Under the pieces are notes generated by a model. That model ran no database searches. It saw only the letters and a list, made by a program, of their open reading frames with translations, and was not told the DNA's origin. A program made the translations under genes and the position numbers. From Bugula neritina (lineage: Eukaryota; Animalia; Bryozoa): a stretch of DNA of 64,000 nt. The DNA is taken from assembly GCA_964035545.1 (NCBI GenBank), contig OZ037773.1, forward strand, positions 2,943,751-3,007,750, given 5' to 3'. This document shows positions 1-64,000 of the stretch, piece after piece (the first letter of the stretch is position 1; each line of letters opens with the position of its first letter).

Positions 1-593
1 ACTTTGTCTTTCATCTGCATACCCATTGTAGAATCATTGCCGCCACCATACAAGATTCTTTGTTTGTTAAGAGGGGAGTTGGGTTTAAGAATTACTAATT
101 AAATATATCGTTATTTTTGTCCTATTTGGAATAACATGGAGGATTAGAACAGGTGGTGGTATCAGATAAACATTTCCAATAATAACATAGTTCAAACTGA
201 ATAGAGAGCATAACTTTAAAACAAGCATGCTGCTATAGGCACAAGCATCTTTGTCCTATTCATCTTCACCTCATCTTATTACTGAGACATAAGTGATCAA
301 AAGTAAAAAGTTGATTAGAGGAAAATGGCTAAACATTTATAGAATAAATAATTTTATCTATAGAACGACAAAATGTTTGTCAGAAAGATCAGTAAATCAA
401 TCAGTTTAGATTGAAAACTTGCAAATAATAATGATAGATTTTGTATAGTTTTTTATTATCCAGAAAACACATTTTCAAATATCTTAGCTTGATCACCACC
501 AAAAGAACATAGAGTGTATTGGTGCTAAGGAATTGAAGTTTATTTTTACCATTGATTTTAGGTCAACATGGCACATGCAGGTAATATATACAT

Positions 594-748
594 GTGTATG
601 TGTGTGTGTTGTGTGTGTGTGTTGTGTGTGTGTGTGTTGTGTGTGTGTGTGTGTTGTGTGTGTGTTGTGTGTGCTTTGTGTGTGTTTTGCGGTGTGTATT
701 TTGCGGTGTGAGTGTATGCATGCGTGCGTGCATGTGTGTGTGTGCGTC
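594..748. repeat. (TG)n / GT-rich microsatellite
   Basis: Imperfect (TG)n run; source of the C/V-rich and T/H-rich ORFs at 533-794. Confidence 0.95.
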
Positions 749-1339
749 TTATAATTTGGTAGTCATAACAATGTATTGTCCGCAAAAATAGCATAGATTA
801 ATGAAACATACTTGAACGAGAAATTTAATTTTCATTTAATTTGCCTGTTTTATTGACTTGGCTATTAATTTAACTACAGCTGCACACTCAATCATAGAGC
901 AAGAAAATTAATTTTCTTCAGCCCAATTGGATAAAAAAGTCACTTATTTTTCTGCAGTTGTGCTGGTCTTCTTGCTACCTACCACTGTCGTTGCGTTAAT
1001 CAATATTTCACTAATTAGCAGTTAGCAGAAGCTCGGTGCAAAATTTGCTAACGATTATTTGAAAAACTCTGTATCAATTGCCATAAGAATTGTTATAATC
1101 AGCCTCATTGTTTTTGCTCATAATAATGGCTGAGTTGCATTGTAAAACTAAAAGCATTTATAGAAAGGCCATTATCGTAAGATGGCCAATAAAATTTGAA
1201 TAACTACGAATTCTGCGAATGAAAATGCTGAATTGCTCAGTTTTATACAATTGCTTATACATAAAAGCAGGTAACAAATCTTTGAATCATTCTGATTTTA
1301 GCTTTTGTTTAACTATTGAGTGTCCTCCTAACAAACAAG

Positions 1340-3435
<2,096 letters not shown>

Positions 3436-3949
3436 AAATCTTCACATGGCAATCTATTAAATGTTTTTCCGCCAAACTTTAGTTTAATATAATATAAGAA
3501 GCTGACTTTAATAAAATAATGATTATTTTACTTGTATTCAATTTTGCTAAAATTTGTGTGAAAATAAAAGAAACTCAAATGTTTATTAAAATTGTTGGTT
3601 TTCTTTCTAGAAGCTTATCATCGTGGTTTTATTTCATCTATATAACCATGTGATTTCTTTGCTAAGGTGACTATTTTGAAACCTTCAATTTTGTCAGACA
3701 CCATTATGATTGCAACATCATTATATACTGTTGTATTGTAGTTTTGCTGGCTACTACAAGTGTGAGTTATTTTGTGTGCTTGCACTGCTAGAGCATACCT
3801 TTACGAGATTTATAAGAGAAAATGAGTAGTTGTTGTTGAACAAATAGATATGTATATTTAGAACACTAATTATCAAAAATTTTACATCAATGTGTGAAAA
3901 AGTGACAGAGATTCATATAGTAATGAGCTTTGAAACGTATCTAAGCGTA

Positions 3950-4280
3950 GAATGAGTCTTGAGCGCCCAGGAGGCTTGCCTTATAAGGGCAGGCTGTCTT
4001 CTGATTGGCTAGTAAGTTCCAGCAGTGGAGACTGCGACGGCTGGCAGCATTTTACAATGAATCGGATGTTCCGTTTGGAATCGAACTTCGAATCAGACAG
4101 AATTCGGACGCACCCGAACCCAGTTAGCACGTCTGAATTTTTCCCAATCAGACACTCCGAAGTTCAGGATGTCCAAATTCGTACTTACACAAGAACAAAG
4201 AAAAACTGAACAAAGAGAACTAGACTAAGCCGCCTTTGGATTCCCTGCGCGTAGGGAATCCGAAAGTGCCTTAACAATAA
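3950..4280. mobile_element. Possible non-autonomous DNA element with terminal hairpin (Helentron/HINE-like?)
   Basis: GC-richer island in AT-rich DNA ending in hairpin ctttggattccctgc-gc-gtagggaatccgaaag (4234-4266) next to ttaacaataat. Single copy in the window; family call is inference. Confidence 0.3.
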
Positions 4281-7200
4281 TACAAAGATAACTCCTAAAG
4301 ATCTACTACAGTATAATTTCGAGAACTTGATTTATATAGTTTATACAAAAAGTAGTGGAAACCTGGGTGATATGGGCCGCTTAAGCCCACAGCCCAAACT
4401 GTCAATGTTTGATTGAAAATTAGTATTTCAACATGTGGGTGCTATCTCTACTGACCTACAAACAGACTTTGAAGCTCCTATACAGATGCTTGACTGAGCT
4501 ATAATTGAAAATTGGTGGACCATACTGCTTATATATTTTTTTCTATTGAGGTAAAAATTACACAATGTCTCATCTAGCAATTATAATTCAAGATAAGATT
4601 CTTTCGAGAACATTTTGTTATTGTCCACACCCACTTTGATTGGGCAACATGTCAATAATACGGTGCTTTATTGCTAGAAGACTCCGTTTGACTTTGTCTC
4701 CATATACATATTTGCCATCAACTAGCATATACAAAATGCTACCAAACTGCCACCATGTTATATTAATTTACGAAAACTTTGAAAGGAACTTGTTCCTTCT
4801 TGGCCAGTGTGTACTAAATAAACTATAATGACTTATGCCGTAGGTTTGCTTTTGCATGTAACAATGTAATGCTTATGAGATTGTAAATTTATAGAAATGT
4901 GTCACTAATCTCCGGAAAAATTCTAGAATTAGAAAAAATGACCTAACAGAAATTAAAAAAAAATTGGAACATAACATAATATTTTGGGTATTGCGTGGTG
5001 GTATGTACCGTAATAGTAAGTGATACTATGGTTGACTTGTAGTGTATTATATTGTAGATAAACTATAATTGATATTAGTAACACTGTGAAATCTAGATAC
5101 TAACTGTTTAGCAAGAACTGTACAAATAATTTATACAGTTGCTGAAGATGATAATAAAAAGGAAACTTGGCCCACACTTACTAATTATAGCTATTAGCTA
5201 TATTAAGAGTTAAAAAATAAACTCCAGTATAACATACAACTATATATAATAACTGTATACTTGATTTTATCACGGGTCTATTATGAGGAGTTGCTTTACC
5301 AAAAGACCTGTGAAGCTTTATTCAAATAGATTATACTATATTGTATGTAATCAAGATGCAAAGACCGTATTAATACACCATTTTAACTCTCACACTAGCT
5401 AACCAAATTTAGACTAACTTCACAAAATCTGTGGCATTAATAATTATGCATTGGTGCAGCATCTACACTTTACAGTATACTATATTTGTTTATAAGTTGA
5501 ACTCCTTGGCGTCAAATTTACTATCAGACGGGTTATTTCTCTCCAGCTTTTTTGAGGTAGGCACAACAATTGGAAGAAATTAAAAAAAGCCTGTGTTCTA
5601 GATGATAAACATAGCAAAAGAAGTTCCGTTTTTGCAAAAAAAGTTTAACCAGAATCACCCAAACCAAAAGCGAAAGATTTATTTTCCTGTGTGCGCGCGC
5701 GTGTGTGTGTGTGTGTGTGAGCACATGCACACAAAACCATGCTGTATAACCAAAGACATAGTGGGGAAAGTATATAAAGCAGAAAGTGCACTAAAACACT
5801 GAAAAATTTAATAAAATTTATTAAATAATGGCTCTTTTAGAGCTTTTAGTCAACTGTAGCTTAATAGATATATGCAAACCTTCACTTCAATTTGAGGTTG
5901 TGCCAGGCAATAAAGAATGATCAATAACATTGTTTAAGTTCAGCATGCCTTAGTTGCAGTACGTCTGTTTACGTGTTGTATCCATAACTAACAGTATCCA
6001 GGTAACTGGTTGCTAGACTAAAAAACAACTAATCAAACAATTCTAAAGCTATTGTCTAAAGCAAGTGGGGCGTGAGTAAACCATCCTTACCGATTATAAT
6101 GCTATGTACGGGTGACCTGGCTATTGACCTTCGAAATTCTATTGACCTCGCTGCTCAACAAGCTTTATAGTTTAAATATCTTTCAACTCAATTGAGTTGA
6201 AAATGTTATTGTTGGAAAAATTGAAAGCAGCGTATTAACACAAACACTAACACTGAATTTTCAATCGAATCCTCGAGTCTTTTTCAATTTGCAGCCTTCA
6301 AATGGGTAGAAGAATTATATGTTGATATTAAACAGCCGGATAGGCTTCTTACAGGCTTATTCTACATTCTACTTTTTTATAGTATTGCATGTGAACAAAC
6401 ATAGCATTTGCAAAACACTATGATGGCTAGAGACATATAAATTATTGCTTGATCAAGCCAATTAACTCAAGTTGTAAATAATATTTGAAGACATTCAATA
6501 ACTGACATTACTCAATGCTGTTGAAAATTTGAGAAAGATAGTTATGAGTAATTGTCAGTCGGAATTTACTTGTGTGCTTTTAAATGAGCTTTTTTCTTTC
6601 ACTTACAGTGATGGTGCTACAATATTATGGCAGACAACACTGTACATTTATAAATTTAAACTTATATAAGCACAAGACTTGCTATTTATCCCAAGTAGTG
6701 ACAATAAAATAGAGGCAAAAGTTACACCAAAAACTCTCAGCCTATACCAACTGCTGCACTGGCATCCCATTACATAACGGAAATGCCTGTAGCTTTGGTT
6801 CTCACAAATTCAACCTAGCAACTTGAGCAGGTATGTAGGGGATGGCACTCTGCACTAGCAATTATAATTTAGATCCAATTCTAATTTAGTTCATACCAAT
6901 GGCCATGAACGCATGTAAAACAAAAAGCTTTCAGGGTATGAACGCCTACATAGAATATCAATACATGTATTATTAAAACAACTTTTTATACAATTCATGA
7001 AAGTTTTCCATTGTTGGCAGGCAACGGTGATTGTGAATATAAAGGTTGTTATTGGTTTTTGTCAACTGCAAATACATCTTTTGAAAAGTTTTATTGATTA
7101 AACCGAAGGCATTCACAGCAGTAATATAATTGTTAATCAGGTATGCAGCTTTCTATTCTAGCAGTGTTAGAAGACAAGCAAAGCACTAGCTAACAAAGAT

Positions 7201-7761
7201 GGAATTGACGTCATTCATTCTGAAAAAATTAGTTCCATTCAGTATATGAGAAAATGGCTACAGCAACACAACTGATGCAGAATTGCTTTCATAATCACGA
7301 AGTCGACCTTGAAAAATACCAAAAAAAATTTACCAGCAGCTTTGATATACAAGTATATACACTACACAATACACAGTTCATAAAATGTATATACATAGCA
7401 CATACAAAACAATATATAGTAGATATGCATTGTACTTTTACAAAATTTTAGTATAATGGTAAAAAGAAATGAACTTTTGTAAATTATTCACTAGTGAAAA
7501 CAATATACATCTGAATAATATAATTGTCAGTATTTAAAAAAAGACCAAATTTAGCATCAGTTAAAATAATATTCATGACATACAAACATGTAAGTATCTT
7601 TGATTGATGATCAGTTAAAGTGAGTAAAAGTTCTACCCAAACGCAGCAAATTATGAACAAACTAACGTAGTTATATGCCTTCTTCAGCTTGCTGGCTATT
7701 TTATCCAACGCTAATGTACATTTCTAGTCTTCTGCACCCTGTTTATGACATGGCATAACCT

Positions 7762-10700
7762 TTATTTTACTAGATACATGTTTATAGCGTCTAAATCATC
7801 ATCATTTTGTGTCTTTAAACTTTCCTCATATCTTCCAACTTGGTCTGATAAATCAAACTTTCTTAAGAAACTTGTGTCGTACAACATCTGGAAAGAAACT
7901 AAATCAGATTAGGAGCAAGATTATGGTATTGTAGAACTGTATTTCAATTAACATAGTAGAAGCTTTGCGAGGTACTACAACCTCTTCATACGACAGCTTC
8001 AACTCAAATATTTGTGATTAAATATTATATCTGTAAAATAGATTTACTTAGCCCCAAAAGACCAATTATTTGCGTGAATACCTGCCCAGACCATAAAGCT
8101 ATGATAGCAGAGGAATATATATACTTAAAGGAACCCCAAACTCGATTAGATATAGAAGAATAGTTTGAAAGCTTAAGAAAGCAGGTATTGCACCATAAAT
8201 AGAGCTGGGATTCACAGACATAGCTGGGATACATAGCTGAGACACATAGCTGGGACATGTAGACATAGCTGGGATATATAGCTGAGACACATAGCTGGGA
8301 CATGTGGTTGGAATACGTACATCTAGGCCAGCTAAGGCAGTGCTCACTTCAGGGTATGTGATCAGCAACCTGCCAGACTTCTTTTTAATCTCATCCAAGC
8401 AAAACAGCCACAGCCTGTTAGCAACAGAGAACTGTATAAATAGAGGTGTCCTTAAGCACACAGCAGCCTACAATAGCTACCGGCTTTTACATACTATTGT
8501 TGATGGGTTGCTAAGCAACTTCTCTATCGCTAGGAGATAGGCACAGGCACAAAAACTATACAATTGAAAGAGCCTTATTTGGTAGGCAATCAGGTGAAAA
8601 TTAATATAATTGCAAACAAAACATTCCACACATCAATAGGATTATTAAGATACTAACTATGAGTACAATAACTATTAGAAACCATGAATGGCAAACACTA
8701 CACACACAAATACATTAACCTTAAGTTCACTTTTATCAGTTAAAACCAGTAATGCATTTTAACCAAAATTGTCACCTTTTGCAAATATTACAAAGATTTA
8801 AAGTGAATTTCAAGTAATGTGTGTATCAATGAGACCTGCAGGATTAACAGCAAAAAATTAGATAGCATTTTGAAAATCTAATCATGAAAAAGTTTGATAT
8901 AAATTGTGAGGTACCAGTAGAAATGATAGATAACAGTTAAAGAGAGTAGATATATCCATCAACAGGATGAAATAAAAACTATTTTTTAAAATAAATTTAA
9001 GACTTTACAGTTTTAGAAGCATGACCACTACCCACTGTAAACTGCATTAGTACTACGTCTATTTCTAAACATCTCACACAAAGCATACTATCCTATCACA
9101 AATGACTGAAAGAAGTATGCAAATCAGACAATAATAACACCGAAGGAGTTGTCTTCCCAAAAACTTTAAAATTGACGGTTTGGGTGTTTTATTTTGTAGA
9201 GCTAAGTAGATAAGCATAAATAGACTGGGAACTATAACTGTAGGTAATGTATACATACTTTCTCTGGGAATCTTTGTCACTGTAGAAATCAAATACATTA
9301 TTCATCACCACAACATCAGCTGAAAGAAATGAGACAGGAAATATGTGAACATGTCCTTTTATACGAAAATACAACACATATTAGATAACAGGCTAAAAAT
9401 ATAGTGCCTACCAGAAAGATGATAAAACTTGAATGAGAAATTATACAAAAAACTCGAACCACAGTGAGTACACAACTCCAAACTACAAGACAAAAACCAT
9501 AGTTTAATTCAAGAACAACTCATGGAGATTATTTATTACAGTGCATTCACTGAGCATTTAGTATGTAAAGTAGATCAGCTTTACACTTAAACAGTACTTG
9601 ACTTCAATCGAAAAAGAAGTTAATGACTCATTTGTATAGCTATGAGTCAACTGCAAGACTTTTGTACAGAGGAAAACATATTCTAACTTAATGAAGTAGG
9701 CGGGAGGAGGAGAAAAATAGACATTCCCAAAAATATTTTTCCGAAAACACCTGAACGTTTTTTTCGTGACCATCCACCAATCTAAATTAACTAAATAATT
9801 AGGAAAAACATGAAAAATCAAGCAAAATTAAAAAGAAACTTGATTATTTATTTGTATTTATTGATGTCTTATTAGTTTTGAGCAAAAACCCATATAAATT
9901 AGCAGCTAAATTGTGAAAAATAGCTGAAACCTAGACATTTCAAGTGTGTACTAATTAAGTAAAATGATCCAATTAAAATTAATTTTGTTCTCACAAGGAA
10001 CAAATAAGAGTTATATAATTTAACCAATTACATTAACTGTGTAATTTGTAGTTGTATTTAGTTGCAATTGCAACTTACCCCAACTCCGGAGCTGCAAAGA
10101 ACTACTCGTGAAAAATTGGTAAAAAAAATTCTTGTTGAGAAAATAGAGCAAATCGATTGGCTCATCAAGAATAAAAGTAATGTAATGAAAAGTAGTGTTT
10201 TTAGAACAAAAATGGCTTGATTTACAGGAATAGAGGAAGACTTAGGCTAAGCACAGGTATAGATATAATATAATATTCACCTTCGGCAAGGAGCTGGGGG
10301 CAGTTGATGATGTCATCATGCACAATACTGATCTTTTCCGAGAGATCATATTTGTCAACCATTGATTGGCTGATCTTACAGAAATCTCCGTTCATCTCAA
10401 CACCAATACACTTTTTCAAAGGGCTGAATAAAGCTACCTACAGCATACAAAATCCGAACTTAAACCAAAATAGTTTTGTTATATAATGATAAAGAAAACA
10501 GTAAACAAATATAATGTGTTTTGTTTATCTATAATTAAGCTACTAGCCTGTGAGGATATATTTAAATTGTTTTATTTTATTTTACAAAATGATGCAGTAA
10601 GAACAATAACCTTGTACCAGCCGCAGAATTACTATAATGAATATTTGTGTAAGAATAAGTCAGGTTTGTTGACAGTAAACATGTTCATTAGGAGAACAAC

Positions 10701-13568
10701 GATACAAAAGCTTTAAAACTCGCTTCGAGGTACATTAAATTACAAAAAAGTAATTTGCTTTTCACTAAAATATGACAGATAGATGGTTTAGCTACTGCAT
10801 AATATGCCTATAGTATGTAGGCTGGTAACATAGACAGCAGACAACTCTAAAACACAGCATATAAATGACTCACCCCATAGAGCACAGCACCGGTCCTTGA
10901 GCCGATATCTACTAGAACTTTGTCTTTGCAGTTTGAGAGAAGACATTTACATATATACTTCACTTCATTTGCAGAGAACGAATGAGAAATGAGCTCTAAA
11001 AACAAATACCTGAAATTACCATAGCTTACTGATCCAGTATATATAAGACATTCTTATACCATCTTTTCAAAACGATGTTGGGAATGTCTATAGAAGTTAG
11101 TTTTTAATTGAAACAGTGAGAATTTAGGATCAGCCTCAAGTTATTATAAATAAAACTAGGAGCAGCGACGGTCTAGGGGTTAGAGCTTTTGCTTAGTAAA
11201 CACGAAGTCATGGGTTTAAACCTTGCAAAAGGTTATTGGCGATGTTAGGAAGAGTGGCCAGTCATAACTTCCTCTGTGTCACATCTGAATAAGTTCCTAG
11301 CCCGATTCAACAAAAAGCCCTTTCTATCAGGGATGGTGACTATAAACTTGCATGAAATTTTTGTAAAGCTACTGTTAACAGTCTTTACTATTCATTTTAG
11401 TCAAGATTCTAGGGTGACATACTGGATGTTACATAATTTCAAACCCGCTGCACAACAAAATTTTATTACACTTGAGAAAAAACTCTTAGCAGGGCTGCCA
11501 TCTGTGGGTATTTAAGAGCCTTTCTTGGAAAACACATACTTGCTGATGAGGTCTAAGACTTACTGATACAGCATAAGATCTTAACTCAGCTACAATTTGC
11601 AACCAAATCTATAACCTCGGCGCATATATCAATTGTGAAATTAAGGGGAAATGTTGTCAGCTAATATATTTCCATATACTTTGAATGGTTTTGCTACAAA
11701 ATGACACGCAACATACAAAAAGAAAACAACTCCAAATAACAAATATATTTTGTATTTAAATGCAGCTTCTATCGCATATATAGCCTCAGAGCATATATCG
11801 AAAACTTAGGGCTGATTCTACGTCAGTTGATAATATATTATTACAATACTTTGAATGAATTTATATAACACTTTTCATTACCAGGCAGCATATAAAAAGA
11901 AGACAATCCTAAATAACATATATATTTTGTATACCATGAAGACCTGACAGGAAAAAGCAGTTGGGTACAAACCTATTTCTTTCACAGCTTTACTTCCACA
12001 GGTGGTGCAGTAGTGCCTGGAGAGATTTCCCTGACTACAAGCTATGTCCAAATCATCCTCGTCATATATGAATGAGTCGACGTGCTCAACCAAACCGGTG
12101 CTGTCCCCACAAAGCAGCGTTTTCTACATGCAAGTAGCTAGGCTAAGATGCAGTACAGTACAATGTAGACACATGATCCCAACAAGTGCAGGCTGATGGG
12201 AAATTTTAAGATGGAACTTGTGTAGAAAGAAAATGTAAACTTAGTATTTGAATAAAATTTTTCTTTGATTATTATATTACATTACCATTATTTAAAAATT
12301 GGGTATGAAAATAAAAAAATTGGTTTGATGACGAGTATATTTCTTTATTCAGAGGGTAATATTCAGGGGGTAGTTAAATATAACATATCTGCAACGAAAA
12401 ATTTACAGTTGAATATTTATAACTAGGCAACAATTATACTCTGATTAAAAAGTAATACAGTTTGAAAGAAACTATTTTACTTTAAATCATAATTTGATTG
12501 ACTTTAGACTTAATGACCAACATTAGCTGTACCATCATCGTGCTAAATTGCAAATCAATGTGATAGTAAGTTGAGAAAACAGCAAACCTGAGCAGGTTTC
12601 AAGGATTCACTCTCCAGTACACAACTCGGAGGCAGAATTTCCCGAAGATCCTCTCGAATAGCTTCCAGAATCATCTGAGAGTCTCCATAGTCATCTGACT
12701 CAGCATGGTTTGTATTAAAATCTGCTGAACAAAGTCACAGCAAATCGTGCTGCCTTCAATATCCTCACTATTTCTATTGGCATCAAACAGCAATCTAGCC
12801 AGAGTACTACCACCCGAAGTCAAACAATTTCTCACATCTAATTCTATCAAAGAAGGTTGACTGGAATAAAAATACATGCTTACTGGAAGTAGTGTTAGAT
12901 GATTCCAGTTGATGAAGCTGCCACCATGATGTGTAGAAATATTCAGTGCCACTGTGTACAAAGTCTGCTACATTTCTTATTATCATAAGTAAGAATGAAA
13001 GAACCATTTCTCTGCGTTGAATTTGGGAATTTGAGTCACTGCAAAAAACACACCCTAAGGCTGATACTAATGGCCACGACAACGGAAACTGCTTAGCATT
13101 AGTATTACTATAACTATTAGTACAACTACAGTTATTACTATTAGTATTACTATTACTATTAGTATTAGTATTACTGTTCGTGTTAGTAATAGCTATAGTG
13201 AGACCAATAATAAGAAAGTTGCTACAAAAAGACTCCGAGTTGAGGGATGAATGGTGCAGTAGTTTGAAGTTCTAGAGTTACGAGTTCTAGAAGTAGAGTT
13301 GGACCTTATACCACCCCAACTTCAAACTCAAAATCCCGGACTATTGCACTCAATCACTCCCAACTCGGAGCTGCTTTTTGCAGCTTTCAGTTTCTAATAA
13401 TAATAATAATGCTGCCTGTTATTGATATGTCTATTAGGAAGGATACTGACTTGTTACAACTCTTAACGGTATTCCTTGAATTCCTAATTAATCTAATATA
13501 TTTAGAGTAAAACTTATATTCGTACCTTGCAATCCCAAGCTTTTGAATTTAAAACAGTGTTGAAACAT
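7762..13568 (-). CDS. Uncharacterised class I SAM-dependent methyltransferase-like protein with CxxC motif
   Basis: Frame-consistent exons 12588-12721, 11973-12123, 10874-10995, 10281-10437, 9259-9319, 8321-8414, 7762-7887 give ...IREDLREILPPSCVL...HVDSFIYDEDDL...SRHYCTTCGS...ELISHSFS...VLVDIGSRTGAVLYG...CIGVEMN...IVHDDI...ADVVVMNNVFDFY...GRLLITYP...MYLVK*. DIGSRTG is SAM motif I, GVE post-I, HDDI motif II. Upstream exons 12884-12967 and 13526-13568 fit the frame but are tentative. Confidence 0.82.
8200..8303. repeat. Intronic tandem repeat (acatagctggg core)
   Basis: About 7 reiterations of (a/c)atagctg just downstream of the donor at 8320. Confidence 0.85.
11159..11350 (+). mobile_element. 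tRNA-derived SINE, copy 1
   Basis: A-box-like cggtctagggg and B-box-like ggtttaaacc; body homologous to 34313-34517, 35800-35976, 46468-46667, 55464-55657. Confidence 0.8.
13221..13384. mobile_element. Foldback / MITE-like imperfect inverted repeat
   Basis: gctacaaaaagactccgagttgaggga...gtgcagtagt pairs with actattgcac...ctcccaactcggagctgctttttgcagc; related word cccaactccggagctgc near 10078. Confidence 0.55.
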
Positions 13569-13979
13569 TTACCCACGTGGTGTTGGAAAAATAGACCGAG
13601 AACCGCAATTACTCAATACAGCTTTTGTGCAAAAGATAAATTTGTCCAATGGTAAAGCTTGTTAACTGAAAGTTTCCGCCAGAGTAGCGAGGTTGTTAGC
13701 ACCATTTATCTATTGTTGAGTAGAAGTCATAGAGATCAGTACGAGTATCACCGCCTTTGGCTTCACTGCTACCGTTTGCGTATGACTCGGTGATACTGAT
13801 TGCCATTGCTGATTGTTGTTAAACTTAAAGTGCAGTAGTAACCTTGAAATATATTGGAAATAGCAAAACTGGAAGTAAACATTACCAATGTGTTGCTTGT
13901 AGTTGTATCAATGTGAATGTGTTACAGAGTATTAGTGAGAGTAATAAATTAAAATTTATTTATCATCTAATCACCAAGA

Positions 13980-14400
13980 GTAAGTCTAAGACTAATGAGT
14001 AATGACTAATCTGTAATCACTATGGCTATGACTTACTCTTAGAGTATCAAATCAATGTGTATGACTATGACATTGACTATCACTATGAGTCACTGTATCA
14101 TAATCAGTGTCACTATGAGTATGACTATCAGTATGAGTATCAGTATGGCATTGACTATCAGTATCGGTGACCACTCATATTATAACATAGACTAGTAGTA
14201 GTAAGCATCACAGTTATTAGTCATCACTAATCTCAATCTGCAATCATTAGTGATAAGTGATTAGACTTAGTATCCAATCACTAACTCTAAGTCAAATGAG
14301 TAACTCAAAGATAGTAAGTAATACTAATATTAATACCAATAGTAATAGTATTATTAAAAATAAAGTTAGTATTGCTAAGTATTAGTATTAGTAAAACTAG
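13980..14400. repeat. Degenerate hexamer repeat (AGTATG/ACTATC family)
   Basis: 6-nt periodicity actatg-acattg-actatc-actatg...agtatg-actatc-agtatg-agtatc. Confidence 0.7.
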
Positions 14401-15857
14401 ATCAGATCAGATTATTTATTCCTGCTGAGCACAATTTATTATATATTTTTTTATAAACAACTTGAATTTTTCTCTTTCCTTTCCTTATTGTAGATATCAG
14501 TAACTATTGCTCGAACTTCACCATCACCGTGACCATGACTATGTCAAACTCAATATTATCAAGTTTTCATGAATTTTCTTTTTATGAATAAAGTTAATTT
14601 TGTTGTATTAGAAATTACTATTACATTTATTGTATTATTATGCTGTATCACTATCCATGTTACTGTTAGTGTTAGTAGTAGTTATACTTATACTAAAGTT
14701 TTGGTAATACTAATAGTATATTACTATTTTAATTTAGTTTAATTATAAATCTACTGTCAGTATAAATATCGTTATGAATTGCTATGTCTTTTAGTATAAA
14801 TTTAAGTATATTGATTATTCAGTTATTATCTATCATTCTTTGTATTACTATTAGTATTTCCGTATTTAGCAGTTAATTTCCATTAGACCTATGACTATTA
14901 ATATTTGAAAATATCAATATAGGTGATATCACTATCATTGATAGCACTGCTATTTTGCGATTATCACATTCACCATGACTCCGATAGTATCATTATCCTC
15001 ATATATAGTCAATGCAACTATGACTAGAACTAAATTGATTGAATTCACAAGTTTTTTTTTAAAGATGGTATTACTTTGAGTTTGTTGAATTTTGTTGCAT
15101 AGGATATCTGTTAAGACATAAATGTTATCTTTCTCTGTAAATTAATGGGAGTCAGACATCACAAGTAACCTCAGTAAAATCAGATATGAGGAGGAATGCA
15201 ACTAATATTGAGACACAATAGAAATCATTTGATGATAATTGAAATATATATAAGACTAAATAATAAGTTTTCTTTGTTTGTGCTGTTCTAAAACACACTC
15301 ACATGTTAGCACACACTACTGTACTAGTTTTCCTTTCTTAAACTTTTTCAAAGCCTGTCAATAATAGGCTAAATGTTTTCTGGCTATAATAATTGATTTA
15401 AATATTAGTATTACAATTACCAATGTAATTATATATTATTAATTAATTTTTTTTAAATAATCATTTTATATATGCTCCTAATTATTGATTATAATTTAAT
15501 TCTTGAAATATGTAGTAATAAAAACCAATAGTTCTTGAAAACCAGCCTACATTCAAATTTGTTTTCATCCTGACCTTTTATAATCAGGAGTGATTTGTTG
15601 AAATAGCCTAATACAAGTGTGTAACGTAGAGTTTACGATAGATTTAGTACTAAATCATTAGCAAGTCTTTATAATTGAATTGATGAAACAATTTCTCAAT
15701 AGAGCTTTTAACCCTCCTGGTATCTGTCTAAGTCCAAGTGTTGGAACAGTACTATTGATAGCCTGAACAGAACCTGTAGATGTGAGATTACTATTCCTGC
15801 GTTTGCTTTCTTTGTAGATCTTCATGTAGTTTACGAAGGAGTACATAACTGGATGGA

Positions 15858-18800
15858 ATGGAACAATCTATTATCATTTTGATAGCCTGCATAATAGGTA
15901 AGCTAGTATTTGGCATCAAAGTTATAATTTCTTTAATGTTTAAAGAAGCCCAAAAAACTTCAGCATGTAATTTAGTATCTAGCTCAAAATACTTACACAG
16001 AAAAGTTTTTGCATTACATATAATTTGTTTGCCAATAAGAACAGAGTCTTCTTTAAAATATTTGCAAATAATTTGTATTTAATTAACATAAACAGTAATG
16101 AGCAATTGGTTTTGTGGTGTGAGCTGAATTGTGATAGTAAGTGCAAGTACAAGTATATGATGTAGTAGTTTGACAGTGTCAGTGGCTCCTGTGTGACATT
16201 ATATACTGGAAATTAGTCTGAGACTTTATTGGTGAAAATTGATTGTCAATTCAGAGGGCGCCATTTCGCAACTATACACCATCATTTGAACGAAATAAAG
16301 ATAGTTTTGCTACATTCAGTGTTGAGTTAAAGATAAATGAGTGGTATAGTAAGAGCTGGTTGAGAAATGTCTAGACTCCAGTTGCTAGTAAAAAAAGACA
16401 ATCTTGAAGAGTTTAGCTGAAATTGTGGTTTAGTATTTGAATTAACAACATTTTTCAGTCAATTAGCAATCTCATAAAATATTGTATAACTGCTCCTTTC
16501 AACTGTTTCCTGCATATGATATGTGTATAACTGAGCATTTTTACTGGGTTCAAACTCCTCTACTGAAAGTGTCATTTGACTATAAAAGGGGTAGCAGGTA
16601 TAAAGCAATACCCTCATGTGAGTTGTTAAATTGGTGTGTTCAAACTACAACAGCAATGAATCAAATGCAAGTGGGGCAGGCCACATCAAACTATCTAGTT
16701 ACACTTGCCCCAGTAACTGCACTCTACTCCTTGTGAATCTCAGTTTTGTAACTAATTACTAGACACTCTATGGAGATGTAACTTCGTTTGCACATTGAGA
16801 GGCACTGCCATTGTATGGCTGAAAGCACTATATCTACCTGCCTCTGAAAAGAGAGGATCTTATTTTTATTGTTAACGGAATGACTAACTGAGCAACTGTG
16901 GCCCATTATTACTCTGTTATCAGATAGGCTCTCTCAGGCCTATCTAGATAGTAGACAGGTGTTCTACGTACAACTAGCTGGGCTTTCATTCTTGAGTAGG
17001 TAATTAATTTACTGCTAATTGTTTTTCTGCCGATGCTCCAAGATGATGATACATCAATGCTTGTAGTTTGTTATTTATTATATTCAGTAACCATTTGGCC
17101 AACAAAGCAGTCAATCCCGTTCGAACTGCGTGCGCATACTTTAGAACAGCCGTATTATGAATTCAACTAGTTAGGCCCACATTTACTGCATATCATAATG
17201 ATGTTTGAAGTTTATTGCCTTCGAGTTTGTGTTGTCAATTTTTGCTTTGTTCTTTGCCTAATGCTTTCTTTAATAAAGTTGAACTTTGGCTGGCTGCAAC
17301 TTCAAATATTTTATTTAGTAATGCACTTGACTAAGTAAACTTCAAATATTAGTTATTAGCAGATTATAATCTTTCTGGTTGCAGGTTTTTAAAAACTTTG
17401 TGACAGCATCAAGTCTAGCAGTACTATAGAGTTGTGCAACTGATACTGTATAAAATTGAATATATTGTTCAATTTGAAGATATTTGAGATATAGTATGTT
17501 GTGTGTGTCAATTTTGAAGACTATAGACTATTACCGTATGTAACAGCTGCCTTTCAAAAACATCTATCAGCTTTTTGATCTGGTAATGAGGAAAGTTTTC
17601 TGTTTGAGAAATATAGTACAGTCCATCTGAACATATTCCATTCCAAACTAGAAGTTGTAAATTAAAGCTGATTGAAAATAGGCATCTCTGTATTCACCTT
17701 TTTTTCTGCAGTTCGATTTGAAAACAACGCTTATGAAAGAGCTGCATTAAAGCTCTTGATATATATTACAGAATATGATTATTATGCACTAGGGCTATGA
17801 ATATTGTCTCCCCCCCTTCAAAATGCTGAACTAACTGCACAGCTGTCAGCTTATGTCATATTTATATCGGTCTTTAGTAACCAATATTCTGCTGTAAAGG
17901 TTTCTTCCAGACTAAGTTTATTATCTGCTACTCTTAGTACTAGCATACAAAGGAGTAATTTGATCATTAGCTGATACTCCCATGTGAAGTCCTGATCTAT
18001 TGCTAGTCAAATACAGCCAAATACAGGGCTTCTACTAGGCAATCTTTAAATTAGAGAACTAACTCACTGCAGGAGGACATAAAAGCAGGGATGTCGAAAA
18101 TGCAAAAGGAAAATGATAGCTAGCAAGAGTTGAATTTGTATCTTATATTCTTTCAGGTCTATCCTTTGCCACCTTTGACTTCACTGTAGTGCCGAGAGAT
18201 ACATCTGTAGTGGTTGGTCAGCAGGCATCACTGTCATGTAGCGCCACATACAACAATGGGACACCAGATGTATACTCATGGGAAAGAAATGGAGAATTGC
18301 TTTCAATGCGATCTACAGGTGTCAACAAGTGAGTTAATGTATAACAGACATAACAATGAACTGTATGAGCCAGTGGGTTAGTTTATGACTGACAAGTTTT
18401 TGACAGGTGTCAACTAGTGAGTTAGTTTATGACTGACAAGGTTTTGACAGGTGTCAACAAGTAAGTTTATGTGTAGTAGACATGACATTGTCAGATATCA
18501 ACCAATGAGTCAGTTAATGACCAACAAGGTATACATGGGCAGGTGTCAACAAGTGAGTGACAAGTTGTAACAACTTGCTTATTGCCAACTACCAATACTA
18601 AGCCTTATATAATATGTCAGACTGAAAAAAATATGTGCAGAGTAGAGGTTTTTCAAATAAGTTACTTCTGGCCAATATTTATAGCATAAGTTGTTTGCTT
18701 GTAAAATAAAGCGATCATGCTTCAAACCAAAAAGCATAAACTAGTGACAGAGCAGTGGCTCTGCAAAGAAACTGTTTCTCTGCCTCTAAGAGACAGTGTC

Positions 18801-21800
18801 AAACAGGTGGTTGCATGGGGTTTCTTGACTTGGCAATAGTCAGAATCAACTGCAACTTTATTTTACTTTCAATTCCACCATGCTGGTGTTTTGGTAATTC
18901 TGGATAACTTGCATAACTGAAGAATGGCCATGTCACCATTTCTTTTTCATTTGATTGACAGTTATGCTCAGATGAAAGGCTTGAGCATATTTTACTCTTT
19001 GAAGTTCTGTTTTTGTTTAAAGGCAATCTTTATCTATTTTTAGTTATTTCAAGCAACTAGATTCCATAACATAAATCACAGACAAAATTTTAATCTGAAC
19101 GGAAGTTGAATCTTCAGTCTGTCTCAACCTCTGGATATATTTGAATGATTGATACTAGATAATTGCAATTTATTTCGCTGTATTGAATAACAAAATAAAT
19201 GAGACAAGACTTTTGCATATCCACCCAAAGTCTGCATGTCCCATCACTCACACTGAGATATCAGCTTGGCCTTTGATGTTTTGTCAGTCACTGGGGTAAT
19301 AATTACTGAATCAGTTAATTAGTTGTCATGACTATGGAGGGAGGGGTTTGGGGTAACTCAGACTAATACAACACTAAGCCAACGTACTAACTGAAACATC
19401 ATTGTTCACTGACTGCTGGTTAGTTATCAATTTTTCAATGACCTTTATCAAATCTTTGTTTTTCTAGTAACCAGAAACCAGTGAAAGTATCAATGTTTCA
19501 AAAAATGGTTTTATTCAAGTCTGTATTACACAGTACTGTAGCTAGTTCAGTCTGCACTCTGTAAGAGCTAATTACTATGGTTTAGTATACTATTGTTGTT
19601 TAATTTATGTCTACAATGGCAGGTAATTACTGGCCACAAAACACTTCCCATTTATCTCTGTGTTTATAATCTCAGTTTTTGTTATTTCTAGAACCACTCA
19701 TATAGATTGGACAGATGTACAGTGTTTACATTTTGTTGATTTCTTGTTCTAGTCCAATGCATAATTTTCCTTTATTTATGCCCATAACTAAACATTAGTA
19801 ATTGTATGCCTTTATATACAAACACTGCATGGCTTTCTGTTCCAAGACTAAATCAATGTGTTATTAGTTTTTTAGATTTACATCTGATTTTGTTTGAATT
19901 TTATCGTAAGTTGTGTACTCAGATGGTATAATTTCCTGCAGGTTGATTCTGACCAACGGTTCAATAGTGTTCTCGTCCATCACCGACTCCGGCGCTTCTC
20001 CTGACACCGGCAGCTACAGGTGTATAGCGGAGAAGATCGGCAGCGGGGGTAAAGTTCACAGGATCGCCACCCCAGAGGTCTTTCTCCGCTCTGCATGTAA
20101 GACATTCTGTAATTGTAGTCCAAGTTTCTATGCTGTACATAGCTCAGCGGGCTTCTCACCGCTCCCCTCCCTGTCTTGAGTCATGTGACTGCAGTCTTTC
20201 TCTGCACTCACCTGCAGTCACCTGTCATAAGTTTCTCTAAACTCAGTGTTGAACTCAATCTATTCAATGATATTAGAGTTGAATTCAGGCAGCCATTTGC
20301 ATACTTGTGTTCTATTCACTCTACCCTCTCAGCATCTGACATTTCCATCCAGTTTAATATGATTCATTATATCTGATGATGAAGCATAAGTGTGCTGCTG
20401 TTATATACATCACTTATATTATTATTGCGTTACTCATATATCCCAATACAATGCAATTACTTATATATACAGTGTAACACTGTATTGCAGTATATTCCTA
20501 CTTAGGAGCAGTAGCGAAGAAATTGAGATAGCCTAAGTTCTTTAATTTTATTAATGAATTTGGTTTGGGGCCGTGGTTGAAATTCTCACGAGAACATAAC
20601 ATCTTTTGTTACATTTTTAATCTAGAACACAGGCTTTTCTCAATTTCTCCATAACTGCACCTACCTCATACTGTATTACTTCTACTACAGTGTAATACTG
20701 TATTACTTCTACTACAGTGTAATACTGTATTACTTCTACTATAGTGTATTACTGTATTACTTCTACTACAGTGTAATACTGTATTACTTCTACTACAGTG
20801 TAATACTATATTACTTCTACTACAGTGTAATACTGTATTACTTCTACTACAGTGTAATACTGTATTACTTCTACTACAGTGTGATACTGTATTACTTCTA
20901 CTACAGTGTATTACTGTATTACTTCTACTACAGTGTGATACTGTATTCTACTATAGTGTAATACTGTATTACTTCTACTACAGTGTAATACTGTATTATA
21001 TTGTTCTACCATCTGCCGACAGATATGGGTGACTTCACTATACAACCTGCAGACGTCAGCCTCAGCGCAGGTGAAAATGCTATGTTTGAGTGCCGCACTA
21101 ATGGTTTACCTGCCTCCACCTACACCTGGACCAAAGATGGCAACCCGATCTCAACATCAGAGGATATTCTTACACACGGTACCCTCTACTCTCTTTCATC
21201 TGGGTGTTTCCCAGTGCAGTATGGGTGCAACTTAGCTTACTGCATGCACTATTTTATGTCTTGTATGTTAGCCAGGTGCAGAAAATTGCTGATGATTTCT
21301 CTTTGCGAATAATGCTAGTTGGTACAGAACTACATTGCGGTATATACAGTGTATCTAACAACGCTTTGTTGGTGTATAAATTGAATCTTTAGTCCAAGAG
21401 ATAATAGTTGCCTTGGAAACTGTTTTGGTACACATATCACACTAATATGTGCACATATCACAGTAAAATGTCACTGTAATATGTGCACGTGTCACAGTAA
21501 TATGTGCACGTGTCACAGTAATATGTGCACGTGTCACAGTAATATGTGCACGTGTCACAGTAATATGTGCACGTGTCACAGTAATATGTGCACGTGTCAC
21601 AGTAATATGTGCACGTGTCACAGTAATATGTGCACGTGTCACAGTAGTATGTGCATGTGTCACAGTAGTCCTTCTGCTCTGTTACCGCCAATATTGTATG
21701 TTCTAGGTGACGGCGAGGTGCTGGAGGTGCAGAGTGTGGCAGCGTCAGCCGAGGGGTCGTATCAATGTCATGCCACTAACATAGCAGGGGTTAAACGGAG

Positions 21801-24800
21801 CAGCAGTGCCTATTTGAGTGTTCAGCCTGCAGCAGGTGAATTGTGTTATATACTCAGACTATATATCAGTGTTGTGTGCAGGTAACTACTGTGTGTACAT
21901 ACTCAGACTACAGTACTGTACATGTAACCAATGTAATAATACTGTAACTTGTCATTTCTGTGATAAAATGAGAATTTAATGAGAATAGACTCCTTGCACT
22001 AATTTAACCAGTAATTACTTTGAAGCATCTGTAGTGATATGTCTTAGTCAAACATTTTCAATTATCAGTTAGAGTTAATCTGGTACTAGATCAGCAGTTC
22101 TATTGGCTGCTTTCACTTCTTATCCAGCAGCTCAAACCCTCCTCCCTCATATATTATATTTACTCTGATTTTTCTGGAGGGGAAACTGTTTTTCTAGCTG
22201 ACTATGCAGTACCAGTACAATTATAACCAGTTACCCTAAACTTTTGTTATTGAAAAAAATACAGCTCAAGGCATATATGAATGTAAGAAGTCAATGATAT
22301 GCTGTATCATTGGTATTGGAGCTGTATTGACCATGCCTGTGGTGTCACTTGCTAATTGTCAATACCACAGAACCTTTGTTACACTTCTGCTAGTGTTGAT
22401 GTGTTGAAAGTCTGCTAGTGTTGATGTGTTGAAAGTCTGCTAGTATTGATGTGTTGAAAGTCTGCTAGTATTGATGTGTTGAAAGTCTGCTAGTGTTGAT
22501 GTGTTGCACGTCTGCTAGTGTTGATGTGTTGAAAGTCTACTAGTGTTGAAATGTTGAAAGTCTGCTAGTGTTGATGTGTTGAAAGTCTGCTAGTGTTGAA
22601 ATGTTGAAAGTCTGCTAGTGTTGATGTGTTGACCTCTGCTAGTGTTAAACATAGTCTGCTAGTTTTAAACGTCTGCTCTGTTGACTCAGTGAAATCAATC
22701 TCTCTTCTCCCTCATGTTTAATTCAGGAGATGCCTCAGTCAAGAACGTAAGCATTGAAGTGGCCTTTAGCAGTTGTTTATTGACTCTTAACTCAGTCACA
22801 GTCCTTAGCTCTGTCATAGACATATAATACTGTTAGCTTAAGCATATGCTGGCTGTCCCTCATAGCTGGATATAAACTAACAGCTGACTCTGTTTGTGTC
22901 TTCCACTCTCTACTCCCCTCCTCTCTCTCACTACCACTCCACTCTCTCTACTCCCCCTCCTCTCTCTCACTCCCCTCCACTCTCTCACTACCCCTCCACT
23001 CTCTACTCCCCTCCACTCTCTCACTCCCCTCCTCTCTCTCTCTCCACCTCCTCCACTCCCTGATTCCCCCACTATCTTTCTCTTCACTCCACTCCCTCAC
23101 TTCCCCTCCACTCCTTTTCTCTTCACTTCACTCAATCTCTCCTTCACCCCCCCCACTCCCATCACAGGCAGATGTTTAAACCTTTATTACCAATCTGCAT
23201 AATTCCATTGAGTATGCATGTAGAAGTTGTATTACACAGATGGCAGGCTGTAAACGTGATAATAGTCACAAAAGTTTTGTAACTATGTATTCATAATGCA
23301 ATTAAATATCTATATATTTCAGTTATATAAGTAAACAAGATGAGATGACAATGCTCTTATATAGAACATAAATATATACACTGGGTGTGGGCACATAAAT
23401 ATCTTATTCTAATAACTAATGTGGTTAGCTTTTAATAGAATTAGCAAACAAATAACAAAGGTCACTGTAAGTTATAGTTAGAGATGTCCCAATCTTTTGT
23501 ACTCATAGATATGTGTGCATATTGATTATTTTATTGCAATCAGGTAAAGCAAAACAACAGCAGTGTTTATGTACACTAGTCCATGGCTGTTGCCATCTGA
23601 TAAATAAAGATATCTGCTGGTGATCTATCAATTAGTTTGATGGAAGAAAGACTATCAACACACAAACTATTAAATTTATCTCTCACTCTATTAGTGTTGA
23701 GACACAAGATTGTTGGTCTAGAGATCAATGTTTTTGTCGGTTAAGAAAAATTGTAACTTTTCCAGAGCTTTTATGTATAAATACACCAGTACTTTATTTT
23801 GGCTATTTTTCTTGATTATGAAGATGAGCCTGCAATTGAATGATTAACCTAGATTAAAATCACAGTTGGTAGAATCGTTTGCTCTTGGTGAAGCCCGAAC
23901 TGATGTTGTATAATATATGCAGTGTGAACTGTCAACAGAGAGGCTATGTGAAATATATTCACTTTCCATAAGCCAATAGTTTTGATGCAAAAAAAGCTGA
24001 AAATATAATGACAGGTTTCTACTAATTATTTATGTTATCTGACAATCACGGAAAAACCAACAACCAATGTCTGACTTCTACACAATGAGGATTGTTATTG
24101 TGCGCGTTATTTTATCACGTAATTTACCTGGGCGTCTATTCTTTTTCACTTGTAGGTGGGTCCACTGCTCCAGCCTTTATTGTTAGACCGAGAGATGTGT
24201 CTGTGAAGAAGGGCTCCAAGGCTATCCTCTACTGTGCTGTCACCGGACTGGGTGCTAGTGGCAACAAGCCGGTGCTGACATGGCTTCGATCTGGCAGCAC
24301 AATCAACATAGCTGAGTATGTCTCTCATACAACATATTACATGCCACATAAAGCTTTTCAATTTTAACACAAACCAAAGTTTGAAAAAGTCAGTTGGGAA
24401 ATAAGCAGTTTTTTATATCGTATTTAGAGTTGGCTCCTTTTCAAGTCTGTAGGTTATGAGAGATGGCTTTGGGTTATTATTTCATGCGTATATGTATTTA
24501 TTTATAATACACTGTATATGTATTCATACATATAACACTGTGTATGTATTCATATATAATACACTGTATATGTATTCATATATATTACACTGTATATGTT
24601 ATTCATATATATTACACTGTATATGTATTCATATATATTACACTGTATATGTATTCATATATATTACACTGTATATGTATTTATATATATATTACACTGT
24701 ATATGTATTCATATATAATACACTGTATATGTATTCATATATAATACACTGTATATGTATTCATATATATTACACTGTATATGTATTTATATATATATAT

Positions 24801-27800
24801 TACACTGTATATGTATTTATATATACTACACTGTGTATGTATTCATATATATTACGCTGTATATGTATTCATATATATTACACTGTATATGCATTTATAT
24901 ATATTACACTGTGTATGTATTCATATATAATACACTGTATATGTATTCATATATATTACACTGTATATGTATTCATATATATTACACTGTATATGTATTT
25001 ATATATATATTACACTGTATATGTATTCATATATAATACACTGTATATGTATTCATATATAATACACTGTATATGTATTCATATATATTACACTGTATAT
25101 GTATTTATATATATATATATTACACTGTATATGTATTTATATATACTACACTGTGTATGTATTCATATATATTACGCTGTATATGTATTCATATATATTA
25201 CACTGTATATGCATTTATATATATTACACTGTGTATGTATTCATATATAATACACTGTATATGTATTCATATATATTACACTGTATATGTATTCATTTAT
25301 ATATTACATTGTATATGCATTCATTTATATTACACTGTATATGTATTCATGTCCATTACACAGTATATTATTTATTTATATTACACCATGTTATATTCTT
25401 ACCACAAAGGAGTGGCGGCCACTATCAGTTGCTGGGGGGTGGATCCTTACAGATAAACAATGTTGGGCCTGCAGATGAAGGTAAATACACATGCAGGGGA
25501 GATAACTTGATTGACATATCAGATGCCGAGGCTACAGTTACTGTACTCGGTAAGTATTTTTTCTAATAGTTGCTTAACTTTTCCCATCATCTAATGATAA
25601 CCTAGAAATCTTATTTCTCCAGTATATCTTCCAGTATATGATTTGTCGGTTGCTATCTATTGGTGTCAGTTTTAAAACGTGTACTAATTGGTCAACTTAA
25701 TACAAAATGCTAAGTTATTGTTAAGTTAGTTTTCATTTTCACAAGTTACTTACAAATTGTCATTGCACTACTTTCTTCGTCTGCTTGCAGTTGCTCCGTA
25801 CTTCGCCACGAGACCTGCCAACACCGATGCCTATGTGAATGGAGATGCTGAACTCAAATGTGACATCAGAGGTTATCCGCTTCCCACTGTGTCTTGGCTC
25901 AAGGTATCTGCACACTTTCTTCTCCCCTTTTCACCCTTCTCTCCTTTCCTGCTCTCTTTCTGCCCCTTTCCTCCATCCCCCCTCTCTCCTTTCTCCCTCT
26001 CCCTTCTCCCCCTTCTGCTTCCTTTTCCCTTCTCCCTCTCTCTCCTTTCTCTCTCCCTTCTCTCTCCTTGCTCTCTCCCTTCTCTCCCTTCTCTCCCTTC
26101 TTCCCATCCAGTCTATCAAGTATACAGTGTAGTAATGTATGCTACTTTTTGTATCATAGTTCATATATATTTATATAATAGCTGCAGATACTCCTACTAG
26201 CTGCAGATTTACGTCGTAATGCAATTAGTTTGACAACATCATTCTCGTAACGTGCCTGAAGATGTAGCCAATGTTTTTCATCTTTTAATTTTCACTGAAA
26301 TTGAGTTTGTTACACTGTCACAATGACCCTCCTCACTGTTGTCTATTTTATAGAACTCCAACTATGTAAACATAGACCAGTACTCTCGCATGGTGGGAGG
26401 TAATTTAAAGACGATGGCACTCATGCCATCAGACGCCGGGTATTACCAGTGCATTGGGGTAAACTCAGTGGGTTCTGTATACGCCACTGCTGAGCTGACC
26501 GTACTAGTAGATGGAGGTATGTTTTTAGTTCCCTCTATCTGAGTTACAAGGTGAAGGTGGATTTTAACTATTTGAGTCATAGTAACTTATACATAAGCAT
26601 ATTGAGGTAATCGTAAAATATAATGAATTCCAAGTATTTGAATTAAGATAAAATGTAGTTCTTGAGAGACTTGCTATTTACTTATCACCATTGGCTATGC
26701 TGTGCATGTTGTTTTTCTATTATTTTGAAACTTCTCATTTAAAATCAGTTAAATTTAGTTCTGTTTCAAGTAGAAAGTTAAATAGTGTCTATATTTGTTG
26801 CTGCCTTCAGATGCTGACACAGTGAGCACTGTATCCCGGTCACCTCTAGACCTGACCAACTACACGCATTCAGGGCTGCCGCTGCCACCAGCCTCCCTGC
26901 AGGCTGTCCTGATATCATATACCTACATCACTTTGAGCTGGGAGAGCTCCAGTACACCTGAGATACCTGTCAGTGGCTACACTGTGTCAGCTGTCTCCTT
27001 GTCTGACCCGGCAGCCAGTGCAAGGTGGGTGTAAAAACTGACAGCCAGTATAAGGCGGGTGTCAAAGTGACACATGGTGCAAGGTAAGTGTAAAAACTGA
27101 CAGCCAGTGCAAGGTGAGTGTAAAAACTGACAGCCAGCACAAAGTGGGTGAGAAAACTGGCAGATAGTGCAAAGTGACCGCTGTGGTTCAGCCAGAGATC
27201 AATAATTAATGGAGCAGTTTAAAGTAGTGACGTTTTACTATCTACACATGATAACAATGAACATACTGGTGTTGCTACTTTAGACTGAGAACTGCATCAA
27301 CAACATCTACAGACTACACTATGCAAGGCCTTCAACCCGACACAAACTATCTGTTCAGGATTTATGCCTATAACTCTAAAGGCAGGAGCCTTGCTAGTCA
27401 GGTACATGTATTCTGCTTGTGGAATATTTTAAAAATATATGTGCGAGTTATAGTTTTTGGAGAAGATTAAAGATATCCTGACAGTTCTTGGATTTTATTG
27501 GTCTGATTATTTGCTGTATATAATTTTTCTGACATGTTGATTCATATTGTGGAAATCTCTTTATAAAAATCGTAACTCAGGAATCAATTGGCCTGTGATG
27601 AGTGATGATGTTGTACTAATAATATAATGATTATATTATATCAAGATAAAGATGTAGTAATAGTAGTAATGTTACTGGGATGAGCTCACATTTTGAGTAA
27701 AGTCCATCTATCCCCGCATCCCCCCCCCCCCCCCCCGCCTAGTAGAGCTAAGTCACTAGTAGAAGCCTGCATCAGCAAAGTGCTGAGATACAACTAATAT

Positions 27801-30800
27801 TAGTGATGATAATTGGTCCCTCATAACAAATTTGTTACTATAATGATTTTTATTTTTATCTAAAAAATTCCAGGGTAATGCACGTCGTCATACCAGCATT
27901 TCAGCATTTGATAATGATGCCAAGTTGCTGTATGAACTTCAAATAGTTGTTATTGTTGTGATTCCACACCCTTATTGTTTTCCAAAATGAATCATTATTC
28001 ATCATCACCATTCCAAGGCAAGCTGATGGACCTTGTACTGTAAGCAACAGAATGTAGCCCGTGTTCTGTCTTTTTAGGATCTAACAGTACGTACTAATGC
28101 GGAGGTGGCAGTGCCAGGCCCCGTAGGATCTATAAACATTACTCATATTAGTGAAGACAGTCTAGGTGTGGCGTGGGATGAACCTTCCAATACTAATGGC
28201 CCCATCACTGAGTACAAGTGAGTTTGAAATGTAGCCTCTTTAGGAGCAGTAGTGGAGAAATTGAGATAGCTAAAGTTCTTTAAATTTCTTTTTAAATTTT
28301 GGTTTGGAGTGCGGGTTGAATTTTTTGCGAGAGAATAACTTCTTTTGCTACATTTTTAATCTAGAACACAGGCTTTTCTCAATTTCTCCATTATTGCACC
28401 TACCTTTTTTTTGTTAAATGTGAGTTCATGAAATAATTCACTATGGATGCTGAAATTAGCTGCTAGAAACAGCGCAAAGAGATGTTCGATAACCAACTAC
28501 ACCAGGCAAAGTGTTTGTATAATAGATGCTCTGCTCTTTCAACCTTGTGCTCTTTTTATTCTGATGGTGTGAGTCACTCAACACCTTGCCAAGCTCTGGC
28601 TGTTTGTTGCCTGTGTACCATGTAGTTTTGTTACTTTAGCGTTAGTTATGAATTTGGGTTTGGTAAATATATCTTTTACTTAATATATTGGTTTGGTTTG
28701 ATATTTGCTGACGTTTATAAGCTGAAAGTCAGCTAACTCAAGTCACGGACCAATGTATACTTTCCGCTGAAATTACTCAATTGTTGGTAATTGTTGCTCT
28801 TTAGATTTAATGTTCAGGAATCTCTGACACACACGTTTATGTAGTATTGAAATATTGATATATGTTTCATCTATCATCTACAGACTGTTTGAGAGTTTTA
28901 TGCTCAAATAGTTTTGTCGTATAATAAATTTTGTACCTGTGCTAATGATGGTTTAGTCTGTGGTAATGTAAAACTAATATAGGAATTATTGCTAACTTTC
29001 ATTGCATGCTATTCTTGGCTGCTGCAACACACAGTTTAATCATTAGGCTGATTTCAAAAATTGTAAACTGTTATTGACTATTGACTTGTTAGTATACTAT
29101 AATATACTTGTCAATAATATAGACTACCATGTGTTAGTATACTATAATATACTTGTCAATAATATAGACTACCATTTGTGAGTATACTATAATATACTTG
29201 TCAATAATATAGACTACCATTTGTGAGTATACTATAATATACTTGTCAATAATATAGACTACCATTTGTTAGTATACTATAATATACTTGTCAATAATAA
29301 GCCTCTAATTGATCTTCTATAGAATTTTCTACTATTCCACTGACCAATCAAAAGAATCCAACATGTCCTCGGTGACAGCATCAGCGTTGATAGAGAACCT
29401 TGACCCTTACACGCAATACCGATTGAGAGTCGTGGCTTACAATGAAAATGGTGAAGGGATGCCATCCAGCGAAGTTCCAGTGCGAACTCTTTCTACTCGT
29501 AAGTTTACAGTGTGAGAGGAAGTGATGTCATAGGAGTTGGTGTTACAGAAGCAGAGAGAGGACAATTTTCTATGTTTCTGCTATTCAAACCTATTTGTAG
29601 CTGTTTCAGAGTGACCATACTGCATGACTCCGTCATGTGATCCCACCACAATGCATTTTACCTGTTCCAATTCTTTCAAACATAGATATAACATATACGT
29701 AGCTGGAAACTCTATGATAGTAGCTGTAAGCTATAGGTGATTGTGTATCCTGTAGGCCCAAGTGCAGCTCCTTTGAGGGTGTCGGCTCAACCTACTGGAG
29801 TTTACTCTATAATGCTCAAGTGGTCACCGCCCCCTCCTGACACAGTCAATGGTCAACTCACGGGCTACAAAATCAGATATAAGGCTAAAGACAGGTTGGT
29901 ATTAGATATTTTATCCAGGAGTGTGTTCACGGATACTTTATTGATTAGGATACAGATATACTGATTGATTAAGGGAACCAGCAGCACCCCACCCTTCTTG
30001 GAATAAAAAATATGAGCTACTTATATTCTACAATTTCGCTCATTTCAACTGTGCATTTGCTTGTTGAGGGAACATATTGTATATGCACTGAAATGCAATT
30101 GATGTCATGTTTATTGATTAATATATATTGTTGTAGCTCTTCAGACCTGGATAGGTATTCCAAGCTATTATTAAATAGATAAGATAACTCCCAAGCTTTG
30201 TTGCTTTATTTGTATTTCTTATAAAAACTTTTCCTTGTTTTTATACAACACGCTTACTAGTTATCAATTAGTTTTATAGTTTATGTTTTGCATTTTAATT
30301 GTTGTAATGCATTTGTATTGTAAGTTTTGTTGCGTATTTGTTTTTCTGGAAGCTGTAAATCATGTATATAATCTTGTTATATGACATGTAACTTATGCAC
30401 ATGTATTTGGATTTGTGTCCACAATTCACACCTAGAGTCGTGCTCTCACTGTAACATATCTTCTACATCACTATAATATGTCAGTCTCGTGCTTACAAGG
30501 CATTAGTTTTACCTGTGCTTACTATTCTCTCTTTCGTGTGGTCACATAGTATCAGTTCTACCTGTTTATTGCCTGCTGCCACTGAACTTTGTTCCCGAGG
30601 CTTCAATTCACTGTTGCATGAAATATCACAGAAACTCACTCGGCCTGGAAATGTCTAAAAGCAACTCATAAAATTTTTTTTTCATTGTGCAATAGACAAG
30701 ATCGTTTCCTTCTCAAATGTTGACTGTATTTCACACAGTTGTTAAAAAACTCAACTTTTACAGGTTTTCTAGTCCCTTTCCCATTAGAAGTGTTTTCACT

Positions 30801-33800
30801 TAGTCTCCTTATGCAATAACTGTATTCAATTCGCTGACTTTATTTTATAAAGCTTTGGCAGAGCGAGCAGCTACACCACTGACGCTGACGCTAGAAGTCA
30901 TGAGGTCGGAGGTCTTGATCCCGGCACCACTTACCTCATCAGAGTGGGTGCAGTCAATATCAACGGAACCGGGGTGCTCTCGGATTGGGTGGAGGCGTCT
31001 ACATACTCGGCGTCATTGGAAGGTGAGAGGTGACGTTGCAGTGTCTGTCTATTTTTAGCATATTCTATTGTATGAAAGAAACAAAACAAGATTTTGTCCT
31101 TTACAATGTTGTGAATTGTGTGTGGGAGTAGATTTACTTGGTCCAATAAGCTGTAATGTTTGACCAACAGTATGTATTTATGTTTTAAACTTGGTATTAA
31201 AAGTATTACTAACAGCTACAATGTTTATAATTTTAATTGCAGTTTTCTTGGTTGTACATTCTGTGTATGTGTTTGTGTGAAAATCACACCGAAGGGCAAT
31301 GTTTACGATAAATGCTTTATCATATTTGTTATGTCCACAATATCAAACGGTATGGGGACGGTACGATTGACAGCCATTCTCCAATGGTTCAGGGAACTCA
31401 AGCCACAAGCCTGGAGAATACTAAGGCTAAATTTGCACCCGGTTTCTTGTTTCACAGCATTGTACCAGCTCAGAATTGTGGCTTGCTCACGGCATACATA
31501 CAGTATTATTGACAGATATGCTGGCAGCATAGACTTTCAACAGATCTGTGCTAACTTATTATACTAACCTACTTACAGAGTCCCGCCCACCTGGTCGTCC
31601 AATCAAATTGACTCTGCAGCCATTCCCTCGAGAGTTGATAGTTAGCTGGATTCCTGCTGATGACAATATCTTGATTAAAGGCTACAAGTTGGGGTACGGT
31701 ACCATAACGCCTGATGCGCACTGGGTGGACATTGAATCTCACCTGAGACTGACGACTCTGACAAACTTACGTAAGTATTGTTTGATTGGTGCAGCTGGTT
31801 TGTCATGTGACCTGTTAGAAGCTACATAGCATGGTCTAGTAGTATTACTGGTGACTACAGCTGCCTTTGGTCTCTTATGAGTACATAGTTAATAGTGATT
31901 ATTATGTGAGTACATAGTTAATAGTGATTATTATGTGAGTACATAGTTAATAGTGATTATTATGTGAGTACATAGTTAATAGTGATTATTATGTGAGTAC
32001 ATAGTTAATAGTGATTATTATGTGAGTACATAGTTAATAGTGATTATTATGTGAGTACATAGTTTATAGTGATTATTATGTGAGTACATAGTTAATAGTG
32101 ATTATTATGTGAGTACATAGTTAATAGTGATTATTATGTGAGTACATAGTTAATAGTGATTATTATGTGAGTACATAGTTAATAGTGATTATTATGTGAG
32201 TACATAGTTAATAGTGATTATTATGTGAGTACATAGTTAATAGTGATTATTATGTGAGTACATAGTTAATAGTGATTATTATGTGAGTACATAGTTAATA
32301 GTGATTATTATGTGAGTACATAGTTAACAGTGATTAGTATATGAGTACATAGTTAACAGTGATTAGTATATGAGTACATAGTTAACAGTGATTATCATAC
32401 AAGTGTGTAGTTAATAGTGGTTATTATCACCATATTTTCTGCTAAGGAACTTATTCGCTTGTCCAGAATGTTTAAAGTGAAGAGTAAGGTCGCGCGGCAT
32501 AGGTTGTGGAAATGTGTCGGGTGGTAACTTTTGTTCTCATTAAACGCTGTTTCCAGACTCTGCCTCTCACTCTGGGATTTAACATCTCGTCTGTTTTGCA
32601 GAGTCCAAATCTAATTATGTGGTGCAGCTGTTTGCATACAACGCTGCCGGAGAAGGAGCTCGTATTGAACAGCAGACGTACACGACTGAAGAGACCACAT
32701 CCAGTACTAGTGTCGCAGTAAATACTGTGGAAACTGCTACAGGTCTACCACCCCTCTCCCCGCCACATGGAGTAGAAACTCGGGTAATTTTATAATAGTT
32801 GTTTTGTTTGGTGTAGTGGAGTCAGCATAGTTTGGGCAGCAACTGTTAAGAATTGGTAAACTACTGTTTCTCTTTATTGATGTTTCCACTGATACTGTTA
32901 GCTCCTTCCCTCATTGTAGACTGTGAATCTATTGTTGTGTTGTATGGGGGGTATGCTTTACGACCCTTTGTGTGTATATGTTGAACGTAATGTTGCAGGT
33001 GATGTCCTCATCCTCCATTATAGTCACGTGGACAGACGGCACACTCGGTGGTATTCAGGAGAACATAGATGGCAGGATATACAGACTGAAGTACCACGTC
33101 GTCAGCGGTAAGCTTGCTAAGTTATCAACCACTGCGGGGAGGGGAAGGGGTGGGCACTTGCTGTACTGTGTTACATCCTGGTGTTGAACTATGTCTGTCA
33201 AATGCATGGATATCTTAGATAGAGCGAAAAATTGCCTAGTATGTTGCTGTTTTATTTTTCTAGTTAAAAACAGCTTTTAGTTTCTCTAGTGAAACTTTTC
33301 AACTGGTTTATAATTGCTGATCTAAGTTACACTGTAGAAAATCTTGAACTTTATAACAAATTATATTTGCAACGTTCTCTTATATTTTAACATCTCATTC
33401 AACATGAGAATAATTTCTGATTACATTATTAGGTGTAGCCTTAGTTTTACTTGTGTACACATTTAGGGTCCTCACACCGCCGTCCCAAGTACATAGACAC
33501 CTCTGACTTTGTTGTTCACCTCAAGAAACTTAAACCAGCCACTAAGTACGAGTTTGCTGTGATGGTAACTCGTAACGACAGATCTAGCTTATACTCCTTC
33601 AGTACGACAAACACTACCCTGGAGGACGGTGAGTTAGTCTATGAGTCCATGTATTAAGGGATGGTGTATCAGTCTATGTGTGATGCTATGGCACATTCAC
33701 TTCAAGTACTACATTATATATATATGAATATAGCTTGTTAGGTTAGGAAATTATAGAAAGCTTTACAAATTGTCATTATAAAAAATTGGAGATTTATAAT

Positions 33801-34215
33801 AGGCCAGTTGACTTTTGTACAATATTATAGGACTTTCTACCAGTCTAGGGAGAAAAACTAACTATTCTCATAAAAGGAATGCTCAGTCTGGTTAGAAGGA
33901 CTGTTATTGCCAGTCTAAGAGAAAGATGCTTTCTCCATATGTCGCAACAGTCTGTTAGAACCAGACGATAGGTGTGACTGGACTCTGGTTTGTTATACCT
34001 GCTTAAGGTAATAATTGATCATTTCTCATGGCTGTGTTTTAGCACCGGCCACTGCCCCCGCTGACCTCACTGTCAGCAGTTCAGACAGAGGTCATGGGTA
34101 TGTGCACATCAGCTGGCAGCCTCCCAGTCAACCAAATGGTAACATAATAAGCTACCAGATATTCTCCAGCACTGACGATACTCTGCCGATAAAGCAATGG
34201 GCTAGAGATGGTATG

Positions 34216-34246
<31 letters not shown>

Positions 34247-34864
34247 GTGTCTGTATAGAATGATATAAATTAAAAGGAATATAAATTAAAAATAATGTAA
34301 AACAAGCTTGCGCAAGTTTATAGTCGCCATCCCTGTGAGAAACCCCTGAGGGAAAGGGTTTTTGTTAGAACGGGTTAAGGAGTTCTTCATATGAATATGT
34401 GGCACATGAGCAATTGTGACTGGATGCTCTTTTTAATATCATCAATGTCGGGGTTTCGAACCCATGACTTCGTGTTTACTAAGCAAATGCTCTAACCTCT
34501 AGACCACGGCTGCTCCCTAAAATTAAAAATAATATAGGTGCTGCTAAACTTTTTTTACTACACTGCGTTGTGTGTTCCGTTGTAAGTTGTTGCTGCAGGA
34601 ATTGTTTGCCCTTATTGAGACTTGTTTGTTGCAGCTGCTGTTGGGAGCTCCCTCAACTATCAGTATGGGCAGGTGACTCCCAACACCCGCTACTATTTCC
34701 TCATAGTTGCTCAAACAAAGGTTGGCAGTTCTCCTGCCTCAGAAGTTGTGTCCTTCAAAACCCCCAAAGGTATGTGGCTGAGGTTCCCATAGCAATCACA
34801 CATAACTTCTTTATTCTCTCTGCTGCTTATATTTTTATATTATTTATTTTTTATATGTTCAATT

Positions 34865-34961
<97 letters not shown>

Positions 34962-35246
34962 ATATATATAATGTATGCTGATTGTCAATCTAGTTGGAGT
35001 TCCAGCAAAGTAAAGTGCTCGATATCACGGGTGACAGAGCTAATATAATGTAGTGTGTTCAGATTGTTAATGATACATATATATTTTTTTATTTAAAAAA
35101 TCTCACACGACTATATAGTTTCGTACAGTAAACTGCACTCGTCAGGTGTTAGACTAAAAATAAATAAAATCTATGAAGCATACCGATTATTCAAATTTTT
35201 TAAATAAAAAAAAATATATGTATCATTAACAATCTGAACACACTAC

Positions 35247-35287
<41 letters not shown>

Positions 35288-38200
35288 TTCATATTTAAAT
35301 ATATCAATAAATATATATTTATATATATTTTATATTGCATATTTTCTAATATTTTTATATTATATATAATATATAAATATATTATATTTCTTCAATACTC
35401 ATAGTTAATTAACTTTAAATAGTTTATTCACAGTTGATTTATTGGTTTTAAATTTTGCAATAGCAATGTAGTTATATGACCCCCCCCCCCCCCCCTTAAG
35501 CTTGAAGTGTGAATTTATTAGAGTGGACAATTTGTACTGTCTTCAATGTCTGTTACTTTATTTTTGCAGCTGATAGAAAATCAACATTTCTAGAAGGTGT
35601 ATCCACAGGTAACTATGATGTCATTTCCTTATTTTGTTGGTTTCCCTGATTGATGTCTAGATGAAGTATTCAATGTTTATGCTTATTTTTGAGATGTTGA
35701 GTTAAATTAATGAGTAATACATAGGCTCAATGTTGGCTATTATACATTTATTTTATTATTAAGATAATGTAGATATATAAAACAATGTAAACATGATGAA
35801 TATAAAACTCTGTGTGAGAAGTCTCTGCTGGAAGGTTTATTTTAATTTGGGCTAAGTACCTAATCAGATGTGACACAGGAGCAATTATGACTGGATGCTC
35901 TTCCTTTGTTGGGGTTCGAACTCGTGCCGTCTTTTTACTAAGCAAAAGCTGTAACCCCTAGACCACGGCTGCTCCCTTAAACATGATGCGTATAATATCT
36001 AGTAAATAAAGCAGTGTATGAATGTTATACTCCGCAAGTGAACATAACCTTACTATTGTATGTTTACTTGTCGCTGCAGTTGGCGTCATCTCTGAACCCG
36101 TAGACCCCAGTCTCTCTCTGCTCCAGAAGTCTCCATATCTGATTTGGATTATAATCGTGTCGGTGGCTGTTATATCTATAATAGCCATCGCTGTCATCAC
36201 TGCTGTGCTCTGCTGCCGGAAGAACAAGTCTACGAAGCAGCAGCGGTCACCTGCGAAGCACACAACTCAACCCCCTGATCTGGTCGCCAAACCAAACCCA
36301 CCAGATCTCTGGATCGACCACGAACGAGTAAGTGTGGTTTGGGAGGGGAAGGGAAGGGGTGGAGAGAGTAAGTCTGGCTTGGCAGGTGAAGGGGGAGAAA
36401 GTTGAAGGGGTGGAGAGAGTAGTTTTCCTGCACTGAGCCGATGTGAATAAATGACACAAACTTGATCTTTAATTTCAATAATCGTTTTAGCTCTTATGAG
36501 TTACCAACATTGAGACTAATTTGCTAGACTATTTCTTTTGATCAGTTTTGATTATTTTCTCATGCACTTACTGTTATGACTGTAGCATGAGTTGACCGGC
36601 CTGAGGCTACAGTCCGAGACAGATAACGAGACGGATGAGCGCACGTCCATGCTGCAGAGCAACTTTGATGTGAGTGTTAGTCTGGCTGGTGACATGACGT
36701 ATCCCGACGATATGAAGTTTTCTTCTCTTACAAGGAGCGGTCGTCCGGTTATAATAGCCTCCAATCCTCACAGAGATGGTGAGTTACGACAGCCCGCTCT
36801 CACACTGGGTGTGTAGCAGAGGGTGGTTTTCTTAAACGTAGTAGTTTACCTACATTGACATCATCTTAAAGCTGGGCTGCGCTGTTTATGTTGTACTGCT
36901 GTTTCATGCTACAATGTATACCAACGATGAGACATATTGAGTTCAGACAGTATAGCTCCGCAGTTCTATTTTGCTTTCCTTGCAAATATAATTATCTACA
37001 AAAGAACTAAAACTTATTTAAATTGCAAAGAAGCTGGTGGCCACAGTATGCTTTTCAGTTACTGTTTTAGTTCTATAAACCATCAACCTATCTTGTTAAG
37101 TTTTATCAAGTTTTACCATGACTACTTCCACTCGAATAACTTTCAGCAGTCACCTAACTTGGTCACTGAAGGAAAACTGAGCCACACTGACTCATCTACC
37201 AAAAACTGTCAGCAAATAGCTATCGCAAAAGCTTTCACAAATAGCTTTCGTTACACAATGATTTTTGGCAGCTTTCCAAAAAGCCACTGCAACAATTTGC
37301 GCTTTAGTTTCTAACTCCGAGTCTTTTATTGTTGAACTGTAGCAATGCCAAGAGCTTCTGTGACTCCTATGACGGCTGATTCGACGCGACCTCTGTATCC
37401 AAGGACACAGTTTGCTAGCGGAGGTCAACACGGAGCTACTCCCAGGGTTCATGTTGGAGATACCTCCCAGCCCAGTTCAGGTAACTACTGCTTCCACGTC
37501 ATGTCAGCTGTTCTAAATGAGGGTTTCTTGTGGCAGCCATATTTTCTCGGTAGCCATATTTTCTTCCGCTGCAAACTCTCCACTCGGCAAAAGTTCAAAC
37601 ACATTTCACAAAATTAACTCAAAAATTGAATGAAATTTTGCCATTTGTATTTTGAATGATTTTTAAAATTATAGTACAATAACTTACCATTCTCTGCTCA
37701 GCACTTATTAATAAACTAGCCGGAAAATTTGCCAAGAGAAACTTGCACTCCCTTCACCATGTAATGTTGCAGTAACTTATGTTAGTTACTCACTTTAAGG
37801 GTTTGCTGAAGTGTTTCCAACATTTGATAATATCGCAAGATATTCTCCTGTGTATTTGAGCTTCAGTAGCTCGTAAAATTTTTCCAAGTTTATATGTAAA
37901 TTAATATAGTTATATCTATATTGTGTAGTCCCAGAAAGCTTTGTCACTGCATGGGTACACCATTTGCTTCTGCTGAAAATGCACGATGTATATGGACACA
38001 CTTCATTTATCCAGTTCCACCACTAATTACTGTGTGTCACATTTCCACAGCATGCTAAAAGTACACTTGCTGCTGCTATTGTCTTGATACATCTACCTTA
38101 TGTATCTCATCTACTTTAAAGATGGTTTATCCAGGTTAATCTACCTCAATTTACACAGCGCTATATCCTGTTTAATTTATGTTCTAGCAGACTTTCTGAT

Positions 38201-40370
38201 AGTTCACACCTTTATACTAGTTTTTTCACTTTTATTCATTTTAGACACCTGTTGATTGTTGTCAACATATAATATTCACTACAATTATAGATTGTTGTCA
38301 ACAGTTAGTGTGTAATACACCTGTATATTAATATCAACAAACTGTATACATAGTTGTGATGATGTGTCTGTGTTATCTTTCAACACCTTGTCTTGTAGCT
38401 GAAGTTATGCCCCCCTACACTGCCACAATGACTTACTCGTCTCTTAATTTGTATTCACGTGGAATTAATCCACGGGGTTTTGTACGAAGTGCTGACAATA
38501 GTCCTGCACTGCCTCGTAAAAGTAATGTATACACTTTCATGGCAAGTGCAGTGCCATTGTTTTACTCTTATTCGTTAGTTTGAATTTTGTTCGTTTTTTA
38601 GTCGATGTGCTTCATTGATTTTAATTCTAGAGTTATAAGTTTCATAGCAGACTCACAGTGTTTCTATGGATAGTGCAGTTTGCAGCAACTAAGCAAAGGT
38701 TTTCCAAAATATAAAACAATTGATGTGTGATAATGTCACATTTTCTGACCTAAACTAGATCAATTACTGGAGCTAGAGTGACTTATTCACTTTTAAAACT
38801 TTAACTATACTGATCACCTAAAGAAACTGAAGCTGTAGGTACACAGTGATTTGCATGTTTCTAAACATACTCACAAGTTTGTTGTACATAACTTACTTTC
38901 CTGAGTTTTTTAAACCTTTATTATAGAGAGTGGAAGCATAACCCGTCAAATCTGCTTGCAATTGTTTGCCGTCTTCAAATTATCTGTTTGTTTGAACTGC
39001 AAACATGTAGACTCAGCTCCCCCTCCTCCTCAACTGCAGTGCCTGAGGTAGACGGGAGTTGCTAGGTCAACTTGCTGTTATATTTTCAGCTGACCTTGAC
39101 CCTAATCTCAGACAAGTTTGAATCTGTTGTGTTTATTTGCATGTCCGCACTGCTCATCCCTTTCAGCTGCAGCTCACACTGGATTGCATGAACAGCTCAT
39201 ATTATTATTTGTAGAGTATTATCATCATCATAGCCATTGCACTCCTGGTTCCGATGCCTTGGGTGGAGGGGCGTCTCCCTACTCACCCGGCAATATAATT
39301 CCCCCATCTCCTTCTAACTCTGATAGGGCTAACCACTCTTTACGAAGTTATCACAAGCCATCAATGACTAGTTCACATGTACCTCAGCACATTGGTAAGG
39401 TTTCAGTCTAAGAATCCCCATCTAAACGTCACTTTTGGGATCTTCTACTGCCATTTATTTTAAATTGGGTGCATGCATTTTTGGTGACTGGTCATGATGA
39501 AATAACTAGGTAAATTTTCGCTGAGATTACAGCTGCTCTGATCTTGCTCTTTCCCGTGGTGTGGGTCATCTTGAAAGTGGTTTAAATTACGTGTTGAGTT
39601 GAGTGTGTTTATGGAGATATTATTCATGAAAAATTGGTATATATACTTGTGTATATATCTTCTAAAACTCAGTGTAGATTAGCCTGTTTATTTTGAACGC
39701 TCACTGTCTTAGTTTTACACAATACATGAAATTAATGAATGTTTTTAGTGAAGCCTCTGCCATCCTTTAAAATGACCAATCAGATGACCGGGTCAGTTTA
39801 TCAGCCATCTAGCCCCACCCACCATGTACCCAGCTCAGAGGAAGTGGCCAGCCCCATATCAGCTCGTAAAAAGAGACCACCCAGGCAGCAGGCCACACCT
39901 GTCTCACCTAACCTGAACAACTTGTCTACAAGTCGTGAGGATCTCCACTCTAGCATGGTGAGATGGACTAACTCAGCTAAAACCACTTGAGATTCTATCA
40001 TGTTGATTAACTTCACTGTCAGTCAGGGCTTGAGGGCTGACTATAGATGTTGGGGAAGGTTTAGATTCTGAACCATGTAGACATCAACTCTACTTTATGA
40101 TAAATTCAACTTTTAAATAATCTTGAATCTGCGTTTATACCTTTACTTAAAAGTGTACCCAGTTTTAGTTAATTTCATATTAGGCTACTTCCTGGTAGTA
40201 AAATATGATTCACCTAAGCCCTAATCGCTATCCTATGCCCTTCAAAATTTATTATATACATTTCATTGCAGATGACTCACAGCACAGAACAACTTAGCGC
40301 AGAGATGGCCAACATAGACTGTATCATGCAAGATCTGAATGCTATAAAAGATGGCTTTGAAATGGCTTAA
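15858..40370 (+). CDS. DCC/NEO1: DCC/neogenin/frazzled (UNC-40) family netrin receptor, about 1453 aa
   Basis: 29 exons in continuous frame: 15858-15897, 18157-18328, 19942-20096, 21023-21178, 21707-21835, 24156-24315, 25410-25549, 25791-25903, 26354-26516, 26811-27024, 27284-27401, 28078-28217, 29323-29498, 29756-29894, 30853-31022, 31579-31770, 32602-32783, 32999-33107, 33467-33628, 34043-34210, 34635-34769, 35570-35608, 36080-36327, 36586-36778, 37343-37480, 38399-38521, 39215-39394, 39749-39957, 40272-40370. Signal peptide MEQSIIILIACIIGLSFA, 4 Ig (C...W...xGxYxC), 6 FN3, TM LIWIIIVSVAVISIIAIAVITAVLCC, P1 PPDLWIDHE, P2-like HSLRSY, P3 EQLSAEMANIDCIMQDLNAI. Confidence 0.95.
18315..18560 (+). 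repeat. Intronic repeat copying the exon 2 end and donor (acag-gtgtcaacaa-gtgagt)
   Basis: Real junction at 18328/18329; copies near 18403, 18447 and 18540. Confidence 0.85.
20503..20663. mobile_element. MITE about 160 bp with TA-flanked TIRs (Tc1/mariner-like), copy 1
   Basis: taggagcagtagcgaagaaattgaga ... tctcaatttctccataactgcaccta; second copy at 28241-28402. Confidence 0.8.
20668..20998. repeat. 27-bp minisatellite (tactgtattacttctactacagtgtaa)
   Basis: About 12 near-perfect units ending just before exon 21023. Confidence 0.95.
21442..21667. repeat. 21-bp minisatellite (atatgtgcacgtgtcacagta)
   Basis: About 10 units; source of the MCTCHSN, YYCDTCT and AHITVTR repeat ORFs. Confidence 0.95.
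22387..22665. repeat. 25-bp minisatellite (tctgctagtgttgatgtgttgaaag)
   Basis: About 11 units. Confidence 0.95.
22900..23160. repeat. C/T-rich low-complexity tract
   Basis: ctctctcactaccactccactc-type degenerate repeats. Confidence 0.85.
24490..25390. repeat. About 26-bp AT-rich minisatellite (tacactgtatatgtattcatatatat)
   Basis: More than 30 variant units over about 900 bp, with a higher-order block repeated; source of the Y/I/H/C-rich ORFs. Confidence 0.95.
25915..26105. repeat. Polypyrimidine low-complexity tract
   Basis: Almost purely C/T for about 190 bp after the donor at 25904. Confidence 0.9.
27011..27176 (+). repeat. About 30-bp repeat copying exon end and donor (cagccagtgcaag-gtgggtgtaaaaactga)
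   Basis: 5-6 units starting in the exon that ends at 27024. Confidence 0.85.
28241..28402. mobile_element. MITE about 160 bp with TA-flanked TIRs, copy 2
   Basis: taggagcagtagtggagaaattgaga ... tctcaatttctccattattgcaccta; aligns along its length with 20503-20663. Confidence 0.8.
29087..29298. repeat. 45-bp minisatellite
   Basis: Unit ttagtatactataatatacttgtcaataatatagactaccat(g/t)tg, about 4.7 copies, ending just before exon 29323. Confidence 0.95.
31876..32425. repeat. 29-bp minisatellite (gagtacatagttaatagtgattattatgt)
   Basis: About 18 nearly identical units. Confidence 0.97.
34313..34517 (-). mobile_element. tRNA-derived SINE, copy 2
   Basis: Reverse complement gggagcagccgtggtctagaggttagagcatttgcttagtaaacacgaagtcatgggttcgaaaccc has A and B boxes; tail cagggatggcgactataaacttg shared with copy 1. 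Confidence 0.85.
34865..35282 (-). mobile_element. Penelope-like retroelement remnant (ribozyme-bearing terminal repeat with inverted segment) inside (TA)n
   Basis: (TA)n 34865-34970, unique 34971-35042, arm 35043-35101, hammerhead 35102-35152, spacer, inverted arm 35195-35253, (TA)n. Arms match at 58 of 59 nt. The Penelope assignment is inferred from architecture; no RT or GIY-YIG ORF is present. Confidence 0.65.
35102..35152 (-). ncRNA. Minimal type I hammerhead ribozyme
   Basis: Minus strand reads CUAACAC-CUGACGA-GUGCAG-UUUA-CUGUAC-GAAA-CUAUAUAG-UC-GUGUGAG: full core CUGANGA, GAAA and UH; 6-bp stem II; stem I 6 of 7 pairs; short palindromic stem III; GUC cleavage triplet. Confidence 0.88.
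35800..35976 (-). mobile_element. tRNA-derived SINE, copy 3
   Basis: Reverse complement gggagcagccgtggtctaggggttacagcttttgcttagtaaaaag...gagttcgaacccc...aggaagagcatccagtcataattgctcctgtgtcacatctga. Confidence 0.8.
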
Positions 40371-41169
40371 CATCCCTAGGCACATGGTGCAATATTTGGT
40401 CACCACTCTCCATGTCAAAGCCAGTTGGACTATCCCGGGGCATTCATTAACTTGTCTCTTACTCATGTACTCAAGTAGTTAGTGAGTTTGGAGTTGCTTG
40501 CTCTGTGTCCATCACTGGTTCATGAGACTCAACTATTCGTGTAGCTCTTCCATTTGGTGCATTTTTGTAGATATTTTTTACATAGGCACCTGCCCTGAAT
40601 TACTCATTATAATAGTAAGTTATGACTACATCAGATGTATAAGCTAAGGGTAAGGAAGGTAACTAATAGCTTAGAACACACTGATTAGAAATGTTGGATT
40701 GTATCCACATAATTATTAACTACTGTTTTGTTTATGTTGTTACACAAGCAATTTTATATTTCAGATAATATATATTTATTATGTTATTTATATATTATTT
40801 TGCTGTTTACTCAAACGTTTAACATTTCTGAGTTTTTATTAGCTGTCAGCCAAATCAACATTTTTTCAAACAGTTTTATAACAATATCTGCCTTCCATTG
40901 ACTTATACTGTAGTTGTTGGTTTTTTAACATTTCATACCAAATCGTCTCTTTACTTTGTAGCCTGTCAATCGTATTTTAATAGTTTAGGTAATTTCATAA
41001 TTTTAGCATGTAACTTTTACAGGTTTATTGTACAAAAAACCATTATATACATGCAGATGCTATATATACGAATAGATTTTTAGAATTTTCAATTACTAAT
41101 ATTTGTTTGCTATTCGAATTAATTAAATATAAATCTTTCAACAAATTCCATGACATTCATTATTTAAGT

Positions 41170-41495
41170 CAAGGCTGTCCAACAGGTGGCCCCAGCTGGC
41201 CGGATGTGGCCCCCAGCTTAAATTTATGTGGCCTTCAAAGGCATAAAACTAAAATTATTTTTCACAGGTATATACACGAGTCAAAGTGAAAAACTAAATT
41301 TTAAATGTTTTATTTATACCCATACTACAAAACTTGCAGTATCTATTGGTACTTTATTGTGTAATGCTTTATAAGAATTTGGAATAAATGAGTTAAAAAT
41401 ACTGATGCTGTGCCCCCCCCCCCCCAGCTCAATCTAAAGTTTCCAATGTGGCCCTCACCATGAAATATTCAGTAACCACTCTGGAAAGGTTGGCC
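41170..41495. mobile_element. Degenerate hAT/Charlie-type MITE (duplicate at about 50259-50580)
   Basis: caaggctgtccaacaggtggcccc...ggccggatgtggcccc...gtggccctcac...aaggttggcc; related to 46119-46200. Confidence 0.6.
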
Positions 41496-41987
41496 TAAAC
41501 ATTCAACTGGTGTTATAAATTATTATTCTTTAATAATGAAAGGGATATGTCATAATATGATAATTGTTCATGTTATAAGCTCCTCCCACTTATTCTATCT
41601 ATATAAATACTGTGTTTTATATAATTCATTCAACCTAATAAGCCAGTAAATGGTTCACATCATTATAAACACCTACAAATTATCACAGTTAATTACGACT
41701 ATATACAAATAAGCGACAACAAAACAAACAATTACTACAATGATCTAAATATTATATTATTATTAAGTAAGTAGAACAAAATATTCAAAAAATGTTCAAT
41801 AATCAAGGATGACACAATGAGCGACACAATGATGCCTGAATTGAACGTTTACTGAGTTTACAGATTGACAGTTTAATATTATTGCTGCTACAAAATGTAA
41901 ATCTTTCATGCAACTGTGTACTATATAAATTTCAATATGTTCTCGCTTGTACTAATTTCTTTAATTCTCCTGCTGGCATCCACTGTC

Positions 41988-44900
41988 ATGGCAGCCAAAT
42001 TGTATCAGTAAGTAATATTTCTTCAATGAATATAATAATATTTATGGCAATTCTCGGTTATATCTTCATCATTTGATACTTTTATGCGTATGATGTCTTT
42101 GCTTTGATATGTTGAAATTTTGCTGCCTTTAAATTATGAAATATTTACATCTAGTACGGTAATTATTTGTTACAGCAAGTGGGAGGTAATTTTCCACGAT
42201 TGTGTTATACTTAGAGTCGTTTTCAAAGAGTGTTTCCGTTCAAGAAATAGAGCTGTGAGCAGCCAAGGTGGGGGTCAGAGGTAAGAAGAAGTTTCATAAA
42301 TGCAGACATATTTTCTGTGAATCCAATAATATTGAGATGTTGGTAGTTTAATTATTAGATTGGATGTTTAGGACATTGATCTACATATTGAGTGTTATAA
42401 TATTGTAGTACAGGCTAATGAAACATCACCTGTTCTTAAATGCTATAATGTGTGCTTATTGAATGTTTGGTAGCAGCAAAGACAAACAGGAGAAAGGCTT
42501 AAAGAAGGCAGAGGTTCTTTCAACTTATGCCCCTTTACACTCATGTGATATCCTACCAAACAATGTTGTAAAACCGAGTGAAAATCATGTGTATAGAGAA
42601 TCGGGTTCCTGTAAGACTACTCAAGTCAATACACAAATATGTGATAAGAATGCCAAAACTAAGCGCTGGACATGGAATGACTGCGGGTGTAACGGTGCCT
42701 GCTGGCACGGCTTGTCAGCTGCCAATGTAACAGCATCTTCTCTCTCATTGGCCAAAGATCAGCTGATACAAGAAACTAACAGAAGTCAACCAAGAAGAGC
42801 AGCTTCTCTCCCCAATTGTCCAGCAACAGAGCCAATACAGTTGGAGGATTTCCTGAAAAAGTTCGAAGGAAGTGGAACGCGGCCAAAAACTCATAAACTT
42901 TACCTTCGCCCAGAAATTATTTTGCGTAAGTTCAAATAATTACTCACTTATTCTGTTTCAGTTTATTTTTAGTTCATTAGATAGTCTAAACTGTAAATCT
43001 ATGATGTCGTTTTTACTATCTTTAACACAAAATCTTGTCTCCAAATAAAAGCATTTGCATTGCAATGTTTCAGCAAACACTGATAATGAACTGTACAAAA
43101 CTCTCAAACCCACCACAAAGCTATCCAGAAGTCAAATAAAAGGTTTGGACAAGGAGAGAAGACAATCCCCTCGAAATAGAATGAGCACATCAGCACCTGC
43201 AAATACTGCACCCAGACAAGTGGAGAAGCAAATGTTAAGGACATTCACTTCCGATGATGGAATGGAATGGAAATCATTGCCACTTTTCTCCAAAGAATAT
43301 ATGAATAGAGAAATCACTGATTGTGAAGGTACAACATTCATTCCTTTTGTTAGAACAGTAGGCCTATATACACTTTGTAAAGTAAGATTAACACTTTTGC
43401 TTTTATTGCAACAAAAAAATTTCAAATTGACTAATTGCTGTTATTTCAATAGATGAGTTGAAGAAGGATGTAGCGTCTCTCAAATGGGATATTAAGGAGT
43501 TGGGAGTCAAAAAGACAGAAGCTGATAATATTATCAAAGGAGCTGTTGAACAAATCAGTGAAGTTCCCCTAAAAGCACAAGGGTCCAATCAAAGAGCTTC
43601 CACTAAACCTCAAATTTTACCTGGTAGGATAATATTTCAATATTTATTTTTACAATAAAATGAAACTTATTAAAGTAATCTTTTATATTCAACTACATTT
43701 TGTGGCTTTTACATATTTGTACAGAAAACAACAAACTTCAGCTGTTGAAGTGAATATCTTGCAAAACTGTTTAGCTTTCAATATACTGTGTCACTTACTC
43801 AAATATCAAATTGTTAATTCTTAATGATGTACTTTATTGCTTGAATAATTCAGCAGCCAAATGAAAACATAGCCTCCATGAAAGAACAAGTTCTAAGCAC
43901 ACTACTAACTTATAATCAGTCACATTAATCAATATATTGAACCAAATTTTGTGTAATTATGCCTTTTTGTTTAAAAAAGTATAAGTGGAAACAACATTAT
44001 TTCAATAGATGGAATACGAAACCAGTGTGTACCACAGTCTGGTGAACGAAAGGAAAAAGAGGTTAATGAAGAAAATAAACCTGTGAAACAGGATCTTAAA
44101 CCAACTCAAGAAATTGATGATGGAAAACCCCCAACACCTTCCAACTTGTCTGGTAAATATTAAACTAGGAAATATCTACAAAGAAGCAACATTTAAATCA
44201 CTCAAGCCAGTTATCATTTGAGATAAATGTGATTGAAAAAGCTTTCAATTGTTTAGATATGATATAGTATAGGTAAATTATATTAAGTCAATCAGAAATT
44301 TTGATTCCTATACGTGTACATTTTTTAAAGCCAAATCAACTATTTTTATCCACAAAATTGGCAATACTAACTAATATTGTAAATCTATAATGGAAAGATA
44401 AATATTTCCCATTACAATCAGCCAACTAGTAACCAATATTATATTAGTCTTAAACCAACAGTGTCAAGCTGCAACACATTTGGTATATTTAAAAGCTGGT
44501 GGAGACTCGATCAATCCCCCCTCTCAATATTCTCAGCCAATCAGTAAAGGAGCCACGACTCCCAGCTTGTGCCAAAACTTCTAGTGAAGTTCAGAATGGT
44601 AAGTATTCTTAAGTCAGCCAAAGGCTTGTTATTAGTGGCTATTATATAATAATATGTTGAAGAGCGAATCACAGATAAAATCAAAACAATTTTTAAAAAC
44701 CGCACGTCTAGTGTTTCAGAATGTCATTAACAAATAGAAAAATCTCCCAAGATATTAAGAAGCTATTTTCTAATAAACAGGTTATAGTGAATTACAAAAA
44801 GATTAGTGAGAATCAGACTGTCAGAACTTTAAAGAAACTCACCGTTTACTATAGCATTGTGAAACAGCCAATAGAATATAACTAATAAAAATGGTTATAA

Positions 44901-45048
44901 ATATTGCTATAATACATCAATCAGTATGTCAAGGGAAACACTATAATATTTTGTAGAGCTTAGAGTAGTTCAAGAACCAGCTGCACAGCAGAATCGAAGA
45001 AATAGAATATTGAAGTTTTTCTGTTGCTGTGTTCAAGACAGTGAATAA
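41988..45048 (+). CDS. Uncharacterised orphan-like protein, copy A (exon 7 damaged)
   Basis: Exons 41988-42007, 42176-42280, 42474-42925, 43074-43328, 43453-43623, 44009-44152, (44496-44598), 44957-45048 with canonical sites; ends RRNRILKFFCCCVQDSE*. Exon 7 has a weakened acceptor and a +1 nt shift. No recognisable domain. Confidence 0.7.
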
Positions 45049-46118
45049 GGTTAGAGCTCAATATAAATATATTTTCTCAAAAACTTCAAAGCTGTTAATG
45101 TATTCATATATTAAGATTGTTATCTTTTATATCAGACTCTTACAATAGCTATTAGTCACTTGTTCTGTTTATTCTTGCTTGTCTTCTCATTTCATATACT
45201 CAATGTATTCACTTTACTTTATGTTTCTGTTTATTATCTAGATCTTCTACATGGGCCAGTCAACACTACAGCTTAATACTATCTGATGTGTAGATGGATT
45301 ACTCAGTGAAGAGATGCTCATATAACCTATTCCCTGGATTCTTTTTTTATTGGAATTCTCTTTGTCTCTCAAGTGCTCAGAGACCAGAGCATGCAAATAT
45401 GCATGCCTTATTGCTAATTTTATTGAACTTCATGTAACCTGCTCTAGTTGTTTGAATTTTCTTTTAAAAGAAACTTTAAATTATTTTGCTAGTGTATTCT
45501 ATTATATATTCATTCACTTAGTTAATATTGGTCATTATTTAGTAGATCGATATATTAGTATATAAAGGAATGAATAATTACAGAGTATTATTGTATTATT
45601 GTATGTATAAAAACAATTTGAAATAACTAAAATGTCTACCTTGTGAGTTTTTCAGTTAAAAAAATCCTATCAAATAAAATTTATAAAACTTAATAAACTG
45701 GCACATAATTATTTATATACTGCATTTGCTATACAAGCTGTTATATGAGTGCATAATTAAAAAACAATTCACTACAAATAAAAAATCCTAAACAATTATT
45801 ACACAAACATATAGGACATGCTTAATTGTAACACATGCATTCCCCTGTCTCTAAACAATCGAGTCAAACAGATCATAGTATCTACAACCACACACTTCCT
45901 GCCCACATCACATCCTATACATTCTTTACAAATTGTTTTTATCTAGAGTTGTCTACTCTCTGCACACTATTGGTATAAACTGTTGGCTGAGTAATCATAT
46001 TGGAAGCCATTTTACTAGAAAGAGTATAATTGAATTTGTAAATATATGACATCATTATTTCTAATAAACACAATATAATTAACCTGAGGGTTCAGTTAAG
46101 TACAGCTATTATCTAAAG

Positions 46119-46200
46119 CAGGGCTGTCTAACAGGTGGCCCCAGGGCCATGAAAAGATGCCATCTCAGTGGCCCTCACTCTGAAAAGATTGATACCCCTG
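46119..46200. mobile_element. Short hAT/Charlie-type MITE (duplicate at 55107-55188)
   Basis: cagggctgtctaac...gattgatacccctg imperfect TIRs, preceded by atctaaag (NTCTAGAN-like target). Confidence 0.6.
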
Positions 46201-46313
46201 GCCTGAGTCATTAGAAATGCACATGAATTTAAGGACTACAGCTTATACACGTTATTGTGTGGTTATCCAGCTGAATACTAAACACGTGTCTGAAGTGTCC
46301 TTCACCTTCCAGT

Positions 46314-46386
46314 TTATCCTGAAGCAAACTCGGACATTTTGTCATACTTTGGCTTTTTAGCTTGATGAGTTGCCTTCCTTGACAGT
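46314..46386 (-). pseudogene. DDX31: Detached duplicate of the DDX31 terminal coding exon (intact)
   Basis: ttttag acceptor then [26 protein letters not shown]; paralog of 55310-55382. May be an alternative last exon rather than a pseudo-exon. Confidence 0.75.
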
Positions 46387-46467
46387 CTAAAACATAATAA
46401 ACCACTCACTCAAAACTCATGCTATGTGAATGCCCAGTTATTTGCTACAATTGCCAACTAAAGAGAA

Positions 46468-46667
46468 GGGAAGCAGCCATGGTCTAGGGGTTGGAGCACT
46501 GATAGGAAATACAAGGTCGGTGGTTCAAACCCCAGTGAAGGTCAGGTGATGCTAGGAAGGGCATTCAGTCATAATTGCTTCTTCGACATAATAGAAAATA
46601 AGTCATTAGCTAGCCCAAACGAACTCTACTCCATTAGGGGTTCTCACAGGGATGGTGAGTATATAAA
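46468..46667 (+). mobile_element. tRNA-derived SINE, copy 4
   Basis: tggtctagggg A box, ggttcaaaccc B box, aggaagggcattcagtcataattgct core. Confidence 0.8.
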
Positions 46668-47623
46668 TTCGAGTGGTGATTTGATTAAAGAAAAGGAGTA
46701 GTTACTTTTCAAACTGCTATAACTTCATAATAATTATAAAGGGGCTATGATAAAATATTCCTGCAATATGCAATCACTGGTGCTGCGGTTTTGAAAGGCT
46801 CTAGTCATAACAAAAGTTCCAACACATTTCACAAAATTATCCCAAAAATTGAATGGAATTTTGCCAGTTGCATTTTGAATAATTTTTGAAATTGAAGTAC
46901 AATAACTTACCATTCTCTGCTCACCACTTATTAATAAACTAGCCGGAAAATTTGCCAAGAAAAACTTGCACTCCCTTCACCATGTAATGCTGCAGTAACT
47001 TATGTTATTTACTCACTTTAAGGCTTTGCTGAAGTGTTTCCAACATTTGATTATATCGCAAGATATTCTGCTGTGTATTTGAGCTTCAGTAGCTCTTAGA
47101 ATCTTTCCAAGTTTACGTGTAAATGAATATAGTTATATCTATATTATATAGTCCCAGAAAGCTTTGTCACTGCATGGGTACACGATTTGCTTCTGCTGAA
47201 AATGCACCATGTATATGAACACACTTCATTTATCCAGTTCCACCACTAATTACCGTGTGTCACATTTCCACAGCATGCTAAAAACACACTTGCTGCTGCT
47301 ATTGTCTTGATACATCTACCTTATGTATCTCATCTATACTTTGGAAGATGCTTTATCCAGTTCTACCTCAATTTACACAGCGCTATATCCTGTTTAATTT
47401 ATGTTCTAGCAGACTTTCCGATAGTTCACACCTTTATACTAGTTTTTTCACCTTTATCCATTTATATAGACGCCTGTTGATTGTTGTCAACATATAATAT
47501 TCACTACAACTATAGATTGTTGTCAACAGTTGGTGTGTAATACACCTGTATATTAATATCAACAAACTGTATACATAGTTGTGATGATGTGTCTGTGTTA
47601 TCTTTCAACACCTTGTCTTGTAG

Positions 47624-49457
47624 CTGAAGTTATGCCCCCCTACACTGCCACAATGACCTACTCGTCTCTTAATTTGTATTCACGTGGAATTAATCCACGG
47701 GGTTTTGTACGAAGTGCTGACAATAGTCCTGCACTGCCTCGTAAAAGTAATGTATACACTTTCATGGCAAGTGCAGTGCCATTGTTTTACTCTTATTCGT
47801 TAGTTTGAATTTTGTTCGTTTTTTAGTCGATGTGCTTTATTGAATTTAATTCTAGAGTTATAAGTTTCATAGCAGACTCACAGTGTTTCTATGGATACTG
47901 CAATTTTTCAGCAACTATAAAGCAAAGGTTTTCCAAAATATAAAGCAATTAATGTGTGATAATGTCACATTTTCTGACCTAAACTAGATCAATTACTGGA
48001 GCTAGATTGACCTATTCACTTTCAAAACTTGAACTATAATGATCACCTAAAGAAACTGAAGCTGTAGGTACACAGTGATTTGCATGTTTCTAAACATACT
48101 CACAAGTTTGTTGTACATAACTTTTATCTAATTCTTACTTACTTTCCTGAGTTTTTTAAACCTTCATTATAGAGAGTGGAAGCATAACACGTCAAATCTG
48201 CTTGCAATTGTTTGCCGTCTTCAAATTTATCTGTTAGTTTGAACTGCAAACTCATATTATTATTTGTAGAGTATTATCATCATCATAGCCATTGCACTCC
48301 TGGTTCCGATGCCTTGGGTGGAGGGGCGTCTCCCTACTCACCCGGCAATATAATTCCCCCATCTCCTTCTAACTCTGATAGGGCTAACCACTCTTTACGA
48401 AGTTATCACAAGCCATCAATGACTAGTTCACATGTACCTCAGCACATTGGTAAGGTTTCAGTCTAAGAATCCCCATCTAAACGTCACTTTTGGGATCTTC
48501 TACTGCCATTTATTTTAAATTGGGTGCATGCATTTTTGGTGACTGGTCATGATGAAATAACTAGGTAAATTTTTGCTGAGATTACAGCTGCTCTGTTCTT
48601 GCTCTTTCTGGTGGTGTGGGTCATCTTGAAAGTGGTTTAAATTACGTGTTGAGTTGAGTGTGTTTATGGAGATATTAATCATGAAAATTTTGTATATATC
48701 TTCTAAAACTCAGTGTAGATTAGCCTGTTCATTTTAAACGCTCACTGTCTTAGTTTTACTAATACATGAAATTAATGAATGTTTTTAGTGAAGCCCCTGC
48801 CATCCTTTAAAATGACCAATCAGATGACCGGGTCAGTTTATCAGCCTTCTAGCCCCACCCACCATGTACCCAACTCAGAGGAAGTGGCCAGCCCCATATC
48901 AGCTCGTAAAAAGAGACCACCCAGGCAGCAGGCCACACCTGTCTCACCTAACCTGAACAACTTGTCTACAAGTCGCGAGGATCTCCACTCTAGCATGGTG
49001 AGATGAACTAACTCAGCTAAAACCACTTGAGATTCTATCATGTTGATTAACTTCACTGTCAGTCAGGGCTTGAGGGCTGACTATAGTGTTGGGGAAGAGT
49101 TAATGAAGGTTTAGATTCTGAACCATGTAGACATCAACTCTACTTTTTGATAAATTCAAATTTTAAATAATCTTGAAGCTGCTATTATACCTTTACTTAA
49201 AAACGTACCCAGTTGCAGTTAAATTTCACTTGTCTGAGGATGCCTAATTAGCTTTTCTGGAACTTGTTCAAATAATATTAAGCTGCTTCCTGATAGTAAA
49301 ATATGATTTCCCTATCCTATGCCCTTTACAATTTATCATATTATACACTTCATCGCAGATGACCCACAGCACAGAACAACTTAGCGCAGAGATGGCCAAC
49401 ATAGACTGTATCATGCAAGATCTGAATGCTATAAAAGATGGCTTTGAAATGGCTTAA
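47624..49457 (+). pseudogene. DCC/NEO1: Duplicated 3' four exons of the DCC/neogenin gene (P2-P3 tail), intact
   Basis: Exons 47624-47746, 48270-48449, 48789-48997, 49359-49457; all splice sites and the frame are preserved; no 5' exons of its own. Could be an alternative 3' cassette. Confidence 0.8.
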
Positions 49458-51069
49458 CATCCCTAGGCACATGGTGCAATATTTGGTCACCACTCTCCGT
49501 ATTAAAGCCAGTTGAACTATCTCGGGGCATTAACTTGCCTCTTACTCGTGTACTCAAGTAGTTGGTGAGTTTGGAGTTGCTTGCTCTGTGTCCATCACTG
49601 GCTCAGGGGACTCAACTATTCGTGTAGCTCTTCCATTTGGTGCATTTTTGTAGATATTATTTACATAGGCACCTGCCCTGAATTACTCATTATAATAGTA
49701 AGCTTTGACTACATCAGATGTATAAGGTAGGGGGAAGGAAGGTAAACTAATAGCTTAGAACACACTGATAAGGAATGTTGGCTTGGATCCACATAAATAT
49801 TAACTACTGTTTTATTTATGTTGTCACACAAGCAATTTTATATTTCAGATAATATATATTTATTATGTTATTTATATATTATTTTGCTGTTTACTCAAAC
49901 AAACGTTTACAATTTCTGAGTTTTTATTAGCTGTCAGCCAAATCAACATTTTTTCAAACAGTTTTATAACAATATCTGCCTTCCATTAACTTATACTGTA
50001 GTTGTTGGTTTTTTAACCTTTCATACCAAATCGTCTCTTTACTTTGTAGCCTGTCAATCGTATTTTAATAGTTTAGGTAATTTCATAATTTTGGCATGTA
50101 ACTTTTACAGGTTTATTGTACAAAAAACCATTATATACATGCAGATGCTATATAATATACGAATAGATTTTTAGAATTTTCAATTACTATTAATTATTTG
50201 CTGTTCGAATTAATTAAATAAATCTTTCAACAAATTCCATGACATTCATTACTTAAGTCAAGGCTGTCTAACAGGTGGCCCCAGGGCCGGATGTGGCCCC
50301 CAGCTTAAATTTATGTGGCCTCCAAAGGCATAAAACTAAAATTATTTTTCACAGGTATATACACTAGTCAAAGTGAAAAACTAAATTTTAAATGTCTTAT
50401 TTATACCCATACTACAAAACTTGCAGTATCTATTGGTACTTTATCGTGTCATGGTTTACAAGAATTTGGAATAAATGAGTTAAAAATACTGATGCTGTGC
50501 CCCCCCCAGCTCAATCTAAAGTTTTCAATGTGGTCCTCACCATGAAATATTCAGTAACCACTCTGAAAAGGTTGGCCTAAACATTCAACTGGTGTTATAG
50601 ATTATTATTCTTTAATAATGAAAGGGATATGTCATAATATTATGGTAATTGTTCATGTTATAAGCTCCTCCCACTTATTCTATCTATATAAATACTGTGT
50701 TTTATATAATTCATTCAACCTAATAAGCCAGTAAATGGTTCACATCATTATAAACACCTACAAATTATCACAGTTAATTACGACTATATACAGATAAGCG
50801 ACAACAAAACAAACAATTACTCCAATGATCTAAATATTATATTATTAAGTAAGTAGAACAAAATATTCAAAAAATGTTCAATAATAAAGGATGACACAAT
50901 GAGCGACACAATGATGCCTTAATTGAACGTTTACTGAGTTTACAGATTGACAGTTTAATATTATTGCTGCTACAAAATGTAAATCTTTCATGCAACTGTT
51001 TACTATATAAATTTCAATATGTTCTCGCTTGTACTAATTTCTTTAATTCTCCTGCTGGCATCCACTGTC

Positions 51070-54027
51070 ATGGCAGCCAAATTGTATCAGTAAGTAATAA
51101 TTCTTCAATGAATATAATAATATTTATGGCAATTCTCGGTTATATCTTCATCATTGGACACTTTTATGCGTATGATGTTTTTGCTTTGATTTGTTGAAAT
51201 TTTGCTGCCTTTAAATTATGAAAATTTACATCTAGTACAATAATTATTTGTTACAGCAATTGGGAGGTAATTTTCTCTGATTACGTAGTACTTAGAGTCA
51301 TTTTCAAAGAGTGCTTTCGTTTAAAAAGTAGAGCTGTGATCGGAAGCCAAAGCAAGAGTCAGAGGTAAGAAGAAGTTTCATGCATGCAGACATAGTTCCT
51401 GTGAATCCAATAATATTGAGATGTTGGTACTTTAATTATTAAATTGGATGTTTAGGACATTGATCTACATATTGAGTGTTATAATATTGTATTACAGGCT
51501 AATGAAACATCAATTGTTCTTAAATATTATAGTGTGTGCTTATTGAATGTTTGGTAGCAGCAAAGACAAACAGGAGAAAGGCTTAAAGAAGGCAGAGGTT
51601 CTTTCAACTTATGCCCCCTTACATTCATGTGATATCCTGCCAAGCAATGTTGTAAAACCAAGTGAAAATCAGGTGCATAGAGAATTGGGTTCCTGTAAGA
51701 CTACTCAAGTCAATACACAAATATGTGAGAAGAACGCCAAAACTAAGCGCTGGACATGGAATGACTGCGGGTGTAACGGTGCCTGCTGGCACGGTATGTC
51801 AGCTGCCAATGTAACGGCATCTTCTCTCTCATTGGCCAGAGATCAGCTGATACAAGAAACTAACATAAGTCAACCAAGAAGAGCAGCTTCTCTCCCCAAT
51901 TCTCCAGCAACAGAGCCAATACAGTTGGAGGATTTCCTGACAAAGTTCGAAGGAAGTGGAACGCGGCCAAAAACTCATAAACTTTACCTTCGGCAAGAAA
52001 TTATTTTGCGTAAGTTCAAATAATTACTCACTCATTCTGTTTCAGTTTATTTTTAGTTTATTGGATAGTCTAAACTGTAAATCTTTGATGTCGTTTTTAC
52101 TATCTTTAACACAAAGTCTTGTCTCGAAATAAAAGCATTTGCATTGCAATGTTTCAGCAAACACTGATACTGAACTGTACAAAACTCTCAAACCCACCAC
52201 AAAGCTATCCAGAAGCCAAATGAAAGGTTTGGACAAGAAGAGAAGACAATCCCCTCGAAATAGAAGGAGCACATCAGCACCTGCAAATACTGCACCCAGA
52301 CAAGTGGAGAAGCAAATGTTAAGAACATTCACTTCCGATGATGGAATGGAATGGAAATCATTGCCACTTTCCTCCAAAGAATATATGAATAGAGAAATCA
52401 CGGACTGTGAAGGTACAGCATCCATTCCTTTTGTTAGAACAGTAGGCCTATATACACTTTGTAAAGTAAGATTAACGCTTTCGCTTTTATTGCAACAAAA
52501 AAATTTCAAATTAAATTGCTGTTATTTCAATAGATGAGTTGAAGAAGGATATAGCGTCTCTCAAATGGGATATTAAGGATTTGGGAGTCAAGAAGACAGA
52601 AGCTGATGATATTATCAAAAAGGCTGTTGAACAAATCAGTGAAGTACCCCTAAAAGCACAAGAGGCCAATCAGAGAGCTTCCATTAAACCTCAAATTTCA
52701 CTTGGTAGGATAATATTTCAATAGATATTCTTACAATAAAATGAAACTTATTATAGTAATATTTTATATTCAACTAAATTTTGGTGCTTTCACATATTTG
52801 TGGAGAAGGCAACAAACTCCGGCTGCTAGTGAATATAAACTTTTTACTTTTCAACATACTGGGCCACTTACTCAAATATCAAATTGTTAATTCTTAAATG
52901 ATCTGTACTTTATAGCTTGAATAATTCAGCAGTCAAATGAAAACATAGCCTTTGTGAAAGAATGAGCTCTAAGCACACTAATAACTTATAATCAGTCACA
53001 TTAGTCAATATATTCAACAAAATCTTGTGTAATTATGCCTTTTTATATAAAAAGTATAAGTGGAAACAACATTATTTTAATAGATCGAAACCAGTGTGTA
53101 CCACAGTTGGGTAAAAACAAGGAAAAAAAGCTTAATGGAGAAATTAAACCTGTGAAACAGGATCTTAAACCAACTCAAGAAATTGATGATGGAAAACCCC
53201 CAACATTTTCCAACTTGTCTGGTAAATATTAAAGCTAGGAAATATCTACAAAGAAGCAACATTTAAATCACTCAAGCTAGCTAGTTATCATTTGAGATAA
53301 ATGTGATTGAAAAAGCTTCCAATTGTTTAGATATGATATATAAGTAATTTACAATAACTCAATCAAAAATTTAGATTAGGATGTGTACATTTTTATTAAG
53401 CCATATCAACTATTTTTATCCACAAAATTGGCAATTGGCAATTAACAAATATTATAATAGTCTTAAACCAATAGTGTTAAGCTGCAGCACATTTGTTATA
53501 TTTTACAGAAGCTGGTGGAGACTCGATCAACGCTCATCTCAATGTTCTCAGCCAATCAGTGAAGGAGCCACGACTCCCAGCTTGTGCTAAAATGTCTAGT
53601 GAAGTTCAGAATGGTAAGTATTCTTAAGTCAGCCAAATGTTTATTATTAGTGGCTATTATTATATAATATGTTAAAGATCAAACCACAGATAAAACCAAA
53701 CAATCTTTAGAAACCACACATGACACATCAATTGTTTTAGAATGTCAAACAAACTGAAAAGTTTCTTAAGACATTAAGAAGCTAGTCTCTAATAAACAGG
53801 TTATAGTAAATTATAAAAAGATTAGTGAGAATTGGGCTGTCAGAACTTTAAAGAAAAAATCACTGTTGTTTACATTGCATTGTGAAACAGCCGGTAGAAT
53901 ATAACTGACAAGAGGAACACTAAACTATTTTGCAGAGCTCAGAGCAGTTCAAGAACCAGCTACGCAGCAGAGTCGAAGGAATAGAATCTTGAAGTTTTTC
54001 TGTTGCTGTGTTCAAAGCAATGAATGA
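51070..54027 (+). CDS. Uncharacterised orphan-like protein, copy B (about 446 aa, intact)
   Basis: Exons 51070-51089, 51257-51364, 51558-52009, 52158-52412, 52534-52704, 53084-53221, 53509-53613, 53936-54027 sum to 1341 nt in frame; ends RRNRILKFFCCCVQSNE*. Confidence 0.75.
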
Positions 54028-55309
54028 GGTTAAAGCTCAATATAAATATATTTTCTCAAAATCTTAAAAGTGGCTGTCAATTTATTCATCATAACATATT
54101 AGGAATCTGTTATGTTTCATATCAGACTCTTACAATAGCTATTAATCACTTGTTCTGTTTATTCTTGCTTGTCTTCTCATTTCATATACTCAATGTATTC
54201 CCTTTACTCCATGTTTCTGTTTATTATCTAGATCTTCTACATGAACCATTCAACACTACAGCATATACTATCTGATGTGTAGATGAATTACTCAGTCAAC
54301 AGATGCTCATAACCTATTCTCTGGATCCTTTTTTTATTGGAATCCTCTTTGTCTCTTAAGTGCTCAGAGACCAGAGCATGCAAAGATACATGCCTTATTG
54401 CTTACTTTATTGAACTTCATGTAACCTGCTCTAGTTGTTTGAAATTTCTTCTAAAAGAAACTCTAAACTATTTTGCTAGTGTATTCTATTATATATTCAT
54501 TCACTTAGTTAATATTGGTCATTATTTAGTAGATATATTAGTATATAAAGGAATGAATAATTACAAAGTATTATTGTATTATTGTATGTATAAAAACAAT
54601 TTGAAATAACTAAAATGTGTACCTTGTGAGTTTTTCAGTTCATACAATCCTATCAAATAAAATTTATAAAATTTAATAAACTGGCACATAGTTATTTAAA
54701 TACTGCATTTGCTATACAAGCTGTTATATGAGTGCATAATTAAAAAACAATTCACTACAAATAAAAAATCCTAAACAATTACTACACAAACATATAGGAC
54801 ATGCTTAATTGTAACACATGCATTCCCCTGTTTCTACTCTAAACAATCTAGTCAAACAGATCATAGTATCCACAACCACACAACTCCTGCCCACATCAAA
54901 TCCTATACATTCTTTACAAACAGTTTTTATCTAGAGTTGTCTACTCTCTGCACACTGTTGGTATAAACTGTTGGCTGAGTAATTATATTGGAAGCCATTT
55001 TACTAGAAAGAGTATAATTGAATTAGTAAATATATGACATCATTATTTCCAATAAACACAATATAATTAACCTGAAGGTTCAGTTAAGTATAGCTACTAT
55101 CTAATGCAGGGCTGTCCAACAGGCGGCCCCAGGGCCATGAAAAGATGCCATCTCAGGGGCCCTCACTCCGAAAAAATTGATATCTCTGGCCTAAGTCATG
55201 AGAAATGCACATGAGTTTAAGGACTACAGCTTATACACGTTATTGTGTGGTTGTCCAGCTAAATACTAAACAAGTGTCAAAGTGTCTGAAGTGTCCTTCA
55301 ACTTCCAGT

Positions 55310-58300
55310 TCATCCTGAAGCAAACTCGGACATTTTGTCATACTTTGGCTTCTTGGCTTGATGATTTGCCTTCCTTGACAGTCTAAAACATAATAAACCA
55401 CTCACTCAAAACTCATACTATGTGAATGTCCAGCTATTTGCTACAATTGCCAACTAAAGAGAAGGGGAGCAGCCATGGTCTAGGGGTTGGAGCACTGATA
55501 GGAAATGCAAGGTTGGTGACTCAAACCCCAGTAAAGGCCATTGGTGATGCTAGGAAGGGCATTCAGTCATAATTGCTTCTTCGACATAATAGAAAATAAG
55601 TCTTTAGCTAGCTTAAACATACTCCACTCCATTAGGGGTTATCACCGGGATGGTGAGAACACACTTAAACTATAAGCGTTATTTGACTAAAGAAAAGGAG
55701 TAGAGAAATGAAAATCCAAGTTATGAATTATAAATTATACTGAATGATGAAGTTGATGTGGTAAAAGTTGATGTGGTAAATGGGAAGGTCAAAATCAAAG
55801 TGATGTGCTATACTGAGGAATGTGCTCAATTATGAAACCTAACTGCTTATGAAAAGCATCACCATGAAGGGCCAATAGTTCTGACAACTCTAACAGCTGC
55901 TAATTTGGAAAACCTTTACGAATCACAGCTGACTAAACACCACATGTCCACCTTTCAAACCAGGTCAGCTTTCGGTGGCACAACCTCTGTGAGGACCACC
56001 AGCTGTTAATAAGAGAGAAGTGGATATGAAACTTGCCTTTTTCGGTTATCCATCTTCTTCGAAGTGGAACCCCCAGTCATGGCAGTAGGCGCTTCACGCA
56101 GACAGAAACTCTTTGCAAGGTGCCCCAGATGCAGGTGCTTGAGGTGGAAGATATGCTTGACACTGGCAGGGTATGTCGTGTATGACCTCACAAACGACTG
56201 GAAAGCTACAAGAAACACATATGAGTGAACATCCAGCCACTAGCTTACCAACAATTCCTAATATACTGCTTGCCATATAGAGGTCTGTAAAGCCAGGAGC
56301 TATTTGACACTATTTGTCTGGGAATATTAGCTAGTGAGAAGAATATGTGGAACAGTATAATATCTTGATATGAACACAAAAAGCTCAAGTGAAATAGTCT
56401 AAATTCTAGAATGAGTTGAAACATAAACAGGTCTGAGTTGGATGTAAGTTTGTTTGTGACTGATATCCTACATCTACAAATTTCAAGTAAAAAATAGTAA
56501 ATGCTAATCAAAACGTGGAATTGCCCAAATTGACCTCTGCATTAGACTTCAACTAGCGGCATCTGGGGGCTTCAAATTACTTTGAAGTTTAATCTATAAG
56601 CCAAAAATTGTGCCAGAAACAAAACTATCACAAGCTCAACAGAATCAAGGGTAGACTTGCTCAAAAACCACATACATATCAAATCAATTTCCATCCCACA
56701 CAACTTCTTGATGTTGAGTCTTATATTTGCAAAAGAGCTCCAAGAATGTGAACAAATTGAAATATAAGCAACAAATTAGAAACAACTGAAAAGACGAAAC
56801 ACTGAGACAGAAAGAAATGCAGAAGGTGGTAGAACCGCTTTATACTCACCTGACTTGGCCTGAGCAAGTCTCTCTCCCCCGTTGTACGTCCACTCCTCCA
56901 TACTTTGCTGCAGAGCTGTTGCTGCTTCCTGAATCCTCTGAGGAGCTTGTCTGCCCGTGTGTCTACTTCCTGACTTCTTCGGCAGAGAAGCCGATTCGGC
57001 CAGACAGGCTTTCAACACCGAGTTCATTTCTATTGACTTCAGACTGCAACAAACAGCAACCTTATTATTACTATCTACAGATTCAACAGATAAAAGATGA
57101 CGGACTTTTGAGACTTGAGATTATAGTGGAGAGTTGCCTTCTCCTGAACACTTAATAGTTACATCAAAGTTACCACCAATAGCCTTGAATAGCCAGATAG
57201 TTTCTGTTTTACAACAGTTTAGAAGTTGATTCGCTATTTGAAAATTTAGTAGTTTTACCAAAATTGACTATTACCGTTTTTCGCCTTGAAAACCTAAGGA
57301 ATAGAGCCGACAGCTAATTGAAAAATGAAAAACAAAAGGAATGAACTCACCTAATTTTTGATGAGTTTAATGTCTCCAAATACTTGACTTCACTTGGCAG
57401 AAGAAACAAGAGTGCGTTACCTATAACACCAATCCTGGCCGTCCTTCCAACTCTACAGAACACATAATTTGATTGGCTCAGACATGAATCTATTGTCACT
57501 GCATGACCTTTGTAGGTGATATAGTGCTAAAACTCGCAACATGGAAATAATATATTTTATACTTCAAAATGAAGATCACCTCAAGATGAAAGACGCAAGA
57601 TTACATTGTCATATAAAAACAACCAACATATAAACCTATATTGGACTGACAGAACAACCTACAAAAGAAAATGGTGGTAGCAAGACGAACCTATAAACAC
57701 ACAAGAGTTGTGGCCTCGTAGAGATTGGAAAGAAATGTGTTTACACAGACTATAGTTTACCTGTAGGATAGAGTTTACCTGTAGGATAGAGTTTACCTGT
57801 AGGATAGAGTTTACCTGTAGGATAGAGTTTACCTGGAGAATATGGTTCACCTAGAAGACAGTTTACCTGGAGAACACAATTTACCTTGAGAATATATTTT
57901 ACCTGTGCACGTAATCTTCAGTGGAGGCGGGAGCACACAGCTGCACTATCCAGTCTACACTGGGCAGATGAAGTCCCCGAGCTGCCACATCTGTACAGAG
58001 TAGTACGCCAGACTCTGTGGCCGCAAACCTCTGGAATACTTCTGTACGGTACTAGAAATACAAGTATAGGGCCGATGTTACAACGTCACAGAGCTTGACA
58101 CAACCACATGTACGTAGGGCCGGTGTTCCAACGTCACAGAGCTTGACACAACCACATGTACATATGATACAGTGGCTACAGCCACGGTTGGCACAAAAAG
58201 TTTAAATGGAATACTGAACTACTGTAAACACCTCGTAGCTTGTTAATGTGAAAAAACAACAACAGATTATGCAAAGTCTTAAGTTGCGTTTATACCTTCA

Positions 58301-61300
58301 CGATTTTCGGTCAAAATTTCAATTTGGCCGGGTTGAAATTTCTCCGAGTTGCATTGCATTGTAAAAGCCACCCGTTGAAATTTTTGTACTGTGATAACTT
58401 AATCGGCCAATTTTAGAATAGGAGTAATAACTCCTTGTAAACATCGTTATCTAGTTATTACTTTGGCGATTAGACAACGTACTTATACGGTTATAATTAC
58501 ATAGCCTACGCCTTCTCAATTATCGCTTTTATGCTTTCCGCTTCACCAATTCACGACGTTTACAAAGGGCATCAAATAGCTATTATACGAGTCAAATTTC
58601 AATTTCAGAAAGTGAGCAACCGCATCAATATGATTTCAACGAGTTTCGGTTTGACTATAAAGGGGTACCCGGACAAGCATTATTAACTTAAACTCGGTAC
58701 TTTTTTCAGCAGAGGTATAAACGCAACTTTATTTACTTGATAAAACAGCGAGTAAAGTACTAGACAAGACAGAAAACTCATTTATTTTTTGTCATAAAAT
58801 AACAGTTGTTTATATTGTAAGCTCCTCCCACTTATTACATCTATATAAATAATTAAATACTGTGTTTCATATAAGGAATTCAAACTAATAAACCAGTATC
58901 TGATCCACATCTCTATAAACGCCAACAGATTATTATATATATACAAATAAGTCCCTACAACCAAGACAATAAGACAGATTCAATGACCAGAACTACATAG
59001 TAGCACTTCACAGTTTAAAATATATAACTTGTAGCTGCACCTTCTGTTCCATGTCGCCGTGTAACGCAAATATGTCAAATATGGTGGTGGACGCTTCGTC
59101 ATCATCACTGATATCTGAGGAATCATCTCCCTTGTCAGTGTTTATTGTTCCCTCAAACAGCATGTAGTAAAACTGAACTACTTCTTGGGTGGGTAGAAAG
59201 ACTATCACCTTGTGCTTACTAGACGAATGCTACAGGAAAACAAAGTTGACTGTAATAACATTATGTTTAAACCTACAGCAAACTGAACTGTATGGTAGTT
59301 GAGTGATTCCCTGGATTAGCAGACAACTCCCAGGGTGAGCAGTAAGTTTGCACCATGTACTAAATATAGTATTATGACCCTTGTTCTAATATGGAAGACT
59401 ATTGAAGTATAATTGTCAAAATATTCTGTATGCACGTAGAATGTTAGCTATACACATTTTCAGACCAGATTCTTGCCACGTTATTTGAAGTCAATAGAGG
59501 CTAGAATATAGATGTAGGACATTCGTTATAGTGACTGGAAATATAATGATAGCAAACACAGCTGTATCTAGAGCCTATAGAACTAAGCTGCTGTCTCAAG
59601 AGTCTAGCAGCTGCCTATAGGGTCTAGAACTGAGCTGCTGTCTATAGAGCTACGCTGCTGCTGCTAGTTCGGCTTCTGCTGCCAGTTCGGCTGCTGCTGC
59701 TAGACTTACATACCAACCTTGCATTTATCTAAGATGAAAGCTGCTAGTGTGACGAGCCTAAGTTTACTGGGTGTGATTGTGTAATACTGGTTGAGAGAAG
59801 AGGGAAGAGAGAACGCCCCTTCACAGCTGTCTGTTGCCTGTAGGATATACATGTAACATAATCTCACACCAACACCCTTGCCTGACAAACCATGTAAAAT
59901 GGGAATACACTGGATTTTTACGACATGTATTATTCAGCTATAAATATTCATGTTTGACCGACGTCATGCAATACATGTAAGAGGAAATTTGGTTCCATAA
60001 TTAAAATAACGATCGAGAAAGTTATTTGAATTGTGGTTCACTGAGTCAATGAAATAATGACGGAGATATTTAAAGGAAGTTCAATTGAACTTTCTCTCAC
60101 AAACTCACTTGATGTGAGATGCTGGAGCCGTCACTACTACTAGTATCTGATATGTTGATGGTGACTGGATCAGTGAGAGCAACGCTGGCCAATCGTTTGA
60201 CGTCAGTGCTTAGTGTAGCGGAGAGCAGAATCATCTGAAGGTCGGGACGTGAAGCCTCCTCCCCAACCCCCACACAACTAATCTTCTGTCTCTGCTCCAG
60301 TATGCAATTCATTAATTTGGTTACATCCTTCTCAAAGCCCATATCAAGCAGCCTATAGAAATCATGAAAACAGATAGCCTTAGATTTAAGGATAAGCAAG
60401 GTACAATGGGGCACCTTATGAAACAATCTTTAAAATCGGCCTTTTTACACAAAAAGTTGGTCCATTAAAACTGTCTACATTTACCACTGTGTTCACCACC
60501 ACTTATTTGTAACACACATATCTGGTCAACATAGTCAAATTGCTTTCTTAGGAGAGTTGGAAGTTGTCTTCTTACTGTAGAATAGATAGACTAACCTGTC
60601 AGCTTCATCTATGATGAGATACTCCAGCATAGAGAAGTTGAGTGAGTTCGTACAAGTAGAATGTTCCAGAAGCCTTCCTGGCGTAGCAACGAGTATGTTG
60701 ATACCTTTTCTCAGCCTCGCCTTCTCTGACTTTCGGGATTCACCGCCTATCACCATTCCCGGTACAATCCAAATGCAACTCTGCAATGCATAAAACAATG
60801 CAGTTTAGTATTATAACAGAGCGTTACAGCTCTAGTAATATAGCAAATAAATGCTACGGGCATACTATTATACCAACAAAGTTCCTCATGTATAGCTCAA
60901 ACATGGTAAAAATGTTTCAATTCTGGAAATAACCTGTGATAGCAGTGAATTACAGCTAATTTAAGTGTAGTACATCACAACATGTGATATCATAATCATA
61001 GCAAAACCTGTGCTGTTGAAATAAATAGCAAAATATAATTTGACACAAAATGAAAGCATTTAGAAAACCTCACCAGTAAGCTTTACAAGTATAACCAAGC
61101 GGCGAAGCAATAGTAATAGGAAGATAACTCCAATAAGAAAGTAAAACTGATAAATTTGAATGACTCACTTGAACCAGTTTCTTGAGAACAGCCAAAGACT
61201 GTAGAGCTAATTCCCGAGTTGGTACAAGAACCACTGCAAGCACACCATCCGCCCTTTTTATTTGGTTAGCCTTAGATCTAAGACTTTGAACTAGCGGCAC

Positions 61301-62962
61301 TGCGTAGGCGAGGGTTTTACCCGAACCTGTTTGGGACTTGACCAGAGCATCCCTGCCTCGTAGAATATGGGGAACAGCTTGCTGCTGAACTTCTGTCATC
61401 TCGGCTAAACACATCTTGTCCAAAGTTGATATCTGAAATCATCGTCACGCAATATTGTGTTCACCAGCCAGTGTAAAGCATAAGAGCAAAGTCTTAACAC
61501 AACGCAAGAGAAAAATGCACGGGCACTTTTAGTATATGCAGGAAAAAATAAAATGGACTCATTGTAATTCAAATACTTTGCACTTAATATTTTTTGGGTT
61601 CGACAAGTCAAAACTACAAATCTATAAAAAGACAAAATTAAGTTTTTCGTCCAAGTGTAGACAATATAAAGACTATTAAATTGAGCTGCCAAAATGTTTT
61701 TATATCAAGTTTGATAGTAAGTTCATTTATACACAAAACTGTGTTTGAAAAATACGAATCAGATATTAAAAACTTGTCTTTGTTCACACAAAAGTCTTAC
61801 CAAGTGTGGGTGTAGGGGCAACTCTGAAAATAACTTTTTACTAAATATTTTCTCTTCACTTCTTTTAACATCTTTTCTGAAATAAGTGACGGAGTATGAC
61901 AACATGAAGATAAATAAAACAAGCATACGGCTTTGTGGGTATTCGTACTGATCAACATGACAAGTGTTAATGATAGTATGAAAACATGGATCTAGATATG
62001 AGACAAATAATATTAATGGCTTAGTGAGTATGTCTGCTGATACAAGACAAATGGTAATTCTAGGCACAAAATTTAAACCTCACAAAGGTCCTTAGTGATG
62101 GTAGAAGGGCAACTATGTACAAACTGACTTTGTGCTATATAAGATAAAAAGCTTTCACATTGCATTGTCAACATGATTAAACACAGAAGAATGTAGCCTG
62201 CCGAAGTATTGTGAAGGAAAGTGAGGGCGGAAATCAGTATCAGCTTAACTTACTGGTTAATAGATGGGATATCTGGGTTTTTATTAAACAGGGAGGATAT
62301 GACATGTTTAGACTGGGTTCTGGGTTGAGCCTTGCGACTAGACTCAGTGGTGACAGATTTCCCATCTTTCTGAGAAACTACTTTTTCAGACAACTCTGAT
62401 GTCAATTGCTCATTATTCTTATTAGTAGTATCTGAAACAAAAAATGATATGTAGTTGAACAGCAAAGACAAACAACTACAACTTGTTGCTACAGTGACAA
62501 AACGTTAGCAACTTACCAGAGGTTTCAGTATTCTGCTTCAGTCTAGCCTCATTATAGGTGCCAAGCTCTTTTCTTGAAACTTTGTTACCAGCTATAAACT
62601 TCTTTATTTTAGAAAGCTTTCTTTTCCGTATTCGCTTTTTCTACAACATTATCCCTTATTAGTTATTAGGTATAGTAACTAGAACATATCTTGAGCTGAA
62701 TTTAATTTTATACAATTGCATTTGCTGATTAATTATTTAATAATTATAACTAATAAATAGCAATAATAATGATAATATAAATCATGTTATCCAGTTAAAT
62801 TTCAAAAGTGAATGAATGAAACTCAAACTAAAAATCAAAATGTGTTTCAATTTCAATTTGTAAGCGTCTAACTTTATCATTTCCATAGGATTGCTTGTTG
62901 GACTTCGTTGGGCCATCTCCCAGATTGATATTCAAAAGAAGAGAGCTGTCAGGCAGGTCCAT
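55310..62962 (-). CDS. DDX31: ATP-dependent DEAD-box RNA helicase DDX31/DBP7, about 718 aa
   Basis: 14 exons: 62873-62962, 62517-62640, 62254-62431, 61801-61876, 61169-61432, 60596-60780, 60109-60352, 59718-59837, 59041-59229, 57903-58051, 57351-57452, 56850-57043, 56037-56205, 55310-55382. Motifs [40 protein letters not shown] (DBP7-type), [36 protein letters not shown]. Confidence 0.95.
55464..55657 (+). mobile_element. tRNA-derived SINE, copy 5 (duplicate of copy 4), in the last DDX31 intron
   Basis: ggggagcagccatggtctaggggttggagc...ctaggaagggcattcagtcataattgc. Confidence 0.8.
57752..57905 (-). repeat. 16-18-bp tandem repeat of the DDX31 exon 10 donor (gtaaactctatcctacag)
   Basis: Eight consecutive GT...AG units follow the real donor at 57902. 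Confidence 0.92.
58067..58161. repeat. 48-bp direct duplication beside the DDX31 exon 10 acceptor
   Basis: tagggccg(a/g)tgtt(a/c)caacgtcacagagcttgacacaaccacatgtac twice, at 58067 and 58115. Confidence 0.9.
58281..58729. mobile_element. About 450-bp non-autonomous DNA transposon with perfect 17-bp TIRs (Kolobok-like, TTAA-type flank)
   Basis: aagttgcgtttatacct ... aggtataaacgcaactt; left flank ttaa, right flank tta; CpG-richer interior. Confidence 0.7.
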
Positions 62963-63779
62963 TTTGAAGTTGGCGAGTACTTGATTTACAAAGTGCTTCA
63001 GCTTCAAAATGTATAACAATTATTATTTGTTTCAGGAGCCTTGAACTTGAAGCAAATGAAGCGACTCAATATTACTAATACTAAATTGTTGATTACATTT
63101 ACTGATTTACCAAAATGCTCACGATATTAACTAAACAAGACACCGGTAGAGCGGGTTACAGAGGCAACATCCAAAAGGTTGAAGATTACATCTATTTCAG
63201 TTTACCGAAGTTCTACAAAGTATAGAATTATAAGCTAAATATAGTATAATCTGCCATCCTATATAAATCGTTCATGCTTCGCAAAACAGCATGATCAGTG
63301 ACGTCTTAGTATACACTGGTTACAGCTTAAATATTTCTATTATGAGATGTCAGGGGTTAATTTCCGTTTAACAAACACTTGGTGAAATGCGCTAGTTGAA
63401 TTTTTTTCTCCAAACATAAGCTGAAACTGAGCGTGTTACAAGTAATTATTTCAATTTGTAAAGAATAAAGATTATCATTAATTGTTATATGACCTATCAT
63501 TTTATTTTAACATAACTACTATCATTAAACCCAAAATCTAATTGAAAATAAAATTTTGATCAAATTTAAATTGAACTTGGCCTCTAAACCTGGGGCTGGA
63601 TAACGTTCGAATTCTAAGACGAAGTCTAACAGTAACTCTTACTCTAACCCCACAAGTGACACTCACACTGACAGTATTTCTCTTACTCTTAGGTTTTTAA
63701 TTATTAGTATTTTTTTTTAAAAAAAGTTCTAGTTTTTAACGGCTAATGCTTGAATATAAATGACAGAATATCGATAGGC

Positions 63780-63920
63780 CACACGATACTCATACTCATA
63801 CTGACTCATACTCATAGTCAGTCATACTGATTGTAATACTTGAGACCCAGTCGTAGTCCGTAGCGGTAGTGAGTCCGTAGTCGTACTGATACTGATTATG
63901 ATACCATTATCACTACCTCA
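63780..63920. repeat. Degenerate hexamer repeat (CATACT/GATACT), upstream of DDX31
   Basis: gatact-catact-catact-gact-catact-catagt; reverse complement of the repeat type at about 14.0-14.2 kb. Confidence 0.7.
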
Positions 63921-64000
63921 TAATCATAGATTAATTTTAATAAACTTTATATTAATTATATTGATGCACTTGCAGTCTAGTGATGGTCTCATACTCTTAG

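Follow-up and report, generated by a model that had tools for sequence, protein, structure and literature searches.

The locus and its host gene

The window, by which is meant the whole 64-kb stretch of DNA that was analysed, encodes Ig and FN3 exons of a receptor gene on its plus strand. The last FN3 exon (within the open frame 34015-34263) finds its best match among solved structures in FN5-6 of DCC and neogenin, with an E value of 1e-9. The transmembrane exon is followed in the same open frame by PPDLWI, which we take to resemble the P1 motif of DCC; a Pfam search of this open frame (36022-36405) returned no match. Farther upstream, at 24456-25566 (plus), an intron separating two Ig exons of this gene holds a long degenerate minisatellite that reads as YTVYVFIY-type repeats.

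The intron between an exon near 34622-34792 and the transmembrane exon contains an insertion of 289 nt (34965-35253) with (TA)n on both flanks, and a hammerhead motif lies within it (Table 1). The ribozyme strand is antisense to the receptor gene, therefore the ribozyme could act only on an antisense transcript. The sequence-only reading had already placed the motif antisense within a DCC/neogenin intron, and the match of the FN3 exon together with the opposite strand of the motif agrees with that placement. It had also proposed that the receptor pre-mRNA would be spared. This holds in that the plus strand of the window has no hammerhead, though the pre-mRNA would carry a hairpin: the inverted arms of the insertion (35043-35101 and 35195-35253; 59 bp, 98% complementary) would also fold there, as a long intronic dsRNA stem.

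Table 1. Features of the insertion, its hammerhead motif and the neighbouring host exons, in window coordinates
Feature	Position	Strand	Basis
Host exon (within an open frame) for the beginning of the last FN3 domain, DCC/neogenin-like receptor	34015..34263	plus	Pfam fn3; solved-structure match
(TA)n microsatellite, one flank (target tract)	34860..34964	none	sequence reading
"Tail": initial ~78 nt of the 5' UTR of a following unit, in the manner of a partial tandem, TTAGCTCTGTCACCC...ACATTAT, ending in (TA)n	34965..35043	minus	match to L047
Hydra-clade Penelope-like element: 3' UTR (5'-truncated) with the hammerhead inside, and 3' terminus, ending ...CTACATTATA	35044..35220	minus	collinear with L046 and L047
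Type I hammerhead ribozyme motif	35102..35152	minus	sequence reading, RF00163, sister-family covariance model
Helix I 5' strand CUAACAC	35152-35146	minus	sequence reading
Core CUGACGA	35145-35139	minus	sequence reading
Helix II 5' strand GUGCAG	35138-35133	minus	sequence reading
Helix II loop UUUA	35132-35129	minus	sequence reading
Helix II 3' strand CUGUAC	35128-35123	minus	sequence reading
Core GAAA	35122-35119	minus	sequence reading
Palindromic helix III segment CUAUAUAG	35118-35111	minus	sequence reading
UC after the helix III segment	35110-35109	minus	sequence reading
Predicted self-cleavage site, after C35109 of GUC	35108..35109	minus	hammerhead consensus, H17 rule
Helix I 3' strand GUGUGAG	35108-35102	minus	sequence reading
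Second 5'-truncated 3'-terminus copy, 59 nt, opposite orientation	35195..35253	plus	inverted-repeat and collinearity comparison
(TA)n microsatellite, other flank	35254..35282	none	sequence reading
Open frame with the host transmembrane exon, then PPDLWI	36022..36405	plus	translation

Anatomy of the insertion

The longer arm of the insertion is collinear with the 3' UTR of the genomic copy L046 over 179 nt, at 97% identity. Arm and tail together (minus strand, 35220 to 34965) are collinear with another copy, L047, over 257 nt at 95%, and the tail taken alone is 98.5% identical to the start of the L047 5' UTR. Neither an ORF nor an upstream pseudo-LTR is present in the insertion. Because a second 3' terminus of 59 nt lies on the plus strand, the insertion is made up of two copies, both severely 5'-truncated, that stand head to head and have a tail on one side. 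The inner boundary of the 59-nt copy is ambiguous by about 25 nt, since the element has an imperfect internal inverted repeat at this place.

Variations in the way that copies end were observed among the fetched loci. Of the 33 distinct termini, 13 are followed at once by (TA)n and 16 by the tail, and what follows the remaining 4 also starts with TATA. Both alternative ends, with the tail or without it, finish in ACATTAT(A), and these shared ends suggest that priming occurs on the TA tract by microhomology.

Structure of the hammerhead motif

The hammerhead motif in the window is real and intact. Its core set is complete, with CUGANGA present as CUGACGA, with GAAA, with A15.1 and U16.1 in place, and with C at H17. 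Helix I is long, consisting of 4 bp, a 1x1 loop and 5 bp. The loop is a single A.G mismatch in which 35150 stands opposite 35104, and the outward extension of about 5 pairs (AGUCU/AGAUU) reaches 35098-35156. Helix II has six pairs, one of which is G.U. The helix III segment is a perfect 8-nt palindrome, and in the monomer it forms a helix of 2 bp (C-G and U-A) that closes a 4-nt loop. The cleavage triplet GUC occupies 35111-35109 of the minus strand, which puts the predicted scissile bond at 35109/35108. Apart from the mismatch and the extension of helix I and the G.U pair of helix II, which add to it, these features coincide with those of the sequence-only reading: the full core that it had described on the minus strand (CUGACGA, GAAA and GUC) can be read at 35152-35102, stems I and II and the short palindromic stem III are present where it had put them, and the triplet places the predicted bond between the two nucleotides that it had named.

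Rfam scores, genomic copies and covariation

The Rfam model RF00163 (Hammerhead_1) aligns to the motif over its full length with 26.3 bits and an E value of 5e-5 in a search of 86 nt. This falls short of the gathering score of 34 bits, a threshold that is curatorial and not biochemical. The score is low because the longer helix II and the mismatch in helix I cost bits. The motif was not reported by Rfam when the whole window was scanned at the gathering threshold, nor when 701 nt were scanned with E values up to 10; the blank whole-window result follows from a score that lies below the gathering threshold. When the genome was searched with RF00163, 73 of 16,234 candidates were scored.

The 51-mer of the motif has 110 copies (53+57) in the 216-Mb genome when up to 3 mismatches are allowed, and 41 of these are identical to the copy in the window, whereas the reversed 51-mer, searched for in the same genome with the same tolerance, has no match. 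A covariance model (R2) for which only hammerheads of sister families were used, this family being left out, gives the motif 34.8 bits with an E value of 6e-6, and the motif is its sole match in the 64 kb on both strands. A further model, R1, scores the motif at 64.8 bits and also returns a single hammerhead; a second hammerhead was found in the 64-kb window with neither model, the plus strand included.

Covariation was assessed on 11 hammerheads from six families in a MAFFT alignment that was not fitted to the structure. The hammerhead structure pairs 86% of the cells of this alignment, against 26-50% when the partners are slid by 1-3 columns. Changes on both sides of a pair, that is compensatory changes, occur in 12 of the 18 hammerhead pairs, and the observed covariation was reached by none of 500 shuffled alignments. 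Covariation across the six sister families is seen in helices I and II. Only three differences separate the two main subfamilies: one at the free core position N7, one in a helix II pair that is G.U in one and G-C in the other, and one at the site of the helix I mismatch. The sequence-only reading had named a comparison with hammerhead models and a count of genomic copies with stem covariation as ways to check the motif, and both have come out in its favour, through the full-length, though sub-threshold, alignment to RF00163 and the independent sister-family model on the one hand and the copies and compensatory changes on the other.

The parent element

The same 3' end follows open frames of 700-708 aa at three genomic loci (L046, L047 and L048). 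These frames end about 170 nt upstream of the ribozyme-bearing repeat unit, and in the focal family the ribozyme core begins 243 nt past the stop codon. Between inverted pairs of 3' ends there are frames that contain YRDD together with a GIY-YIG-like block. The L047 copy is a unit of about 2.6 kb that encodes a 699-aa protein which, judged by motifs and homologues, is a reverse transcriptase with a C-terminal GIY-YIG domain. The motifs of its ORF are RWK at position 46, DKT at 124, YRDD at 353, CxCx5C at 567, YVG at 603, CxxC at 667 and CxH at 696; YRDD is motif C of reverse transcriptases, the YVG...R..NH block is GIY-YIG-like, and a CCHH motif is absent from the ORF as judged by eye. A local Pfam scan of the 708-aa ORF gave no match, and it is for this reason that the reverse transcriptase and GIY-YIG assignments rest on motifs and homologues. 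A Pfam GIY-YIG match was obtained among the ORFs scanned and was set aside, as it belongs to a different, adjoining element and not to the focal family. Public data contain 2510 homologues; these are about 700 aa long, and the contigs that encode them measure about 2.4 kb. PF26215/PF28514 are found in homologues, and one carries PF01541, the Pfam GIY-YIG family. The best named protein relatives are from a bivalve and a bryozoan, at about 50% identity.

L047 (region of G000:C3:12879899) is the sole copy of the focal family that keeps the 5' UTR and the start of the ORF. All other matches to a 401-nt probe begin at position 190 or beyond. As only L047 keeps the 5' region, the focal family consists almost wholly of 5'-truncated copies.

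Craig, Yushenova, Rodriguez and Arkhipova (2021, PMC8557442) describe the Hydra clade of Penelope-like elements as shorter than 3 kb, with a C-terminal GIY-YIG domain and canonical hammerheads that are readily detected, and state that almost all of its families insert into (TA)n. The clade motifs given there are RWK, DKT instead of DKG, CxCx5C, and CxxC and CxH around a conserved E and N, with no CCHH. The element found here has RWK, DKT and not DKG, the CxCx5C linker, CxxC/CxH, a length below 3 kb and (TA)n targets. Judged by these published motifs, its length, its targets and its hammerhead, the parent is classed as a Hydra-clade Penelope-like element. The proposal of the sequence-only reading that this is a minimal type I hammerhead of the Penelope-like type is borne out by the 95-97% collinearity of the insertion with the 3' UTR of an element that has reverse transcriptase and GIY-YIG motifs. 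In the same paper hammerheads are reported to be universal in the Hydra clade, and their function in Penelope-like elements is called unclear.

Copies of the family and its sister families

A search with the repeat unit gave at least 84 matches, from 40 scored of 169 candidates. Most genomic copies are without the left arm and match unit positions 34/37-211. The copies often occur as diverging inverted pairs that are 0.3-2 kb apart, and the shortest arms in such pairs measure 59 nt, whereas the longest exceed 1.7 kb. Many hammerheads were also observed in head-to-head pairs that are 0-20 nt apart (for example at C2:5948892-5949021, C3:9127644-9127783 and C3:11418436-11418555). Extreme 5' truncation of both arms is therefore common, and the copy in the window is one point on a continuum.

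At least six young Hydra-clade families were sampled in this genome, each with a covarying ribozyme of its own. Among the sister-family loci, 18 have a frame with the conserved C-terminal motif at its end, and in every one of them the hammerhead lies 75-260 nt past the stop codon. It is at +272 from the stop in a truncated copy, L065, and it was not found in two truncated sister-family loci. In sister families D and E the loci L052, L055 and L021 have U.U in place of the usual G10.1-C11.1, and helix I of family D is only about 3 bp; in these two families the hammerhead is perhaps weakened, or it relies on a different pairing. The starts of the upstream pseudo-LTRs in the sister families are variable and do not coincide with the cleavage site, thus the genome shows no cleavage footprint.

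Other elements with hammerheads or similar motifs are found next to copies of these families. A different Penelope-like element (L031:1540-3165) adjoins a terminus of the focal family. It forms a 760-nt head-to-head pair with 99% identity and has a GIY-YIG ORF that Pfam detects (1915-2487, minus), and at 3042-3079 of the same locus there is a hammerhead-like motif whose helix I is poor. At L033 (minus, ~1291-1847), and also at L003, L004 and L022, tandem units with a spacing of 251-271 nt adjoin Penelope-like copies. Each unit has a different type I hammerhead, CUGAUGAG-GGGA-CAAA-UCCC-GAAAC...GUC, and is retrozyme-like.

Activity and RNA evidence

In the energy model the hammerhead fold of the monomer has -10.3 kcal/mol, compared with -14.5 kcal/mol for the minimum free energy fold, and the cofolding of two motifs gives a generic swapped duplex. 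In vitro studies of type I motifs with a short helix III found no detectable cleavage by a single motif and little by dimers, and hammerheads of this kind are reported to need a second copy for cleavage (PMC4209133). Since the hammerhead in the window stands alone and has a helix III of 2 bp, cleavage of the monomer is expected to be poor. On these grounds self-cleavage by the window copy alone appears doubtful.

The RNA data consist of Logan assembled contigs from runs that were only guessed to be RNA. Two small putative RNA runs from different studies contain contigs of 1.1-1.5 kb from the element ORF at about 98% identity, whose strand and ends are unreadable. These putative RNA contigs are consistent with expression of the element family. 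A peak of depth over the ribozyme bin does not come from the focal family; it was traced to an old degenerate fragment at C1:13640888 and was discarded. That locus (L069, G000:C1:13639388-13642417) has the old, degenerate 3' fragment of an element at about 1500-1700 of its minus strand, some 350 nt from a putative signal-peptide exon of a putative secreted-protein gene on the other strand. In two putative RNA runs the fragment has 10-25x the depth of the element ORF, and its contigs pass through the ribozyme uncut.

Origin of the motif and alternative explanations

The hammerhead is very probably the 3' UTR (pseudo-LTR) ribozyme of a young Hydra-clade family, and the copy in the window a 289-nt (TA)n insertion that was dead on arrival. 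Such a copy would have arisen when two 5'-truncated 3' ends (59 nt and about 177 nt) were joined head to head; the ribozyme is on the longer arm, as is the 78-nt tail, which would be a copy of the beginning of a following unit. Published work suggests that in the life cycle of the element precursor transcripts, long or in tandem, would be cut at GUC by the ribozyme, and that two ribozymes would pair through the palindromic helix III segment to give an active dimer. At the window locus cleavage would require that the insertion be transcribed antisense to the receptor, and it would probably also need a second family transcript as a partner in trans. The ribozyme in the window is most likely a neutral and inert passenger of the intron.

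Other origins have to be weighed against this one. That AT-rich DNA matched the hammerhead consensus by chance has almost nothing in its favour beyond the score under the Rfam gathering threshold and the blank scans of the whole window; we give it next to no credence and reject it on the 110 copies against zero for the control, the covariation, and the E value of 6e-6 from a model to which the window did not contribute. It is also extremely improbable that the insertion is a MITE in which a hammerhead occurs by happenstance. The 59-bp terminal inverted repeats look perfect, and the TA-rich flanks could hide a TA target duplication; however, the left arm is not common to the other copies, most of which match only the part of the unit given above, the arms grow to kilobases and hold an ORF for a reverse transcriptase rather than for a transposase, and the asymmetric tail on one side is typical of Penelope-like insertions. 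The MITE was rejected on the unshared left arm, the range of arm lengths (59 nt to >1.7 kb) and the reverse transcriptase of the parent.

An origin as a non-autonomous retrozyme (a short hammerhead element that has no coding capacity and is propagated as circular RNA by Penelope-like machinery) deserves somewhat more attention and is still very unlikely. The copy in the window is indeed short and non-coding and has a hammerhead, the same genome has tandem units of about 270 nt with another hammerhead (L003/L033, spacing 251-271 nt), and it has been proposed that the pseudo-LTRs of Penelope-like elements and animal retrozymes are related (bioRxiv 10.64898/2026.07.22.740005). However, the insertion is collinear at 95-97% with the 3' UTR and the 5' UTR start of an element that bears an ORF, it has a single hammerhead and no tandem unit in the window, and the arm lengths form a continuum up to the copy that keeps its 5' region, as 5' truncation predicts. 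Exaptation concerns the present role of the sequence: a ribozyme or structured antisense RNA could regulate the DCC/neogenin-like gene by cutting an antisense transcript or through a 59-bp dsRNA signal. An intact core, an intronic location, and arms that would fold in transcripts of either strand all fit this idea, yet the ribozyme is identical to 41 other copies, which marks the insertion as young, so that selection is not needed to explain why it is intact, and similar head-to-head fragments are common throughout the genome. We hold exaptation to be highly unlikely, and assign the same slender chance to its specific form, in which the lone ribozyme and the 59-bp hairpin have been co-opted so that an antisense transcript is cleaved, as a trans-dimer with abundant transcripts of the family, or is diced. 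If co-option were true, expression of the DCC/neogenin-like receptor would be tied to the activity of a Penelope-like family.

Comparison with known systems

As a truncated copy of a Hydra-clade element, the insertion shares most of its features with systems that have been described. The parent resembles the Hydra-clade elements of PMC8557442 in its RWK, DKT, CxCx5C and CxxC/CxH motifs, its (TA)n insertion and its canonical hammerhead in the 3' region. Partial tandems and inverted 5'-truncated copies with a tail on one side are likewise described for Penelope-like elements in the Fig. 2 legend of that paper, although the tail in the legend is 30-40 bp and the one found here is about 78 nt. Metazoan Penelope-like hammerheads (Cervera and de la Pena 2014, PMC4209133) have the same type I topology, the same location in flanking repeats, a helix III of 1-2 bp and a palindromic loop that implies action as a dimer, and the genomes that carry them are similar in having many families per genome and in being rich in compensatory changes. 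The hammerhead in the window differs from the "min-HHR" of that study, in which helix III is fully absent, in that helix III is present and its segment is a perfect palindrome. It also differs from the hammerheads of that study in its long helix I, and two of the sister families here depart from them by having U.U at G10.1-C11.1. Animal non-LTR retrozymes (Cervera and de la Pena 2020, PMC7229834) are similar in the type I fold, the short helix III, the non-coding sequence and the proposed link to Penelope-like elements. In retrozymes, units of 170-400 nt are repeated in tandem and give rise to circular RNAs (PMC7229834); the window locus differs in being a single ribozyme in a truncated piece of an autonomous element.

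The position within the intron of a protein-coding gene recalls the intronic hammerheads of amniotes, the Rfam families HH9 and HH10. The amniote hammerheads are conserved, single-copy and in sense orientation, whereas the one in the window is antisense, multicopy and young; Rfam scans of the window motif gave no match to the HH9 and HH10 families.

Implications

The finding is an ordinary one. Hammerheads have already been reported as universal in the clade, and the footprint that its elements usually leave is a truncated head-to-head insertion in (TA)n. For annotation it is of consequence that ribozymes of this sort fall under the Rfam threshold and thus escape routine searches. The families of this genome, each with its own ribozyme, make up a compact natural data set on the role of the hammerhead in Penelope-like retrotransposition.
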